A stretch of DNA of 62,740 nucleotides from Nanobdellota archaeon (GCA_030697505.1 JAUYPX010000039.1:1-62740); one strand, 5' to 3'. Shown: positions 1 through 62,740, counted from the first letter of the stretch. Numbers and translations: made by a program. The notes: a model not told the origin generated them from the sequence alone.

Positions 1-3000
1 TGAATATTTGTAGTACTGGTGCTGGTTGAACTACTTGGCGCTCCTCCTCCACTGCCCGGTTCTGCAATATTATCTATAGTGACAGATACTGTTTTGGTAT
101 TATTGATGTTACCGACGGTATCATTGGCAAAGACGGTGATGGTAAGGCTGCCTTCTGCTATGCTATTCGTATTTATAGAGACATTCCACATTCCAGATGT
201 ATTTGAGGCAGTAAGGTTGAACGGATTGGTGCCGTGGCTGAATTGGAAAAGAACTTTGCCTACATCAGTGAGAGAATCTCTCACCGTGGCGTTAAAATTG
301 CGGATGCCGCTCACGGTCGCTCCAGCAGCAGGCCCAGTTATGTTAACCGTCGGTGCTGTAAAATCAATCGTAAAATTGATGACCGCAGAATCATTGACAT
401 TATTTACCGTGTCATTGGCAACAATCCGTACTCCTTGTCTTCCTTCTGCTAAGGTCGAGAGGTTATAATTTACAATCCATTGGCCGGAGATATTTGTTCC
501 GGTAATGTTGAAATCCTGACTCGTGCCGTTGTCAAACCAGAAGTAGACCGTATCAAGGAGAAGTAAACTATCAAACACGCTGGCATTGAAAGTCTGGTTG
601 CTTGACCTAATGCTGAAATTGCTGTCATTCACGGGATTGTTCAGAAAGTTACGAGTGACATTTGGGGAAGTGAAGTCCACAGTAAAATTCATGAAATAGG
701 TATCATTGATATTATTGACGGTGTCGTTGGCGATTATTCGCACACCTTGCTTCTCTTCTGCTAACGTGGAGACATTGTAACTTATGGTCCATTGGCCGGA
801 ATTGTTGATGCCAGTTATATTTATGTCATTTCCAGTCCCATTATCCAACCAGAAGAACAATTTATTGATGTCGGTTAGAGTATCAAATGCACTGGCATTG
901 AAAGTTACATTTCCAGAACGGACACTATAATTACTGGCATTAAACAGAGTATTGGCATTGATAGAATTTATAGTTACATTTGGAGAAGTAAAGTCCACAG
1001 TGAAATTCATGAAATAGGTATCATTGACATTATTGACGGTGTCATTGGCGATAATTCGTACACCTTGTCTTCCTTCTGCTAACGTAGAGACATTGTAACT
1101 GACAATCCAATTTCCAGATTGGTTGACTGCGGTTACATTAATGTCATTTCCAGTTCCATTGTCCAACCAGAAGTAGACTCTGCTTACCCCGGTAAGAGCA
1201 TCAAAGATGCTGACATTAAAGGTTACATTTCCAGAACGGACACTAAAATTACTGGCATTAAACAGAGTATTGGCATTGAGAGAATTTATAGTTACATTAG
1301 GTCCTGTAAAGTCGACAGTAAAGTTGATGATCGCAGAATCATTGACATTATTTACCGTGTCATTGGCAACAATCCGTACTCCTTGTCTTCCTTCTGCCAA
1401 GGCTGACACATTGTAACTGATGGTCCATTGCCCGGAATTGTTAATCCCGGTTATATTTATGTCATTTCCAGTTCCGTTGTCCAGCCAGAAAAATAATCTA
1501 TTTATGTCAGTTAGAGTATCAAATGCACTGGCGTTAAAGGTTACATTTCCAGAACGGACACTATAATTACTGGCATTAAACAGAGTATTGGCATTGAGGG
1601 AATTGATAGTCACATTAGGAGAAGTGAAATCGACCGTAAAGTTGATGACCGCAGAATTATTGATATTGTTGACCGTGTCATTGGCGATGATTCGCACACC
1701 TTGCTTCCCTTCCGCCAATGTTGAAACATTGTAACTTACGGTCCATTGGCCGGAAGTGTTCAATCCGGTGACGTTAACGTCAGCGCTGGTTCCATTGTCG
1801 AACTGGAAGTAAACTGTACTAATTTGAGTGAAACTATCAAATACGCTGGCGTTGAAGGTTTGATTGCTTGATCTAATGCTAAAGTTGCTGTTATCAGCAG
1901 GATTGTTGAGGAAATTGATGGTGACATTTGGAGGCGTTTTATCTAGGATAGTAAGGTTATTAGAAATTACAACTGTTCCATCACCAGTTCCATTATTAGG
2001 GGTAGCATGCACGCTCCAGTTTTCACCTAGAATTGTTTCTTGGGCTGTAATGACGTTGGTTTGGTTTCTCCAGAGCGCATAGATCTGTTCATTGGAGAGA
2101 GAGCGATTGAAGATCATCACTTCGTCGATGGTTCCATTGAAAACATTAGAGGTCGCTCCTGATCCTCTTCCAATGTTGTAGGGAGTTTCATTATCCCAGG
2201 TTGTTGCATTCAATGACGTAAACGAATTAAGCACACATGGCTCTGCTGCTGCTTGTGCTCCGTCGATAAAGGTAGCCGCGTGTGTTAAGTTATATCTTCC
2301 AGTTACAAACACCCACGAATTCCATGACACAGCATTAGTAGTTGATTGTATAGAACACAATTTTGAGTTACTGCTTTTATTCTCATATATAATAAAATAG
2401 GTTCTATTAAGGTCTACCAGTGTACCGAAAAATAAAAAGTTGTTTAGGTTGTCAAGTCTAGATACTATAGTTGTCACTGCACTAGCGGATGTAGATTTTC
2501 CTTTTATGTATACCCATGAATTTATAGTGCACCCGTTAGTACATGCCAATCTAGTGCTGTTATTATCGCTCAAACCGATGTAATCATTGGCACCATCAAA
2601 CATATACGCTCCTTTTCCATCGTATCCCCCAGTGGAATTCCATAATACTCCCCCAGTTTCATTTCCATGATTTCTTAATCCGGAGTAATCCCATGTTTTA
2701 TTATCAGCGGTGGTACCGCTAGTCCCATTGATCCCTTCAAAGGGCATATTGAGTACGGCAATAGGACTGTTATTCATAAGCCAATTATAGATCACTTTCA
2801 GCGAATTGCCATTCGTCTGTGTAGTATTGTAAGCAGTAAGATTAGTATCTGTATCATTTTTACTAATATCTGTCGTATTAAGCACTAAAGCTATGCTTGG
2901 AGCATTCTGGATAGTTATTCCTTGTATTCCGATACTTGAGGTTTCTTTCTTGATAGTTTCAGGTTCAGCATATGTTTCAGTGATTATCGTAACTGCCTGT

Positions 3001-3161
3001 TCCGAGGAAGCATTACTTGATTCAACCAACGTAGTTTCTTCCGTAGGCAGCGTCGTTATGACAGCACCAGTGATAGAAGTAGTCTGCTGCAATAATAAGA
3101 ACGTACCCGCGATTACCAGCAGCAAAGCAAAGAAGATTGCTAACTCTACATTAACTTTCAT
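1..3161 (-). CDS. Secreted/surface protein, 3'-partial (open to the window edge): N-terminal hydrophobic anchor or signal, LamG (Laminin_G_3-like) domain, then at least 6 tandem ~106-aa Ig-like repeats rich in N-x-S/T sequons
   Basis: Absent from the ORF track because no stop lies inside the window. ATG at 3161-3159. My reverse translation gives MKVNVELAIFFALLLVIAGTFLLLQQ... at the start. It gives GATSNVFNGTIDEVMIFNRSLSNEQIYALWRNQTN at 2159-2045 (LamG C-terminal motif) and NSGQWTISYNVSALAEGRQGVRIVANDTVNNVNDSAIINF at 1439-1321. All three stretches share the frame of the ATG. No stop-bounded minus-strand ORF is listed for 1-3184. Confidence 0.8.
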   Translation of the reverse strand, partial: MKVNVELAIFFALLLVIAGTFLLLQQTTSITGAVITTLPTEETTLVESSNASSEQAVTIITETYAEPETIKKETSSIGIQGITIQNAPSIALVLNTTDISKNDTDTNLTAYNTTQTNGNSLKVIYNWLMNNSPIAVLNMPFEGINGTSGTTADNKTWDYSGLRNHGNETGGVLWNSTGGYDGKGAYMFDGANDYIGLSDNNSTRLACTNGCTINSWVYIKGKSTSASAVTTIVSRLDNLNNFLFFGTLVDLNRTYFIIYENKSSNSKLCSIQSTTNAVSWNSWVFVTGRYNLTHAATFIDGAQAAAEPCVLNSFTSLNATTWDNETPYNIGRGSGATSNVFNGTIDEVMIFNRSLSNEQIYALWRNQTNVITAQETILGENWSVHATPNNGTGDGTVVISNNLTILDKTPPNVTINFLNNPADNSNFSIRSSNQTFNASVFDSFTQISTVYFQFDNGTSADVNVTGLNTSGQWTVSYNVSTLAEGKQGVRIIANDTVNNINNSAVINFTVDFTSPNVTINSLNANTLFNASNYSVRSGNVTFNASAFDTLTDINRLFFWLDNGTGNDINITGINNSGQWTISYNVSALAEGRQGVRIVANDTVNNVNDSAIINFTVDFTGPNVTINSLNANTLFNASNFSVRSGNVTFNVSIFDALTGVSRVYFWLDNGTGNDINVTAVNQSGNWIVSYNVSTLAEGRQGVRIIANDTVNNVNDTYFMNFTVDFTSPNVTINSINANTLFNASNYSVRSGNVTFNASAFDTLTDINKLFFWLDNGTGNDINITGINNSGQWTISYNVSTLAEEKQGVRIIANDTVNNINDTYFMNFTVDFTSPNVTRNFLNNPVNDSNFSIRSSNQTFNASVFDSLLLLDTVYFWFDNGTSQDFNITGTNISGQWIVNYNLSTLAEGRQGVRIVANDTVNNVNDSAVINFTIDFTAPTVNITGPAAGATVSGIRNFNATVRDSLTDVGKVLFQFSHGTNPFNLTASNTSGMWNVSINTNSIAEGSLTITVFANDTVGNINNTKTVSVTIDNIAEPGSGGGAPSSSTSTSTTNI
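60..1930 (-). repeat. Tandem 318-bp (106-codon) coding repeats inside the surface-protein gene
   Basis: The landmark GT(C/A)(A/G)TTGGC recurs at 118, 411, 723, 1041, 1359 and 1677, mostly 318 bp apart. About 70 nt are identical between the 380-450 and 1330-1397 copies, and the spurious plus-strand ORFs there share the peptide DDRRIIDIIYRVIGNNPYSLSSFC. Boundaries are approximate. Confidence 0.8.
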
Positions 3162-3184
3162 AGTCCTCTTCTTTGCTTTTTTAT

Positions 3185-3664
3185 TTAGCTTTGGCATTTT
3201 TTCTGGTGACGCACATATACTGTCCGCACGGTGCTGTATTTTTTGTTTAAGAGCGTGGAAATTTTGACAAAGGATAACTTCATCTCATCTTTTAGATAGG
3301 CAACTAAGGATTCAAGGACGGCAAAATTTCTATTCGCAAAAATATGATAAGGGATGATGATAGAATCGTCAGAAATATCAAGCTGGCCGGATAATTTTTT
3401 CCTGGCTTTTTGATAAGTGGTATAAAGAGTGCTTCTTTTTCGATTAAGAATGTCGGCGATCTCGCTGATAGTCAATCCTTTACTATCTTTAAGATACATG
3501 ACAATCGCTTCTAAACCAGAAACGCCGGAACGGAAAACAGAAATAGGGATCCCTTCTTTTTTACCAAGAATCTTTTCTAATACTTCTTTTTTTTCCTGAT
3601 CTGAAAGGGAGGCGACTAGATTGGAAAGTAATTGTACTAGCTCCTCTTTTTTTTGAACGTCCAC
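3185..3664 (-). CDS. Small DNA-binding protein with two sigma-70 region-4/LuxR-like HTH segments
   Basis: Two similar segments, GLTISEIADILNRKRSTLYTTYQKARKKL and MKLSFVKISTLLNKKYSTVRTVYVRHQKK. Transcribed divergently from lgt. Confidence 0.5.
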   Translation of the reverse strand: MDVQKKEELVQLLSNLVASLSDQEKKEVLEKILGKKEGIPISVFRSGVSGLEAIVMYLKDSKGLTISEIADILNRKRSTLYTTYQKARKKLSGQLDISDDSIIIPYHIFANRNFAVLESLVAYLKDEMKLSFVKISTLLNKKYSTVRTVYVRHQKKCQS

Positions 3665-3704
3665 TCTCTTTTACCTTCAAAGCTTTTCTTTCTTTTTAAA
3701 TTTT

Positions 3705-3815
3705 CGCTATTATGTAGTTCTTTTTTATTCTTTTGTAGTCTTAATTTATTATTATGTAGCCTTACTCCTCTGCTATTTACTATCTTGTAGCTATAATTTA
3801 CTATCATGTAAAAAG
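3705..3815. promoter_or_regulatory. Phased direct repeats (T[AT]TGTA[GA]) in the divergent promoter region between the HTH gene and lgt
   Basis: The TGTAG/TGTAA core sits at 3713, 3734, 3755, 3786 and 3807, giving spacings of 21, 21, 31 and 21 bp. The last two units are a 21-bp tandem, ATTTACTATCTTGTAG and AATTTACTATCATGTAA. Confidence 0.4.
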
Positions 3816-3850
3816 AATACATATTTATAATTAACGATAATTTCACACCT

Positions 3851-4711
3851 ATGTGGATTCACAACCTAGACCCAGTTCTCGCGCATCTAGGCCCATTAGA
3901 AATCCGTTGGTACGGTCTAGTGTATGTCTTAGGATTCTTCCTAGCCATTTTTTGGCTTAAATATATGCAAAAAAAAGGCTACCTCTCTCTTTCCCAAGAC
4001 GAGATTTGGGATTTTGTCTTTTATCTGATGCTCGGTGTCCTAATCGGTTCGAGACTGTTTGAAATATTCTGGGAACCGCAGCTCTATCTTTCTCACCCCC
4101 TCAATTTGTTTAAAATCTGGCAAGGGGGGATGAGCTTCCACGGCGGTTTGGTAGGGATTGTAACTGCGGCTTGGCTCTACTGTAAAAAGAAGAAGCTCTC
4201 TTTCGGGAAAATGGCTGACCTCATGAGTGTTCCCGCAATTTTCGCGTTGGCTTTAGGAAGGATTGCGAATTTTGTGAACGGAGAATTGGTAGGTCGAATT
4301 TGGGCTGGGAAATGGTGCGTGGTCTTTCCTGATTATGGCCCAGAATGCCGACACCCTAACATGATCTATTCTTTTTTTGAACGCATGCTAGTTTTTGGCT
4401 GGTTATTTCTCTTGACCTTCTGGAAAGAGTTCCAACCTGGTCAAGTCACTGGTGTTCTATTCCGTAGGAATGCTCCGAATGCTAATGAGGTTGGTGACCT
4501 TCCCCTCACTCCGTTCAGGGAAGGTTTCATCTTCTGGAATTTTGTCTTCTGGGAAGGGCTGGGAAGAATCATGGTCGATTTCTTCCGTGAAGATATCCTT
4601 TACTTTGGTTTCAGCTTAGGGCAATGGTTCAGCGCGGTGATGGTTGTTGCGGCAGTGATTGCCTTTGCGAAATATTACCAAGAAGATTGGAAGAAGATTT
4701 TTAAAAAATGA
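3851..4711 (+). CDS. lgt: Prolipoprotein diacylglyceryl transferase (Lgt) homologue
   Basis: LGPLEIRWYGLVYVLGF, WQGGMSFHGGLVG, GRIANFVNGELVGR, RHPNMIYS and GRIMVDFFRED match the conserved Lgt blocks as recalled from E. coli and B. subtilis Lgt. Confidence 0.85.
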   Translation: MWIHNLDPVLAHLGPLEIRWYGLVYVLGFFLAIFWLKYMQKKGYLSLSQDEIWDFVFYLMLGVLIGSRLFEIFWEPQLYLSHPLNLFKIWQGGMSFHGGLVGIVTAAWLYCKKKKLSFGKMADLMSVPAIFALALGRIANFVNGELVGRIWAGKWCVVFPDYGPECRHPNMIYSFFERMLVFGWLFLLTFWKEFQPGQVTGVLFRRNAPNANEVGDLPLTPFREGFIFWNFVFWEGLGRIMVDFFREDILYFGFSLGQWFSAVMVVAAVIAFAKYYQEDWKKIFKK

Positions 4712-4723
4712 AAATCACTATTG

Positions 4724-5200
4724 TTAATGGAGTAATCTCCCCTGAAATTTATCTCTTATCTCATTAATCTTCTTCTCGTTTAATTTGATAATAACTGACT
4801 TACACTTAACTAAAAATTCTGGAGCTCTCTTGATCATCTGGCGGTATTGTTCGTCTGGAACGGTTCTATCAATGTAATACTGGGAATCAACTCTTGCTTT
4901 CAAAGATTCTTCCATAAAATTTAATTCAGGTTCTTGAAAATAATCTTTAAGAAATCTTTTTGTAAATTCAATAGTACAGGAGTGAATTTCACATTTTATG
5001 CCGATCTTCATCAAAATAGCATAAAGCGAAAAGTAAATGGTGTAATATGCAGTCGAAATTTTCCAATCCTTAATAATATTCACTCGCATTGACTCAAGAG
5101 CTTCTTCAGCTTTCTTAATATACGCATTTGCAAGATCTGAATTTGGCTCAATTAAACTTAATCCTCCTTTCTTTCCTGCACACCATTTTATTTTATCCAT
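4724..5200 (-). CDS. HEPN-domain protein (toxin partner of the upstream nucleotidyltransferase)
   Basis: Size, helical composition and an 8-bp overlap with the MNT gene fit a HEPN protein. I saw no clear R-x4-6-H motif, only R...Y (KARVDSQYY). Confidence 0.6.
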   Translation of the reverse strand: MDKIKWCAGKKGGLSLIEPNSDLANAYIKKAEEALESMRVNIIKDWKISTAYYTIYFSLYAILMKIGIKCEIHSCTIEFTKRFLKDYFQEPELNFMEESLKARVDSQYYIDRTVPDEQYRQMIKRAPEFLVKCKSVIIKLNEKKINEIRDKFQGRLLH

Positions 5201-5783
5201 CCTTGAAAACCACCCGTATAAATTGCTCTACATTAACAAAAACCACGTGGTTTTTTAAAACTTCTTTCAAAAGGATATCTTTTGTCACATTTTTCTCAAA
5301 AGTTTTTAGGGGATAACATTTTACACTTATTTCTATGCCTAAATTTTTTGAAACTCTTTTTATCCCATCTTGGTTATAAGTACCAGCAACAAAAATATCT
5401 AAATCAGAACCTTCTTTCTCTAATCCCTTGACATAACTCCCAAAAATAACGGCAATTCCTTCGATATGGGGGGTTATTTTTTCTATGATCTCCTTAATCA
5501 AAAGTCTTTTTTCTAAAAAGGCAATTGCTTTGTATTGTTCTACCAAAACGAGATACCTCTTAGTAAACTCACTGGGATTTATTTTATAGGTCTTGATTTT
5601 CCCCCTAGTTTTTGATTCTATAATCCCTTTATCTTCTAGATCTTCAAGAATAAGCTGTGCGGTTCTGGGGCTTATTTTTAACAATCTCTCAACTTCCCTA
5701 ATATAATATTCTCTACTAAAATCATTGGTGAATAGAGATAAGACTTGCAGGGTGTTCTCGGTCATTCTAACTTTTTCATACAT
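5193..5783 (-). CDS. Minimal nucleotidyltransferase (MNT) with N-terminal winged HTH
   Basis: GSYVKGLEKEGSDLDIFV (G-S...D-x-D NTase motif). N-terminal wHTH LLKISPRTAQLILEDLEDKGII. Confidence 0.7.
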   Translation of the reverse strand: MYEKVRMTENTLQVLSLFTNDFSREYYIREVERLLKISPRTAQLILEDLEDKGIIESKTRGKIKTYKINPSEFTKRYLVLVEQYKAIAFLEKRLLIKEIIEKITPHIEGIAVIFGSYVKGLEKEGSDLDIFVAGTYNQDGIKRVSKNLGIEISVKCYPLKTFEKNVTKDILLKEVLKNHVVFVNVEQFIRVVFKDG

Positions 5784-5946
5784 GTGTATAATTTATAATA
5801 CGCACATATATAAATCTTTTGGTGGCTCTTTTGAGAAATATTATGGGGGGATTGGAAAAAGATATTTTTGAGAAACTGATGTGGGTTAACATTAACGAAG
5901 CAAAGAAACTATCTTTGGCCCCCAATGTTAAAACAATTGTAAAAAG

Positions 5947-6117
5947 ATTAAAAGAAATGGATGCCTCTTAGACCTAACCTAATTTCTTCCGCATCTTCGC
6001 CAATAAGATGTAATCCTCTTTTGTGCCGCTGCCGCCTTGGCATTTCGCTTCCAGTTCAGCCAGCTCTTTTTTATGATCTTTTTGTCTTTTTTCCAAATCC
6101 CGTTTACTCATCGCCAT
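5947..6117 (-). CDS. Possible 56-aa coiled-coil protein downstream of ABCE1
   Basis: Manual translation gives MAMSKRDLEKRQKDHKKELAELEAKCQGGSGTKEDYILLGEDAEEIRLGLRGIHFF. Under 60 aa, so not in the track. No recognised family. Confidence 0.25.
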
Positions 6118-6156
6118 CTGGTCATCACCTTGTTAATATTTGTAATTTATATAATC

Positions 6157-7926
6157 TTAGCTATAATACCACTTATTCTCTGCCTTCTGCTCCCGATCTT
6201 TTACAGACTCAGGCTTGTTGATTCTCGGCCGATGCGAGCTTACATCCCGCCTCATAGTGATATCCAAGCTCTTCAGGAACAGATTCATCCCTTCTTCCAT
6301 CTTTAACGGGCCTTCTAAATGTCCTTCTCTGGCCGGCGTACCAGAGAACACGATCAGCTTGTTGGAGATATAATCAAGGAACATCAGATCGTGGTCAACG
6401 ACTAAGACAGTTACATCTCTTTCCCAGGCCAGATTTTTGATGATCTTAGAGATCAACAATCGCTGTTCGATATCCAAGTATGCTGAAGGCTCGTCCAGCA
6501 GGAAAAGCTGGGCATCTTGTGATAAACAGTGGGCAATTGCTACCCTCTGTAACTGTCCTCCAGAGAGTTCGGATAATTTTTGAGTGAATAATTTTTCTAC
6601 ATCTAAAGGCCGGATAAGCTGGTGTTGATATTTAACCGCAGCTTCATGCAGCAGTTCGCCGACGGTCATCTCTGAATCTGTTTCCAGATACTGCGGCTTG
6701 TAGGAAACTTTGACGTTGTCTCCGAGCGCGCCAGAATCAGGCTTGATCAATCCAGCCAGCAATTTGATGAAGGAAGTCTTTCCAATGCCATTCTCCCCTA
6801 AAATTCCGACAATCTCTCCTTTATACAATGCTCCTTCTTTTGCGGTAAGATTGAAATTACCTAATTTTTTAGTGAGTTTATTCCAGGAAGTAAGCTGCGT
6901 CCGCGAACTGGTCTTGACATCCTGCGCTTTTTCATATTTGATGGCATGGTCGCGGAAACGGACATTTTCTTCCTTCAAATACCCATCTAGAAAGGCGTTT
7001 ACTCCTTCGCGTGCATTTTTCACTCCGGAAACGATTCCAAATCCATTCTCGATCCCATACATAATATTGACCAAGTCAGTCATGTAATCAAAAATGATCA
7101 AGTCATGCTCAATGACCATGATGGCAGTATCGGGGGCAGCTAAGGATTCAATATATTTTGAAATTTTAATTCTCTGTTTGATGTCTAGATATGAGGTCGG
7201 TTCGTCAAACAAGTATAGGTTTGCTTTCTTGAGCACGGCAGCGGCGATAGCCACCCTTTGCAATTCCCCTCCTGAAATAGTGCTGATCTCGTTGTCAAGG
7301 ACCTTGACCAGATCTAATTCTAACGCTACCTTGCTGAGCAGGGAATCGGTGTCGATCTTGCTCAGCAGCTGCCGGACTGTTCCAGAGAATTGTTTTGGGA
7401 TCAAATCAACTTGCTGCGGCTTATAGGAGAGAGAAATTCCTCCTTTGCCTAATCTTTCCAGGAACTTCTGCGTTTCTGATCCCTTAAAATAATTGATGAC
7501 TTGTTTGAAATCAGGCATAGTTTTCCAATCTCCGAGGTTGGGCTTTATGATCCCGGACATAATTTTCAATGCCGTCGATTTCCCAATGCCGTTCCTTCCT
7601 AAAATTCCGGTGACTTTTCCAAACATCGGCGAAGGCAAGGAATACAATTCAAACAGATTCTCTCCATATCTATGTAACGGGGGTTTGTCTAACGTAGTTG
7701 GCAAGTTGATAATTTCAATCGCCCCGAAGGGGCATCGGTTTGGACAGATCCCGCAGCCGGTGCAGAGCATTTCGTCGATGCGGGCTTTTTTGTCAGGTTC
7801 GCCAGGATAGATGCAATCAGCGCCTGCCCTATTGACGGGGCACAGTTTAGCGCAAAGGTAGTTGCCGCACTCAGTAGGGTGGCATTTGTCCCGATGAATT
7901 ATCGCTATACGTTTTCGTGTACTCAT
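6157..7926 (-). CDS. abce1: ABCE1 / RNase L inhibitor (Rli1): ribosome-recycling ATPase with N-terminal 2x[4Fe-4S] domain
   Basis: CHPTECGNYLCAKLCPVNR and CTGCGICPNRCPFGAIEIINLP ferredoxin motifs. Two ABC domains (GRNGIGKST and GENGIGKTS Walker A; ISGGELQRVAIA and LSGGQLQRVAIA signatures). Confidence 0.95.
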   Translation of the reverse strand: MSTRKRIAIIHRDKCHPTECGNYLCAKLCPVNRAGADCIYPGEPDKKARIDEMLCTGCGICPNRCPFGAIEIINLPTTLDKPPLHRYGENLFELYSLPSPMFGKVTGILGRNGIGKSTALKIMSGIIKPNLGDWKTMPDFKQVINYFKGSETQKFLERLGKGGISLSYKPQQVDLIPKQFSGTVRQLLSKIDTDSLLSKVALELDLVKVLDNEISTISGGELQRVAIAAAVLKKANLYLFDEPTSYLDIKQRIKISKYIESLAAPDTAIMVIEHDLIIFDYMTDLVNIMYGIENGFGIVSGVKNAREGVNAFLDGYLKEENVRFRDHAIKYEKAQDVKTSSRTQLTSWNKLTKKLGNFNLTAKEGALYKGEIVGILGENGIGKTSFIKLLAGLIKPDSGALGDNVKVSYKPQYLETDSEMTVGELLHEAAVKYQHQLIRPLDVEKLFTQKLSELSGGQLQRVAIAHCLSQDAQLFLLDEPSAYLDIEQRLLISKIIKNLAWERDVTVLVVDHDLMFLDYISNKLIVFSGTPAREGHLEGPLKMEEGMNLFLKSLDITMRRDVSSHRPRINKPESVKDREQKAENKWYYS

Positions 7927-7993
7927 GGCCTTCTTTGCGGGAGTTTGTTTTATATTCTTTTTGCTTATTTTAGAAATAAAGAAGAATTTATTG

Positions 7994-8362
7994 TTATTTT
8001 AAGAACATCACATTAGGTAAATCTTTAAATTCTTTGTCTCCGGTTAAAAAGAGGATATTCTTTAATCTAGCTACTTCATAACCAATACAATCTGCATAAG
8101 ATAATTTCTTTTTTTTGTGTACGAACCTAAACAGCATTGCTTTTGTTATGATTTCCCCATCTACGTCTATTACATATGATAATAATGTCTTCAACATCTC
8201 ATCAGCCATTACTTTTCCCATTTCGTTCAATACTACGTAGTACACCTCGGCAACATTAAAGATGGTGGTTATTCCAGTGTGCTCTTCAAAATAAGATTTA
8301 TAATGCACGTTACCATGAAAATATTCTATAAATGCAAAACTATCATAAAAATACTTGCTCAT
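7994..8362 (-). CDS. vapC: PIN-domain toxin (VapC-like)
   Basis: 122 aa. Acidic residue near the N terminus (FYDSFAFIEY), C-terminal LSYADCIGYEVA...FLTGDKEF. 4-bp overlap with the antitoxin gene. Confidence 0.65.
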   Translation of the reverse strand: MSKYFYDSFAFIEYFHGNVHYKSYFEEHTGITTIFNVAEVYYVVLNEMGKVMADEMLKTLLSYVIDVDGEIITKAMLFRFVHKKKKLSYADCIGYEVARLKNILFLTGDKEFKDLPNVMFLK

Positions 8363-8571
8363 TCCCAGCCTTCTCTCATTTCATCTTTCAGTTGTTGGGT
8401 AGATTTGGCAAATTTCATGGAATTAAAGAACGTCTTGATATCTGCTACTTTTTTAATCTCTATGATTACAGTTTGATTTTCACTGAGATGCTCTTGATCT
8501 ATAATTTTTTTTGGAATAGCTATCCCTAAAGAATTTCCCCATTTCCTGGTTTGAACTTCTATTTCAGCCAT
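8359..8571 (-). CDS. vapB: AbrB/MazE/SpoVT-type antitoxin (VapB-like)
   Basis: VQTRKWGNSLGIAIPKKII is a typical swapped-hairpin AbrB motif. Start/stop overlap with the PIN gene. Confidence 0.65.
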   Translation of the reverse strand: MAEIEVQTRKWGNSLGIAIPKKIIDQEHLSENQTVIIEIKKVADIKTFFNSMKFAKSTQQLKDEMREGWE

Positions 8572-8645
8572 TCATTTAATTAAAGTATAATTATATATAA
8601 ACATTTTGCAATAATTTTATAAAATAGTCTGCTCCACAACAATTC

Positions 8646-8807
8646 ATGGCTAAATGCAGCATCTGCGGCAGCAAGATAGCGGAACTAATCCTGGAAAAAA
8701 TCAAAGGTACGGTAGTCAGGAAACCAGGTTCCAGCAAGCAATATCCGGTCTGTTTCGAGTGTCAGAAGAAATTTCCAACGAAAGAAGAGTTGCTGCAAAA
8801 ATTGTGA
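8646..8807 (+). CDS. 53-aa zinc-ribbon protein (CxxC...CxxC)
   Basis: Manual translation gives MAKCSICGSKIAELILEKIKGTVVRKPGSSKQYPVCFECQKKFPTKEELLQKL. Below the track size cutoff. Confidence 0.45.
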   Translation: MAKCSICGSKIAELILEKIKGTVVRKPGSSKQYPVCFECQKKFPTKEELLQKL

Positions 8808-8810
8808 GTT

Positions 8811-8830
8811 TCGCCCTTATAGCTCAACGG
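8811..8830 (+). other. Exact 20-nt duplicate of the 5' end of tRNA-Thr (acceptor 5' strand, D stem 5' strand and part of the D loop)
   Basis: TCGCCCTTATAGCTCAACGG at 8811-8830 is identical to 9100-9119. Confidence 0.9.
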
Positions 8831-9049
8831 GAAATGTCACGCCACGTGAAAACTGAAAGAATATCAGTTTTCTGTGCACGAAAACCAACAACGATTTGTT
8901 TTCGGCACTGAAATGAGATATTTTTCTCATTTCATGTGCAGAAATGTGATAGTTTTCGCATTTCTTGCATTTCCAAGGCGAGTGCGCTTCACACTCGAAG
9001 GGACAACGATCCCTTCGGTGTACCGATGGGATGATATCCCATCCAGTAC
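8830..9049 (+). ncRNA. Multi-hairpin structured RNA module, copy A (alpha, beta, gamma hairpins plus 3 further hairpins)
   Basis: Closing stem GGAAATG 8830-36 / CATTTCC 8968-74 encloses four hairpins. They are GAAAACTGA-aagaata-TCAGTTTTC (8848-72), GAAAACCAA-CAACGA-TTTGTTTTC (8880-8903), TGAAATGAGA-TATTTT-TCTCATTTCA (8909-34) and GAAATGTG-ATAGTTTT-CGCATTTC (8941-64). Three more follow: CGAGTG/CACTCG (8979-97), GAAGGGA-CAACGA-TCCCTTC (8997-9016) and GTAC..GATGGGA-tgata-TCCCATC..GTAC (9020-49). Confidence 0.6.
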
Positions 9050-9101
9050 TTCGTTCAGCAGCACAACAAATAAAAATAAACACATTTTTGTAACAATTAT
9101 C

Positions 9102-9193
9102 GCCCTTATAGCTCAACGGCAGAGCGACTGCTTCGTATATGCGTAATGCGTCAAAAGAGCAGTAGGCTGAGGGTTCAAATCCCTCTAAGGGCT
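9102..9193 (+). tRNA. tRNA-Thr(CGU) with a 20-nt intron at the canonical 37/38 position
   Basis: Acceptor GCCCTTA/TAAGGGC 7/7. D stem GCTC/GAGC, D loop AACGGCA. Anticodon stem ACTGC (9127-31)/GCAGT (9159-63). Loop TTCGTA + intron 9138-9157 + A. Variable AGGCT. T arm GAGGG-TTCAAAT-CCCTC. An AT-rich TATA-like box lies about 27 nt upstream (9070-9080). I could not draw a clean BHB by hand. Confidence 0.85.
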
Positions 9194-9195
9194 TT

Positions 9196-9284
9196 ACTTT
9201 CATCGTGAGGTCGAACGTAGAGAGTACCTCACTTGAGAACGATTCGCCTAGTGTAACTGGCGTTCAAATCCCTCTAAGGGCTTT
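9196..9284 (+). other. 66-nt element homologous to the tRNA-Phe T-loop intron, followed by an exact 23-nt duplicate of the tRNA-Thr 3' end
   Basis: GTTCAAATCCCTCTAAGGGCTTT at 9262-9284 is identical to 9173-9195. The intervening sequence contains TCGTGAGG-T-CGAACG-TA-GAGAG, compared with TCGTGAGG-AAA-CGAACG-A-GAG in 41974-42020. Confidence 0.75.
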
Positions 9285-10342
9285 TATTTTCTTCTCTCCA
9301 ATTTCCTAAAATACTGCTTTGCTTTCGGCAATATTTTCTTCTTCAGTTCTTCATCAAAGGGCAGTCCTTCTACTAATTTTTGAACATCTACTTCTGACAA
9401 CTCTGTAAAATTTCCCTCTAGTTTTCTGCCCGCTTTTTTGCATCCTTCTTCCAGCTCTTGCGCATATTGAGAATTAAAATCTAAAAAAACCATAAACCTG
9501 CTGAAGCCATTCGCTCCGGCGCGCAAATATAGTTCTACCTCTTGCACTCTCTCTTGAACTAAAGCGACTTTGATCTGTACTTCTGGACAAGCAATCCTGA
9601 TCTTAGCGATCCACCAAGCCATATAATCTGGATTCGGCGGCGGAACTTTATCGAACACCGTATTCTCCTGCGGCTTGAGAAAACATAACTGCACTTTTTC
9701 GATATTATATTCTTTTATTTTTTCGATGACTATGTCTACATCTTCCTTTCGTTCACCGATCCCTAAAATAATAGTTATCAGTTTTTGCAATCCTTGCTCC
9801 TGCAAATTCTCTAAAAATTTCATCAATGATCGTAATGGTTTAGAAGGGCAGATAAAATTGTGCAATTCTTCGTCAAAAGATTCAATCGCTGAACCCATTC
9901 CAGAAACGTATGGTTTGAGTTTGATGATTTCGCTTTTTGCGTAAGGTCCGAAGTTCATCATAATTTTTTCGCCGGTAATCACATTTATTTTACTGATAAG
10001 ATCAATCAGATAATCAGTAGACTCTACTCGCAAGCCTCCGGTGATGTAACCTACTTTCCAGCCCATGGCCTTGCACACTAACACTTCAGCAAGTATTGAG
10101 GCGGGGCTGCGGATTGCGGTCGGTTTTTCCCTGGGCTCATGCTTTGGTCTTGTAGACAAAAAACAATATTTGCAATCGGCAATGCTGCAGGTCCAATTGA
10201 TGAAGATGGAGCGTTCAAAATAGGCCGTAGATGGAAAATGCTTCTGGTAGATTTTTCCAGCTTCTGGCAGCAAGGCAGCCAATTCCTTTTTGCGTACAGT
10301 ATGGGTGCGATTATTCTCTGTAATCTGGGTTAAAAAATCCAT
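9284..10342 (-). CDS. Radical SAM protein, biotin-synthase-related (BioB/COG2516-like)
   Basis: Cys cluster CSIADCKYC (C-x4-C-x2-C as translated in the track). GYITGG SAM-binding-like motif. TIM-barrel-sized. Confidence 0.6.
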   Translation of the reverse strand: MDFLTQITENNRTHTVRKKELAALLPEAGKIYQKHFPSTAYFERSIFINWTCSIADCKYCFLSTRPKHEPREKPTAIRSPASILAEVLVCKAMGWKVGYITGGLRVESTDYLIDLISKINVITGEKIMMNFGPYAKSEIIKLKPYVSGMGSAIESFDEELHNFICPSKPLRSLMKFLENLQEQGLQKLITIILGIGERKEDVDIVIEKIKEYNIEKVQLCFLKPQENTVFDKVPPPNPDYMAWWIAKIRIACPEVQIKVALVQERVQEVELYLRAGANGFSRFMVFLDFNSQYAQELEEGCKKAGRKLEGNFTELSEVDVQKLVEGLPFDEELKKKILPKAKQYFRKLERRK

Positions 10343-10409
10343 GTATTTCGGTCTTGCAACTGTTTTAAAAATCTATCTCTACAAATCGTTATTAAGCGTT
10401 TCTGTTTAT

Positions 10410-10540
10410 GGAACACGAAAACAAACGACAATTTGTTTTCGGTTCTGAAATGTGGTAGTTTCAAGAAATGTGAAAAATATCCCATTTCTGAACTGAAAAT
10501 TTGATCTTTGTCAATTTTCATGTTCCGCATTTCATGAACA
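10410..10540 (+). ncRNA. Multi-hairpin structured RNA module, copy B (intergenic, no tRNA sequence nearby)
   Basis: GAAC..GAAAACAAA-CGACAA-TTTGTTTTC..GTTC (10411-45). TGAAATG (10446-52)/CATTTCA (10528-34) closes a domain with TAGTTT at 10456-61. That domain encloses GAAATG...CATTTC (10465-88) and TGAAAATT...AATTTTCA (10494-10520). Confidence 0.5.
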
Positions 10541-10583
10541 GAATTCGGAAAGATTATTAAATAGCTCTTCTGAAATAAGGCAA

Positions 10584-11333
10584 ATGGCGGTCAAAGCGGC
10601 AAAAGCGGTAGAGAAAGAGCTGGAACAGCAGCAACAGCAAGAGATCTCTTTACTCACGGAAAATGATCTCCACGATTCAGCGCAACAGAATGACAGTAGA
10701 AGTGTCCTTATCTTAATCGGAGTTTTAGTTGCCATCTTCGTGGTTGCTATAGCCGGCTTTAAAGCCTACAACCACTTTACTGCCGCCGGCGTGGTGGTCA
10801 TCGATGATCTTCATGAAAAGAATCTGGAAGGTAAATTAGACAGCGACGAAGGATATGTGTATAATGGCTACAGCTTTGTCAACGCTGACGGCTTATGGTG
10901 GACCTCGGTGGAAGTTAAAGACCGGATCATCAAGATTCCTCTCCATTATGGCCCTAAAGAGGTAGAGCATATTCCAGTTATCGGAAAACTCACTCCTGAA
11001 TTTAATGAAGGAGAAAAAGTGTATGTCTCTATAGATCCTAAGGTAAATTACGATAAATATTATACCCTGGGCTTGATGGAGCTCAATACAAATATTCTTC
11101 AAGGAATCAATAGAAAGATTGAGGCAGCCTGTTCTGAAGAGCATCAAGTCTGTGAAAATAGGACCATCATAAATTGCGAGAGCGCTGCTGGTCGACCGGT
11201 GGTCCAGTTATCTGTAGCTGATGCCTCCAGCGTCACCTTGAAAGGCACCTGCATCGATATCCGCGGAAACGGAGAAGACTTAGTCAAATCAGTCGACCTG
11301 GCGCTGTATGTCTGGTATAAGGTCTTTGGGTAG
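10584..11333 (+). CDS. Membrane-anchored hypothetical protein (N-terminal Gln/Glu-rich segment, one TM, extracytoplasmic domain)
   Basis: TM segment VLILIGVLVAIFVVAIAGF. No recognised family. Confidence 0.5.
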   Translation: MAVKAAKAVEKELEQQQQQEISLLTENDLHDSAQQNDSRSVLILIGVLVAIFVVAIAGFKAYNHFTAAGVVVIDDLHEKNLEGKLDSDEGYVYNGYSFVNADGLWWTSVEVKDRIIKIPLHYGPKEVEHIPVIGKLTPEFNEGEKVYVSIDPKVNYDKYYTLGLMELNTNILQGINRKIEAACSEEHQVCENRTIINCESAAGRPVVQLSVADASSVTLKGTCIDIRGNGEDLVKSVDLALYVWYKVFG

Positions 11334-11347
11334 ATTTATATATTTTT

Positions 11348-11508
11348 AAATCAAAAAAGCAGAAATCCCTAACATTTATGTTTAGGGATGAATGCGAGTG
11401 AATGCTCGCATGGATTTCGCTATTTTTGATTTTAGAAAATCTGTCTCGGAAAAGCGGCGTAAATCCCCACCCTTTAGGGCTGGGGATAGCTGCTTTTCAG
11501 GATTTTCT
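11348..11508 (+). ncRNA. Two adjacent compound hairpins upstream of the 1301-aa gene (Y-shaped 85-nt element plus rod-like 74-nt hairpin)
   Basis: AAATCAAAAA..GAAATCC (11348-68) pairs with GGATTTC..TTTTTGATTT (11412-32) and encloses TCCCTAA/TTAGGGA and ATGCGAG/CTCGCAT. Then AGAAAATC (11435-42)/GATTTTCT (11501-08) has inner pairs AAAAGC/GCTTTT and TCCCCA/TGGGGA. Strand not established. Confidence 0.4.
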
Positions 11509-11626
11509 TTAAATTCGAAAATAATTCACAATCACTATATTAATCGCTCATCACTTATCAATTTCCTTTTAGTATCTATTATGGTCAGAAGATAAGCTTA
11601 AATAGTCTTTTTTCTTTCAGTAGCAG

Positions 11627-14600
11627 ATGAGGTGGATAGGTCGTTTTGGTGTGCTGCTGCTCTTTATTTCTTTGTTTATAGTTTCTTGTGACAGCTCTTT
11701 GCCTTCGGAATCAGAAGCCCTACCGGATGGATCTTCTTCCATCGTAGCAAGGCTGGTCCTCCCTCAGGATCCAGATTTACCCGGGCAAGGAGATTCATCT
11801 CCCAGCATTGCCGGACGGGCTTTTTATGCCGCTTTAACTGAAGCAGGATACGCTGAGCCAACGAATGTGGCCATCAATAAGGACGTACTTACCAAAGGGG
11901 AGCCGCTCATAATCACTGTTTCCGGGGAAGATTTTGTGTACAAGCATTATTATATTTCTGTCAATGGGCAATGGCAGAAACAAACTTTTCCTGATGCGGC
12001 CATAGGAAATTCAAATTGGATCGCTTCTTCTGCCAGCGCATCATTGTCCACAGAACAATTGCCAGAAGGAGATAATTATGTAATTGCGTATTCTTGCAGC
12101 GAGACCAGCAATGGTTTTGATTGCCATGATAACAGATGGCAGATCCATCAATTCCAAGTAGGGGATAAGAAGGAAGAAGAATTTCCCTTGCCCGTCCCAG
12201 ATCCGCAATGCGGCAGCGACCAAGAATGTCCCTTGTATTATGTTTGTAAAGACAATAAATGCGTGCCTAAACCGCCGCAGCAACAGCCTCTAAAAGAGCC
12301 AGAACCAGCAGAATTTTTTGTCGGCCCTCTTGCCGGCTGGAAGGATGTGAAGAAAGATTATGGAGCGGTCGGCGATGGAATAGCTGACGATACCGACAAG
12401 CTGCAGGCAGCCTTGAACGATTTGCAGCAGATGAAATATTTAGTGTTATACATCCCTGCAGGAACATATAGGATCACCAAGACCTTAACGCTTCCCCGCG
12501 ATGCTCAAGGCTGGCCTCTAGAGGTAAGAATAGTAGGTGAAGATCCAGCTACAACTAAAATTGTGTGGGATGGCCCACAAGGCGACTCAATGTTTTTCTA
12601 CAATCCTTATTATGGCTCGTTAGCAAGGTTAACCTTTGATGGCAAAGGAAAAGCGGGAAAAATAATTGAAAATGGCCCTAAATTTAATTATTTTGGCGAA
12701 TATGTTGATGTGGTGTTCCAGGATGCAGGGATCTGTTTGGAGGGAGGAAACTATAGCAGAGAAGGTATTAATTCTAAAATATTTCATTCTACCTTCTTAC
12801 GCTGCAGCATAGCAGGCGTTTTGATCTCTAATTGGAATTCTCTGCAATGGGAAATTTACGACTCCTATTTTAAGGATAATTTTGTAGCGGTTACGACGGG
12901 CAATTTCGTTCCCTACAATGCTCCAAACGTCGGGTCAAATTTACTTCAAGGCGCGGGAAATTTTCATGTATATCAAAGTACGTTCATCAATTCGACCCTC
13001 GCCGATATTTATCACGGAGCTTCTATATTCACCAGTATTCGTGACAGCGTCTCTATCGGCTCTAATGCCTTTTATTTATCTACCGTAAGCAGCTCAACCG
13101 GCATTCTGACTTTACAGAGAAATACTATCATTGACCCGCAAGGAGGCGTAGTAGTTGGCGCTGCTGGCGATAGTTGTAAAAACTCTATCATCTGCATTGG
13201 GAATAGAGGTCCTCTGCTGCTGCTGGATAATGTGATCCGTACCCGCCAGAATTACTCAGGAACGATTGTGATGGGCGGAGGAGTTCCATCAGCAATAATT
13301 TCCATTGGAAATACATATAGCCTTAACAATTGGTTTGGTGGATTTCTGGATATCCCTCAGTTTGGAAAAGGTAAATTTCGCAGTATCAATGACAAAATAG
13401 TAGATCGTTCTGCCATAGCAGATGTTGCGCCAAAACTTCCGGTTGCCCCTCCCAAGAAAGATGTCCCGATACTAGAAGTTCCCGTCGGAGCAGATACTGC
13501 AGCTATCCAAAAAGCGATCAATGACGCGCTCCAGTTTAGCGGTAAAAAACCGATAGTGCATCTTCCTGCAGGCACCTATTTTATAGATAAAACCTTGATC
13601 ATCCCGCCTAATGCTGATCTACAGCTGACCGGTGATGCCATGGTCCAAGGCACCAAGCTAGTCTGGATAGGAAAGAACAATAAAGGCCCGATACTGCGTA
13701 TTGACGGGCCAAGCAAAGCATCTGTGCATGAGTTAAGCCTTGATGGCAATAAGGCAATAGGCGTTATTGATGGAATCATGATTATTGGAGATCAACCAGG
13801 TGCACGCATTAGAACCAGCGTAACCACCGCTCCGTATAGAAATAAAGTATGTTACCTGATTGATAAACTTCAGAATACGGCAGTCGAGTTGTTAAGTTCT
13901 TCCTATTCTGGAGCTGTCGGGCTGCAAGTTCATGATAGCGCCATGGTCTTTGGTACTGGAGAAGCAGGCAGTTCCGCCAGTCCTGGAGGTCCTCCTCCTA
14001 TTCCCGCAGCCGGTCTGGATGTTCCAAATTATGATCAGGACGATGTAACCTTCGATATCGAAAATTCTAATGTCTTGATTAGAGATAACTGGGCTGAAAG
14101 CCGCCCCTGGCTGCTGCCAAAACATGTCCGTCTTAAAGGAAAAACGACATTTACGCTTCATAGTTTCATAAGCGATCATCCGCGCTCAATCCGCCCTGAA
14201 AATGTCACTTTCCTGATTGATGCTATTGATGGTAAAGCCTCATTCATCGGCGGGATTATTGGCGCAACTGTCATCGCCTGGCCCAAAGAAGAAATTGTGC
14301 CCGGAATAACTGTTCCTGATTCACTGGTGGAAGTCGGAGATCCAGGGTTAGATTCTGCGCCGGCAATTCTGGTGCAGGGAAATAATCCTAATACTAAAGT
14401 TGCAGTTATTGGCGCTTCAGGAAAAGGTTTACAGTATTTCAAAAGCATTTCCCCGGTTGCGCAAGTAGGCCAGATTTTTTCCTACCTCCTACAACCACTA
14501 GAAAACGCTCCTGAAAAAGTTGTCGCTTCTCTTGATGATTCTGGAAAAACCGATGACCAATTCTTATTAGATATGTTTGAACAGACCAGAAAATATGGTC

Positions 14601-15532
14601 CCATCTCATACAAACCAACCCCTGCAGGGGTTGGCGATGTCTTCTTGCAGCGAGTGCAGGTTGATTATACTCAGCATGCCTTTTCGTTTATCGCTAATCT
14701 CTGCGGCGATGGGCAAGTTACTGGTAAAGAAGTCTGTGATGGTGGTTCAGCTGGGAAATGTATGTATGGTGCACAGTCATGTCAAGTCTGTTCTGCACAA
14801 TGCGATGGAATCACTGCAGGAAAAACGTCGTACTGTGGTGATAACATGTGCGATCTACTGCATGAATCTACTGCAAGCTGTGCACAAGACTGCGGTAATG
14901 CTTGTCCCACAAATAACCTGGTTAGTTGGTGGCCTGCTGACGGTAATGCTAAGGACCTGATCAGCGGTAATGATGGAGAATTAAAAGTAAATGCTGCCTT
15001 TACATCCGGAGAAGTAGGCCAAGCTTTCAGTTTGACCAGCAGCAATGATGCTATAGATATGGGCGATCCATTTGATGGAAGCTTAAATTTTGGTACGAGC
15101 GATTTCACCATCGCCTTCTGGGGAAAATCACTTAGTCCGGGTGCAGTATTATCAAAAGGATGCCCGTCTTGCGAAGGAGGCGTAGGCTATGCTGTCCAAG
15201 CAGGGAATGATGGTGTATATTTCCTTGTTAATGGGGCTGGAGATACATGGACAACTACTGCAGTTCCAAATGATATGAGCCAGTGGCATCATTACGTAGG
15301 AGTATTTAATCGCAAGAGCAGTCAACTTCTGCTGTATCTTGATGGTCAGTCCAAGGCGACTGCAAGTCTTGCCAACATCGTACATTCTGTTGATAATAAT
15401 GTTGCGTTCAAGCTCGGACCAATCAGCAATGGAGCATCTGTTGATGAGCTGATGGCCTGGCGCAGGGCTTTGACGGCGCAGGAAGTAAATAATATTTACG
15501 GTGCGGGAAGCAAGGGCATGTGCAAGCCTTAG
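11627..15532 (+). CDS. Giant secreted (lipobox-bearing) protein: two pectate-lyase-3/right-handed beta-helix modules, a Cys-rich module and a C-terminal LamG domain
   Basis: Signal peptide ending in FIVSC. DYGAVGDGIADDTDKLQAALN and GADTAAIQKAINDA..VHLPAGTYFIDKTLIIP are Pectate_lyase_3-like openings. Cys-rich block CGDGQVTGKEVCDGG...CGDNMCD...CAQDCGNAC. C terminus LVSWWPADGNAKDLISGNDGEL...VDELMAWRRALTAQEVNNIY is a LamG motif. Confidence 0.8.
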   Translation: MRWIGRFGVLLLFISLFIVSCDSSLPSESEALPDGSSSIVARLVLPQDPDLPGQGDSSPSIAGRAFYAALTEAGYAEPTNVAINKDVLTKGEPLIITVSGEDFVYKHYYISVNGQWQKQTFPDAAIGNSNWIASSASASLSTEQLPEGDNYVIAYSCSETSNGFDCHDNRWQIHQFQVGDKKEEEFPLPVPDPQCGSDQECPLYYVCKDNKCVPKPPQQQPLKEPEPAEFFVGPLAGWKDVKKDYGAVGDGIADDTDKLQAALNDLQQMKYLVLYIPAGTYRITKTLTLPRDAQGWPLEVRIVGEDPATTKIVWDGPQGDSMFFYNPYYGSLARLTFDGKGKAGKIIENGPKFNYFGEYVDVVFQDAGICLEGGNYSREGINSKIFHSTFLRCSIAGVLISNWNSLQWEIYDSYFKDNFVAVTTGNFVPYNAPNVGSNLLQGAGNFHVYQSTFINSTLADIYHGASIFTSIRDSVSIGSNAFYLSTVSSSTGILTLQRNTIIDPQGGVVVGAAGDSCKNSIICIGNRGPLLLLDNVIRTRQNYSGTIVMGGGVPSAIISIGNTYSLNNWFGGFLDIPQFGKGKFRSINDKIVDRSAIADVAPKLPVAPPKKDVPILEVPVGADTAAIQKAINDALQFSGKKPIVHLPAGTYFIDKTLIIPPNADLQLTGDAMVQGTKLVWIGKNNKGPILRIDGPSKASVHELSLDGNKAIGVIDGIMIIGDQPGARIRTSVTTAPYRNKVCYLIDKLQNTAVELLSSSYSGAVGLQVHDSAMVFGTGEAGSSASPGGPPPIPAAGLDVPNYDQDDVTFDIENSNVLIRDNWAESRPWLLPKHVRLKGKTTFTLHSFISDHPRSIRPENVTFLIDAIDGKASFIGGIIGATVIAWPKEEIVPGITVPDSLVEVGDPGLDSAPAILVQGNNPNTKVAVIGASGKGLQYFKSISPVAQVGQIFSYLLQPLENAPEKVVASLDDSGKTDDQFLLDMFEQTRKYGPISYKPTPAGVGDVFLQRVQVDYTQHAFSFIANLCGDGQVTGKEVCDGGSAGKCMYGAQSCQVCSAQCDGITAGKTSYCGDNMCDLLHESTASCAQDCGNACPTNNLVSWWPADGNAKDLISGNDGELKVNAAFTSGEVGQAFSLTSSNDAIDMGDPFDGSLNFGTSDFTIAFWGKSLSPGAVLSKGCPSCEGGVGYAVQAGNDGVYFLVNGAGDTWTTTAVPNDMSQWHHYVGVFNRKSSQLLLYLDGQSKATASLANIVHSVDNNVAFKLGPISNGASVDELMAWRRALTAQEVNNIYGAGSKGMCKP

Positions 15533-15539
15533 TTTGTAA

Positions 15540-15914
15540 TCATTTATTCAAACCCAGAACTTCTACATTATTTCTGTTGACCGCTATAAGTCTAAAATTT
15601 AATCCTAATTGCAGCACTGCTTCGAGGAGGGCCATATGTTCTCTTCCTGAGCCGGAAGCAAAATTCAAGGCCACTTCAAAATCAGCAATCTTGTCTTTCA
15701 ATTGTTTCTTGATCTGTTCGGTGATGATAGTGGTAGGAGTATCCGGAAAACTATCTACTAACACTAATTCAGTAGTCTTTCCCGGAGTGTAATTGTCTTT
15801 TCCAAATTGATTGGTGATCAGAAATACTTTATTCCATTCCTGGCTTTGGATAATTTTACTTACTTCGCTCCAAGTACCTTTTCCGGTAGAGAGGCAAGCG
15901 ATTAAAGTAGGCAT
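15540..15914 (-). CDS. Hypothetical protein, small Rossmann-like (STGKGTW / ASGSGREHMALL motifs)
   Basis: Clean 124-aa ORF. Family not recognised. Confidence 0.45.
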   Translation of the reverse strand: MPTLIACLSTGKGTWSEVSKIIQSQEWNKVFLITNQFGKDNYTPGKTTELVLVDSFPDTPTTIITEQIKKQLKDKIADFEVALNFASGSGREHMALLEAVLQLGLNFRLIAVNRNNVEVLGLNK

Positions 15915-16010
15915 GAATGAAAGATTTTCAGCGGGGCTTTAAATGTTTTCGTGTGCTTTAGTAGATAAATGAGTCGAAAAACATATTAATCCTAGAATAA
16001 TAATCATTCC

Positions 16011-16748
16011 ATGTTCATCAGCTTTTTTGAAGAATTTCCTACGGAAGATACTCTCGCCAAATTGAAACTCGTTTCCTGGCCGACCAAACTCTATGTGGCT
16101 GCCAATAGTCTCCAGCAATTCAGAGCTGTCACTTCTGTGGTAAGGCATAATAAGAATCTTTTGGAAGCGGTCTACTGGCCTATTCTCAAAAAGAAAGAAG
16201 GGTATTGGATTTCACCATTTTCCAAGCAGGGAGCATTACAGCAGCTCTTTGAGGAACTGGAAAACAAGAAAATCCCAGTGATGCTCGATTTAGAGCTGCC
16301 CACTACCAGAAATCCCTGGCTTTATCTGACAGAATTATTTCATTTCCGGAAAGACAAGAAATTAATCCATTCTTTTGTCTGCAATCATCCTGGAGAAACA
16401 TATCTGTGTGAATATTCTGCGCCAGAAAAGAGCTTACAGCGATTAGGGTTGCATTACGCCAACAAAAAAAGCAAAGTGATGAAGATGTTATACCGTTCCG
16501 TGCATTATTACAGTGATGAGAAATTGAAATTAGAGATGCAGCAAGGAATTAAGGAATTTGGTGACAGATATATTGTAGGATTTGGAACTATTGCTCTGGG
16601 CGTAGGCGGAAATGAGCCGATTCTGTCTGCAGAGCAGTTAGAGAAAGATCTGCAGATTGCCCAGGAAGTTGGAGTAAAGGAAGTGGTGTTGTTTAGGTTG
16701 GGTGGATTGAATAAGAAGTATGTGAATGTATTAGAAAAGTTTGTATAA
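16011..16748 (+). CDS. Hypothetical protein
   Basis: 245-aa ORF with no competing frame. Family not recognised. Confidence 0.45.
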   Translation: MFISFFEEFPTEDTLAKLKLVSWPTKLYVAANSLQQFRAVTSVVRHNKNLLEAVYWPILKKKEGYWISPFSKQGALQQLFEELENKKIPVMLDLELPTTRNPWLYLTELFHFRKDKKLIHSFVCNHPGETYLCEYSAPEKSLQRLGLHYANKKSKVMKMLYRSVHYYSDEKLKLEMQQGIKEFGDRYIVGFGTIALGVGGNEPILSAEQLEKDLQIAQEVGVKEVVLFRLGGLNKKYVNVLEKFV

Positions 16749-16766
16749 AGTATTCTTAATAAATCT

Positions 16767-17852
16767 CTACACCAAATACTTCACAAACCGCAAGAATCTC
16801 GGCTCTTTCAACAAGGCCATGGTCACCAGAGGTATAGGATTATCTCTAGTATATTTCTCAAACACTTTCTGCACGGTAGGCTTATTGATATAAGACACTA
16901 ATCTGTCCCAATCTTCATCTGAGAACTTGTCCAAGATCCGCCGCACCATTAAATGTAATTTCAATCTCTTAGCGATTGGCTTTATTTCCTTCTCGTAATT
17001 CTTATTGTTATTAATACAGTCGGCCAGAATCTCTGCCTGCTTTAACCCGGGGACTAAACCACCTAAGGTAGTTGCTTTGACAAAGCCAGCTGCATCGCCC
17101 AGCAGATAGCAATTATCCTTCTGCAGCTTCTGCGCTGGATGATATACCGGAATAGTCCCAGCTTGCATCTCTTTGACGGTAAAGCCCTGCTCTTTCATGA
17201 ACTTGTCAAAGTAAGCTCTCGAGTTTTTGCGCATGCCTAAGCCCACTCTGGCTAAAGTATCGGACTCTGGAACAACCCAGGCAAATAATTCAGGACAGAC
17301 CGAAACGCCGAAATAAGTCTTAAAAGCAGTGGGATCAAACTTCCCTTCCACTAAGGCTTGTACTCCAAAATAATTCTCCCTTTCCGGATGATACATCCCA
17401 TACGCTTTAGCAGTGGGAGATAAAGGGCCATCTGCAGCAATGACAATATCTGGTGAAATACGTTTTTCCGTATTCTTCGCGGAGTCTTTCACTACCAGCT
17501 CTTTCCCTTCCTTGCGTACAAAAGAATGGTTCAAATATATCTTTGCCCCCTTCTTCTTAGCTAAATCGCCAAAAAAGTTATCAAACTTATTCCGGCAGAC
17601 TAAATACTCTTTCTGTTTTACTTCCAGCTTATGCTGGGGCGAATACACCTCTACTTTCTGGAAAGTATTGACTAAGAAGGATTCCGTAGGCAGATTAAAC
17701 TGATCAAAATCAGAAGTCAATAAGCCGGTACATTGGATCGGCAGCCCTATCTGGGCATGGTTCTCGTAGATAGACACCTCATGCCCATTTTTCGCCAGCA
17801 AATATCCAGCATAACAGCCGACCGGTCCAGCGCCAATGATCGCGATATTCAT
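16767..17852 (-). CDS. Geranylgeranyl reductase family FAD-dependent oxidoreductase (archaeal lipid saturation)
   Basis: MNIAIIGAGPVGCYAGYLLAKNGHEVSIYE (GxGxxG). LLGDAAGFVKATTLGG (GDAAG motif). Confidence 0.8.
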   Translation of the reverse strand: MNIAIIGAGPVGCYAGYLLAKNGHEVSIYENHAQIGLPIQCTGLLTSDFDQFNLPTESFLVNTFQKVEVYSPQHKLEVKQKEYLVCRNKFDNFFGDLAKKKGAKIYLNHSFVRKEGKELVVKDSAKNTEKRISPDIVIAADGPLSPTAKAYGMYHPERENYFGVQALVEGKFDPTAFKTYFGVSVCPELFAWVVPESDTLARVGLGMRKNSRAYFDKFMKEQGFTVKEMQAGTIPVYHPAQKLQKDNCYLLGDAAGFVKATTLGGLVPGLKQAEILADCINNNKNYEKEIKPIAKRLKLHLMVRRILDKFSDEDWDRLVSYINKPTVQKVFEKYTRDNPIPLVTMALLKEPRFLRFVKYLV

Positions 17853-17953
17853 GAAGAAATTGACGAAATGATGACTATAAAAAGATTATCGAACATAAGA
17901 ATAAAACAAAATTAAATAAAAAAAAGAAAAAAGATTTGGAGGAGGGTACTACC

Positions 17954-19270
17954 TTAGTAGTACTTTTCTTCTCCTTCGTCGTCTCGGCGTAGTCTGCTGA
18001 AACCGATTACTAATCCTAGCAATACTAGTAAAACTACTAATACTACCAGAGCGATTTCTAATCCGTTTCGCAAGCTAGTTTCGCTGCCAGCGTTAGCTGG
18101 AGCAGTAACAGCAGCTTTTAAGACTACGGTTTCCAAGACATCACTGCCTGATTTAACAGTAAGGGAAGCTAAATGCTCGCCTGCAGTTGCATCCTCAGCA
18201 GCGGTCAAGTCAACATAGACAACTTTGCTTTGGCCAGGTTCAAGCACAACTAGCTTTTCACTGACAGAAGCGGTAGCCCAGTCTCCGGTAGCTACTTCAA
18301 CAGCATATGCTTTAGCAGCACTGCCGTCGTTGGTCAAAGCCACAGCATAGGTTGCGGTTTTGCCAGCAGCGACGGATTGCATTTCTGGACCAGCTGCCAA
18401 GACGGTCTTACCTGATTTAAGTTGTGGCTTAACGAATTCGCTTTCCATAACTTTCAAGGTGTAGGTCTCAGAGACGGTTTCTCTCAAATCGTCATATTGT
18501 GCGGTTACTTTAACGGTGTATTCCCCAGGCTTAGCATCAGCAGGGACTTGTAAGAACATTTCGTCCACAGCTTCGTGGTCGTCTGCTTTTACTTCGTCAA
18601 CATACTCTGATGCGGTCAGTCCTAGTTCAGGAACAGCTACAGTAACTTTGACGTCTTCTTCAGCGTTTTCACCGACATTCTCGACTAGCACAGTAGCAAG
18701 CAAAGATCGTCCTGCTTTTACAGTCAAGCTAGGTGAAAATGACACGTCTGAAATCTTAATTGAGTGTCTTGCTGATTCGACGTTTAATTCGAATGTTTGT
18801 GAAATTTCTTTTGAGTTTCGATCAAGTACGAATACTCTCAAGGTATTTTTTCCGTTTTCAAGTTTGTTTGGAACAGTCAATTCTAGATGTACGGTCTTCT
18901 TAGTACCTTCTTTTACATCAAACAAAGCTGTTGAATCTTCCAAATTCTCGTAATCGGAATATTCATAGCCGCTTAAGCGAGCTACAACTTCAATGCCTTT
19001 TGCACTTAAATCGTTCTTTTGTAAGACATTTCCCTTGTCGTCTACAGTATTGTCACTTTTGATAGACAATTCAACTTCAATATCTAATTTTTCCCCCTCT
19101 TCTACAGTTAGAAGAGCGTTAGGATCTACTTCTTCGCCATTAACTTCAACTTTAACAGTTCCATTATCAGTGCTTAGGCCGCCTAGAGTGCTAGGGGTAC
19201 TTGCACTAACCATGGAAACAGTCAGCAAGCTAATGACAAACAATGCCATTAAACTTAGTAATTTTTTCAT
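17954..19270 (-). CDS. Surface (S-layer-like, COG1361/CARDB-like) protein with signal peptide and C-terminal TM anchor
   Basis: Signal MKKLLSLMALFVISLLTVSMVSAS. C-terminal LEIALVVLVVLLVLLGLVIGF followed by a charged tail. Confidence 0.65.
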   Translation of the reverse strand: MKKLLSLMALFVISLLTVSMVSASTPSTLGGLSTDNGTVKVEVNGEEVDPNALLTVEEGEKLDIEVELSIKSDNTVDDKGNVLQKNDLSAKGIEVVARLSGYEYSDYENLEDSTALFDVKEGTKKTVHLELTVPNKLENGKNTLRVFVLDRNSKEISQTFELNVESARHSIKISDVSFSPSLTVKAGRSLLATVLVENVGENAEEDVKVTVAVPELGLTASEYVDEVKADDHEAVDEMFLQVPADAKPGEYTVKVTAQYDDLRETVSETYTLKVMESEFVKPQLKSGKTVLAAGPEMQSVAAGKTATYAVALTNDGSAAKAYAVEVATGDWATASVSEKLVVLEPGQSKVVYVDLTAAEDATAGEHLASLTVKSGSDVLETVVLKAAVTAPANAGSETSLRNGLEIALVVLVVLLVLLGLVIGFSRLRRDDEGEEKYY

Positions 19271-19435
19271 TTTTTATTCTCCTCCAAATCCTTTTTCAAG
19301 GTTTGAGCGTTATTTTTGTTATGAAGCACTCATAGTCTTATCAAGCGTACTCTGAGGCTTTTACTACTTCAAAATAGGCCTGTTATTTAAATGTTTCGGA
19401 TTTTAGTATCATTGAGTAGGAACACCTAGGCACTA

Positions 19436-21553
19436 CTAAAAAGTGTTACTATCAATATACACTAACCTATAGGTTGAAGTATGGGATTGGCCGTTAGTGG
19501 CGGTTATCTTGATCAGGTACCAGCCAGGGGCCGCATCTTCAGGTAAAGCCACGTAAATGTTCCTATTCGCGCTCTTACCGGCCTTAAGGGTAAATTTACC
19601 GGTGCTTCCCCAGACGCCTAGATCATAGATTTTGGCCTGGACCTGCAGGTTTTTAACTTCCTTCTTACCATCATTATGTACGCGTACATCCACAAATAAG
19701 GTCTTTCCGGCTTCTATCTCATCAACTACATGCGCGGAAAGCAGGTCTATGTCGATAGGCTCCTTAGGCTCTTTTTGTGGCGGCATAAGGTTGCTTTCAT
19801 CGTTATCCCTAGGGTTGTACGTATCAACATCGCCAGCATCACCATCAGTGTGACAGCCCGGGTCGTTCATATCGGTCAATTTGTCATTGTCATTATCCTT
19901 GCCATCATTACACTGAGTGACAGGTTCATCAGTTTCATCGTTATCATTTTTATCTTTGCAACCGGGATCGTTAACTCTCGGATCGTTTCCATAATCGATT
20001 AACCCATCCCTATCGTTGTCTTTATTATCATTACATTGGGTCTCTGCTGGCTTATCATCAGACTCATCATCATCATCTTTATCTTTACAACCAGGATCAT
20101 CAGGAAAGTCTGTTTTGTGATCTGCATCATTATCCTTTTCATCATCACATTGCGGCTTTTTGACAGGGTTATCATTTGATTCATCATTATCGTTTGGATC
20201 ATAGGAGTGCATGTTTTCAGGATTTCCGTCAGTATGACAACCAGGATCATGCGCATCTACTGCTCCATCCTTATCATTATCCTCATTATCATTACATTGG
20301 GTCTCTGCTGGTTTATCATCTGATTCATCATTATCATTTTTATCTTTACATCCTGGATCATCAGGAAAGTCTGTTTTGTGGTCTACATCATTATCCTTAC
20401 CATCATCACACTGGGTCTTGTTATTTTCAGGCGCAGGGGTGATTACAATATACGCAGTCGCAAAATCTTGTCCGCCAAAATCATCATCTACCTGAAATAC
20501 AGTGGTATACACTCCATCAGAGGTAAAACCGTGGGTGAAGGTGAATTTTTGTGTATCTTTGTCAAAGGCATACGATTGCGCTGGTAGATTAGTACTAAAT
20601 ATACTGTATTTAAGCGCATCTTTATCCGCATCAATAGCATTGACAGTAAAGGCAGTATCTTCCCCTTGCTTGATGTGTTTAGGCTCTATAAAATCAAACA
20701 CAGGAATTCTATTTACATCATGCACATTGACATTTACAAATGCCCAATTGGAAGTTTTGGTATTATCGTTAACTTCAATAGCTTTGAATCTAAATAATGC
20801 TCTTTTAGTTAGGCTGGGATGCTGTACATGCTGTACATATTCGTAACCTGGAATCCAACTGAATGCGCCGCTATTCTCATTGAAGCTTAAACTTGCTTCT
20901 TGTACGGATCCCCACTTGAAACAGAAACCGCCGATGGAAGCAGTACATTCTTCAATCGCAAATTTCAATTTATCCTTTTCTTTATCGTTAGTAGAGATAG
21001 TGAAATGCAAGGTATCAGTTTCCAAGATATCATTATCATAATTAATAGTATTAATCTCAGGAGGAGTATCCTTACCGACAGGATTGATAGGAATAACTGC
21101 AGTTATAGGTGGAATAAAAATACTTATTTCTGGGAATACCTGCAAAAATAAACTGGTATCTACATATTCAGTGTTAGCATCTTTCACTTTGATGACCACT
21201 ATATATTGTCCAGCTTTGTTTTGATAATCTTTTGAAGTGATAGCGAATGTTTTGTACGCTAGAGTTTTTGATACATCTACATTTCCAGAGAAAATAGTGC
21301 TGGCAATCTTTCCGGTACTTACGCTGTTAAGAGTGACAGTTAATTTTACAGTTTTACTTGCAGTAGAACCAAAGTAACCGGTTGCAAAAGAAGCATCTTG
21401 GCCATAATTAACATAATATGATTTTGAGCCATCCTGCCATGCTAAATAATTATGTCCGCCATCCTGCTTCATCCAGTTGATCTGCGCAGTAGCGCTCACA
21501 GCGAGAAGCACAGTCAATAATAGTACACTAAGTAATTTGAATCCTTGTTTCAT
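19436..21553 (-). CDS. Secreted acidic protein with Ig/cadherin-like domains, six D-G/N-x-D-N-D (MopE/thrombospondin-3-like metal-binding) Cys repeats and a C-terminal CARDB-like domain
   Basis: Start moved to MKQGFKLLSVLLLTVLLAVSATAQ (signal peptide); the track start at 21649 would overlap the upstream gene. Repeats include QCDDGKDNDVDHKTDFPDDPGCKDKNDNDESD and QCNDNEDNDKDGAVDAHDPGCHTDG. Confidence 0.7.
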   Translation of the reverse strand: MKQGFKLLSVLLLTVLLAVSATAQINWMKQDGGHNYLAWQDGSKSYYVNYGQDASFATGYFGSTASKTVKLTVTLNSVSTGKIASTIFSGNVDVSKTLAYKTFAITSKDYQNKAGQYIVVIKVKDANTEYVDTSLFLQVFPEISIFIPPITAVIPINPVGKDTPPEINTINYDNDILETDTLHFTISTNDKEKDKLKFAIEECTASIGGFCFKWGSVQEASLSFNENSGAFSWIPGYEYVQHVQHPSLTKRALFRFKAIEVNDNTKTSNWAFVNVNVHDVNRIPVFDFIEPKHIKQGEDTAFTVNAIDADKDALKYSIFSTNLPAQSYAFDKDTQKFTFTHGFTSDGVYTTVFQVDDDFGGQDFATAYIVITPAPENNKTQCDDGKDNDVDHKTDFPDDPGCKDKNDNDESDDKPAETQCNDNEDNDKDGAVDAHDPGCHTDGNPENMHSYDPNDNDESNDNPVKKPQCDDEKDNDADHKTDFPDDPGCKDKDDDDESDDKPAETQCNDNKDNDRDGLIDYGNDPRVNDPGCKDKNDNDETDEPVTQCNDGKDNDNDKLTDMNDPGCHTDGDAGDVDTYNPRDNDESNLMPPQKEPKEPIDIDLLSAHVVDEIEAGKTLFVDVRVHNDGKKEVKNLQVQAKIYDLGVWGSTGKFTLKAGKSANRNIYVALPEDAAPGWYLIKITATNGQSHTSTYRLVYIDSNTF

Positions 21554-21555
21554 GT

Positions 21556-22620
21556 TTACTCCTGTCGAGGACAATAACCAAGATTTAGGCCGCCGATGGG
21601 ATAGGCGGCGCTGAAATTTGTTCTCAAACCAACTGTAGGCGTAAGACAAAAATCACCAAATCTGAATCGAGCACCTACCTGATTGTACATCAAGAATTGT
21701 GTATCGGTCTTGTCAGAGTGGTTAGAAATATTTGTTCCTTCCACCAGATTGCCATTAACATACTGTGCAGAGCTTTCACCGAATTTGCGGGTTACCCAGT
21801 CATGCATCACTCCGGCATGGCCTTCGAGGCCGAATCCAAAAGTATTATTTTCATTTGTAGCAACTTCGCCGCCTACAATAAGTCCAAGCCCCAGGCCTAA
21901 GGTCTGCAATGAATATTCATCAGAGCCCTTCATCACTAATTTTCCCGCTAAAGGGCCGTCAGCAGCAGGAACTGCGATATCTTGAGAAGTAGAACTTCCG
22001 TTTCCGTATCCGGACAAGGCGATGCCTAAATAAGGCAGCTTTTTTTTAGGTTGATACGTTAAATTGATACTTCCGCCATGCATGTTTCCATTAAATCCAG
22101 TTGTTTCATCTTTAGCGGTTCCTACATACAAGTATCCTACGCCGACATTTAATTTTCCATCAGAAGATTTTTTCTTGGTAGATGCTAGAGGAGCATCAGG
22201 GTCAGGTATTGGATTTGGCGTTTCCGGTGCTGCTTTCAGATCGCAGGGGAAATAGAACTTTTTGCTAGGATCTTTTTCTGCCAGATTGAGAATAGATTCT
22301 GCTTTCTCAAGTTTTCCGTCTTTAGTCCTTTCATCTGCTGGCAGATTGTATTTTTGAGGAAAGCCGTCTAATCCAACGATACAATAACCTGGTTTTTCTT
22401 CTACTGGTTGAATAAGCACAGTTACTTTTCCGCTATCAATTAATTGTTCCTGATGCAGCCAATCAGTATCATTATCTCTGCTGGTAACTGCTAAATTGTT
22501 TATTTTTTTTACTTCCACGATTTGTTCTGGTGTTGCTACTTTTGCTTCTTGTGCATAAGCAGTGTTTGCAATAAAAGTTAATGGGACAACTATTTTTCTT
22601 ACTATATTTTCAATTGTCAT
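21556..22620 (-). CDS. Secreted protein whose C-terminal ~190 aa look like an outer-membrane-type beta-barrel
   Basis: Signal VVPLTFIANTAYAQE. Alternating-hydrophobicity strands KLNVGVGYLYVG, GGSINLTYQP, YLGIALSGYGNG, LGLGLGLIVGGEV, TFGFGLEGHAGV, QFLMYNQVGARFRFG, TPTVGLRTNF and IGGLNLGY. Confidence 0.5.
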   Translation of the reverse strand: MTIENIVRKIVVPLTFIANTAYAQEAKVATPEQIVEVKKINNLAVTSRDNDTDWLHQEQLIDSGKVTVLIQPVEEKPGYCIVGLDGFPQKYNLPADERTKDGKLEKAESILNLAEKDPSKKFYFPCDLKAAPETPNPIPDPDAPLASTKKKSSDGKLNVGVGYLYVGTAKDETTGFNGNMHGGSINLTYQPKKKLPYLGIALSGYGNGSSTSQDIAVPAADGPLAGKLVMKGSDEYSLQTLGLGLGLIVGGEVATNENNTFGFGLEGHAGVMHDWVTRKFGESSAQYVNGNLVEGTNISNHSDKTDTQFLMYNQVGARFRFGDFCLTPTVGLRTNFSAAYPIGGLNLGYCPRQE

Positions 22621-22623
22621 TTT

Positions 22624-23151
22624 TTAGTCTCCTCTCCTTATGTAGGGAATTTCTGGGCACTTTTTTACTGGTGCGCATTGATTAGGCGTATACGCTGGAC
22701 AATGTTTTGGCCGCTTCCGTAACTCAGCATTTTCATCTAAGCACTTGTTCAATTTCCGTTCTAAGTCAGAATCAAGACAAGTTTTCCCTTCAGAGCATCG
22801 CTGGTTATCATACGTAGAATTTTTTTTTCCAGAATCATAACCGCCAGCTCCGGCATCAGTTTTTTTATCATTACCGCAGATCTGAAATTGAAAATTGACT
22901 GGTGACTTACAATCAGGAAGGTTTTGTTTGCTATTATAATTTCCATTACAGCTGTGCATCAATAGGTAGGTGATGACTGCTCCTACACCGGCACCGATTG
23001 TTCCAGAACCGACACGATTTTTCCAGATAGAGCTTTCTAGTTTTTTATGTTTAGCTTCTAATTCTTGATATTGTGCAATAGGGATCCGTGATGGTTTAGT
23101 TCTTTCTTCGTCTGCCATAAATGTGATAACCTCCTTTGATACTTTTGTCAC
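22624..23151 (-). CDS. Membrane-anchored Cys-rich hypothetical protein (first gene of the 23151-19436 cluster)
   Basis: One TM (GSGTIGAGVGAVITYLLM). About 10 Cys in the extracytoplasmic part. Confidence 0.5.
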   Translation of the reverse strand: MTKVSKEVITFMADEERTKPSRIPIAQYQELEAKHKKLESSIWKNRVGSGTIGAGVGAVITYLLMHSCNGNYNSKQNLPDCKSPVNFQFQICGNDKKTDAGAGGYDSGKKNSTYDNQRCSEGKTCLDSDLERKLNKCLDENAELRKRPKHCPAYTPNQCAPVKKCPEIPYIRRGD

Positions 23152-23251
23152 AGGACAGTGGTATTATATAAATGTTTCTACCGAATGGTTACAACAATTA
23201 ACACATCACCACTAACTCGTAGACGTCCCTAAGATTGTAAAATGTAAGAAA

Positions 23252-24436
23252 TCAGATAAGAGTAGCCAATTCCAAAGCCACTCCCAGACTGAAAAGCAGG
23301 ATAAGAAAAGAACCGATGATCCGATATTCCCCTAAAGCGTATTCAGGAACTCTGTCTCCGCCCAGGCGGGCTTTCCAGAAGGTAAAGATAAGCAAGACTG
23401 CCTGTAACCCGCCGGCCACCGCCCCGGTAAGGGCTATTATAGCGATAAAAGTGGATAAGGAAAACAAGGTGATTAAAAGCGGTATGGAAAAAGTCAGCAG
23501 TACTGCCGTGGAATGGGGAAAGGCATAATCGTACTCATACGTCTCTATCAGGGCGATGCTCAGGGTTAAAAAGGAAGTGAACATCGATAATACGGCGATG
23601 ATATTGGCCAGAACGCCTAAAATAGGTGAAGAATAGATGCTTAAGGCGACCGTCGCTATCTTCTGATTAGGCTGCAGCACTTCAAAGTTCTCTAAACCGA
23701 TGATGCCCACCACTACCAAGGTAAAGAGGACGTATAATATGATAGGTATGACTGAGCCGATGATGATGGCTTTTTTCATTTTCTCCTTTTCATTTTCCAG
23801 CACTTCCTGCATCTCCGGGACTGCCGCTATGCCTGCCAAGGCAAACAGCACTACCCCATAGGGAGCGAAGAATTTCAGCCAATTATAGCTGGTAAGATTG
23901 CTGAAATTAATATCCTGATAGGAAAAGATCCCTATACCTATGATGATGATCAAGAGCATTACAATGAGAAAGAGTTCTACATTTCCTGCTGCTTTAACTC
24001 CTTTGTAAATTATTAAGAAAGCAATGATGAAGAAAATGAGGCTATACCACAGTGGATTTCCCCAGCGGAAGATTGCCTTCAGGGTCTCTCCTTCGCCAAT
24101 TAAATATGCAGTCAAGGCGCCATAGATGGAAAAGAGCATGGAAAACATCATCAGCCGTTTTCCCCATGAGCCGAGATATTTTCCTGTATATCCGGTCAGC
24201 TGATATTGTTTCTTAGTTCGGAGCACAATTTCGCCGGTCATTAGATTCAACACCAAAAATGCCAGGCCTAAACCGACGGTAATGATGAATCCAAACAGGA
24301 AACCGCTTTGCGCCACCACATACGGAATTGCCAAGATACCTGCACCGACAATTGTGCCTACTAAGGTAGCGATGGCAATAAGAATTTTATGTCTGGCCAA
24401 GAAACCTTTTTCTGGTTCCCCTTTTTTTTTGAACAT
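23252..24436 (-). CDS. Amino-acid transporter (Aa_trans/Trp-Tyr permease-like, ~11 TM)
   Basis: GTIVGAGILAIPYVVAQSGFLFG near the N terminus. Polytopic profile. Confidence 0.7.
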   Translation of the reverse strand: MFKKKGEPEKGFLARHKILIAIATLVGTIVGAGILAIPYVVAQSGFLFGFIITVGLGLAFLVLNLMTGEIVLRTKKQYQLTGYTGKYLGSWGKRLMMFSMLFSIYGALTAYLIGEGETLKAIFRWGNPLWYSLIFFIIAFLIIYKGVKAAGNVELFLIVMLLIIIIGIGIFSYQDINFSNLTSYNWLKFFAPYGVVLFALAGIAAVPEMQEVLENEKEKMKKAIIIGSVIPIILYVLFTLVVVGIIGLENFEVLQPNQKIATVALSIYSSPILGVLANIIAVLSMFTSFLTLSIALIETYEYDYAFPHSTAVLLTFSIPLLITLFSLSTFIAIIALTGAVAGGLQAVLLIFTFWKARLGGDRVPEYALGEYRIIGSFLILLFSLGVALELATLI

Positions 24437-24516
24437 CGATAGAAATTAAGTAATAAAGGTTTATAATGGTTTTGTGGTTAGGTAAATTTATATAGTATTT
24501 TTGATTACTATAAAGT

Positions 24517-24858
24517 ATGAGTAGAGGAGAAAGGCACCATAGATCCAGAAGGCATAGACGACTTCATCACACTCATAAACCTTCAATTGCCTCAAGATTT
24601 TATAGCATAAGGAGTTTTGTCAGGAGGCATCCTGTTTTTTCTTCGGTTACTAGTATTATTGCAGCTATTGTTTTAGTAAGGATTTCTCTTAGTGATACTT
24701 TATTTGGAAATAATGTTTCTGAATTTAGATTATGGTTTGTCTTTGGAGCTATAGTATTGGGAATTATTGGCTTAATTTCTTTGAAAGTTTGGTTTAAGAG
24801 GAGAGTTCCCCAGCATTTTACAAAACATGATAGGAACATTACTTGGAGAAATAGATAA
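24517..24858 (+). CDS. Small membrane protein with Arg/His-rich N terminus
   Basis: MSRGERHHRSRRHRRLHH..., then two TM segments. Confidence 0.4.
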   Translation: MSRGERHHRSRRHRRLHHTHKPSIASRFYSIRSFVRRHPVFSSVTSIIAAIVLVRISLSDTLFGNNVSEFRLWFVFGAIVLGIIGLISLKVWFKRRVPQHFTKHDRNITWRNR

Positions 24859-24865
24859 TCCTGAG

Positions 24866-24905
24866 CCACTCCCGCACTGGACAACCTTGGCTAGAATATA
24901 TAAAC
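24866..24905 (+). promoter_or_regulatory. Copy 1 of the repeated CACTGGACA-box + GGCTAGAATATATAAAC (BRE/TATA-like) element
   Basis: CCACTCCCGCACTGGACAACCTTGGCTAGAATATATAAAC differs from 41692-41731 at 2 positions. Confidence 0.6.
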
Positions 24906-25064
24906 AAGTTCTTAACAACAATTTAATGAAAAAGAGATGATACAAAACTTCCCATAAAATTCTTTCAGCTTTCAGCAGAGAAGAAATTTAAGGAGTTTTG
25001 CAAGAGTTGCTCTTTTTTGAAACTTCAAGTTTGTAAGTATGTAAAACTTGAAGGTGAATGAAAA

Positions 25065-25700
25065 ATGGAATTCAACGAAAATTTAGCCGAGATTGTAGGG
25101 ATAATGTTAGGAGATGGTGCTCTTTGGTTACAACCAGATTGTGTAAATAGTTATAAAATCATTGTGGCTTCTGATAAAAGAGAAAAAGCATGGCTTACGT
25201 ATGTTAAATCTTTGTTTGAAGCTTATTTTGAGGAGCCATTCAATATTAAAGAAATAAAATGTGGGTTGCATCTAACAAATTATTCCGCAAAAGTTGCACA
25301 TAAGTTGCTTAAAGCAGGATTAATCGAAGGAAATAAAGTTGAAAATGAAGTAACTATACCTTCTTGGGTACTAAAAGAGCGAAAATTATTAATAAGGACA
25401 GTTCAGGGCTTATTTGACACAGATGGTTGCGTATACAAAAAATATGATACTTATGCTCAGATAGAATTTAAGTTTGGATCTGAAATAACAACAAAATCTG
25501 TTCACAATGCTGTTAAGAGGTTAGGCTTTAATCCGACTAAAATCCAAAGACAGTATAATAGTTACACTGGTGGATTTCTTTGGAGATTCTATTTTTCCAG
25601 GCAAGCAGAAATTGAACTTTTCTTTACTGAGGTAACACCAAAGAATCCAAAGCATATGGAAAGATATAAAAGAATAAAAGGTGGGGCTGCTGGGATTTGA
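25065..25700 (+). CDS. LAGLIDADG homing endonuclease (double-motif)
   Basis: LAEIVGIMLGDGAL (motif 1) and VQGLFDTDGCVYKK (motif 2), about 100 aa apart. Confidence 0.8.
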   Translation: MEFNENLAEIVGIMLGDGALWLQPDCVNSYKIIVASDKREKAWLTYVKSLFEAYFEEPFNIKEIKCGLHLTNYSAKVAHKLLKAGLIEGNKVENEVTIPSWVLKERKLLIRTVQGLFDTDGCVYKKYDTYAQIEFKFGSEITTKSVHNAVKRLGFNPTKIQRQYNSYTGGFLWRFYFSRQAEIELFFTEVTPKNPKHMERYKRIKGGAAGI

Positions 25701-25936
25701 ATTCCTGAGTAACAATTTACTTGTTACTTCCCAGATCAAAAGCTGGCTTCAAGGAAAGTCTTGTCACTGCCTTTCGGCTCAACTCTCCATTACTGGAGGC
25801 TCCCATTGTCGGCGGTAGTTTATACCTCTGCCGGATTAAACTACAGCCCCACAAGAAGCTCAAAACCAAGCTCTTTTATTAATATTTTTGTTTTTGAATG
25901 GCAATTAATAAAAACCACTGCGTAATTCTTTCCTAC

Positions 25937-27031
25937 ATGATCATCTTAGACGGCAACTATGGCGAAGGCGGCGGCGCCTTAGTAAGAACTGCTTTAGCCT
26001 TATCAGCCTTGACCGGACAGGAATTCAAAGTAACTAACATCCGAGCAGGCAGAAGTGATTCCGGGCTGAAGGCCCAGCATCTTACTGCCATCAAAGCCTT
26101 GAAAGAATTCTGTCATGCGGAAACTAATAACGTCGAGATGGGTTCTACTGAACTGCATTTCAAGCCGGGAAAAATCAAGAAAGGGATTTATGATATAGAT
26201 ATCGGTACCGCCGGAAGTATTACTCTGCTGCTCCAAGCATTGATCCTTCCCAGCTTATTTGCGCCGGGAAAAGTCACCTTCAATATTACCGGCGGCACCT
26301 GCGGCAAATGGCAGGCTTCCGTCGATTACTTGCAAAATATTCTGCTTCCCTATCTTCATCGCTTCGTGGAAAAGATTGAGATGAAAATTCTCAAGCGCGG
26401 CTATTATCCCAAAGGACAAGGATTAATTCGTTTAGAAATCAGCCCTCGCTTTAATATCCACAAGTACGCATCATTTTCTGCGCTCTCGGAAGAGCTGCCT
26501 TTCAAAGTTCCTAAGATAATTTTACTTGAACAAGGCAAATTAGAACAGATCCGCGGCATCGTCAATGTCTCCGCAGAATTACAAGAAAAAGAAGTGGGAG
26601 AGAGAATCAAAAATGCGGTAGTTGGCGGCCTGAAACAGTATAATGTTCCGGTCAACATACGAGTAGAATATGCTAAAGCAGAAAGCATCGGTGGAGAAGC
26701 CTTAGTCTGGGGAGTTTTCAGCAACGGCGGAAAAGTGGATTATGATAATCCTGTTCTTCTTGCCGGCGATGCCTTGGTCGAGAAGGGAAAAAGTTCAGAA
26801 GAGATCGGCAAAGAGGCAGCAGAAGAATTGAAGAAACAGGTTGATATACATTCTGCTGTAGATCATCATCTGGCCGATCAATTGATCCAATTCATGGGAT
26901 TATTGCCTGGCTCTAAAATTAAAGCTGGAGAAGTAAGCAAACATGCCGAGACTAACATGTATGTGCTCGAGAAGTTTTTACCGGTTGCCTTTAAAGTTGA
27001 GAAGAATGTAGTGAGTGTGGAAGAGAAGTAA
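25937..27031 (+). CDS. rtcA: RNA 3'-terminal phosphate cyclase
   Basis: MIILDGNYGEGGGALVRTALALSALTGQEFKVTNIRAGRSDSGLKAQHL matches the RtcA N terminus. Start moved from 25898 to the ATG at 25937. Confidence 0.85.
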   Translation: MIILDGNYGEGGGALVRTALALSALTGQEFKVTNIRAGRSDSGLKAQHLTAIKALKEFCHAETNNVEMGSTELHFKPGKIKKGIYDIDIGTAGSITLLLQALILPSLFAPGKVTFNITGGTCGKWQASVDYLQNILLPYLHRFVEKIEMKILKRGYYPKGQGLIRLEISPRFNIHKYASFSALSEELPFKVPKIILLEQGKLEQIRGIVNVSAELQEKEVGERIKNAVVGGLKQYNVPVNIRVEYAKAESIGGEALVWGVFSNGGKVDYDNPVLLAGDALVEKGKSSEEIGKEAAEELKKQVDIHSAVDHHLADQLIQFMGLLPGSKIKAGEVSKHAETNMYVLEKFLPVAFKVEKNVVSVEEK

Positions 27032-27144
27032 TTATATTTGCAACACAAAAAGCTTTATAAATAACCAGCCGTCTGTAGCATTTCATGTACTTAAAAAAGC
27101 AAAAAGGCTTTTTTGGTACATCAAAAATCATGGAGTGATTTTTA

Positions 27145-27315
27145 ATGCAAGCAAAAGTATGTATATCTACCAAGAAACGAATTGACAACGACGAAGGATC
27201 AGTTACCTTTCTCTGTCCAAAATGCGGAGACTATGAAATCGTCCGCAGTTCTTTCGCCAGGGTAAATGGATTGAAATATACCTGCCCGAAGTGCGAGTTT
27301 ACCGGACCTAACTAA
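27145..27315 (+). CDS. 56-aa Zn-ribbon protein of the kind commonly found next to archaeal ef1b
   Basis: Manual translation gives MQAKVCISTKKRIDNDEGSVTFLCPKCGDYEIVRSSFARVNGLKYTCPKCEFTGPN. Below the track size cutoff. Confidence 0.6.
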   Translation: MQAKVCISTKKRIDNDEGSVTFLCPKCGDYEIVRSSFARVNGLKYTCPKCEFTGPN

Positions 27316-27333
27316 TGCAGTGTATGTGCGCTC

Positions 27334-27600
27334 ATGGAAGAAGATCTTCAAAGTTTAGCAGACCGTCTGGAAAATGCCAGCAATCCTAAGGAATATTCTT
27401 TAGGAAAGTTGATGAGAGAAGCGGTTGAATTAACCACAATTAAGTATTTGTCCGGAATGGGATTAACCGGCGGAGAAAAAGAAAAATTTGTGGGCATGCT
27501 TGAGGCTCGGTTAGCAAAATTGTATCAAGAAGCGGATTCGAGAGAGCAAGTATACAGAAAATCATCCTACGTCATTCGACCAAGTCGAAAATCAAGGTAA
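27334..27600 (+). CDS. Hypothetical protein
   Basis: 88-aa ORF between the Zn-ribbon gene and ef1b. Confidence 0.35.
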   Translation: MEEDLQSLADRLENASNPKEYSLGKLMREAVELTTIKYLSGMGLTGGEKEKFVGMLEARLAKLYQEADSREQVYRKSSYVIRPSRKSR

Positions 27601-27604
27601 AAAT

Positions 27605-27883
27605 ATGGCCAAAGCGATCATCACTTTCAAATTAATGCCTGAATCTCCTGATGTAGATCTGGAAGCGATCAAGACCAAAGCATTGGAAATTGCTGAGAGA
27701 GCAGGCGCTATCGGGCAGATGCAAAGCAAAATAGAACCGATCGCCTTCGGCTTGAAAGCAGTTCTCATTTTAGCGATGTATGAGGTGGAAGGCGCTGATT
27801 TCGACGCTATTGCGGAAAAGATGGCTGCCATCAAAGGCGTGCAAAGCGCCGAAGTAGCCAAGATGGATCTTGCTCTCGGATAG
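27605..27883 (+). CDS. ef1b: Translation elongation factor aEF-1 beta
   Basis: MAKAIITFKLMPESPDVDLEAIK...EPIAFGLKAV...EGADFDAIAEKMAAIKGVQSAEV. Confidence 0.9.
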   Translation: MAKAIITFKLMPESPDVDLEAIKTKALEIAERAGAIGQMQSKIEPIAFGLKAVLILAMYEVEGADFDAIAEKMAAIKGVQSAEVAKMDLALG

Positions 27884-28249
27884 ATGTTTGGAGCAAAGGT
27901 GGCAGTAATAAAGAAGTGGAAAATAAGCGCATTGGATGCTAGTAATTCTAAAGAACTTGCCGATTTAGAACGTAAAATTGAATTTTTTCAAAAATATGCT
28001 TCTGCTCTGGATAAAGTTGGGAAGAAAAGAGTTCGCTCCTATGCGATTGATATTGTTTGTTCAGAAAGGAACTATACTGAAATAGAATCTTCCGGTAATT
28101 ATTTAAAATTTAATTCTGAAGGTAAAGATGGCATGGGTGCACATCTAGAAGTGTATTGCGAAGTAGGGGCAGATGGGTTACCCCGATATGATTTTCGTAT
28201 CAATGAGTATCATTACAAGGTTATACCTAAAAAGTCAAGAAAGATATAG
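27884..28249 (+). CDS. Hypothetical protein
   Basis: 121-aa ORF starting immediately after the ef1b stop. Confidence 0.4.
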   Translation: MFGAKVAVIKKWKISALDASNSKELADLERKIEFFQKYASALDKVGKKRVRSYAIDIVCSERNYTEIESSGNYLKFNSEGKDGMGAHLEVYCEVGADGLPRYDFRINEYHYKVIPKKSRKI

Positions 28250-28253
28250 GAGA

Positions 28254-29093
28254 TTAGATCTTCTGCAACTTATTTACCGAATCGAGTGCTTTTAATCGTT
28301 CTCCTGCATCAATGCTCTGCCCCCATAGATTCCAGAATACTTTCTGCAGCCAGGAGATCCATTCTTGTTCTTGGATCAGATAGAACAGGAACGTTTTTTC
28401 TTTCAGCTCCCGGCAATATAACGGGCTCATCACTTCTTTGATGGAAACAAAACTGTCGTCAACTACGATCGCCCGCAGCGGCTGTTCGCAATGCCTGATT
28501 TCCACTGCATCCCAACCTACACGTTGATTCAGCGAGAGCATTTCTTCAGTATTTTTCTGCGATGTGATATCCACTCTAGTCAGGACTTTTATTCTGATTT
28601 TTCTCTTTGCTAAATCCTCTAATACTTTGTGGATGTTCGGACCTAACTCAACCCAGGAGAGATTACCGGAAAAGAATAATATCTGCTGCTGTGCCTGTGG
28701 GAGTAAATAGTCAAAACGAATCTGCTGCTGCTGGGAAAATTCAGTCTTCTCAATGAATGCTTTCCTATTCTCAGGATCAACAAATTGGTAAATGTCTAAA
28801 GGAGAAAAATCTTCTTTGCGTTTTCCCTGGATAATTTTCAGTAATAACCGTTCCTGATAGGCGCTGCCTTTGGCTCTTTCCAAGGCATTCCAATACACTA
28901 CTTTCAATGCACCCCTGCTTCCTTCCCGAAAGATTCTGACCGCAATTAATCCAGTTTCCTGGGCAATGAGTTCTACATACCTATCCGCAGTCCGCCAGTT
29001 TTTGCCGATAGTTTCTGCTATCTCCTGAATAGTTCTTGGCTTTTGTTGGATAATGCGGATAATACTGTCCTTGATTTCTTTTTGTATCACCAT
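28254..29093 (-). CDS. Winged-HTH transcriptional regulator (TrmB-like architecture suspected)
   Basis: N-terminal IIRIIQQKPRTIQEIAETIGKNWRTADRYVELIAQETGLI. C-terminal domain not recognised. Confidence 0.4.
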   Translation of the reverse strand: MVIQKEIKDSIIRIIQQKPRTIQEIAETIGKNWRTADRYVELIAQETGLIAVRIFREGSRGALKVVYWNALERAKGSAYQERLLLKIIQGKRKEDFSPLDIYQFVDPENRKAFIEKTEFSQQQQIRFDYLLPQAQQQILFFSGNLSWVELGPNIHKVLEDLAKRKIRIKVLTRVDITSQKNTEEMLSLNQRVGWDAVEIRHCEQPLRAIVVDDSFVSIKEVMSPLYCRELKEKTFLFYLIQEQEWISWLQKVFWNLWGQSIDAGERLKALDSVNKLQKI

Positions 29094-29161
29094 AAATACA
29101 ACACTGCTACATATTTTTGGTACGTAATTACTATTTTAACTACAAGTATATATGTATTTTG

Positions 29162-29650
29162 ATGGTAAAAACACAAATTCTGGTTGAAGGCCCGGACTGT
29201 TCCGGAAAAACGACTTTAGTGGAAAGGCTAAAGAATGAATTACATTGGGATGCCAAAGCGCTGCACCATCTGGAAGGAAATCAATTTAAGAGATATTTGC
29301 GTGAATATGCTCTTCAGGAAAAAATTATTTTCAACCGCGGCCATTATTCTGAAATTGCCTACGGAAAACTGTGGAGGGGCGGAAATCCGTTCTCTGAAAT
29401 GGAAAAGAATATTCTCGACCAGCTTTGCCATCAGAACATGATTATTATTTTTGCCTGTCCGCCGCTTGAAGTGTTACAGCAGCGATATCAGCAAAGAAAT
29501 TTCCCTCAGCAGATTAAATATGAAGAACTAGGCCAGGTAAGGGAGAATTTTTGTGAGTTGATGGAATCGACGCCACATTTGCTTTACCAATCCTGCTCAT
29601 ATGATGAATTGCAATCCCTTATACAAAATGCGGCCAGAAAAATACAATGA
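29162..29650 (+). CDS. P-loop kinase (thymidylate/deoxynucleoside-kinase-like)
   Basis: ILVEGPDCSGKTTLVERL Walker A. 4-bp overlap with dcd. Start moved to the ATG at 29162. Confidence 0.45.
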   Translation: MVKTQILVEGPDCSGKTTLVERLKNELHWDAKALHHLEGNQFKRYLREYALQEKIIFNRGHYSEIAYGKLWRGGNPFSEMEKNILDQLCHQNMIIIFACPPLEVLQQRYQQRNFPQQIKYEELGQVRENFCELMESTPHLLYQSCSYDELQSLIQNAARKIQ

Positions 29651-30168
29651 TATTGACAGGTTCGGAGATTAAAGAACAAGTTTTACGCAACAAGATACAT
29701 ATTGATCCGTTCGACGAAAAAAATCTCAATCCCAACAGCTATAATTTCAGATTAGGAAATACTTTGAAAGTATACAAACAGAAAATTCTTGATCCAGCTC
29801 AGCCCATGGCTTTTGAAGAAATAGTTATTCCGGATGAAGGATATGTGCTCCAGCCCAATCAACTCTATTTAGGACATACCATTGAAGAGATGGGCTCAGA
29901 TTTTTTTGTTCCCATTATGCAGGCGCGCAGCTCTATAGGAAGATTAGGCTTGTACATCTATCTGAATTCAGGATTAGGCGATCTAGGCTTCAAGAAACAA
30001 TGGACTTTAGAGCTGCATGCCATCCATCCTTTAAGAGTTTACCCAGAAATGAAAATAGGGCAGATGCTGTTCTGGAAACCGTTGGGGGAAATTAAACTGT
30101 ATCAAGGTAAATATAAAGATTCAAAAGGCCCGGAAGTCAGCCAGATCTGGAAGGATTTTGAAAAATAA
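29647..30168 (+). CDS. dcd: dCTP deaminase
   Basis: MILTGSEIKEQV...IDPFDEKNLNPNSYNFRLG...ARSSIGRLGL. Confidence 0.85.
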   Translation: MILTGSEIKEQVLRNKIHIDPFDEKNLNPNSYNFRLGNTLKVYKQKILDPAQPMAFEEIVIPDEGYVLQPNQLYLGHTIEEMGSDFFVPIMQARSSIGRLGLYIYLNSGLGDLGFKKQWTLELHAIHPLRVYPEMKIGQMLFWKPLGEIKLYQGKYKDSKGPEVSQIWKDFEK

Positions 30169-30216
30169 TTTTATTCACTACACAACTTATTTATACTTAC
30201 ATAGTTTTTTTCATGT

Positions 30217-30780
30217 ATGCTGAGAAAATTAGGTGCTGCAATTTTAACCATTTTTTTGATAGGCTGTACCGTACATTCACCAGCTCAAAAAATAACTATG
30301 GGGGCTTCAACCATGAAACTAACCAGCTCAGCTTTTACCGAAGGAGGAAAAATTCCTTCCAAATATACCTGCGATGGAGAAAATAGTAGTCCGCCATTAT
30401 CAATCTCCAATGTTCCTGCAAGAGCAAAAAGTTTAGTATTAATCATGGACGACCCGGACATTCCGGAAATAGCGAAGAAAAGTTTCAACGTCAGCGTCTG
30501 GGACCACTGGGTTGTTTTTAATATTCCTCCTGGAACAAAAGCACTATCTGAAGGAAAAAATCCTCCGGGTTATCTAGGCAGAAACACCAGAGGCAATAAT
30601 ACTTATAGCGGCCCATGCCCTCCAGATCGAGAACATCGTTATTTCTTCAAGCTCTATGCCTTAGATGCAGAACTAAAACTTTCCCAAGGTTCTAGCAAAG
30701 CAGAAGTGGAGAAAGCTATGGAAGGACATATTATTGCAGAAGCGCAGTTGATGGGAAGATATGAACGGGTGAAGAAGTAA
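30217..30780 (+). CDS. PEBP/YbhB-YbcL family protein with a lipobox signal peptide
   Basis: AAILTIFLIGCTVH (L-I-G-C). DDPD...HRYFFKLYALD is the PEBP signature. Confidence 0.8.
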   Translation: MLRKLGAAILTIFLIGCTVHSPAQKITMGASTMKLTSSAFTEGGKIPSKYTCDGENSSPPLSISNVPARAKSLVLIMDDPDIPEIAKKSFNVSVWDHWVVFNIPPGTKALSEGKNPPGYLGRNTRGNNTYSGPCPPDREHRYFFKLYALDAELKLSQGSSKAEVEKAMEGHIIAEAQLMGRYERVKK

Positions 30781-30794
30781 GACTATATAAATAA

Positions 30795-31217
30795 TTAATT
30801 TTTTTTCCGTCCTTCTCGTAATTCTTCTATCTCTTTTGGAGTCTTCCCTAGTTCTCTTTCATGACCAGGAGCAGCGCCTTCATTTATTTTTATTTGAGGT
30901 AGCTCAATTGTAGGCATATATTCTCCTAGTGAATTAATGAGTTTCCCCCATGCTTTGCTAAATTCATCATCAGTCCATCCTAGTGTGTATTGAACTCTTT
31001 TAAACGTTGAAGGAAAATTTACTAAATAACCTGCTAATTTCACTGTATCTTTTATATTACTCTTCCCTCCTAGCGTCTGCTCCAGAGCAGCATAAGTGCC
31101 TGAAGGTAAATAAAGAATTTTGCTCTCTTCATTAACCACTTCTCCAAAATCTCCCGGGGAATAGGGAAGATTATCTGATGGCTGAATCACCAATCTTTCT
31201 AATTTTTTCTCAGTCAT
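30795..31217 (-). CDS. Hypothetical protein
   Basis: 140-aa ORF overlapping the msrB stop by 4 bp. Confidence 0.45.
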
Positions 31218-31633
31218 TTTTTCTTCTCCTTCTTCCTATCTTTTAAACCTTTCTCAAAATCCAACGATACAGAATTGATGCAATATCTCTTCCCGGTCGG
31301 CTTTGGACCATCATCAAATAGATGCCCTAGATGGCCGTCGCATTTCTTGCACCTCACTTCGATCCGATGTATGCCCTGGCTGTAATCATCCTTGGTCTCA
31401 ATATTCTTTTTGTTGGCTTCAAAAAAACTAGGCCAGCCGCAGCCAGAATCAAACTTGGTGTCAGAAGAAAATAGTTCAGCGCCGCAATCAGCGCACATAT
31501 ACACGCCTTTTTCTTTGTTGTGAAGAAGTTTACCGCTGAAGGGCGCTTCTGTCCCTTTTTCCCGCAGAACATGATATTGTTCCGGCGTTAATCTCTTTTT
31601 CTGTAGAACCTCCTTCATAGCCGAATTGAACAA
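31214..31633 (-). CDS. msrB: Peptide-methionine (R)-S-oxide reductase
   Basis: [41 protein letters not shown]. Confidence 0.9.
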
Positions 31634-31646
31634 AGCTTAAAATATA

Positions 31647-31754
31647 AAACCTTCCATAGAGGATTTTGAAAAGCTATCAAAGGCTGATGCCTTTGGAGTT
31701 TCCGAAAAACGTAGTTTTTCGATAAACTATTCAAAATCCTTCTTAGAAGGCTTT
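31647..31754. other. Compound hairpin (closing stem plus two hairpins) between the divergent msrB and MFS genes
   Basis: CCTTC...AGGATTTTGA (31650-69) pairs with TCAAAATCCT...GAAGG (31731-50). It encloses CAAAGGC-tgat-GCCTTTG and CGAAAAAC-gta-GTTTTTCG. Confidence 0.4.
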
Positions 31755-31826
31755 GCGAAACTAATTTTAGAATACAAAGCCTTCTATAGAAAACCATAAA
31801 AAGTCCCCTTTTAATGTATAGTCTCC

Positions 31827-32981
31827 ATGAGAAAATACTTTAATGCTATCAGAAATATTGTAGTTGCGCCAGAATTATATTTCTCCAGGGTTAAGTCCGG
31901 ATTCTTTTTACTGCTTCTTTTTTCCATCTGCGCCAACTTTTCTTCATCTTTTATTCCCTTTTATTTCAAGGAACAAGGATTTTCTCTCGCTTGGATTATT
32001 TTGATGTATGCGATCTATGCTTCTGTCGGGATGATCCTGATTCCATTTTTTAGGAACTTCTCTATGCGTACCTATTTTATTGCCGGCTTTCTGATATTTA
32101 GTTCTGCTTTAGCTTCTCTTGCTTTACTACCTTCTGCTATTTCATTTTATATATACGCAATTTTACTAGGCCTTAACTTAATTTTATTCTGGCTTCCACT
32201 CAATTATCTGTTCTTTCTTAAATCCAGTAAAGATACCAATGCTGTAGATTCTTCACTTTACATGGTCGCGCCAGGAGTGATTGCCATGGTTTTGCCATTG
32301 TTTGGGGCTGCGGTGGCTGATTCTATGGGATATGTTTGGCTTTTTGGACTTGCTGCTTTACTTTATTTATTACCCATCATTTTTGTTTATAAAAAAATTC
32401 CTGAGGAGAAAATAACCACGGTTCCATTCCTAGAAGGAGTGCGGCATTTCAAAGGTTTGAAAACCATCAGCATGTTTGAAGGGGCTTTGCAGCATTTCAG
32501 CGGCATCGTGGTTGCAGTCTATGCTTTACTCTTTCTAAAAACAAATCTTGAAGTAGGATATTTCTTAAGCTACCTTGGCTTGCTTGGATTTATCATCGGC
32601 ATGCTCCTCTCACGGTACTCTGACAAGAATCAAAAAAGGAAAGCCTTCATTTTCGTTCTCTTCGGCCTGATGTCATTGTCGATATTTATCCTTCCCCTCT
32701 CCAAAGAAAATATCACTTGGTTTATCACGGTGGGGATATTTACGGTAATTTATACTATCTCCTCACCGCTGCGCTTAGCAGTTTCTCTTGATGTGCGCAT
32801 AGCGGACATGAATTTTTGGAAGATTCGTGAATTCTTCCTGAATGTAGGCAGAGTAGCGACTCTTTTAGTGACAGTTGTTTTGTTTAGTCTACAACAATAT
32901 TTCTTGGTCTTTGCGCTCTTTGGATCTATTGCCTTGGCTTATCCATTTTTAGTGAGCTATAAATTGAAAGAAGTGAAGTGA
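31827..32981 (+). CDS. MFS-type transporter (~12 TM)
   Basis: Polytopic hydrophobic profile with a central loop. Family-level call only. Confidence 0.6.
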   Translation: MRKYFNAIRNIVVAPELYFSRVKSGFFLLLLFSICANFSSSFIPFYFKEQGFSLAWIILMYAIYASVGMILIPFFRNFSMRTYFIAGFLIFSSALASLALLPSAISFYIYAILLGLNLILFWLPLNYLFFLKSSKDTNAVDSSLYMVAPGVIAMVLPLFGAAVADSMGYVWLFGLAALLYLLPIIFVYKKIPEEKITTVPFLEGVRHFKGLKTISMFEGALQHFSGIVVAVYALLFLKTNLEVGYFLSYLGLLGFIIGMLLSRYSDKNQKRKAFIFVLFGLMSLSIFILPLSKENITWFITVGIFTVIYTISSPLRLAVSLDVRIADMNFWKIREFFLNVGRVATLLVTVVLFSLQQYFLVFALFGSIALAYPFLVSYKLKEVK

Positions 32982-32988
32982 GAATAAT

Positions 32989-34110
32989 TTATTTTTTCAT
33001 CACCTTTACTACTTCCTTAACACTCTTTTCAGTCTTAATCCCCGTCCAAGAAAACTGAGTCCGTACACCTTTCACTTTCTTCAAGATTGGTTCTAATTTT
33101 GTCGTTTCCAAGCCATACTTCTTGGCGATGACGTGCAGATCATAAAATCCAACTCTATCATTCTTTGATTCTTGATACAGCAGATCTAAAAATCTCTCTT
33201 CTTCGGGAAAAGGATTTTCTTTTTTCATTTTTGCAATGAGTTTTTTGTCAGATAAATTTCCTTTCCATAAAGGGCCGAAATACTCGAATCCTTCTGCTTG
33301 ATTGAACTCAGAAACTGTAAACTCCAAAGTTTTGGGATTAAACAGCAAATACTGGTGCTCTTTCAAGATTTTGTCACATTTTTCTTTCCCTTTCACGCAT
33401 TTGAAATAGATCCGAAAATAATGATCCTTATGATATGCTAGTATAGGAATCAAGGCTTTGTCGAACTGTACTCCTTGCAATTGCACTTTCCGAATAAGAA
33501 TCCGTAACCCAATCTCATGCATCATATAATTGCGCACCGCTTTAGCCCAGTATTTCCGCTTCGTAACTTTTGGATATGTGCCAGTAAGTGCAGCAGTATC
33601 GGTCGCAGTTATCGCAATAATTCCTTCACGAGTGATTCGCGCCACTGCAGATGCCAGAAATGGATTAGGGCTGCCGAAGGGATCAATATCAATATAATCA
33701 AAATAGCCGCAGAATTCATCGCCAATACAATTCTTCACTTGATTCAGCAAAAACAGATTGGCATCATCATTATGAATGATAAGTTTATCGCGTAGATCAT
33801 TTTTCACAGCATTTAGTTTCAGATTCTCCGCCATCACTTTAGGAAAATTCTCTTTTATGTCGTTCACAAAAATATTTTTTATTTTCCCAGCTTCAAGTTC
33901 TTTCAAGAACCGCAGCTCGCGGATTCCAGATCCAGCAAGAGGAGAAGCGATATTCATCTTTTCATTCTCAACAGAATTCAGCAGCAGGATGGCAATATTG
34001 CGATTTGATTTCATCACCGGATTATAAAATACTTCCATCTGGGCATGAACATCTTTGGGTGGAAGTTCTATATCTATTTTACAGGAATGTTCGGTGATCA
34101 AGTTTTTCAT
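32989..34110 (-). CDS. trm1: tRNA (guanine26-N2)-dimethyltransferase
   Basis: VFYNPVMKSNRNIAILLL, PLAGSGIRELRF, DIDPFGSPNPFL. Confidence 0.85.
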   Translation of the reverse strand: MKNLITEHSCKIDIELPPKDVHAQMEVFYNPVMKSNRNIAILLLNSVENEKMNIASPLAGSGIRELRFLKELEAGKIKNIFVNDIKENFPKVMAENLKLNAVKNDLRDKLIIHNDDANLFLLNQVKNCIGDEFCGYFDYIDIDPFGSPNPFLASAVARITREGIIAITATDTAALTGTYPKVTKRKYWAKAVRNYMMHEIGLRILIRKVQLQGVQFDKALIPILAYHKDHYFRIYFKCVKGKEKCDKILKEHQYLLFNPKTLEFTVSEFNQAEGFEYFGPLWKGNLSDKKLIAKMKKENPFPEEERFLDLLYQESKNDRVGFYDLHVIAKKYGLETTKLEPILKKVKGVRTQFSWTGIKTEKSVKEVVKVMKK

Positions 34111-34111
34111 T

Positions 34112-34741
34112 TTATGCGAATATTTTCTTTCCTATCCTCACCCTAGTTGCCCCTTCTTCTAGAGCAATCCTATAGCTCTCAGACATCCCCATGGAAAGCA
34201 TAGATAGGTTATATTCTTTTTGGAGCTTATCAAAAATGATCTTCATCTCTTTAAAATAAGGGCGAAGTTCTTCTGCATCAGCAAGAGCTGGCCCCATAGT
34301 CATCAGTCCTTTCAATCGAAGGTTAGTGAGTCTTGAAATATTGGCGGCTAGTTTTTCTACTTCTTCCGGAGCGCAGCCGGTTTTGTTTTTCTCTTTTGCA
34401 ATATTCACCTCTATAAGAACAGGCATATTTTTATTTATTTTTTTACATTCTTCATTAATTTTTTGTGCAAGGGGAAGACTATCTGCGGTTTGAATCAGGT
34501 CAAATATTTTCACCGCCGTTGATACTTTATTTCTCTGTAAGTGCCCTAGGAGATGAAATGCAACTTTACCCGCTAAATGATGATGTTTTTCCGCTGCTTC
34601 TTTGACGTAATTCTCTCCGATAATTGTTATTCCGGCAGAAATCGTTTTGTTTATCTCTTCTACCGTCCTTCCCTTAGTTGCAACAACTAAAGTTACTCCC
34701 TTTAGTTGTCCTTTTATTTGTTGAATTTCCTGTTCAATCAC
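34112..34741 (-). CDS. yggS: YggS/PROSC family PLP-binding protein
   Basis: LVVATKGRT, HLLGHLQRNKV, LKGLMTMGP, LSMGMSESY, RIGKKIF. Confidence 0.85.
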   Translation of the reverse strand: MIEQEIQQIKGQLKGVTLVVATKGRTVEEINKTISAGITIIGENYVKEAAEKHHHLAGKVAFHLLGHLQRNKVSTAVKIFDLIQTADSLPLAQKINEECKKINKNMPVLIEVNIAKEKNKTGCAPEEVEKLAANISRLTNLRLKGLMTMGPALADAEELRPYFKEMKIIFDKLQKEYNLSMLSMGMSESYRIALEEGATRVRIGKKIFA

Positions 34742-34782
34742 TTTATTGGTAAGATAAAAAGAAATAACTTAAATCTTTTGAC

Positions 34783-35286
34783 CTATTTTTTTATCTTGTA
34801 TTCTAGAGTGTCTTGCTCAGCAAGTTCCTGCGGCAATCTCCATTCCCCTATCTTGCGTTTCGCTTTTTCTTCTCCCCAGATTGTCGATAAGATATGTTCG
34901 GTATCTTCATACCAGGTTTGTTTTCTGATCGCTGAAGCATCGATAGTCTTTGCAGGGCTATTGATGATGGAAGAAGCCATGTTCCTGAACATAATTGGCT
35001 GATTAAAATTAACATAGCTCTGTTCATCTTCTAACCTTAACCCAAGACAATCATGGACTTGGCCAACTTTAGCAATCTTTTGGATAAAGATTATCGCTCG
35101 ATCAAGTGTATAAGCAGGGGTATAATCCTGCAAGCCATGTTTTTTGTTGTGATTCATTATATCCGTAGTCCCTTTAAGTGCTCGGACATAAAAATCTCCA
35201 GGAACATAATCACTTCTATGATGTGCAAATTGGATAGCCAGCACTTTGTGTTGTCTATCAGTATAGAGAAGCCGGTATCTTACCAT
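34783..35286 (-). CDS. Hypothetical protein
   Basis: 167-aa ORF. Family not recognised. Confidence 0.4.
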   Translation of the reverse strand: MVRYRLLYTDRQHKVLAIQFAHHRSDYVPGDFYVRALKGTTDIMNHNKKHGLQDYTPAYTLDRAIIFIQKIAKVGQVHDCLGLRLEDEQSYVNFNQPIMFRNMASSIINSPAKTIDASAIRKQTWYEDTEHILSTIWGEEKAKRKIGEWRLPQELAEQDTLEYKIKK

Positions 35287-35382
35287 TTTTTTTAAGGGCC
35301 ATAGTTACTTTAAAAAGATTATTATGAATTTTGATTAACCTACCAGCATAAATTTAAAAAGAATCATTCAGCTTTACTGCTC

Positions 35383-37170
35383 ATGGCAACCCGCAGGCCG
35401 ATCGTAACTGTACTCGGACATGTCGATCACGGCAAGTCCAGCATCTTAGACCGCATCAGAGGCACTGCTGTCGTTGCGAGAGAAGCAGGAGGCATCACTC
35501 AGGCTATCGGCTGCAGTATTGTGCCTATCAAAACTATCCAAACTATCTGCGGGCCGTTGCTGAATGCTATCAAATCGGGATTGACTATTCCGGGCTTATT
35601 GTTTATCGACTCTCCCGGGCATGCAGCATTCACCTCGCTCAGAAAACGCGGCGGGTCTTTGGCCGATATCGCTATCCTCGTGGTAGATATCAATGAAGGA
35701 TTTAAGCCGCAGACTACTGAATCTATTGAAATCCTGAAAGCAAATAAAGTGCCCTTCATCATCGCCGCCAACAAAATAGACCTTCTGCACGGCTGGAAGT
35801 ACGACTCCAAAAAATTCTTGCTGGATAACATTAATTCTTTTGACTACAATCTTCAGGGAAACTTTGAAAAGAAAATGTACGAGTTGGTTGCTCAAGTTGC
35901 TGAACATGGCCTGCAGGCAGAACGCTTTGACCGCGTCAGCGATTTCACCAAGCAGATCGCGATCGTTCCTGTCTCTGCCCATACTGGACAGGGAATTCCC
36001 GAACTATTGATGGTGCTTACCGGCTTGGCGCAGAAGTATCTGGAAAAGCAATTGGAGACAGAAGAGAAAGGCTACTGCGAAGGAACCATCCTGGAAGTGA
36101 AAGAAGAGAAAGGTTTAGGCATGACTCTTGATTGTATCATCTACAGCGGAAAACTGCGGGTGAATGATATCTTAATAATTGGCAATCTCGAACAGCCAAT
36201 CGTCACCAAGATCCGCGCGCTCTTGGAACCAGCAGAATTAACGGAGATGCGGGAGAAGAAAAGCAAGTTCCAGAATGTCAAAGAAGTCATTGCCGCGACC
36301 GGAGTGAAAATTTCCGCCCCCGGTTTGGAAACCGTCATCGCCGGCATGCCTTTACGCAGCTGCTCTGGAAAAGCGGAAGAAGTTGAAAAATTGAAGCAGG
36401 AAGTGCAGCAGCAGGTAGAAGAAGTCGTTTCTCTGGTAGAGGCAGAACAAGGAGTGATGATCAAAGCTGACACTATCGGCGGCTTGGAAGCCTTGCGCCA
36501 TCTGTTGGAAGAGAAAAATATTCCCATCGCTTCCGCTTCTTTAGGAGATATCACTAAAAAAGATCTGTCCAAGCTGGAATCATTAAAAGACAAAGATGAG
36601 TTTACCGGTGTTTTGATCGGCTTTAACGTCAGAGCAGCTCCGGAAATTCTTGAATATGCAAAGATCAAAGGATTAACTACTATCTTGAACGAAGTGATCT
36701 ACAAGATCATTGAAGATTATGAAAAGTATGTCGAAACTTTAAAGAAAGAGATCGAGCTGCGTGAGTTAGCCAATATTGTCCGCCCCTGCAAGTTTTTTGT
36801 GATGAAAGGGTACATTTTTCGACAGAGCAATCCTGCCATTGTCGGGGTAGAGATAGAAGTGGGCAGAATCCGAACTGCTGATCCGATCATGCGCGCGGAT
36901 GGGATGCGCGTTTCTACCGTCAAAAGCTTAGGCGAAGAGCAGGAATCATTAACCGTTGCCGAACAAGGCAAACAGGTAGCCATGGCCATGGATGGAGTGA
37001 CCATTGGAAGACAAGTTAAAGAAGGAGATTATCTCTATACCGATATTTCTGAAGAACATTTCAAAAAATTAAAAGAATTGAAGAAAAACCTTTCCAAGAA
37101 AGAGCTGGAAGTGCTGAAGGAAATTGCTGAGATTAAGCGGAAAGAAAACCCGGTATGGGGGGTGGGATAG
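35383..37170 (+). CDS. infB: Translation initiation factor aIF5B
   Basis: VTVLGHVDHGKSSILDRIRG, DSPGH, NKID. Four-domain length of 595 aa. Confidence 0.95.
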   Translation: MATRRPIVTVLGHVDHGKSSILDRIRGTAVVAREAGGITQAIGCSIVPIKTIQTICGPLLNAIKSGLTIPGLLFIDSPGHAAFTSLRKRGGSLADIAILVVDINEGFKPQTTESIEILKANKVPFIIAANKIDLLHGWKYDSKKFLLDNINSFDYNLQGNFEKKMYELVAQVAEHGLQAERFDRVSDFTKQIAIVPVSAHTGQGIPELLMVLTGLAQKYLEKQLETEEKGYCEGTILEVKEEKGLGMTLDCIIYSGKLRVNDILIIGNLEQPIVTKIRALLEPAELTEMREKKSKFQNVKEVIAATGVKISAPGLETVIAGMPLRSCSGKAEEVEKLKQEVQQQVEEVVSLVEAEQGVMIKADTIGGLEALRHLLEEKNIPIASASLGDITKKDLSKLESLKDKDEFTGVLIGFNVRAAPEILEYAKIKGLTTILNEVIYKIIEDYEKYVETLKKEIELRELANIVRPCKFFVMKGYIFRQSNPAIVGVEIEVGRIRTADPIMRADGMRVSTVKSLGEEQESLTVAEQGKQVAMAMDGVTIGRQVKEGDYLYTDISEEHFKKLKELKKNLSKKELEVLKEIAEIKRKENPVWGVG

Positions 37171-37638
37171 ATGCAAACACTTACTATCCTCAACACCCGA
37201 GATATCAAGAAAATCCGCCAGCTCTTTGAAGAAACTTATGGGGCGTTCTTTACCGGCGATTATGCCTATCTACAAGGTAAGGATGGCCGGCTTTCCCTGA
37301 TCAACAAAGATATGGCCAAGATAGACCTGCAGAAATTACGGGTAGATAAATTCGGCTTGTATGTTGCGGAAATCAAAGGCAATTCTGTTCGTCTAAGTAA
37401 GGAAGGCGCGCAGTTGTTAGCCAAAGAAGCTCAGGATAAACTAAAAAATGTCATAGAACTGGATAGCCGAGAAATAAAAGCCTATTTCCATGGCATAGAC
37501 TTGAGAAAAGATTTAGGTCCGGAAGCAAGATTTGTGCTGATAGAATATGATGGTGATATTGTCGGCTGTTCCAAATATAAAGAAGGAATCATTCTGAATT
37601 ACTTGCCGAGGATACATAGAGGAGAAGTGATTGTGTAG
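37171..37638 (+). CDS. NIP7-like PUA-domain protein
   Basis: C-terminal FVLIEYDGDIVGCSKYKEGIILNYLPRIHRGE resembles the NIP7 PUA end. Abuts infB. Confidence 0.5.
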   Translation: MQTLTILNTRDIKKIRQLFEETYGAFFTGDYAYLQGKDGRLSLINKDMAKIDLQKLRVDKFGLYVAEIKGNSVRLSKEGAQLLAKEAQDKLKNVIELDSREIKAYFHGIDLRKDLGPEARFVLIEYDGDIVGCSKYKEGIILNYLPRIHRGEVIV

Positions 37639-37766
37639 TCAATTATAAATGATATCTTTTACCAAAATTCTTGACTTTGATACTCTTTTGTTTCATAATT
37701 AATTTCATTTTCTTAATGAAATTTGCTTTAAGAAAATAGTTTTCATATAAGATTATATTCTCTTTT

Positions 37767-38276
37767 TTAGTTTCCATAAAAAATCTTCACTAATTTGGGT
37801 AAATCTGATTTTGCTTTCTCACCTTGCAAGATGCGTTTGAGCAAAGTTTTTGGTCTTATCCAGAAAGATTCTACAAAATCATCTTTATTGTAGTTTGGAA
37901 CTGCATCACTCTTGATTTCGTATACTTCCATGAAAGCAGAAACTTTGTCTTTATGCGGGGTTAAGTGTCCGAGTTTACGGTAAGGGATGACCCCCAGGTC
38001 CAAATTAGTTTCTTCTTTTGTTTCTCGTTTAAATGATTTTTCATAGGTTTCGCCGCTTTCCACATGACCGCCGACACTCACATCCAAACAAAGAGGAAAT
38101 ATTTTCTTGTGCGCCGTACGCCTGGGAATCCATAGCTCCCCTTTAGAATTTTTAATAAAAGCGTTAATTACTCTAAAATTTGACGACCCTTGAGCATAAA
38201 CTACAGAACGTTTTTCTTTTCCGATGACTTGGTCGTTTTCGTCTACTAAGTCAAGAGTCTCATCATACGCAACCAT
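37767..38276 (-). CDS. Nudix hydrolase
   Basis: GGHVESGETYEKSFKRETKEETNL (Nudix box). Confidence 0.8.
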   Translation of the reverse strand: MVAYDETLDLVDENDQVIGKEKRSVVYAQGSSNFRVINAFIKNSKGELWIPRRTAHKKIFPLCLDVSVGGHVESGETYEKSFKRETKEETNLDLGVIPYRKLGHLTPHKDKVSAFMEVYEIKSDAVPNYNKDDFVESFWIRPKTLLKRILQGEKAKSDLPKLVKIFYGN

Positions 38277-38278
38277 CT

Positions 38279-38509
38279 TTAATTCAGCACATCTTCAATC
38301 GCTTTCTTGCCTTTCAGCTTCTTAGGCTCATCCTTAGCCTGTGCAGCCAAATCGACGCCTACATCCTTCAATTCTTTGATATGCATCTGCATCAATTGTT
38401 CTACGATCTGCAGAATCCGCATCAATTCTTCCCGTTCCTTGCTTAACGTAGCTAAAGAACCCTTGTGGAAGCCTACTTTTTCATCCTTAGACATATCGTT
38501 GGTTGCCAT
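38279..38509 (-). CDS. Small coiled-coil hypothetical protein
   Basis: Start moved to MATNDMSKDEK. The longer track ORF would run into the promoter of the kinase gene. Confidence 0.35.
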   Translation of the reverse strand: MATNDMSKDEKVGFHKGSLATLSKEREELMRILQIVEQLMQMHIKELKDVGVDLAAQAKDEPKKLKGKKAIEDVLN

Positions 38510-38592
38510 GGATCTATAAGTTGCTGTTTTCTTTATAAATTTTATGAGAATGTTTTTAAAGCGCAAAATTCTTCCTCGACATAGGTGAATAG

Positions 38593-39555
38593 ATGAAATA
38601 CGATGTTCTTTGTGTAGGCTCAGCAACGGTAGATACGTTCCTCACCGTTGAACAGCCTTTTTCCTCCCTCAAGCTGGGCGATAAAGTTTTGGTCAAGTCA
38701 GTTGAGAAGCGCTCCGGAGGAGGAGCGACGAACTCTGCTGCTGCCGTAGCCAAGTTAGGATTGAAAGTGAAAACGCTCACCAAATTGGGAAATGATCATG
38801 ACGCAGGTCTTATCTTGGCGGAATTGAAAGCGCTGGGAATAGAAAATATCTGCCATAGTAAAAGCAAACAGCAGACCGATTTAGCTACTATAATCTCATC
38901 CACTAAAGAAAAAGATAGGATCATTCTGGTGCACAAAGGAGCTTCAACTGATCTATCCGCTAAAGACTTTTATTCTTCTCAGGTCAATCCTTCTTGGATT
39001 TATTTAGCTACACTAACCGGAAAATCTCTCTCAGCAGCATATGCCATAGTAGAACTTGCCAGCAAAAAAGGCATCAAGTTATTATTCAATCCTTCACTCT
39101 ACTTAGCGCAGCAGGGAACAAAAAATCTTTCAAAAATCTTACAAAACACTTCAGCACTGGTGCTCAATAAAGAAGAAGCGCAGGCCTTGTTGAAAACTTC
39201 CTCAAATAACTTCCAACACCTTCTTAAGGAATTGCAACAATGCGGTCCGAAAATAGTGATAGTTACCGATGGAAAGCGCGGCTTGTACGCCTTGCAGAAT
39301 CATACTATCTATTCTTTAACCAAAACTCCCAAGGTGAAGATAGTGCATACTACCGGCGCTGGTGATGCGTTTACGTCCGGATTCCTTGCCGGCTTGATAA
39401 AGAAATACTCCTTCGAAGATGCCTTGCGTCTAGGACAAGTGAATGCTTCCTCAGTTATCCAATATGTAGGCGCTAAGAACGGTCAACTGACGGAAAAGGA
39501 AGCAAAAGCGATGATGAAAAAGTACAAGATTCAAATCACTATCAAGAGGCTCTGA
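38593..39555 (+). CDS. PfkB-family sugar (phosphate) kinase
   Basis: DVLCVGSATVDTFL, GGGATNSAAA, TTGAGDAFTSGFLAG. Confidence 0.85.
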   Translation: MKYDVLCVGSATVDTFLTVEQPFSSLKLGDKVLVKSVEKRSGGGATNSAAAVAKLGLKVKTLTKLGNDHDAGLILAELKALGIENICHSKSKQQTDLATIISSTKEKDRIILVHKGASTDLSAKDFYSSQVNPSWIYLATLTGKSLSAAYAIVELASKKGIKLLFNPSLYLAQQGTKNLSKILQNTSALVLNKEEAQALLKTSSNNFQHLLKELQQCGPKIVIVTDGKRGLYALQNHTIYSLTKTPKVKIVHTTGAGDAFTSGFLAGLIKKYSFEDALRLGQVNASSVIQYVGAKNGQLTEKEAKAMMKKYKIQITIKRL

Positions 39556-39556
39556 A

Positions 39557-40471
39557 ATGTTTGCCGATACTAAAAAATTATTGCTGAAAGCGCAGCAAGG
39601 TAAATACGCCGTTGCTCACTTTAACATCAACAATATGGAGATAGTGCAGGGTGTAGTGGCCGCAGCAATAAAATTGAAAGCGCCGGTCATCCTAGCCACT
39701 TCCGAAGGAGCATTGAAGTATGCGGGCATGGATTATCTCTATGCCATAGCAAAAACTGCTTCCGAGCAAGCAAATGTTCCCATCGCTTTACATCTCGATC
39801 ATGGAAAAGATATGCAAACTATCAAAAAAGCAATACAGATAGGCTATTCTTCGGTGATGATCGATGCTTCACACGAAAAATTCGAGAAAAATATCCGCTT
39901 GACTAAACAAGTAGTGGCCCTTGCCCATAAAAAAGGAATTTCCGTGGAAGCAGAATTAGGAACGATCGGCGGAGCGGAGGATTTAGTTTCTTCTCGAAAC
40001 ATCATTTACACTGATCCAGAAAAAGCCAAAGAGTTTGTGCAGAAAACTGGCTGCGATTTTCTGGCCGTGGCCATCGGCACATCTCATGGCGCATACAAGT
40101 TTGCCGGAAAAGCGTCCTTGCGGCAAGATATTCTTCAGCAAATAAAAAAGAAAGTAAAAGTTCCTTTAGTGCTGCACGGCGCTTCCGGTGTACCTCAGGG
40201 TTTAGTGGCCATGGCCGAAAAGTATGGCGCAAATCTGTCGGGAGTGAAAGGCGTTCCTGATGCGCAAATCAAGATGGCGATTAAGGAAGGGATTACCAAA
40301 ATAAATACTGATACAGATGTTAGGATTGCTTTTGATGCTGGCGTGCGAAAAGCGCTGCAGACTGCGCCGAAAGATTTTGATCCAAGGCATATCTTAGCTC
40401 CCGCTCGCGATTTGATTCAGCAAATAGCCGAACAGAGAATAAAAATATTTAGATCAGTGAACAAGGGATAA
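39557..40471 (+). CDS. fba: Class II (metal-dependent) ketose/fructose-bisphosphate aldolase
   Basis: KYAVAHFNINNMEIVQGV, ALHLDHG, VLHGASG, KINTDTD. Confidence 0.85.
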   Translation: MFADTKKLLLKAQQGKYAVAHFNINNMEIVQGVVAAAIKLKAPVILATSEGALKYAGMDYLYAIAKTASEQANVPIALHLDHGKDMQTIKKAIQIGYSSVMIDASHEKFEKNIRLTKQVVALAHKKGISVEAELGTIGGAEDLVSSRNIIYTDPEKAKEFVQKTGCDFLAVAIGTSHGAYKFAGKASLRQDILQQIKKKVKVPLVLHGASGVPQGLVAMAEKYGANLSGVKGVPDAQIKMAIKEGITKINTDTDVRIAFDAGVRKALQTAPKDFDPRHILAPARDLIQQIAEQRIKIFRSVNKG

Positions 40472-40486
40472 GGAAGGGAGGTAACT

Positions 40487-40930
40487 ATGAAACCAATCTA
40501 CATCGGAGCAGATCACGCCGGATTTGCGCTTAAAGAAAAGATAAAAAAATGGCTGGATCATAAGCGTGTGCCTTATGTTGATGTCGGAAATCGCAAGCTT
40601 GATCCTAAAGATGATTATCCGGATTTTGCCGCGGCACTGGCGAGGAAAGTTGTCGCTGATAAAAGTTTGGGTATCCTGGTATGCGGTTCTGCGCAGGGCA
40701 TGTGCATCGCTGCCAACAAGATCAAAGGCGCAAGAGCGGTTATTCCGTATTCCCTGCGGGAAGCAAGATTATCCAAGGAACACAATAATGCGGATATTAT
40801 GTGCTTGTCCGGCTGGTTCACTCATCTGCATAAATCGAAGAGAATGATCGAAGTATTTTTGACCACTCCTTTTTCGAAAGAACCTCGCCATGCGCGCAGG
40901 CTCCAGAAAATCAAGAGATTAGAACGATGA
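40487..40930 (+). CDS. rpiB: Ribose-5-phosphate isomerase B
   Basis: IYIGADHAGFALKEKIK, GILVCGSAQGMCIAANKIKGARA. Confidence 0.85.
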   Translation: MKPIYIGADHAGFALKEKIKKWLDHKRVPYVDVGNRKLDPKDDYPDFAAALARKVVADKSLGILVCGSAQGMCIAANKIKGARAVIPYSLREARLSKEHNNADIMCLSGWFTHLHKSKRMIEVFLTTPFSKEPRHARRLQKIKRLER

Positions 40931-41556
40931 GCCAGAAAGTTTTCCCGTCAGTGATGGTCAAAAGCCAGAAAGAATTAGATCAAATGCTCAGTAATTTGCA
41001 TGGCGTTGCTAAATATTTACATTTAGATGTTGCTGATGGAAAATTTGTTCCCAGCAGATCATTATGGTTTCCATTCAAGTTATCGACAAAATTCAAGTAT
41101 ATCGCTCATCTGATGGTGGAAAATCCAATAGCTTGGATCAGGAAGCATGGAAAGAAAGTTGAGTTTTGTGTAGTGCAAGCTGAGACAGTTAATATTTCTA
41201 ATTATATCCGGAAAATAAAATTACTCAATAAGAAAGTTGCCTTCGCTTTAAAACCAGAGACCAGAGTGGGAAAAATAAAGAACTATCTGAAAGATATCGA
41301 TTATGTCTTGATCTTGACGGTCCATCCCGGATTTTACGGCAAAAAATACTTGCAATATCCTTTGAAGAAGATTGCGGAGATTAAGAAAATGAATCCAAAG
41401 GTTAAAGTCATTGTCGATGGGGGCATGAACTATCTTACTGTCAAAGATGCAGCCAAAGCCGGAGCAGATTATATTATCTCTGGGAGTTTCATTACTAAGG
41501 CAGAGAATCCGAAGGAAAGGATGAGAGAGATGGAGAAAGGGTTTTCTGGGAAGTGA
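40927..41556 (+). CDS. rpe: Ribulose-phosphate 3-epimerase-like protein
   Basis: LHLDVADGKFVP, LTVHPGFYGKKY, VDGGMN. 4-bp overlap with rpiB. Confidence 0.65.
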   Translation: MSQKVFPSVMVKSQKELDQMLSNLHGVAKYLHLDVADGKFVPSRSLWFPFKLSTKFKYIAHLMVENPIAWIRKHGKKVEFCVVQAETVNISNYIRKIKLLNKKVAFALKPETRVGKIKNYLKDIDYVLILTVHPGFYGKKYLQYPLKKIAEIKKMNPKVKVIVDGGMNYLTVKDAAKAGADYIISGSFITKAENPKERMREMEKGFSGK

Positions 41557-41595
41557 ATTGATTTAATCTATGGCATATTTATATTTTTTTACTAA

Positions 41596-41731
41596 ATTTT
41601 GTTCACCACTGGACACCCACTGGACAAGTTCTCTAACTTCCAATGGTTCAAAATTTTAATGATTAAAGCTGTATTCTCAATATTTCACTATCCACTCCCG
41701 CACTGGACAACCCCGGCTAGAATATATAAAC
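41596..41731 (+). promoter_or_regulatory. Copy 2 of the repeated element: CACTGGACA boxes plus the BRE/TATA-like promoter of tRNA-Phe
   Basis: CCACTGGACAC, CCCACTGGACAAG and CGCACTGGACAACC boxes. GGCTAGAATATATAAAC has its TATA centre about 28 nt upstream of the tRNA 5' end at 41755. Confidence 0.65.
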
Positions 41732-41754
41732 CAGTTCAAAACAAAAAGAAATAA

Positions 41755-42033
41755 GCCCAGGTCGCTTAACCTGGTATAGCGAGAGCGTGAAAATCAACAC
41801 AAGAAATCAAACAAAGATTTGATTTCTGTGCAAAAATGTGATAGTTTTCACATTTTTTGCAACGATTGATTTTCTGCTCTGAAATTAAGTAGTTTCTTAA
41901 TTTCATGAGTCTGAAACTCCGGGCAAGGAGTCCAGAAAACTCTTTTGTCCTGACCGACTTTGTGGGTTCGAATAGTTTCCGAAACTCGTGAGGAAACGAA
42001 CGAGAGCGGATCTCGACTTTCCCACCCTGGGCG
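41755..42033 (+). tRNA. tRNA-Phe(GAA) interrupted by a 124-nt structured intron in the anticodon stem, a 21-nt 37/38 intron, a 47-nt T-loop intron and 13 unexplained extra nt before the T stem
   Basis: Acceptor GCCCAGG (41755-61)/CCTGGGC (42026-32) 7/7. D arm GCTT-AACCTGGTA-TAGC. Anticodon stem AGAG (41782-85) + T (41910) pairs with ACTCT (41939-43), 5/5. Loop CTGAAA (41911-16) + A (41938). T arm GTGGG-TTCGAAT (41962-73)...CCCAC (42021-25). A near-BHB can be drawn for the 37/38 intron: 4-bp helix TCTG 41910-13/CAGA 41933-36 flanked by AAA bulges. Confidence 0.75.
41786..41909 (+). ncRNA. Multi-hairpin structured RNA module, copy C (intron 1 of tRNA-Phe)
   Basis: GAAAATCAA (41789-97)/TTGATTTTC (41866-74) closes a three-way junction. 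The junction holds GAAATCAAA-CAAAGA-TTTGATTTC (41803-26) and AAAAATGTG-ATAGTTTT-CACATTTTT (41832-57), with CAACGA in the junction strand. TGAAATTAAG-TAGTTT-CTTAATTTCA follows (41880-41905). Intron ends are ambiguous by 3 nt because of a GAG repeat. Confidence 0.65.
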
Positions 42034-42065
42034 ATTTAACACTTGAGAACTTAATAAAACTTCCT

Positions 42066-42728
42066 ATGAAAATAACCGACTTAGCGCCGGAAAATCGTCC
42101 CCGAGAACGATTGCAGCAGCAAGGAGCGCATACCCTCTCCTCAGCTGAACTATTGGCGCTGATACTCAAATCTGGCACTAAGAAAGAAAACATTCTGGAA
42201 ATTTCCAATAGACTTATTTCACAATACGGCTTGCAGAATCTTGGCACTTCTTCTCTCCAAGAGCTTCAGCAGCAGTATGGCATAGGCCCGGTACGATCAT
42301 CACAGATTGTGGCTTTATTTGAATTATACAAGCGGCTGAATATCAGTCAAGAAAAAAAGAAAATTGCCTGCGCTAAAGAAGTGGCAGAAATTTACCTCCC
42401 CAAAACTCAATCCCTGCAAAAAGAAAATTTTATCGCTGTCTATCTTGACGCCAAGAATAACATCATCGCTGATGAAACCATTACGGTAGGAATTCTTAAT
42501 TCCTCTCTGATACATCCCCGGGAAGTGTTCCATGGTGCAATCAAACACTTAGCTCATTCGGTTCTGGTCCTGCATAATCATCCCTCTGGCGATCCTGAAC
42601 CATCAGCAGAAGATCTGCAAATAACCAAGGTTTTGGAGAAGACCGGAAAGTTGATGGGCATTCCATTGCTGGATCACGTTATTCTCGGGAGAGATAGTTG
42701 GTGGAGCTGGGCGGAATCGACACAGTGA
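42066..42728 (+). CDS. radC: RadC-family JAB/MPN-domain protein
   Basis: MKITDLAPENRPRERL..., LSSAELLALIL, HNHPSGDPEPSAED. Start moved from 41988 to 42066 so the CDS no longer overlaps the tRNA. Confidence 0.85.
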   Translation: MKITDLAPENRPRERLQQQGAHTLSSAELLALILKSGTKKENILEISNRLISQYGLQNLGTSSLQELQQQYGIGPVRSSQIVALFELYKRLNISQEKKKIACAKEVAEIYLPKTQSLQKENFIAVYLDAKNNIIADETITVGILNSSLIHPREVFHGAIKHLAHSVLVLHNHPSGDPEPSAEDLQITKVLEKTGKLMGIPLLDHVILGRDSWWSWAESTQ

Positions 42729-42744
42729 TATTACAAAAGTTTAC

Positions 42745-42913
42745 TTAGCGCTATCGGTGGCGGTGCGACGGTTTTTGTGCCAAAAACCTACTCAGCACCC
42801 CGTAAGGGACGACCCTCGCTTCGTGCACGCCACCTTTAGCGCAAGACAAGACTGGGGACGCGCCCTCCGGGCTGTCTTGTAGGATATGCAATGCATATCC
42901 GTCTTGCCGCTAA
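42745..42913 (+). ncRNA. GC-rich structured RNA candidate (unknown family), immediately upstream of endA
   Basis: Closing helix TTAGCG (42745-50)/CGCTAA (42908-13). Domain 1 has GGTGGCG.GTGC..ACG pairing with CGT.GCAC.CGCCACC (42757-42834), enclosing GGTTTTT-gtgcc-AAAAACC and a CCC-GUAA-GGG tetraloop hairpin. Domain 2 has GCAAGAC/GTCTTGC (42841-42907) enclosing CAAGAC/GTCTTG and GGATATG/CATATCC. The GC richness contrasts with the AT-rich surroundings. Strand not proven. Confidence 0.5.
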
Positions 42914-42984
42914 TGTGGTGGCGTAAAAGAAATATTCTTAATGTATAAGAAACCTTTAAAAACAAACCTGACTATTTCTACTTC

Positions 42985-43587
42985 ATGGCTAAGAAAAAAG
43001 CCTCTGAAGCAGCAGCAGCTGAAACTTCAGAAGAGCAGAAAGTAGAACCTAAAAAACCGAAAAATTCCGTATTAGGCATTCTTGCCGGAGAACGGGTCAT
43101 TACTGAATCTTCTGATGATGCGCGTGAATTCTACAACCAGTCTCGTTTTGGAACCCTCAATGAAGGAGGGAAAGTTGAATTATCACTGTTAGAAGCATTG
43201 TATTTGCTGGAACGGGAGCGTCTTTTAATAAAAAGCGAATCCGGTAAAGTCCTGCCCTTTGAACTATATGTCAAGAAAGCCCGTAAAGTAGAGCCTAACT
43301 TCTGGATCAGATATGTTGTTTTTAGAGATATGAGAAACCGGGGCTACATAATCAAAACTGCGCTTAAGTTTGGCGCAGATTTCCGCGTCTACGATCGTGG
43401 CGTAAAACCGGGAGAAGATCACGCCAAATGGATTGTCTTTCCCGTTCATGAAGCCAGTGTTTTCACCTGGCACGAATTCAGCGCCAAGAACAGAGTCGCT
43501 CACAGCACCAAGAAGCGATTATTATTAGCTATTGTCGATGATGAGAATGATGTAACCTATTACCAGGTCAGCTGGACCAGGCCATAA
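42985..43587 (+). CDS. endA: tRNA-splicing endonuclease, single-unit (alpha-type) subunit with a Lys/Ala/Glu-rich N-terminal extension
   Basis: YVVFRDMRNRGYIIKTALKFGADFRVYDRG, HAKWIVFPV, RVAHSTKKRLLLAIV (Tyr/His/Lys catalytic positions). Confidence 0.85.
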   Translation: MAKKKASEAAAAETSEEQKVEPKKPKNSVLGILAGERVITESSDDAREFYNQSRFGTLNEGGKVELSLLEALYLLERERLLIKSESGKVLPFELYVKKARKVEPNFWIRYVVFRDMRNRGYIIKTALKFGADFRVYDRGVKPGEDHAKWIVFPVHEASVFTWHEFSAKNRVAHSTKKRLLLAIVDDENDVTYYQVSWTRP

Positions 43588-43628
43588 TCCTATCGTTAAT
43601 ATTTATCGTAAGAAAGGAAATCCTTTCA

Positions 43629-43660
43629 ACTGCAGATATGATATTCTTCACATCTGCAGT
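43629..43660 (+). terminator. 9-bp hairpin downstream of endA
   Basis: ACTGCAGAT (43629-37)/ATCTGCAGT (43652-60). The function is a guess, since archaeal terminators are usually oligo-T. Confidence 0.25.
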
Positions 43661-43698
43661 AAAGAAAACTATATAAAAGGCCTTTCTTCCCAGTTCCT

Positions 43699-44784
43699 AT
43701 GCGCGACCAGGAGAAGATTCTCTATTTTTTGAAAGTAGTTGGACCTACTATCCCTTCTAAAGTAGCTAAAAATATCAACACCGAAATTCTGCTGGCTTCC
43801 GCCCATCTTTCTGATCTGGCGGCGCAGGGCAAAGTCAAGATTTCTAACTTGAAAATCGGCGGAGGTTCGCCGCTGTATTATCTTCATGGACAAGAGGAAC
43901 AATTGTATCATTTTGCCGCCGGCAATCTTAATCCAAAAGATTACCAAGTATTGGAAATATTAAGACAACAGAAAATTATGCGGGAAAATTCTCTCGATTT
44001 ACTTTCCCGGGTTGCCCTTCGTTCATTGAAAGATTTTGCCATCCCCTTGCATGTGACGGTTGGCGAAAAAAAAGAGCTCTTCTGGAAATGGCATCTTCTC
44101 TCAGATGAAGAGGCCTCTGCCAGTATTAAACAACTGCTCTTTGTCAGGGAACAAACCGCCCCATTTCAAACTCCCCATGATCCTGAAGGACAGCAGTCTC
44201 TTTCCCCGGCGATATCAGAACAAGCTTGGGAATCGCAAACCAAGCTGGAAAATGCCTCAGAATTACAGAATATGCCTGCTGTAAGCTTAGAGCAGGAAGA
44301 ACTTTTGGAAGAAACAGATCAGCAGCAGGGACCAGCAGAAGAACTCCAGCAAAAAATTGAGAAAGTGTTGTCGCAAGCTAAATCCAAATCTCCGCGGACT
44401 AAAATGATCTCCAAGAAACCCAAACTCCAAGAGGGAGTTCAAGATAAAATTCAGGATAATTTCTTTCCTTCCACTGAATCCTTCCTGGCTGGCAAGGGGA
44501 TCATCATCCAAGAAAAAGAGATAGTCCGCAAGAATACGGAAGTCAATCTCTTGATCAAAGTCCCTTCTGCGGTGGGGACAGTGACCTATTTCTGCAAAGC
44601 CAAGAAAAAAGCAAGATGCGATGAAGGCGATGTATCTGCAGCCTATATGGAAGCGCAGATAAAAAAACTCCCTTTACTATTCCTTTACACTCATGAACTT
44701 ACCAAGAAAGCGCAGGAGATGCTGGCCGCTGAGGCATTTCAAAATGCCTTGGTTGCGAAATTAGAAAGAGGGGATGGACAATGA
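43699..44784 (+). CDS. Hypothetical protein: two N-terminal wHTH-like modules, a low-complexity acidic/Gln linker and a C-terminal restriction-endonuclease-fold-like domain
   Basis: KILYFLKVVGPTIPSKVAKNI...AQGKVKISNLKIGG. C-terminal EVNLLIKVPSAVGTVTYFCKAKKK. Family not recognised. Confidence 0.45.
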   Translation: MRDQEKILYFLKVVGPTIPSKVAKNINTEILLASAHLSDLAAQGKVKISNLKIGGGSPLYYLHGQEEQLYHFAAGNLNPKDYQVLEILRQQKIMRENSLDLLSRVALRSLKDFAIPLHVTVGEKKELFWKWHLLSDEEASASIKQLLFVREQTAPFQTPHDPEGQQSLSPAISEQAWESQTKLENASELQNMPAVSLEQEELLEETDQQQGPAEELQQKIEKVLSQAKSKSPRTKMISKKPKLQEGVQDKIQDNFFPSTESFLAGKGIIIQEKEIVRKNTEVNLLIKVPSAVGTVTYFCKAKKKARCDEGDVSAAYMEAQIKKLPLLFLYTHELTKKAQEMLAAEAFQNALVAKLERGDGQ

Positions 44785-45518
44785 TCGACTACCAAAATGC
44801 AGCTAATGAAATGAAAGCTGCTGAAAAGAGAATAAAAGATAATTTTGTCGAGTTGGGGACTTTTGATTACCAACGTGCAGAACATTTCTATGATTACTTT
44901 AAGCATAACCGGCGGGAAGATTTAGAGCGGTTTCTAAAGAAAACCGTGGCTTCAAGAGCTCCGCTTCACAGCATCAGAAAAGATTTCCGTAAAATAATCG
45001 GATGCCTGTCTGTGGTAGAAAAAAATGCACATAAAAACCACAACTTTAAGGTTCTACTGAAGCGGGTCAAACATATGCAAAAGCTCCTGGGCGATTTCTT
45101 CAAGCTTAGAAGGACTCAGATAAAAGCATGCCGATCCTTGCTTCGTACTGAAACTGTTCAGAATCCTGTCCTTAACAGAGTATATGAAGGATACAAAAAA
45201 TGTATCTGCAAGATACAGGAGAAGCGCCTTATCCTCTCTTTTGGGAAAGAACGTGATCTGGTCATCTTGTTCGAAGGATTCTTCAAACAGGAGAGAGAGC
45301 GTGTTGATGCCGCCTTCCAAACCTATCTCAATGAAAAAAATAAGAATCTGTCCATGACGGAAGCGCCGCTTGCGGTGGTAGTCCTGATGCCGGCGGTAGG
45401 GACTTCTTTAGCTTTAGCCGTGCATGCTGCCTTTCAGTGGGCTAACCGACACGGCTCTAACCATAAGCTGCTCGTAAAACCATCATCATCCGAGGGAAGA
45501 AATGGGACTGCAGTTTAA
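44781..45518 (+). CDS. Hypothetical protein with C-terminal TM segment
   Basis: 4-bp overlap with the upstream ORF. APLAVVVLMPAVGTSLALAVHAAF. Confidence 0.4.
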   Translation: MIDYQNAANEMKAAEKRIKDNFVELGTFDYQRAEHFYDYFKHNRREDLERFLKKTVASRAPLHSIRKDFRKIIGCLSVVEKNAHKNHNFKVLLKRVKHMQKLLGDFFKLRRTQIKACRSLLRTETVQNPVLNRVYEGYKKCICKIQEKRLILSFGKERDLVILFEGFFKQERERVDAAFQTYLNEKNKNLSMTEAPLAVVVLMPAVGTSLALAVHAAFQWANRHGSNHKLLVKPSSSEGRNGTAV

Positions 45519-46539
45519 GGAGTTAGTAGTAAAGAAGGAAATTTCTATCTCTGATCTGAAAGGTAAAGTATTAGCAGTGGACGCTATGAACATGCTTTAC
45601 CAATTTCTTACTACCATCCGCTCCCCCGACGGAACTGTTCTTACTGATAGCAAAGGCCGGGTCACTTCGCATCTGATCGGCTTGTTCAGCAGAACTACCG
45701 CTTTGATGGAGCAAGGCTTGAAATTGGTGTTTGTCTTCGATGGAAAACCGCCGGAAATAAAGCAGAAGACCTGGGAGAAGAGAGCCGCCGTAAAACAAGA
45801 AGCATCCTTAAAACTAAAAGAAGCCACCGAAGATAAAGATCTGGAATCCATGCGCAAGTTTGCCGCCAGGACCGCCATCCTAACCAAAGACATGCGTGAA
45901 GATGCTAAAGCGGTCATCACTGCTCTCGGCTTACCGATCGTGCAAGCCCCTTCGGAAGGAGAAGCGCAGACCGCGTATATGGTAAAAAGAGGCGATGCCT
46001 ATGCTTCAGTGAGTCAGGATTATGATAATTTGATTTTCAACTGCCCATTATTGGTGCGCAATTTGTCCATCGAAGGCCGGCGCAAGAAAGCTGGAACGTT
46101 AGCTTATCAAAAAGTGAGTCCGGAGTTGATTTCCCTGCCGGACGTGCTGGATCATTTGAAATTAGATCTAGATCAATTAATTGTGCTGGCTGTTCTAGTC
46201 GGAACAGATTACAATCCCGGCGGAGTAAAAGGCATCGGCCCAAAGACTGGATTGAAATTACTGAAAGAATATGGCACTGATTTTAAGGCTCTCTTTAAAA
46301 AAGTAGAATGGCAGAAATCATATCCTGATCTGGCCTGGCAGGAAGTGTTCGATACTATAAAAAACATTCCGGTAACTGATAAATATGGATTGGAATGGAA
46401 AAAGGTAGATGAACAGAAACTCTTTCACTTATTAGTTGAAGAGCACGGTTTTGGTGAAGAGCGTGTTAGGACAAAAATAGAAAAACTGAAAGGAATGCAG
46501 AAAGAGATGGCCCAGAAGGGATTGAAGAACTTCTTTTAA
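45502..46539 (+). CDS. fen1: Flap endonuclease 1
   Basis: MGLQFKELV..., AVDAMNMLYQFL, VFVFDGKPPEIK, SEGEAQ, GTDYNPGGVKGIGPKT. Confidence 0.9.
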   Translation: MGLQFKELVVKKEISISDLKGKVLAVDAMNMLYQFLTTIRSPDGTVLTDSKGRVTSHLIGLFSRTTALMEQGLKLVFVFDGKPPEIKQKTWEKRAAVKQEASLKLKEATEDKDLESMRKFAARTAILTKDMREDAKAVITALGLPIVQAPSEGEAQTAYMVKRGDAYASVSQDYDNLIFNCPLLVRNLSIEGRRKKAGTLAYQKVSPELISLPDVLDHLKLDLDQLIVLAVLVGTDYNPGGVKGIGPKTGLKLLKEYGTDFKALFKKVEWQKSYPDLAWQEVFDTIKNIPVTDKYGLEWKKVDEQKLFHLLVEEHGFGEERVRTKIEKLKGMQKEMAQKGLKNFF

Positions 46540-46565
46540 GAAATAAATGGTGTAAGTGATATAAA

Positions 46566-47105
46566 ATGTTAGTCTTAGTGGGGTCAAAAAATCCAGTAAA
46601 GATAGAGGCAACTAAAGAAGCCTTTACCAAATATTTTGATCAAGTGAAAGTATTAGGGATTGAGGTTGACTCCGGGGTGCCAAGCCAACCCGTAAATCAT
46701 CAAACTTATCATGGAGCAAGAAATAGAGCTTTGACTTTAAAGCGACTTGCTCAGGAAAAATATCCGAACGCGACCTATTTTGTCGGGATCGAGGGTGGAA
46801 TAGAAGAAACAAATTCAATTTGGTTCTCTTTTGGTTTGATCCACGTGATTGATATTAATGGAAGAGAATCAGTAGGAAAGTCTCCGCATTTTATTTTGCC
46901 TAATCATATAGTGCAAAAACTTCTTGCCGGAGAAGAGCTCGGGAAAGTTATGGATCACCATACCGGACAAGAGAACACCAAACAAAAAATGGGCACAGTG
47001 GGAATCCTGACTCATGGAAAAATGGATCGAAAGGAGTTATATATTCATGGCCTGACCATGGCTTTGATTCCTTTTGTGAATGAAAATCTTTATTTTTCAA
47101 AATGA
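46566..47105 (+). CDS. yjjX: Inosine/xanthosine triphosphatase (YjjX/DUF84 family)
   Basis: VGSKNPVKIEATKEAF, VDSGVPSQP, GARNRA, VGIEGGI. Collinear with E. coli YjjX as recalled. Confidence 0.75.
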   Translation: MLVLVGSKNPVKIEATKEAFTKYFDQVKVLGIEVDSGVPSQPVNHQTYHGARNRALTLKRLAQEKYPNATYFVGIEGGIEETNSIWFSFGLIHVIDINGRESVGKSPHFILPNHIVQKLLAGEELGKVMDHHTGQENTKQKMGTVGILTHGKMDRKELYIHGLTMALIPFVNENLYFSK

Positions 47106-47148
47106 GTTTCTCGACACTTTTATAAAGTTTCAATCTCTTCTCTCTTCC

Positions 47149-48168
47149 ATGCTCGCAGCCTACACCGAACTCAGATACGCAGAAAAAGTAAAACAGTTTC
47201 TTCTCAAAAAAGGATTCCTTCACCAAGATCACCTGCCGGTGAAAGAGCTGGACCATATATTTTTTGCCATGACTAAAAAAGTAGCTGTTCCTCATGCTAA
47301 AGTTGTCAACACTAAATTCTCTTTCCCTGAACGGCAGAAAGCAGTTACTGTTGATGAGCTGCTCAAAAAAGAGCTGACTGCCAAAGAAATGGAACTACTT
47401 CCCCGGACGCAGGAACTGGTAGGAGAGATTCTCATTTTAGAAATCCCTGAAGAATTAAAAAAGAAAGGGAAAGTGATTGCTGAAGCCTATCTCAAGGTAA
47501 ACAAGCATATTACTACAGTAGTCAAGAAAAGCGATATCCATACCGGGCAATATCGCACCAGAAAAGTAACTATCCTAGCTGGAAAGAAAACTAAAGAAAC
47601 CATACATCATGAAAATGGCATAGAATTAAAGCTGCACTTGGAGAGGACCTATTTCTCCGCCAGAAGCGGAAGTGAGCGTTTGAGAATCGCTCAATCAATC
47701 AAGCCGGGAGAGGAGGTCTTAGTCATGTTTTCTGGCGCTGCGCCGTATCCATTAGTCATCGCCAAGAATTCAGAAGCGCGGCATGTCTATGGCATTGAAT
47801 TAAATCCCGAGGCTCACGCCTATGCTGTAGAAAATGTGCTGCTCAACAATCTCCAAGATAGAGTAACAATTATGCACGGAGATGTAAAACATAAAATTCC
47901 ACCGCTGAAAAAGAAATTTGATCGCATCGTCATGCCTTTGCCTAAAACTGGAGAGCAATTCTTGGATCTGGCTTTGCTCAAAGCAAAGAAAGGCGCTATT
48001 ATTCACTTGTATTCTTTTCTTGATGAAGCTGAAATCAACCCTTATGCTAAAAAGGTCAAGCAGATCTGCAAGAAACTCGGTAAGGAAGTCAAAGTCCTGC
48101 GCAAAGTCAAATGCGGGCAATTCTCGCCGGGAACTTTTAGAGTATGCTTGGATCTGAAAGTGCTATAG
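47149..48168 (+). CDS. trm5: Met-10+/Trm5-family tRNA (m1G37 / wyosine pathway) methyltransferase
   Basis: VMFSGAAPYPLVIAK, VYGIELNPEAHAYAVENVLLNNL, DRIVMPLP. Start moved to the ATG at 47149. Confidence 0.7.
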   Translation: MLAAYTELRYAEKVKQFLLKKGFLHQDHLPVKELDHIFFAMTKKVAVPHAKVVNTKFSFPERQKAVTVDELLKKELTAKEMELLPRTQELVGEILILEIPEELKKKGKVIAEAYLKVNKHITTVVKKSDIHTGQYRTRKVTILAGKKTKETIHHENGIELKLHLERTYFSARSGSERLRIAQSIKPGEEVLVMFSGAAPYPLVIAKNSEARHVYGIELNPEAHAYAVENVLLNNLQDRVTIMHGDVKHKIPPLKKKFDRIVMPLPKTGEQFLDLALLKAKKGAIIHLYSFLDEAEINPYAKKVKQICKKLGKEVKVLRKVKCGQFSPGTFRVCLDLKVL

Positions 48169-49405
48169 TTTTATCACGATACACATCGATCAATCTTTGT
48201 ACTACTTTTTCCTCCGCATACAATCCCTTAACAACTTTTCTTCCTTTCTTGCCCATTTCTTTTCGCAATGCTGGGTTGTGCATTAATAGAGTTATAGCTT
48301 CCCGCAACTGCTGCACATTTCCTGGATCAACTAAAATACCCGTTCCCTCGGCCATGGTCTCTTTAATCCCGCCAATGGCTGAACCGATCACCGGCTTTCC
48401 TGCGGCCATGGCTTCGATAGCGATCCTGCCAAACGGTTCCGGCCAGATGGAAGGGAAAACAACGATATCTGCCTGAGCATACAAAGAAGGGATTTTGTCG
48501 TAAGGAACTGGCGGATGAATTGTTGCAGATAAATTCTTATTTTGGATCATCTGCTGCAATTCCTCTTTCAATGCTCCTTCGCCATAGATTTTACACTCGA
48601 CATCTAAGCCCTGGAACGCTTCCAGTAACACCTGCGCTCCTTTCGAACGTATCAAAGAGCCAAGAAACAATACTTTTGTTTTTTCTTTTTTTGCGATTTC
48701 ATTTTTGATAGTATCTATCTTGAACTTGGTAATATCAAGAGCATTAGGTATGGCCGTGCTTTCATGTCCCTGCTGTTTCAACAAGTTCTGTACATACTCA
48801 CTGATAGCGATAAGATTGCAATACTTCAGCGCTTCATTGAGTTGGCTATAATAATAGTAAATATAAGATAGGCCAGGAGCGTTGTATTTCAGATACCACT
48901 CATTTTTCATCTTGCCGATCTCTGCAGAATCGCGCTGGCAGGAAAGAAATTCTGTAAAAGAACACTTTACTTTGCACTCGCTTTTGCCGTGGAAGATACG
49001 ATCTCCTTTTGGGCAGAGAGTAGGATAGCTTTCGATCGTCGCAAATAAAGGAATTCCAAAACCCTTTAACTGAGACGCAGCAATGATACTGGTCCCGATA
49101 AAATGAATAGCTTCGATTTGCTTCTTCTTCACGATCTTATTGACTTCTTCAACTACCGATTTTGGAAAAATCAAAGAGCGTTTTAAATTCTCCACTAATC
49201 CTGAAGGGTTGTCTCCCGTTCTTAGTTTGCGGTAGATGGTTACTCCTTCTTTTTGTTCTGTTTCTGGTAGTCCAAAATGCTGTGAAGTCAGTACAGAAAC
49301 TTCCACTCCACTCTCAGCCAATGCTGTAGCTAGAAGTTCCAGATTAATTTCTCCTCCACCCATAACTTTAGGAGGGTAATACTCAGATACAAACAGAATG
49401 TTCAT
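48137..49405 (-). CDS. Family-4 glycosyltransferase
   Basis: VVFPSIWPEPFGRIAIEAMAAGKPVIGSAIGGIKE. Confidence 0.85.
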   Translation of the reverse strand: MNILFVSEYYPPKVMGGGEINLELLATALAESGVEVSVLTSQHFGLPETEQKEGVTIYRKLRTGDNPSGLVENLKRSLIFPKSVVEEVNKIVKKKQIEAIHFIGTSIIAASQLKGFGIPLFATIESYPTLCPKGDRIFHGKSECKVKCSFTEFLSCQRDSAEIGKMKNEWYLKYNAPGLSYIYYYYSQLNEALKYCNLIAISEYVQNLLKQQGHESTAIPNALDITKFKIDTIKNEIAKKEKTKVLFLGSLIRSKGAQVLLEAFQGLDVECKIYGEGALKEELQQMIQNKNLSATIHPPVPYDKIPSLYAQADIVVFPSIWPEPFGRIAIEAMAAGKPVIGSAIGGIKETMAEGTGILVDPGNVQQLREAITLLMHNPALRKEMGKKGRKVVKGLYAEEKVVQRLIDVYRDKTIALSDPSIL

Positions 49406-49576
49406 GATATAAAAACCATAGGTTTGCTTTATAATAATTATGGAAGTAAAAGTTTATAAAAAATAACTATTTAACCACAAAAGAAGTAAAAATCTTCAAG
49501 AGTGAACAACGCGATGATTATGTGAACACCATTCCCTCTATGGGATACGGATGTAACTGATGAGCGTTCACAGGTC

Positions 49577-50800
49577 TTACCCGATCAACCCAGCCGCGTC
49601 ATCATCTTCTTCAATCTGGATTTTTTCAATTGCTGCAAGGAAATCGTTATGGGTGACATATCCCCGGTTTTCTCGGATAGCGCAGTAACCTGCTTCCGTA
49701 CATACTGCCTGAAGTTCAGCTCCGCTGAAATTTTCTGTCTTTGCGGCGACTTCCTTCCTGTTAACCCTGCGCAAATTCATGTTTGCAGTATGGACTTTGA
49801 GGATCTCTAATCTTCCTTCCTCGTCTGGCAGGCCCACTTCAATCAAGCGGTCCAATCTTCCTGGCCTAATGATGGCGGTATCGAGAATATCAGCCCTGTT
49901 GGTAGCGCCAATGATCTTAACATTATCCAAATGTTTGAAACCATCTATTTCGGCTAAAAATTGCATGAAGGTCCTGCTTACTTCTCTCTCTCCTGAAGTT
50001 CCGGTCTCCATCCTTTTTGAGGCTAAGGCATCAATCTCATCGATAAATACGATGGAAGGCGCTTTCCGTCTGGCCAAGGTAAAAATATCTTTGACTAATT
50101 TTGCTCCCTCACCGATGAATTTCTGCACTAATTCTGAACCGACTACTTCGATGAAAGTTGCATTAGTGCTGCTGGCCACTGCTTTTGCCAACAAGGTCTT
50201 ACCCGTTCCCGGGGGGCCGTACAGAAGCACTCCTTTAGGCGGTTTGATCCCTACATTTTCAAATAATTCTGGCTTGGTGAGTGGAAGTTCTATCACTTCT
50301 TTTATTTCACGCACCACTTCTTTTAATCCGCCTATGGAATTCCAATCTTCTTTTGGTTTTTCTACAATGACGTATTTCTCAACTTCAAAATTTTCATTCG
50401 CCTCAAATTTCTCTACGATATTGAGGGATTTTTGGTCAACTAAAGCAGCATCTCCGCTTCTGATATCCTTGACATGCTGGGCAATGTAGCAGTAGAATTT
50501 GTTTCCATTAGGAAGCTTGATGGCAGCTTTGTCGCCGTGTACGCTCACCACCTCAGCGACCAGCAGGGAAGGCTTCTTCAGATTGTTTAATTCATTATTG
50601 GTATTATTGAATAATTCACGCAAGATGGAGCTTTCCTGCTCCACTTTGATCAAGGTGCTAGAAATAGTCTTGTTCTCTTCTTCCAGTTTTTCTACCGTCT
50701 CAGCAAGGATTCGGTTCTCTTCTTCTAAATCAACCGCATTGACGGTCTGAGAATAGACCATCTTGTCATTTTGAGTTTCATTCGCGTTCGCTTTTGCCAT
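49577..50800 (-). CDS. pan: Proteasome-activating nucleotidase (AAA+)
   Basis: N-terminal coiled coil, GVLLYGPPGTGKTLLAKAVA, IVFIDEIDAL, GATNRADILD. Confidence 0.9.
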   Translation of the reverse strand: MAKANANETQNDKMVYSQTVNAVDLEEENRILAETVEKLEEENKTISSTLIKVEQESSILRELFNNTNNELNNLKKPSLLVAEVVSVHGDKAAIKLPNGNKFYCYIAQHVKDIRSGDAALVDQKSLNIVEKFEANENFEVEKYVIVEKPKEDWNSIGGLKEVVREIKEVIELPLTKPELFENVGIKPPKGVLLYGPPGTGKTLLAKAVASSTNATFIEVVGSELVQKFIGEGAKLVKDIFTLARRKAPSIVFIDEIDALASKRMETGTSGEREVSRTFMQFLAEIDGFKHLDNVKIIGATNRADILDTAIIRPGRLDRLIEVGLPDEEGRLEILKVHTANMNLRRVNRKEVAAKTENFSGAELQAVCTEAGYCAIRENRGYVTHNDFLAAIEKIQIEEDDDAAGLIG

Positions 50801-50892
50801 TATTTGTTCTTAGAAGGCAATTTTATATTTAAATTTACTGCCTGCTTTATTCGTCTTTATGCAAAAAATGTCAGGTCTTCAACTTCTAAAAT

Positions 50893-50959
50893 CTGCTTTT
50901 TCCACCAGTATATTTCACTGGTGGTGAATCAGTGATTTCACCTAGGCTGGAAAAAGCAG
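50893..50959 (-). ncRNA. Y-shaped hairpin element adjoining module D
   Basis: CTGCTTTTTCCA (50893-904)/TGGAAAAAGCAG (50948-59), 12 bp, encloses CCACCAGT/ACTGGTGG and GGTGAA/TTCACC. Strand inferred from module D. Confidence 0.4.
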
Positions 50960-50964
50960 GGTCG

Positions 50965-51203
50965 GAAAACTGACCAGAGCGAAGCATGAAATAAAGAAAC
51001 TACTTTATTTCAGCTCAGAAAAGAAATCGTTGTTTCTTTTCTTGAGCGAGTATGCATGAAATTTGAAAACTATCAAATTTCAGCACTGAAAACTAATCGT
51101 TGTTAGTTTTCATGTGCCGCTGGTCCACTCGGAAACAAAGTTTCCGGTGTGCCAGAGAAATCGCTGTTTCTCTGTGCATATTGGCCAGCGGTGGTCAGTT
51201 TTC
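50965..51203 (-). ncRNA. Multi-hairpin structured RNA module, copy D (239 nt, minus orientation), closed by a 12-bp stem that overlaps the stop codon of the transglutaminase-like gene
   Basis: Closing pair 50965-76/51192-203 (GAAAACTGACCA/TGGTCAGTTTTC on the minus strand). On the minus strand the hairpins are TGAAATAAAG-TAGTTT-CTTTATTTCA (50987-51012), GAAAAGAAA-CAACGA-TTTCTTTTC (51018-41), TGAAATTTG-ATAGTTTT-CAAATTTCA (51057-82) and TGAAAACTAA-CAACGA-TTAGTTTTCA (51087-112). CCGCTGG/CCAGCGG (51117-23/51185-91) encloses CAGAGAAA-CAGCGA-TTTCTCTG and GGAAAC-ttt-GTTTCC. Confidence 0.6.
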
Positions 51204-53174
51204 TTTGACGAATAAGTTAATCAGCCAGTTTGAAAGCATTTTTACCTTGTCAGCGAAAGAATTCCCTTCTGCTTTCACTATTATTTTTTGCTCGGTAGAA
51301 TAGGCCTTTCCCTGCCGATCCTCCCAGTTGGCAGTAATAATGAACTCAGTATTCCTACTCAAGCTTTGCCCATCGACAAGATAACTTATCTTTTCTTCCG
51401 GTCCTAAGCCGGGAATATCCCAAACACTCTTCGCTCCTGCGCCAGAAATAGCCAAGGCAAGATTTCGTGGCTCTGCAAAGGAATCTTTTTGGAGCGATAT
51501 TTCGATGGTTGGAGAATCGCCAAACTGGATCACTGGGGGATATTTCGCAGAAATAGTCAGCTGTGGAGTATCCAATACCGCATATTCCAGGGGCATTTTT
51601 TTCTCCACTTCCTTATTTTCCGCACGTACGATCACTTTCTGCCAGCCGGCATTTTCGCCCTTTACCGTGACTTCTATGTTTTTCTTTTGATTGATGGGCA
51701 GATCCGCGGTCTCGCAGGCATCTCCGACGCAGAAAGTAAGACTTTTAAAGTTTGTATTTCCGGTGTTCTTGATGGAACAGGTGACCGGCGCTTCTTCTCC
51801 CAGCATGATCTCTTTTTTATACTGGCAATCGAAAGTGATCTTTTGCGAGTAACTTTTCTCTTCATCTTGGATGCTCAGCTCCTCGATCTCTGCTTTAGAA
51901 TAGGTGTTTTTTCCCACTTGGGCGGTAAAAGTGTCATCAACAGAAGCATTTTTCTCAGAATAGATTCTGACCGGGAAAGTATAGACATAATTCTCCTGAA
52001 GATTTTCCGGTATTTTGACCATCCAAAAAGTTTCCCGCACTTCCCGAGGAGGGAGAAGGATATTTCTTCTGTTCCTGCCGATCACTTCTACTTCCTTGGG
52101 GGCAGCCAAATTAAGGGCGGTAGCAGCATAATAATGAGCATTATTCCTGACCACGCCTTTCACTAAATTGTAACTTCCAAAACCGACTTCATGGGCCAGG
52201 ATTTCCTGTTCCAGCTGGATCTGCTCAGGAACAGCAGCACCTTCTTTCTCAACCGTAACCTCAAGGCCTAATTTTCCTTTCTCCAATTTCACTCCATCGG
52301 AAACCCATTCATATTTTACTGCCGGTTCGGTGGGATCGAAACTGTCTCTCAAGCGCAGGTGGGTCACATCAACATAACCGTATTGATTGAAAGTGACATC
52401 AAAGCTTACCCAGCCTATCTCGGGGAAGTACACTTCCGCCCACCCATGCCCGGCCCAATTTGAACCGACCGCATTGACGACTTCTTGGCTGTTAGTATAC
52501 GAAATTCCGGAAACGAACCGTGCAGGGATCCCTAAGGATCTAGCCATAGCTACAAATAAGGAAGTCATCTCATCGCAGACACCTTGCTTATTCTGGAGAA
52601 CCCAGCTTCCTTTCTGAGAAGCGGCGCTGGTGACCGTGTTGAGATCATACTCAATATGTTCTTCCACCCAGCTGGCCAGATTGAATGCTACTTTGAACAG
52701 ATCGTCTTCTCCTTCTGCCAATTCAGCCGCTTTAGCGATCACTGCCGGATGATCGGAATCGATAGTTTCAGTCGGCTCTAGATATTGTTCTAATCCCTGC
52801 ACATCCTGCGGCCGCAAAGGAAAAGAGATTTTTTCTTTTACTGCCAAGCGCTGGTTCTGCGTCGCTATCAATGCAGCGTATCCGAACTTTTTCTTCTCAA
52901 TCTGCCCATCATTCCAGAAAAAAGAGACCATCTCATCTTTTACTATTCCTTCGCTGTCCCATAGGATAATCTTTTGTCGTTGACTTTCTTGGGGATAGAG
53001 AAACAGGTCGGCAGTAACTTCTTTTATATCGGCCCCGCTTTTGGTCGGCACTAACTCCAAAGAACCCTCTACGTTCAATCGTAATTCCAACGACTCCATG
53101 GAATAGAGATCATTTTCCGCAAAGGATGAAGAGACAAATAACATTAACAACAATAAAACAAGCCGCCATTTCAT
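51195..53174 (-). CDS. Secreted transglutaminase-like cysteine protease-fold protein with C-terminal CARDB-like domains
   Basis: Signal MKWRLVLLLLMLFVSSSFA. QGVCDEMTSLFVAMARSLGIPARFVSG, GHGWAEVY and FDVT form the Cys-His-Asp core. Confidence 0.8.
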   Translation of the reverse strand: MKWRLVLLLLMLFVSSSFAENDLYSMESLELRLNVEGSLELVPTKSGADIKEVTADLFLYPQESQRQKIILWDSEGIVKDEMVSFFWNDGQIEKKKFGYAALIATQNQRLAVKEKISFPLRPQDVQGLEQYLEPTETIDSDHPAVIAKAAELAEGEDDLFKVAFNLASWVEEHIEYDLNTVTSAASQKGSWVLQNKQGVCDEMTSLFVAMARSLGIPARFVSGISYTNSQEVVNAVGSNWAGHGWAEVYFPEIGWVSFDVTFNQYGYVDVTHLRLRDSFDPTEPAVKYEWVSDGVKLEKGKLGLEVTVEKEGAAVPEQIQLEQEILAHEVGFGSYNLVKGVVRNNAHYYAATALNLAAPKEVEVIGRNRRNILLPPREVRETFWMVKIPENLQENYVYTFPVRIYSEKNASVDDTFTAQVGKNTYSKAEIEELSIQDEEKSYSQKITFDCQYKKEIMLGEEAPVTCSIKNTGNTNFKSLTFCVGDACETADLPINQKKNIEVTVKGENAGWQKVIVRAENKEVEKKMPLEYAVLDTPQLTISAKYPPVIQFGDSPTIEISLQKDSFAEPRNLALAISGAGAKSVWDIPGLGPEEKISYLVDGQSLSRNTEFIITANWEDRQGKAYSTEQKIIVKAEGNSFADKVKMLSNWLINLFVKEN

Positions 53175-53246
53175 GTAAAATTTTATTTTTCTCAGTAATA
53201 TAAAGTTTGCGCATAATCTTTTAAAGAGCTTTTGAATCTAATTGCT

Positions 53247-53867
53247 ATGTACAAAGCAATCGCCTTATTATCTGGAGGAATCGACAGTCCGGTAGCTATC
53301 CATCTGTTCCAGTCGCAGTTAGATATTATTCCGGTGCATTTCCATCAGCTTCCTTTAGTCGATGAATCAGAAATAGAAAAAGTCAAAGCTCTGGCAAAGC
53401 ATCTGAAAGTCAAAAAATTGTATCTCGCTCCCTTTACGCCAGTTCTGAAAGCATTGGTAGAGAAATGCAATCACAAACAGTACTTCATTTTATCAAAAAT
53501 TGTCATGTTTAGAGCTGCAGAAATGATTGCTAAAACAGAAAAAGCATCGTTTCTGATCACCGGAGAGAATCTCGCGCAAGTTTCAAGTCAAACTTTGAGT
53601 AATTTGACCAGTATAACGAAACATATTTCTCTGGAGATTTTGCGTCCTCTTCTTACCTATGATAAGCAGGAAATCATCAATGTTGCTAATAGGATAGGAA
53701 CGTATGAATTATCCAAAGGCCCGGAGATCTGTAATCTGCTTGGCCCAAAGAAGCCTTCTACGAGATCCGATCCGGAAGAGATTGGTAAGGAGTTGGAAAT
53801 GTTAGATTTACCTCTTCTCTTAGGAGAATGTTTACAGAATACGGAAATAGTAACTACTTTTGAATAG
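53247..53867 (+). CDS. thiI: ThiI-type PP-loop ATPase domain protein (no THUMP/NFLD region in this ORF)
   Basis: ALLSGGIDSPVAIHL, ITGENLAQVSSQTLSNL, LRPLLTYDKQEII. Start moved from the TTG at 53232 to the ATG at 53247. Confidence 0.75.
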   Translation: MYKAIALLSGGIDSPVAIHLFQSQLDIIPVHFHQLPLVDESEIEKVKALAKHLKVKKLYLAPFTPVLKALVEKCNHKQYFILSKIVMFRAAEMIAKTEKASFLITGENLAQVSSQTLSNLTSITKHISLEILRPLLTYDKQEIINVANRIGTYELSKGPEICNLLGPKKPSTRSDPEEIGKELEMLDLPLLLGECLQNTEIVTTFE

Positions 53868-53913
53868 TTATTGCACAAAGTTTTATAAATGGTCTTTCTA
53901 AACTTAATATAGA

Positions 53914-54624
53914 ATGTCCTCTTTAATCAAACTCGAAAACGTGCACAAGGTCTATCGTTTGGAAGGTGGAGAAGTTCCCGCCATCAACGGCATCTCCCTG
54001 AGCATAAATCAAGGCGACTTTGTTGCGCTTATCGGTCCCAGCGGCTCTGGAAAAAGCACCGCCATGAATTTAGTCGGCTGTTTGGATACCGCTAGCAAAG
54101 GAAATATTTTCCTGGGAAAGCATAATATTCAACATTTGTCAGAAAGCGACTTAGCCCAAGTGCGTGGAAAGCAGATTGGATTTATTTTTCAGACCTTTAA
54201 CTTAATTCCCAGCCTTAATGCGCTGGAAAACGTCGCTTTACCTATGATGTTCCAAAATGTTTCCAGAAGCGTCAGGATGAGTAAAGCACAAAAGTTGTTG
54301 GAACAGGTAGGATTAGCTAATCGCATGGGTCATCTTCCCAATCAATTGTCCGGCGGGCAGCGGCAGCGCGTGGCCATCGCCAGAGCCTTAGTCAATGATC
54401 CGGAAATAATCCTAGCCGACGAGCCGACCGGAAACTTAGATACCAAGACCGGTGAGGAGATCATGAAGGTGCTCAAAGGATTGAATGAGCAAGGCAAGAC
54501 CATCATCTTAGTCACCCACAATCCTGATTTGACTAAATTAGCCAATAAAGTGATCAAGCTCAAAGATGGAAAAATTATAGGAAATTCAAAATCATCTGTA
54601 GGAGGAAAAAATGAAAGCAGTTAA
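53914..54624 (+). CDS. ABC transporter ATPase, MacB/LolD/FtsE-like
   Basis: GPSGSGKST, LSGGQRQRVAIARAL, ILADEPTGNLD. Confidence 0.9.
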   Translation: MSSLIKLENVHKVYRLEGGEVPAINGISLSINQGDFVALIGPSGSGKSTAMNLVGCLDTASKGNIFLGKHNIQHLSESDLAQVRGKQIGFIFQTFNLIPSLNALENVALPMMFQNVSRSVRMSKAQKLLEQVGLANRMGHLPNQLSGGQRQRVAIARALVNDPEIILADEPTGNLDTKTGEEIMKVLKGLNEQGKTIILVTHNPDLTKLANKVIKLKDGKIIGNSKSSVGGKNESS

Positions 54625-55456
54625 AATTGTAATATCTATCTTGCTCTTGGCAATAATGGTAATCCCGCTGGTGAATGCGCAGGTCGCAGTAAGTTCATTT
54701 ACCTTGAACCCGCAGAAGGTTTTACCAGGAAGTGAAACTAATATTGATATCACTCTTGAAAATATCGGTGATGAAGACATTGAGAATGTCATTGTCACTA
54801 TGGATCTAAGTGATGTTCCTTTTGTACCGGTTGGTTCCTCTAACGAAAAGATAATTGAAGAGATCGATGATGGAAGCCAGGAGAAAGTTACCTTTAGAGT
54901 CAGAGCTTTACCGGATGCTCAACCTTCTACTTACAAAATTCCGGTAGCGGTAAGTTACGCCGGAGCAAGCAAAACTTCCCTCATCAGTATTGAAATAACT
55001 GCCAATGCCCATCTAGATCTGCTGTTAGAAAAATCTGAATTGGTGAAAGTAAATGACCATGGCAAAGTGACTTTGAAATTCGTCAACGACGGATTGGCGC
55101 AAATTAAAAATCTAAAAGTCGCATTGAAAGAAAGTCCCCTCTACCAAATAACTTCTCCTCATACTCTGTACATAGGTGAAGTGGATATCGGCGACTTTGA
55201 AACTGAGGAATTTACCATCATCCCTAAAGCAAAAGATCCCATTCTGGCCGTAGATCTGGAATATCGCGATGCTGCTAACGATCTGTTTAAGGAATCAAAA
55301 CTGATCAAGATCCCTGTCTACACCGAAGAAGAAGCGCAGCAACTGGGTTTAGTAAAGAGTAATGCTACTTTCATGGTTGTTATTGCGGCCATATTTTTAC
55401 TGCTGGCAGCATTCTTACTTTACCGCAGAAGGAAGAAAAGAAAAAATGCGCTTTGA
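54611..55456 (+). CDS. Secreted COG1361/CARDB-like surface protein with C-terminal TM anchor, encoded between the ABC ATPase and permease genes
   Basis: Signal ISILLLAIMVIPLVNAQ. C-terminal FMVVIAAIFLLLAAFLLYRRRKKRK. Confidence 0.65.
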   Translation: MKAVKIVISILLLAIMVIPLVNAQVAVSSFTLNPQKVLPGSETNIDITLENIGDEDIENVIVTMDLSDVPFVPVGSSNEKIIEEIDDGSQEKVTFRVRALPDAQPSTYKIPVAVSYAGASKTSLISIEITANAHLDLLLEKSELVKVNDHGKVTLKFVNDGLAQIKNLKVALKESPLYQITSPHTLYIGEVDIGDFETEEFTIIPKAKDPILAVDLEYRDAANDLFKESKLIKIPVYTEEEAQQLGLVKSNATFMVVIAAIFLLLAAFLLYRRRKKRKNAL

Positions 55457-56630
55457 TTACTTTTTACTTGCGGTAAACAGTATCCGCCATAGGAAACTGC
55501 GTTCCTGGCTGACCGTAGTAGGCATAGTTATCGGGGTAGCGGCGATCATTTCGCTGATAACTATTTCCCGCAGTTTAGAAAGCACCCTAGAGCAGCAGTT
55601 TGAAACTTTTGGCGCTAATAGGATTTTTGTTTCCGGAAAAGGATTCCAAGGGCCGGGAACTCAATCCAATGGTCTTACTATTGAAGATGTAGAAACTATT
55701 GAGAAGATTTCGGGCATTGAGTATGTCGCTCCCGGACTATTTCGCAGCGCGGAAGTGAAGTACAAAGAAGAAACCGGATTTACTTTGATAGGCGGTTTGC
55801 CGGCTGAACAGTATGAGAAATTCTATGCTGACGGCGGATTGAAAACTACCGAAGGAAGATTTATCCAAGAAGATGAAAAGTATGTTGCGGTGATTGGTTC
55901 ACGGGTAGCAGAAAAAATGTTTTCGAAAGAGATAGGTGTAGGAAACAAGATTGAGATCAATAAACTCAATTTCAAGGTGGTCGGCGTCCTGGAAGAGATA
56001 GGCAATGCTCAGGACGACAACCAGATAAATATCCCTTTAGATGCGGCCAGAGAAGTTTTTGCAGAGCCAGAGAAAGTAGATATGATCATCGCCCAAGTAA
56101 AGTCCGGTACAGATATTCCAGACATGCAGGAAAAGATTGAAAAAGCGCTGGAACGTAAGCGTGGAGATACCAGTTTCGAAGTGGTGACTGCCACACAAAT
56201 TCTGGAGCAGATCAATCAGGTATTAGGGGTGATGCAGATCGTATTGGTCGGTATTGCTGCGATCTCGCTTTTAGTTGGTGCGATCGGCATCATGAATTCG
56301 ATGTATACTTCGGTATTAGAGAGGACGAAAGAAATTGGTATTATGAAATCGATCGGTGCGCGAAATCCTGATATATTATGGATATTCTTAATCGAAGCAG
56401 GATTGATCGGATTGGTCGGCGGAGTTCTTGGTTCTGCCTTAGGGACGGGGATGGCCTTAGGCATTGGCCCTATCGCCAAAGAAGCAGGATTTCCCTTGAT
56501 CGTGCAGGTAGAAATGCCGGTATTGGTGTTAGGGTTATTATTTGCTTTTATTGTAGGGATGGTTTCTGGCATCTTACCTGCATATCAGGCATCGAAGATG
56601 AAACCTGTGGATGCATTGAGGTATGAGTGA
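55446..56630 (+). CDS. ABC transporter permease, MacB/FtsX/LolE-like
   Basis: MRFDYFLLAVNSIRHRKLRSWLTVVGIVIGVAAI, a large periplasmic-type domain and a C-terminal FtsX 3-TM block. Start moved to the ATG at 55446. Confidence 0.85.
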   Translation: MRFDYFLLAVNSIRHRKLRSWLTVVGIVIGVAAIISLITISRSLESTLEQQFETFGANRIFVSGKGFQGPGTQSNGLTIEDVETIEKISGIEYVAPGLFRSAEVKYKEETGFTLIGGLPAEQYEKFYADGGLKTTEGRFIQEDEKYVAVIGSRVAEKMFSKEIGVGNKIEINKLNFKVVGVLEEIGNAQDDNQINIPLDAAREVFAEPEKVDMIIAQVKSGTDIPDMQEKIEKALERKRGDTSFEVVTATQILEQINQVLGVMQIVLVGIAAISLLVGAIGIMNSMYTSVLERTKEIGIMKSIGARNPDILWIFLIEAGLIGLVGGVLGSALGTGMALGIGPIAKEAGFPLIVQVEMPVLVLGLLFAFIVGMVSGILPAYQASKMKPVDALRYE

Positions 56631-56707
56631 GTAAAGTCACCAACCTCATTGGCATTCGGAGCATTCCTTGGGAATAGAACGAAGTGACTTGACGTTGAGG
56701 TATGAGT
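56616..56707 (+). repeat. Duplication of the last 13 nt plus stop of the permease gene, bracketing a 66-nt hairpin-ended insert
   Basis: TTGAGGTATGAGT occurs at 56616-28 and 56695-707, each followed by a stop codon. Between them, AAGTCAC (56634-40) and GTGACTT (56684-90) are inverted. Confidence 0.6.
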
Positions 56708-56748
56708 AGGGGAAAAGATTAAATAATTTCTAACTTAAATTACAACAG

Positions 56749-58074
56749 ATGATTGAAGAATCAGAAATTATAGAACTTTATGTTAAACAAAGGTTATCCG
56801 GCAGAGATATTTCTAAAAAAACAGGTTATGCCTTGACTACTATACAAAAGGTTCTAAGAAAAAATAATGTTGTTAGAAATTTGAAAAAAGCAAGGGCAAA
56901 TTTGGTTCAGAAGGAAGGATATAAACACCCCTTAAAGAGGAATTTGGACGATGCAAAAGTGATTTTTCTTTATACAAGTGAGAACATTTCACTTCCAAAA
57001 ATTGCTAAGATGTTTAATTGTTCTTTAGCTCCTCTTTTGAGGATTCTTAGAGAAAATAAGATTCCGATTAAAAGACTAGGCGAATTAAACATTGGTAATC
57101 CTGGTTATTGGAAAGGTAAGAAAAGACCAGAAATGAGCATAAAATTCAAAGGAAAGAGAGCTTCTGAAGAAACACGTGAAAAGTTAAGATTATCTCATTT
57201 AGGTCAAAAGTCAACTAAGAAAGGAAGGCAATACGAAGAGATTTATGGGATAGAAAGAGCAAAAAAATTAAAGGAACAATTAATTAGATCTCACTTAGGA
57301 CAAATCTCTGTAAAGAAAGGAAAAACATTTGAACAATTGTATGGCAAAGAAAGAGCTAAATTAAAAAGAGAAGAACTGAGTTTAATCACAAAACAAAAAT
57401 TTCTTTCTGAAGACTCAAGAAAAAAGCAGTCTGAGAAAATTAAAAAATTCATTGAAAAAAATCCAGAATGGAGAGAATTGAAGAAGAAACAATCTAAAGA
57501 GTATCATCTTGCCCACCCAGAGTTTGCTAAATCTCATTCCGAAAGAATGAAGGAATATTATTCAAAATTAGAAAATAAAGAAGCGATGGTTAAAAGGATG
57601 AAAGGGTATTATCAAGATCACCCTGAAGCCTTGAAAAGAATGTCAGAAGTGAGTAAAAGAATCTGGAATACCGAAGAAAAAAGAGATTTTGCAAAACAAA
57701 GGAGATTAAAACAGCAGTTTCCTTTTAAACACACTCTACCGGAGAAATTAGTATTTGATGAGATGGAACTACGCGGTATCAAATTTGAAAAACATAAAAC
57801 AGTCCTTAATATGTGTCAACCAGATGCAGTAATAGATAAAATGAAAGTTGCTATTTTTGTTGATGGAGATTACTGGCATGCACATCCTCAGCGATACAAA
57901 GATAAAAAGTTAACTAAGGCTCAGATAGATAAGGTTCTAAGAGATAAAGAACAGAATGAACTACTCGCAAAAGATAGTTGGATTATTCTAAGATTTTGGG
58001 AATCAGACATTAAAAAAAATGTGGCGAAATGTATAGATAAAATAGAGGAAATCATAAGGTTAAATCATAAATAA
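56749..58074 (+). CDS. Homing-endonuclease-like protein: N-terminal HTH modules, NUMOD3-like repeats, C-terminal Vsr/DUF559-type endonuclease domain
   Basis: Repeats SEETREKLRLSHLGQKSTKKGRQYEEIYG and LKEQLIRSHLGQISVKKGKTFEQLYG. C terminus CQPDAVIDKMKVAIFVDGDYWHAHP...ILRFWESDI. Confidence 0.65.
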   Translation: MIEESEIIELYVKQRLSGRDISKKTGYALTTIQKVLRKNNVVRNLKKARANLVQKEGYKHPLKRNLDDAKVIFLYTSENISLPKIAKMFNCSLAPLLRILRENKIPIKRLGELNIGNPGYWKGKKRPEMSIKFKGKRASEETREKLRLSHLGQKSTKKGRQYEEIYGIERAKKLKEQLIRSHLGQISVKKGKTFEQLYGKERAKLKREELSLITKQKFLSEDSRKKQSEKIKKFIEKNPEWRELKKKQSKEYHLAHPEFAKSHSERMKEYYSKLENKEAMVKRMKGYYQDHPEALKRMSEVSKRIWNTEEKRDFAKQRRLKQQFPFKHTLPEKLVFDEMELRGIKFEKHKTVLNMCQPDAVIDKMKVAIFVDGDYWHAHPQRYKDKKLTKAQIDKVLRDKEQNELLAKDSWIILRFWESDIKKNVAKCIDKIEEIIRLNHK

Positions 58075-58082
58075 TGATTTTT

Positions 58083-58225
58083 ACTATCCACTCCCGCACC
58101 ATCCAACCCACTGGACAAACTCTCGTAAACCACCCTCTCCAGAAATTCTCATTTTTTAAGTTCTATTGCTGTAAAAATCATGGCCACTGGACACAGCGGA
58201 CAAATCCGGCTAAACTATATAAACC
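58083..58225 (+). promoter_or_regulatory. Copy 3 of the repeated CACTGGACA-box / TATA element (rearranged)
   Basis: ACTATCCACTCCCGCAC, CCCACTGGACAAAC, GCCACTGGACACAGCGGACAAATCCGGCTAAACTATATAAACC. Confidence 0.55.
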
Positions 58226-58325
58226 TCCTTCTCTGCTAAGCTTATATGGAAAAACAAATAGTCATCAGATTAAGGACAGGGAAGATATTTAAAGAATAAA
58301 ATAACAAAGAAGAGCGCTTATTAAA

Positions 58326-59153
58326 ATGAAACATGCTATAAAGTTATTCCATGATAAAAAAATTCGTGTGGAATGGGATTCTAAAACAGAAAAGTGGTAT
58401 TTCTCTATAGTAGATGTTGTAGGAGTACTGACTGAAAGTCCAAATCCGCGAAAATACTGGAGCGTACTGAAAACTAGATTAAAAGCTGAAGGAAGTGAGT
58501 TGGCTACAAATTGTAGTCAACTGAAAATGCTCTCATCGGATGGTAAGTATTATAATACTGATGTAGCCGATACTGAACAATTGCTTCGCTTAATTCAGTC
58601 AATTCCGTCAAAAAGGGCAGAACCCTTCAAGATGTGGCTTGCAAGAGTTGGCCGTGAAAGAATTGATGAAACCGAAGATCCCGAACTTGCAATTGATCGG
58701 GCCATGCATTTGTATTTACAGAAGGGATATTCTCTTGACTGGATAAATCAACGATTGAAGACAATCGAAGTCAGAAAACAATTAACTGACGAATGGAACA
58801 GGGTTGGAATTACAAAACAAGAAGATGATGCTATCTTGACAAACGAAATAACGAAAGCATGGTCTGGAAAGACAGTAAAGGAATATAAACAGTTAAAGGG
58901 TCTGAAAAAAGAAAGTTTAAGAGACAATATGACCAATATTGAATTAATCTTAAACATGCTTGCAGAAGCAACAACAAAAGAAATCTCAGAGAAAGAAAAC
59001 CCCGAATCTTTTGAGCAAAGTAAAGAAATCGCAGAAGAAGGCGGCAAAACTGCAAAAGTTGCCAAAGATAGACTTGAAAAAAGACTAGGTCAAAAAGTTG
59101 TTACCTCCAAAAAAGCAAAAGAAATAAAGGATTCTATTGAAGAAAAATATTAG
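58326..59153 (+). CDS. Bro-N / DinD-family (phage antirepressor-like) protein
   Basis: FHDKKIRVEWDSKTEKWYFSIVDVVGVLTES (Bro-N). LRDNMTNIELILNMLAEATTKEIS...GGKTAKVAKDRLEKRLGQKVVTS (DinD C-terminal region). Confidence 0.7.
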   Translation: MKHAIKLFHDKKIRVEWDSKTEKWYFSIVDVVGVLTESPNPRKYWSVLKTRLKAEGSELATNCSQLKMLSSDGKYYNTDVADTEQLLRLIQSIPSKRAEPFKMWLARVGRERIDETEDPELAIDRAMHLYLQKGYSLDWINQRLKTIEVRKQLTDEWNRVGITKQEDDAILTNEITKAWSGKTVKEYKQLKGLKKESLRDNMTNIELILNMLAEATTKEISEKENPESFEQSKEIAEEGGKTAKVAKDRLEKRLGQKVVTSKKAKEIKDSIEEKY

Positions 59154-59373
59154 ATATGATGATTGGAGAAATGTTGTACCTGTAATCGAAAAAGCAAAAG
59201 AATCTTGTAAACATTCACGCAATGAGATTCAAGACCATTTTCCCAAGGTCAGGAAAATGGTTAAACCTGGTTCTGGTAGCAAAAGAAAAGTCGAAGACTT
59301 CATCCAAGGGTGGAGGCAAATTGCCGCCCTCCTTCCAGAGCTACAGAAAAGAAAACGGTTGAGAGCAAAATAA
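59137..59373 (+). pseudogene. Fragment resembling the N-terminal part of a DinD-like protein
   Basis: WRNVVPVIEKAKESCKHSRNEIQDHFPKVRKMVKPGSGSKRKVEDF resembles E. coli DinD WRNFQAVIDRAITACETSG..DHFVDANKMVSIGSGAQREVEDI as recalled. Similarity is lost after VEDF. Confidence 0.4.
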
Positions 59374-59406
59374 ACTTTTATAAACCCTTTCTCCTTAACC
59401 AGCTTT

Positions 59407-60846
59407 ATGTCCATAACTCTATTCAATACTTTAACCAGAACCAAAGAGAAATTCGTTCCTCTTAAAGATAAAAGTGTAGGCATGTACGCATGCGGACCGA
59501 CGGTTTATCAGTACATGCATATCGGTAACTTACGTTCCTTCTTATTCGAAGATATCCTCAAACGCACTTTATTGTTCAATGGCTTCAAAGTCAAACACAT
59601 CATGAATATCACTGATGTCGGGCATTTGACTTCTGATGCAGATGCAGGCGAAGACAAGATGCTCAAAGGAGCCAGAAGAGAGAATAAAACAGTCTGGCAT
59701 ATCGCTGATTTTTATACTAAAGCATTTCAAGATGATGTCAAGAAGATGAATCTGCTTCCTCCTGCCAAGCTCTGCAAAGCCACCGATCACATCAAAGAAC
59801 AGATTGAGATGATTAAAACCTTAGAGAGAAAGGGCTACACCTATTTCAAAGGCGGCAATGTCTATTTTGACACTTCTAAAATAAACGATTATGGCAAGTT
59901 ATCCCAGCTTGATCTCGATGCTGATTCTCAAGCGCGAGTAGAAAGAGATCCTCACAAGAAGAATCCACATGATTTTGTCTTATGGTTTACCAAATCTAAA
60001 TTTCAGGAGCAGGAAATGAAATGGCCGTCCCCTTGGGGTTCTAGCGGCTATCCGGGCTGGCACATCGAATGTTCCGCCATGGCTACTAAATATCTGGGAA
60101 AACAATTTGACATTCATTGCGGCGGGATAGATCATATTCCTGTCCATCATACTAATGAAATAGCGCAATCCGAAGCAGCCAATAGCAAAAAACCATGGGT
60201 AAAATACTGGCTACACAATGAGTTCTTAGTATTAAGTGGAGAAAAAATGGCTAAATCCGGCGAGAACTTTATTACTCTTTCAACTTTGATAGAAAAAGGA
60301 ATTGATCCGCTTGATTATCGCTATTTCTGCTTAGGGACGCATTATCGCAAACCATTGATGTTCAGTTATGAAGCATTGGAAGGGGCGAAAGCAGGAAGAA
60401 AAAGAATTGATATATTCATTAAAAAAATTCAAATTTTTGGAAAAGTCAATAATAAAAGAAAACAAGATTCGAGCATAAAAAAATTAATTGAAAAATCTAA
60501 AAATGAATTTACTAAAAAAATAAATGATGATTTGAATACTTCTGAGGCATTAGCTACTATTCATGAATTTATTGGAGAAATAAATAAAAAAATTTCTCCC
60601 GAAGGCATAGATAAAAAAAATGCTAAAGAAATTCTTAAATTTATGAAAAAGATTAATTCTGTTTTAGGAATAATTGATTTTAAAGAAGAAAGAACCCCTA
60701 AAGAAGTTGAATTACTAGCCAGAATGCGTCTTATGGCCAGAAACAATAAAGACTGGAAGAAAGCAGACGAATTACGGGAAAAAATAAAAGAAATGGGGTA
60801 TGTAGTTGGGGATACTAAGGAGGGATATGATATTACGAAAGCTTAA
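59407..60846 (+). CDS. cysS: Cysteinyl-tRNA synthetase
   Basis: MYACGPTVYQYMHIGNLRS (HIGH), GWHIECSAM, KMAKS (KMSKS). Confidence 0.95.
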   Translation: MSITLFNTLTRTKEKFVPLKDKSVGMYACGPTVYQYMHIGNLRSFLFEDILKRTLLFNGFKVKHIMNITDVGHLTSDADAGEDKMLKGARRENKTVWHIADFYTKAFQDDVKKMNLLPPAKLCKATDHIKEQIEMIKTLERKGYTYFKGGNVYFDTSKINDYGKLSQLDLDADSQARVERDPHKKNPHDFVLWFTKSKFQEQEMKWPSPWGSSGYPGWHIECSAMATKYLGKQFDIHCGGIDHIPVHHTNEIAQSEAANSKKPWVKYWLHNEFLVLSGEKMAKSGENFITLSTLIEKGIDPLDYRYFCLGTHYRKPLMFSYEALEGAKAGRKRIDIFIKKIQIFGKVNNKRKQDSSIKKLIEKSKNEFTKKINDDLNTSEALATIHEFIGEINKKISPEGIDKKNAKEILKFMKKINSVLGIIDFKEERTPKEVELLARMRLMARNNKDWKKADELREKIKEMGYVVGDTKEGYDITKA

Positions 60847-60870
60847 ATACTATTTCGCTTTTATATTATC

Positions 60871-61146
60871 ATGCCGTATCTAAAATTTGCTTCGCAAAAA
60901 GAAAGAGAAAAAGCGTTTGATATTGAACTGAGATTAGCAGAAGAAAATGGTGGAAAGCCCCAAGGCCTTGTAGCAGTAATGAATGATCCGAAGCATGGAG
61001 TAATCAATTTTTATTCTAAAGCACCATATCTTATGGCTTTTGAGAATAATGGTCTTGAATATCAAATTATTGAGAAAGAACAAATTTCAGCACCGTATGC
61101 AGAAGTTTTGCGTGAACTTCATCCAGATTTTTCAGACGAATTATGA
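60871..61146 (+). CDS. Hypothetical protein
   Basis: 91-aa ORF. Confidence 0.35.
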   Translation: MPYLKFASQKEREKAFDIELRLAEENGGKPQGLVAVMNDPKHGVINFYSKAPYLMAFENNGLEYQIIEKEQISAPYAEVLRELHPDFSDEL

Positions 61147-61203
61147 CTTTTTCTAACCAGGAAATGCTTAAAATTTAAATATAATGCTCACTTTGAAGAT
61201 AAA

Positions 61204-61548
61204 GTGGTAAATAGAAAGATAAAAGTACGGGGAAATACATTTCCAAAAGTAGATCATGCTCTAGTAGGGGAAGGATTGGGAGTTGCAAATCACAGAAATC
61301 TATTTGATTTCGTAGAACTTACTGAGGAGCAAGCAAAAGGCTACCAACAATTAGGTTCTTCGTTAATGGTTTCAGATGTTAGTCCTTCTTTGATTTATTA
61401 CTTAGGTTCAAGACACTTAAGCCGGCAAGGACTCTCAATGGATGAAGTCGTCGGCTACCGTGTCCTTGATCTAGATGAAGAACCAGAATTCCGGCAGCAG
61501 TATAGAAATGAATACGCAACCGTAGTTAGATACTACGCAAAGAAATAA
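61204..61548 (+). CDS. Hypothetical protein (GTG start as given in the track)
   Basis: 114-aa ORF. Positions 61204-06 are GTG. Confidence 0.35.
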   Translation: MVNRKIKVRGNTFPKVDHALVGEGLGVANHRNLFDFVELTEEQAKGYQQLGSSLMVSDVSPSLIYYLGSRHLSRQGLSMDEVVGYRVLDLDEEPEFRQQYRNEYATVVRYYAKK

Positions 61549-61549
61549 A

Positions 61550-61747
61550 ATGAAATTAAGCATCGCGGGAGGAGGAGCATCTTATGATCCAAATAGTAAT
61601 TACTCTCCTCTAGAACCAGCATCAACAGAGAATGAAAGAATCGCTCTTCCTAGCTTAATTATGGTTCCGGTAGAGCCAAAAATTTCGTATAAGCATCACT
61701 CGATCCCCTACATTTCTTTAGATTATCTTCCCGCAGAAGAAGAATGA
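61550..61747 (+). CDS. Hypothetical protein
   Basis: 65-aa ORF directly after the previous one. Confidence 0.3.
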   Translation: MKLSIAGGGASYDPNSNYSPLEPASTENERIALPSLIMVPVEPKISYKHHSIPYISLDYLPAEEE

Positions 61748-61769
61748 ACCTCGATGTACTTTTGAGGAT

Positions 61770-62006
61770 TTATCTTTTCTTCAAGGCTTTCTCGATAGCT
61801 TTAGGATCATAACCGACAATGATCTGATCGCCTACTTCCAGCACCGGAACACCCATCTGGCCGGACTTCTCTACCATTCTTTTGCGGGCTTTTTCATCTT
61901 TTGCAACGTCATACTCTTTGTACTTAATTTTTTTCTCCTTCATCCATTCCTTGGTTTTTTTGCACCAAGGGCAGGTCGAAGTGGTATATATTTTAACTGC
62001 CGCCAT
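61770..62006 (-). CDS. Glutaredoxin-like protein (CPWC)
   Basis: VKIYTTSTCPWCKKTKEWM...GVPVLEVGDQIIVGYD. Confidence 0.85.
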   Translation of the reverse strand: MAAVKIYTTSTCPWCKKTKEWMKEKKIKYKEYDVAKDEKARKRMVEKSGQMGVPVLEVGDQIIVGYDPKAIEKALKKR

Positions 62007-62012
62007 TTTTTC

Positions 62013-62231
62013 TTACCTCTTTTTATGTTCTTTAGTAACATAATGGGTTCCAGTGATGATAAACAGAACTGCTAAGATAGTCACACCCAGCCCGCCCCCT
62101 ACATTCATCATGTTGTATCCATCGTAATAACCCATCATTCCCATCATCCCGGTATAACCAACTCTTCCGGAAAAAAGTAATGCCAGAACACCGCCAGTAA
62201 TTTGTATCCATCCTAAGGTTTTGTAATTCAT
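62013..62231 (-). CDS. Small two-TM, Gly/Met-rich membrane protein
   Basis: MNYKTLGWIQITGGVLALLFS...LGVTILAVLFIITG. Start moved to the internal ATG. Confidence 0.4.
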   Translation of the reverse strand: MNYKTLGWIQITGGVLALLFSGRVGYTGMMGMMGYYDGYNMMNVGGGLGVTILAVLFIITGTHYVTKEHKKR

Positions 62232-62320
62232 AGTAACACCTCTTCCAGTCAAGAAGCAATATCTTCTTAATTTATATTCTTTTGGATAAAGTTTATTAAA
62301 TATCTTGTCTCTGAGCGTAT

Positions 62321-62740
62321 ATGCAAAAAAAGTATTTTATAATCATTCTCCTCATCCTAAGCATAGTAGGGTTAGTAACATCATTATCTCTCACTTATAG
62401 CCATTATAATCCATCTTTAAAAGGAGGAGTATGTGATATAACCGCCTCTGTTTCCTGCACGGTTGTCAATTCCGGCATATATTCTACAATCGTAGGAATA
62501 CCGGTAGCCGTGTATGGGGTAGTATGGTTCTTAATCCTAGGAACATTCTCTTGGAAGTCAAGAACAGAGAAAAAGGCAATACCAAAACTGCTGGGATGGA
62601 ATATCCTCGGAATGGTATTTGTCTTTTACTTTGTGTACATAGAATATGTGCTGGGCACGATCTGCCCTTTCTGCACGGTCGTGCATGTCCTGGTGGCACT
62701 TTCTTTAGTCATGTCCATTTTACTATACAAACAGTTTTAT
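62321..62740 (+). CDS. VKOR (vitamin K epoxide reductase) family membrane thiol oxidoreductase, 3'-partial
   Basis: Absent from the track because there is no stop before the window end. Manual translation gives MQKKYFIIILLILSIVGLVTSLSLTYSHYNPSLKGGVCDITASVSCTVVNSGIYSTIVGIPVAVYG...GTICPFCTVVHVLVAL (loop Cys pair plus CPFC active site). Confidence 0.8.
   Translation, partial: MQKKYFIIILLILSIVGLVTSLSLTYSHYNPSLKGGVCDITASVSCTVVNSGIYSTIVGIPVAVYGVVWFLILGTFSWKSRTEKKAIPKLLGWNILGMVFVFYFVYIEYVLGTICPFCTVVHVLVALSLVMSILLYKQFY

Follow-up and report, generated by a model that had tools for sequence, protein, structure and literature searches.

The region of about 310 nt between a transglutaminase-like (TGase) gene and pan, here called module D, is best interpreted as selfish repeat DNA, a mosaic of small mobile palindromic elements, and not as a structured-RNA gene, a reading to which we assign a probability of roughly 0.85. 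It lies in a 62,740-nt stretch of DNA from a Nanobdellota archaeon, which was analysed as a whole and is referred to as the window. Hairpin dimers of the kind found in module D are dispersed over many loci, are in some cases nested in other repeats and have been inserted as units with a 2-bp duplication. This interpretation removes a false lead, that of a large ncRNA upstream of pan, and documents a repeat family similar to REPs and MITEs in DPANN archaea, whose genomes are tiny and in which such repeats have been little studied. Elements of the family rewrite the C-terminus of a gene and nest in each other.

Module D and the neighbouring genes

The features of the locus, all of them on the minus strand, are listed below in the order in which they are read.

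51195..53174 (-): transglutaminase-like CDS, 659 aa (Pfam Transglut_core, E=8e-28)
50886..51209 (-): composite element, made up of a scaffold repeat and two inserted dimers
51192..51203 (-): 5' arm of the outer stem, GAAAACTGACCA, containing the TGA stop
51117..51191 (-): inner stem domain, CCGCTGG (51191-51185) / CCAGCGG (51123-51117)
51174-51153 (-): family-like hairpin inside the inner stem, 8-bp stem, loop CAGCGA
51147-51130 (-): family-like hairpin inside the inner stem, 7-bp stem, loop TTT
50977..51116 (-): 16-nt unpaired bulge of the scaffold, CATACTCGCTTCGCTC, full span including the dimers
51055..51114 (-): hairpin dimer 1, 60 nt
50985..51044 (-): hairpin dimer 2, 60 nt
51112-51087 and 51042-51017 (-): hairpins with the loop CAACGA
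51082-51057 and 51012-50987 (-): hairpins with the loop TAGTTT
50965..50976 (-): 3' arm of the outer stem, TGGTCAGTTTTC, followed by cGACC
50893..50959 (-): Y-shaped hairpin domain, closing stem CTGCTTTTTCC / GGAAAAAGCAG, 11 bp
50821..50836 (-): likely pan promoter aaatttaaatataaaa, conserved upstream of pan
49577..50800 (-): pan, proteasome-activating nucleotidase (NCBIfam PRK03992, E=7e-147)

The initial annotation had described a continuous nested structure in the region, and this structure is real. The arms of the outer stem (51203-51192 and 50976-50965) form 12 bp across an intervening 215 nt at the coordinates given before, and the hairpin scan and the fold confirm the enclosed CCGCTGG/CCAGCGG sub-domain and four perfect hairpins with 10-bp stems and 6-nt loops. 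The outer stem itself is close to a hairpin of the family, cGTC-AA-AGAAAACTGA...TCAGTTTTCc-GACC, in which the flank GT is complementary to the centre AC, with one extra A and one A.C pair. A separate Y-shaped element is also present, although its closing stem is of 11 bp and not of 12 bp as first described; its interior comprises the hairpins GGTGAA/TTCACC and ACCAGT/ACTGGT. On the minus strand, a 336-nt stretch spanning module D is predicted to fold with -137.3 kcal/mol, compared with -72 +/- 5 for shuffled sequences (z = -12.8). An equally strong fold is predicted for the plus strand (z = -13.3), which therefore points to Watson-Crick pairing, as expected of DNA palindromes, and singles out no RNA strand.

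Within the 5' arm of the outer stem lies the TGA stop (51197-51195) of the TGase gene, whose final four codons read, with the stop, GTC AAA GAA AAC TGA (51209-51195). Sequence comparison reveals that the protein of the window ends in ...LINLF-VKEN*, compared with ...LINLF(S/L)* in the relatives. The homology of the gene to its relatives ends exactly at the start of the homology to other copies of the scaffold (cGTCAAAG..., cGTCAAAGAAAAC), and the element is therefore considered to supply the last four codons and the stop, which is also why the outer stem overlaps the stop codon. The identical TGase gene is found in a sole public contig, L081 (Logan SRR13727529, 3092 bp), that breaks off inside dimer 1, an instance of the way in which repeats of this family break short-read assemblies. 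No protein identical to PAN is on record.

The motif aaatttaaatataaaa is intact and lies about 50 nt downstream of the composite element. It occurs directly upstream of pan in all the relatives examined, with 1-2 substitutions in L090 and L082, and is likely to be the pan promoter, apparently of the TATA/BRE type.

The hairpin dimer family

The hairpin scan shows that the strong hairpins of the window share one geometry, a perfect 10-bp stem with a 6-nt loop, and that their loops are of few types, CAACGA-like and TAGTTT/TATTTT-like. Family-type hairpins conforming to the flanking-context rule number 13 in the window, compared with 0-2 in each of 20 shuffled windows. The clusters, and a dimer that is referred to repeatedly below, are as follows.

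~8848-9050: intergenic hairpin cluster
10416-10530: intergenic hairpin cluster
41788-41905: intergenic hairpin cluster
50886-51209: intergenic hairpin cluster (module D)
41800..41859 (+): 60-nt dimer in the CAACGA loop of the hairpin TGAAAATCAA...TTGATTTTCT, with an empty site in L148

Alignment of the copies defines the dimer as NN-CA-[W GAAA W nnnn / 6-nt loop / nnnn W TTTC W]-G N'N' C-[second hairpin]-TG-NN, the second hairpin having its loop in the opposite orientation. Each hairpin comprises a 10-bp stem (WGAAAW and four variable pairs) and a 6-nt loop, and the A that follows C and the T that precedes G each stay unpaired. The ends CAWGAAAW and WTTTCWTG constitute terminal inverted repeats of about 8 nt. 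The flanks have the consensus NNCA-[stem]...[stem]-GNNC, which includes no invariant tetranucleotide; cGTC is found only at the 5' ends of scaffolds (D and L128) and not on dimers. The outer 6 bp of the stems and the loops are conserved, and the inner 4 bp are variable yet co-vary in such a way that perfect pairing is kept.

Dimer 1 of module D reads CA-(TGAAAACTAA caacga TTAGTTTTCA)-GTGC-(TGAAATTTGA tagttt TCAAATTTCA)-TG and is flanked by the duplication CA (51116-51115 and 51054-51053), the reverse complement of its linker centre TG. Dimer 2 reads CA-(AGAAAAGAAA caacga TTTCTTTTCT)-GAGC-(TGAAATAAAG tagttt CTTTATTTCA)-TG; for its flanking duplication, CT (51046-51045 and 50984-50983), the relation to the linker centre, AG, is likewise one of reverse complementarity. 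The same complementarity of both flanking dinucleotides to the linker centre is seen in 50 of the 54 non-redundant dimers, whereas 10,000 permutations gave 8.5 such dimers on average and 20 at most. The duplicated dinucleotide varies among the copies (TA 12, CA/TG 19, CT/AG 13, CG 4). Even dimers that differ at only 2-3 of their 52 hairpin nucleotides have different centres, for example GCTC and GAGC, and duplications that differ to match.

Empty sites were reconstructed from the dimer loci and then searched for, and four exact filled/empty pairs have been identified: position 41797 of the window and L148 (duplication CA), L128 and L113 (CA), L133 and L113 (CG), and L183 and L122 (AG). In these four pairs, with three different duplications, the 60-nt dimer is the part that is present or absent. 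The mobile unit is therefore a 60-nt 5'-CA...TG-3' segment with a 2-bp target duplication. The 2-bp target exists already in the empty site and matches the dimer's own centre.

In the case of the dimer at 41800-41859, the arms of the host hairpin (41788-41797 and 41866-41875) surround the CA duplication (41798-9 and 41860-1), and the orthologous L148 has the host hairpin intact, with 0 mismatches over the reconstructed empty site. The flanks of dimers form a stem of at least 6 bp in 9% of cases against 1.7%, a modest enrichment for hairpin loops; insertion favours unpaired or loop positions to some extent, the preference being modest. Upstream of cluster C, the motif cactggac is present three times on the plus strand of the window (41606-41630 and 41691-41705), and in L102, L105, L116 and L127 a dimer occupies the site whose empty counterpart is the segment 41691-41705 (+).

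The scaffold repeat and the composite element

Removal of the two dimers from module D by the duplication rule leaves about 200 nt that are homologous, both in sequence and in architecture, to copies at unrelated loci. Such scaffold copies have been identified in unrelated contexts in L128, L113 (nhmmer E=1e-11), L124/L141, L118, L104 and L175, those of L124/L141 being upstream of an ftsZ gene. A minimal copy of 48 nt occurs in the TGase-pan spacer of L197, at a site that is empty in its close relative L199.

The dimer-free forms of D and of the copies in L128/L113 have a common fold architecture: an outer stem is followed inwards by the conserved bulge CATRCTCGCTTCGCTC, of 16 unpaired nt, and by the inner stem CCACCRCTGG / CCAGYGG, and next to this hairpin there is a second, Y-shaped one terminating in GGTGGAAAAA.CA.ATTTTAG. 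The outer stem of L128/L113 (AAAAAACGCCC / GGGGCGGTTTTT) is unlike that of D in sequence, yet complementarity is kept; the counterpart of the inner stem is CCACTGGTG / CACCAGTGG. Their bulge, CATGCTCGCTTCGCTC, is identical to that of D at 15 of 16 positions and is unpaired in both dimer-free scaffold folds. The Y motif CCACCAGTG..CACTGGTGGAAAAA.CA.ATTTTAG is also found in L113, L118, L128, L104 and L197. The composite element in the window extends as 5'-GTCAAAGAAAAC ... GGTGGAAAAAGCAG ATTTTAG-3', the limits of which are imprecise by some 7 nt, since ATTTTAG could be target sequence; the boundaries of the scaffold element in general are fuzzy. In L128 about 180 nt of long nested inverted repeats (2835-3010; ctaacggacagaa.../...ttctgtccgttat and ggctctgtagaaaatct.../...agattttctacagagcc) are inserted in the Y hairpin of the scaffold, and they may represent another class of nested element.

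Both dimers of module D are located in the bulge of the scaffold, the pieces of which are CA (51116-51115), TACTCG (51052-47), CT (51046-45) and TCGCTC (50982-77). At the site of dimer 1, L128 has a dimer at the same CA and L113 has none, its site being an exact empty site with 0 mismatches over 42 nt; at this scaffold position L124 retains the second hairpin alone. The site of dimer 2, ...CTCG-CT-TCGCTC, is uninterrupted in both L113 and L128. The initial annotation had suggested that hairpin units filled the loop of an older hairpin. Nesting of this kind is borne out at 41800-41859 and in the bulge of D, but it accounts for a part of the enclosed 215 nt: two dimers are inserted, while about 95 nt belong to the conserved scaffold repeat.

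The outer stem had also been equated with a hairpin of copy A, GAAAACTGA-7 nt-TCAGTTTTC, at 8848-8872. The 9-mer is shared and the loop of copy A is of 7 nt, but two-thirds of this 9-mer is family consensus (GAAAAC), and it is therefore weak evidence of direct descent from copy A. Copy A lies between a duplicated 20-nt 5' fragment of tRNA-Arg and the intact tRNA-Arg gene (9102-9193), the sole match of Rfam in the whole window. The view that the family is not confined to tRNA introns holds in so far as no tRNA was found in the region of module D, though copy A itself is not in a tRNA intron. The 20-nt direct repeat tcgcccttatagctcaacgg (8811-8830 and 9100-9119, +), which is the 5' part of tRNA-Arg(TCG), brackets a 269-nt insert holding cluster A, and the insert looks as if it had entered the tRNA gene, carrying or regenerating its 5' part. 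In the vicinity of cluster A are also a HEPN and nucleotidyltransferase pair (4724-5783, -) and a PIN-domain gene (7994-8362, -), which look like toxin-antitoxin modules.

Orthologous TGase-pan spacers

The PAN protein is 85-92% identical to MAG proteins labelled Nanoarchaeota or Woesearchaeota, which identifies the host of the window as a DPANN archaeon. The syntenic ThiI / TGase / pan region was compared in the relatives L191, L194, L090, L197, L199 and L082. Their TGase-pan spacers are of 56-460 nt and module D is present in none of them. The spacer of L191 (56 nt) has little beyond the promoter motif, that of L194 (110 nt) has no element of the family, and those of L090, L197 and L199 (320-460 nt) encode a small lysine-rich ORF on the reverse strand. 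L082 has one monomer and one dimer of the hairpin family in its spacer, which are other copies at other positions than those of D. Module D is not conserved at this locus and is therefore an insertion; the idea of an RNA module conserved upstream of pan is contradicted by the spacers of L191 and L194 in particular. The lysine-rich ORF (MAKKAKKRASSKK...KKKRQ; ~9725-9815 in L090, ~2640-2740 in L197 and L199) is missing from the window, L082, L191 and L194.

Distribution of the family

A scan of metagenomes with the gamma-hairpin pattern has revealed 94 contig stretches, mostly from groundwater and with 31-45% G+C, containing 96 matches; 52 of these are perfect palindromes and most of the others have one mismatch. 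The family loci (795 kb) contain 166 perfect 10+6+10 hairpins with few loop types. Among the unique dimers 58 of 61 are intergenic. Where both neighbouring genes run the same way, 8 dimers have the polarity of the genes, as judged by loop type, and 8 have the opposite one, which amounts to no bias; divergent spacers contain 11 dimers and convergent spacers 3.

At least one contig of the family is archaeal by its rpoB. The contig L174 (Ga0082335_1000002, 1.2 Mb) has a bona fide dimer and also a gene for a RelA/SpoT protein. RelA/SpoT proteins are typically bacterial. From the gene content of this contig, the dimer family may not be restricted to archaea, or the archaeon concerned may have acquired the RelA/SpoT gene. 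Two full-dimer patterns gave no match in the viral contigs of IMG/VR; six matches of the gamma-hairpin pattern in viral contigs have non-complementary inner bases and were set aside as chance.

Structured RNA and other explanations

The principal rival to the repeat-DNA reading is that module D is a functional structured RNA, either a stand-alone ncRNA or a 3'-UTR domain of the TGase mRNA that protects, terminates or binds protein. The extreme stability of the fold, the beginning of the module at a stop codon, the T-runs after stems and the co-orientation of all the four clusters of the window with the downstream gene are in accordance with it, as is the report that bacterial REPs act as RNA elements (PMC3733652). 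We nevertheless consider it unlikely. The opposite strand folds equally well, the 61 dimers have no polarity bias relative to genes, the module is missing from the orthologous loci of close relatives, and the hairpin units are demonstrably insertions according to the filled/empty pairs. The 52 mismatches in the 147 family hairpins (98 of which have perfect stems) include only 7 G.T, along with 11 C.T, 7 T.C, 7 C.A and 6 A.C, with no enrichment of G.T. The absence of the module in relatives, of a polarity bias and of a G-U preference likewise speaks against the discrete RNA of 240-310 nt that had been predicted. No Rfam family, and hence neither of the two that the initial annotation had wished to see ruled out, SRP RNA and RNase P RNA, reaches its gathering score in the region, and at E<=10 the region has only sub-threshold matches to miRNA, snoRNA and lncRNA models. 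It is possible, within the repeat-DNA reading, that module D has been exapted as a stabiliser of the mRNA 3' end, a terminator or an insulator.

Other known classes were also considered. The bulge-helix-bulge of archaeal tRNA introns has the geometry of a 3-nt bulge, a 4-bp helix and a 3-nt bulge; here there is no tRNA, and 1-nt bulges on one strand flank a 4-nt linker. CRISPR arrays, integron attC sites and C/D and H/ACA sRNAs were rejected, there being no spacers, cassettes, boxes or pockets.

In another rival reading, the inverted TGAAAT...ATTTCA sequences would be recognised as double-stranded DNA and would serve a dimeric DNA-binding protein as operators or architectural sites, which might, for instance, insulate the pan promoter. 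Conservation of the outer 6 bp and the loops, together with the occurrence of clusters in promoter-containing spacers (the excess in divergent over convergent spacers noted above), would suit such a binding-site array; the co-variation of the inner 4 bp for perfect pairing, which is needless in a duplex operator, the gain and loss of copies between close relatives with target duplications and the inconsistent distance to promoters make it very improbable. Still harder to credit is an origin of the palindromes in place, by replication errors such as template switching or fold-back synthesis and without transposition. Fold-back copying would give perfect stems, as most of them are, but it is largely refuted by the filled/empty pairs, and it would account neither for the recurrence of identical 60-nt units, bordered by 2-bp duplications and matched by exact empty sites, at loci that are otherwise unrelated, nor for the conservation of the loops, the bulged A/T and the CA..TG ends. 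Stem position 8 is the site of 28 of the 52 mismatches, for example TGAAATGTGG / CCGCATTTCA, and the mismatch has been inherited across many copies, its carriers including L105, L116, L132, L144, L167 and L183; this inheritance argues against fold-back synthesis and against selection for RNA pairing. The mismatch may be a recognition feature or a mere sub-lineage marker.

Proposed history and mechanism

Under the preferred reading of module D as repeat DNA, a composite non-autonomous element would have inserted at the extreme 3' end of the TGase gene, replacing the last codon and the stop with GTC AAA GAA AAC TGA. Its scaffold consists of a long hairpin (outer stem, 16-nt bulge, inner stem) followed by the second, Y-shaped hairpin, and two 60-nt mini-elements would then have colonised it at the CA and the CT of the unpaired bulge. 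The new C-terminal tetrapeptide of the TGase and the T-rich hairpins downstream of the gene are probably incidental effects.

The mini-element moves as a unit, and the 2 bp of target that it duplicates are reverse-complementary to its linker NN. On excision, it would form a 62-nt single-stranded circle closing up as a rod, with the order loop, 10 bp, 4 bp, 10 bp and loop, and with the cutting performed by a hairpin-recognising enzyme encoded elsewhere; in the predicted circular folds of both D dimers the linker and the junction pair as the central helix. By analogy with IS200/IS605, we tentatively suggest that base pairing of the linker with single-stranded DNA may decide where the mini-element inserts. 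Two origins of the agreement between centre and duplication are compatible with the data, a linker that selects its target in this manner and a centre that is copied from the target during insertion. A recombinase acting through a 2-bp crossover core would be another possibility. A bolder proposal, which we regard as rather doubtful, is that the 60-nt unit represents a new kind of ultra-small DNA transposon, in which the linker NN, by pairing with the target dinucleotide, dictates where insertion takes place and the intermediate is the 62-nt rod-circle. If it were so, a change of one or two bases in the linker NN would retarget the element, and single-base bulges would border the 4-bp helix in which the rod exposes the cleavage site. 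The match of duplication and centre is in any case an unusual signature, which could reveal transposition with the choice of target encoded in the DNA of the element.

The initial annotation had raised the possibility of an HUH/TnpA gene capable of mobilising hairpins. A probe of the IS608 TnpA transposase (validated as Y1_Tnp, E = 1e-42) gave no tblastn match to a Y1 transposase in 855 kb of the window and family loci, a weak negative from one probe and partial genomes. Among 702 ORFs of the sampled loci, a partial sampling, there is neither a multi-copy transposase-like ORF, the multi-copy ORFs being housekeeping genes only, nor an autonomous insertion sequence with dimer-like ends.

Comparison with known mobile elements

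Neither the hairpin family nor a centre-matched 2-bp duplication was found described in the literature searched, the search not being exhaustive. Elements of several known classes share particular features with the family. Rickettsia palindromic elements are known to land inside coding sequences and to alter the end of the protein, as the repeat of module D does with TGase. IS1397 and ISKpn1 insert into the loops of REPs, IS1397 being a full insertion sequence with a transposase, and are comparable to the dimers as mobile DNA that targets the loops of palindromic repeats. Both are likenesses of behaviour with no sequence relationship.

The IS200/IS605 elements transpose as single strands by 'peel and paste', produce no true duplication and have a fixed tetra- or pentanucleotide target; guide tetranucleotides 5' of each hairpin pair with the cleavage or target site. 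These properties of the IS200/IS605 family are reportedly those described by Barabas in 2008 and Guynet in 2009. Like such elements, the dimer carries a hairpin at either end and prefers unpaired DNA (loops, bulges); the foot of its hairpins includes 4 nt complementary to the flanking cleavage/target site, and the empty site would be regenerated if the dimer were precisely excised. The complementarity of linker centre and flank in 50/54 dimers is compatible with guide pairing. The dimer differs in being flanked on both sides by the same, variable dinucleotide, that is by a duplication with no fixed target. Moreover, a single shared central guide would serve both ends of a pseudo-symmetric element, and no Y1 transposase was detected in the 855 kb (one probe, partial genomes).

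Similarity to MITEs is apparent from the small, non-coding nature of the dimer, its terminal inverted repeats of about 8 nt and its target-site duplication. The dimers are also intergenic with nested insertions, and a census has placed a Woesearchaea genome among the most MITE-dense of archaea, without describing this hairpin family (PMC11602168). At 60 nt, however, the dimer is at or under the lower size limit of MITEs, its duplication varies (TA, CA/TG, CT/AG, CG) and matches its own centre (50/54), and the 702 ORFs of the sampled loci revealed no parent insertion sequence that shares its ends.

REP, BIME and REPIN elements are short tagged palindromes that occur mainly as inverted dimers, often heterodimers; some REPs lie inside longer palindromes, and for the CGTC class no transposase is known (PMC3733652; PMC3116915). 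The family resembles them as short intergenic stem-loops in many copies, with an inverted pair of hairpins as the predominant and replicating unit, common heterodimers, mosaic clusters, some dimers within longer palindromes, and presence or absence between strains. As with the CGTC REPs, no transposase has been identified for it here. It differs from them in several respects. The host is a DPANN archaeon, whereas the REP survey reports bacterial phyla only (PMC3733652). The dimers have no GTAG/CGTC tag, the conserved feature being instead CA...G with a 1-nt A/T bulge; their spacer is fixed at 4 nt (GNNC), in contrast to 20-100 bp in the bacterial elements, and the two hairpins do not pair together. 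The 2-bp target duplication complements the centre of the spacer, which has not been seen described for REPs, and no RAYT was found in the window and the family loci (855 kb, IS608 TnpA probe, partial genomes). Taken with these differences, it is the bacterial REP/BIME/REPIN elements and the MITEs that the hairpin family most resembles.
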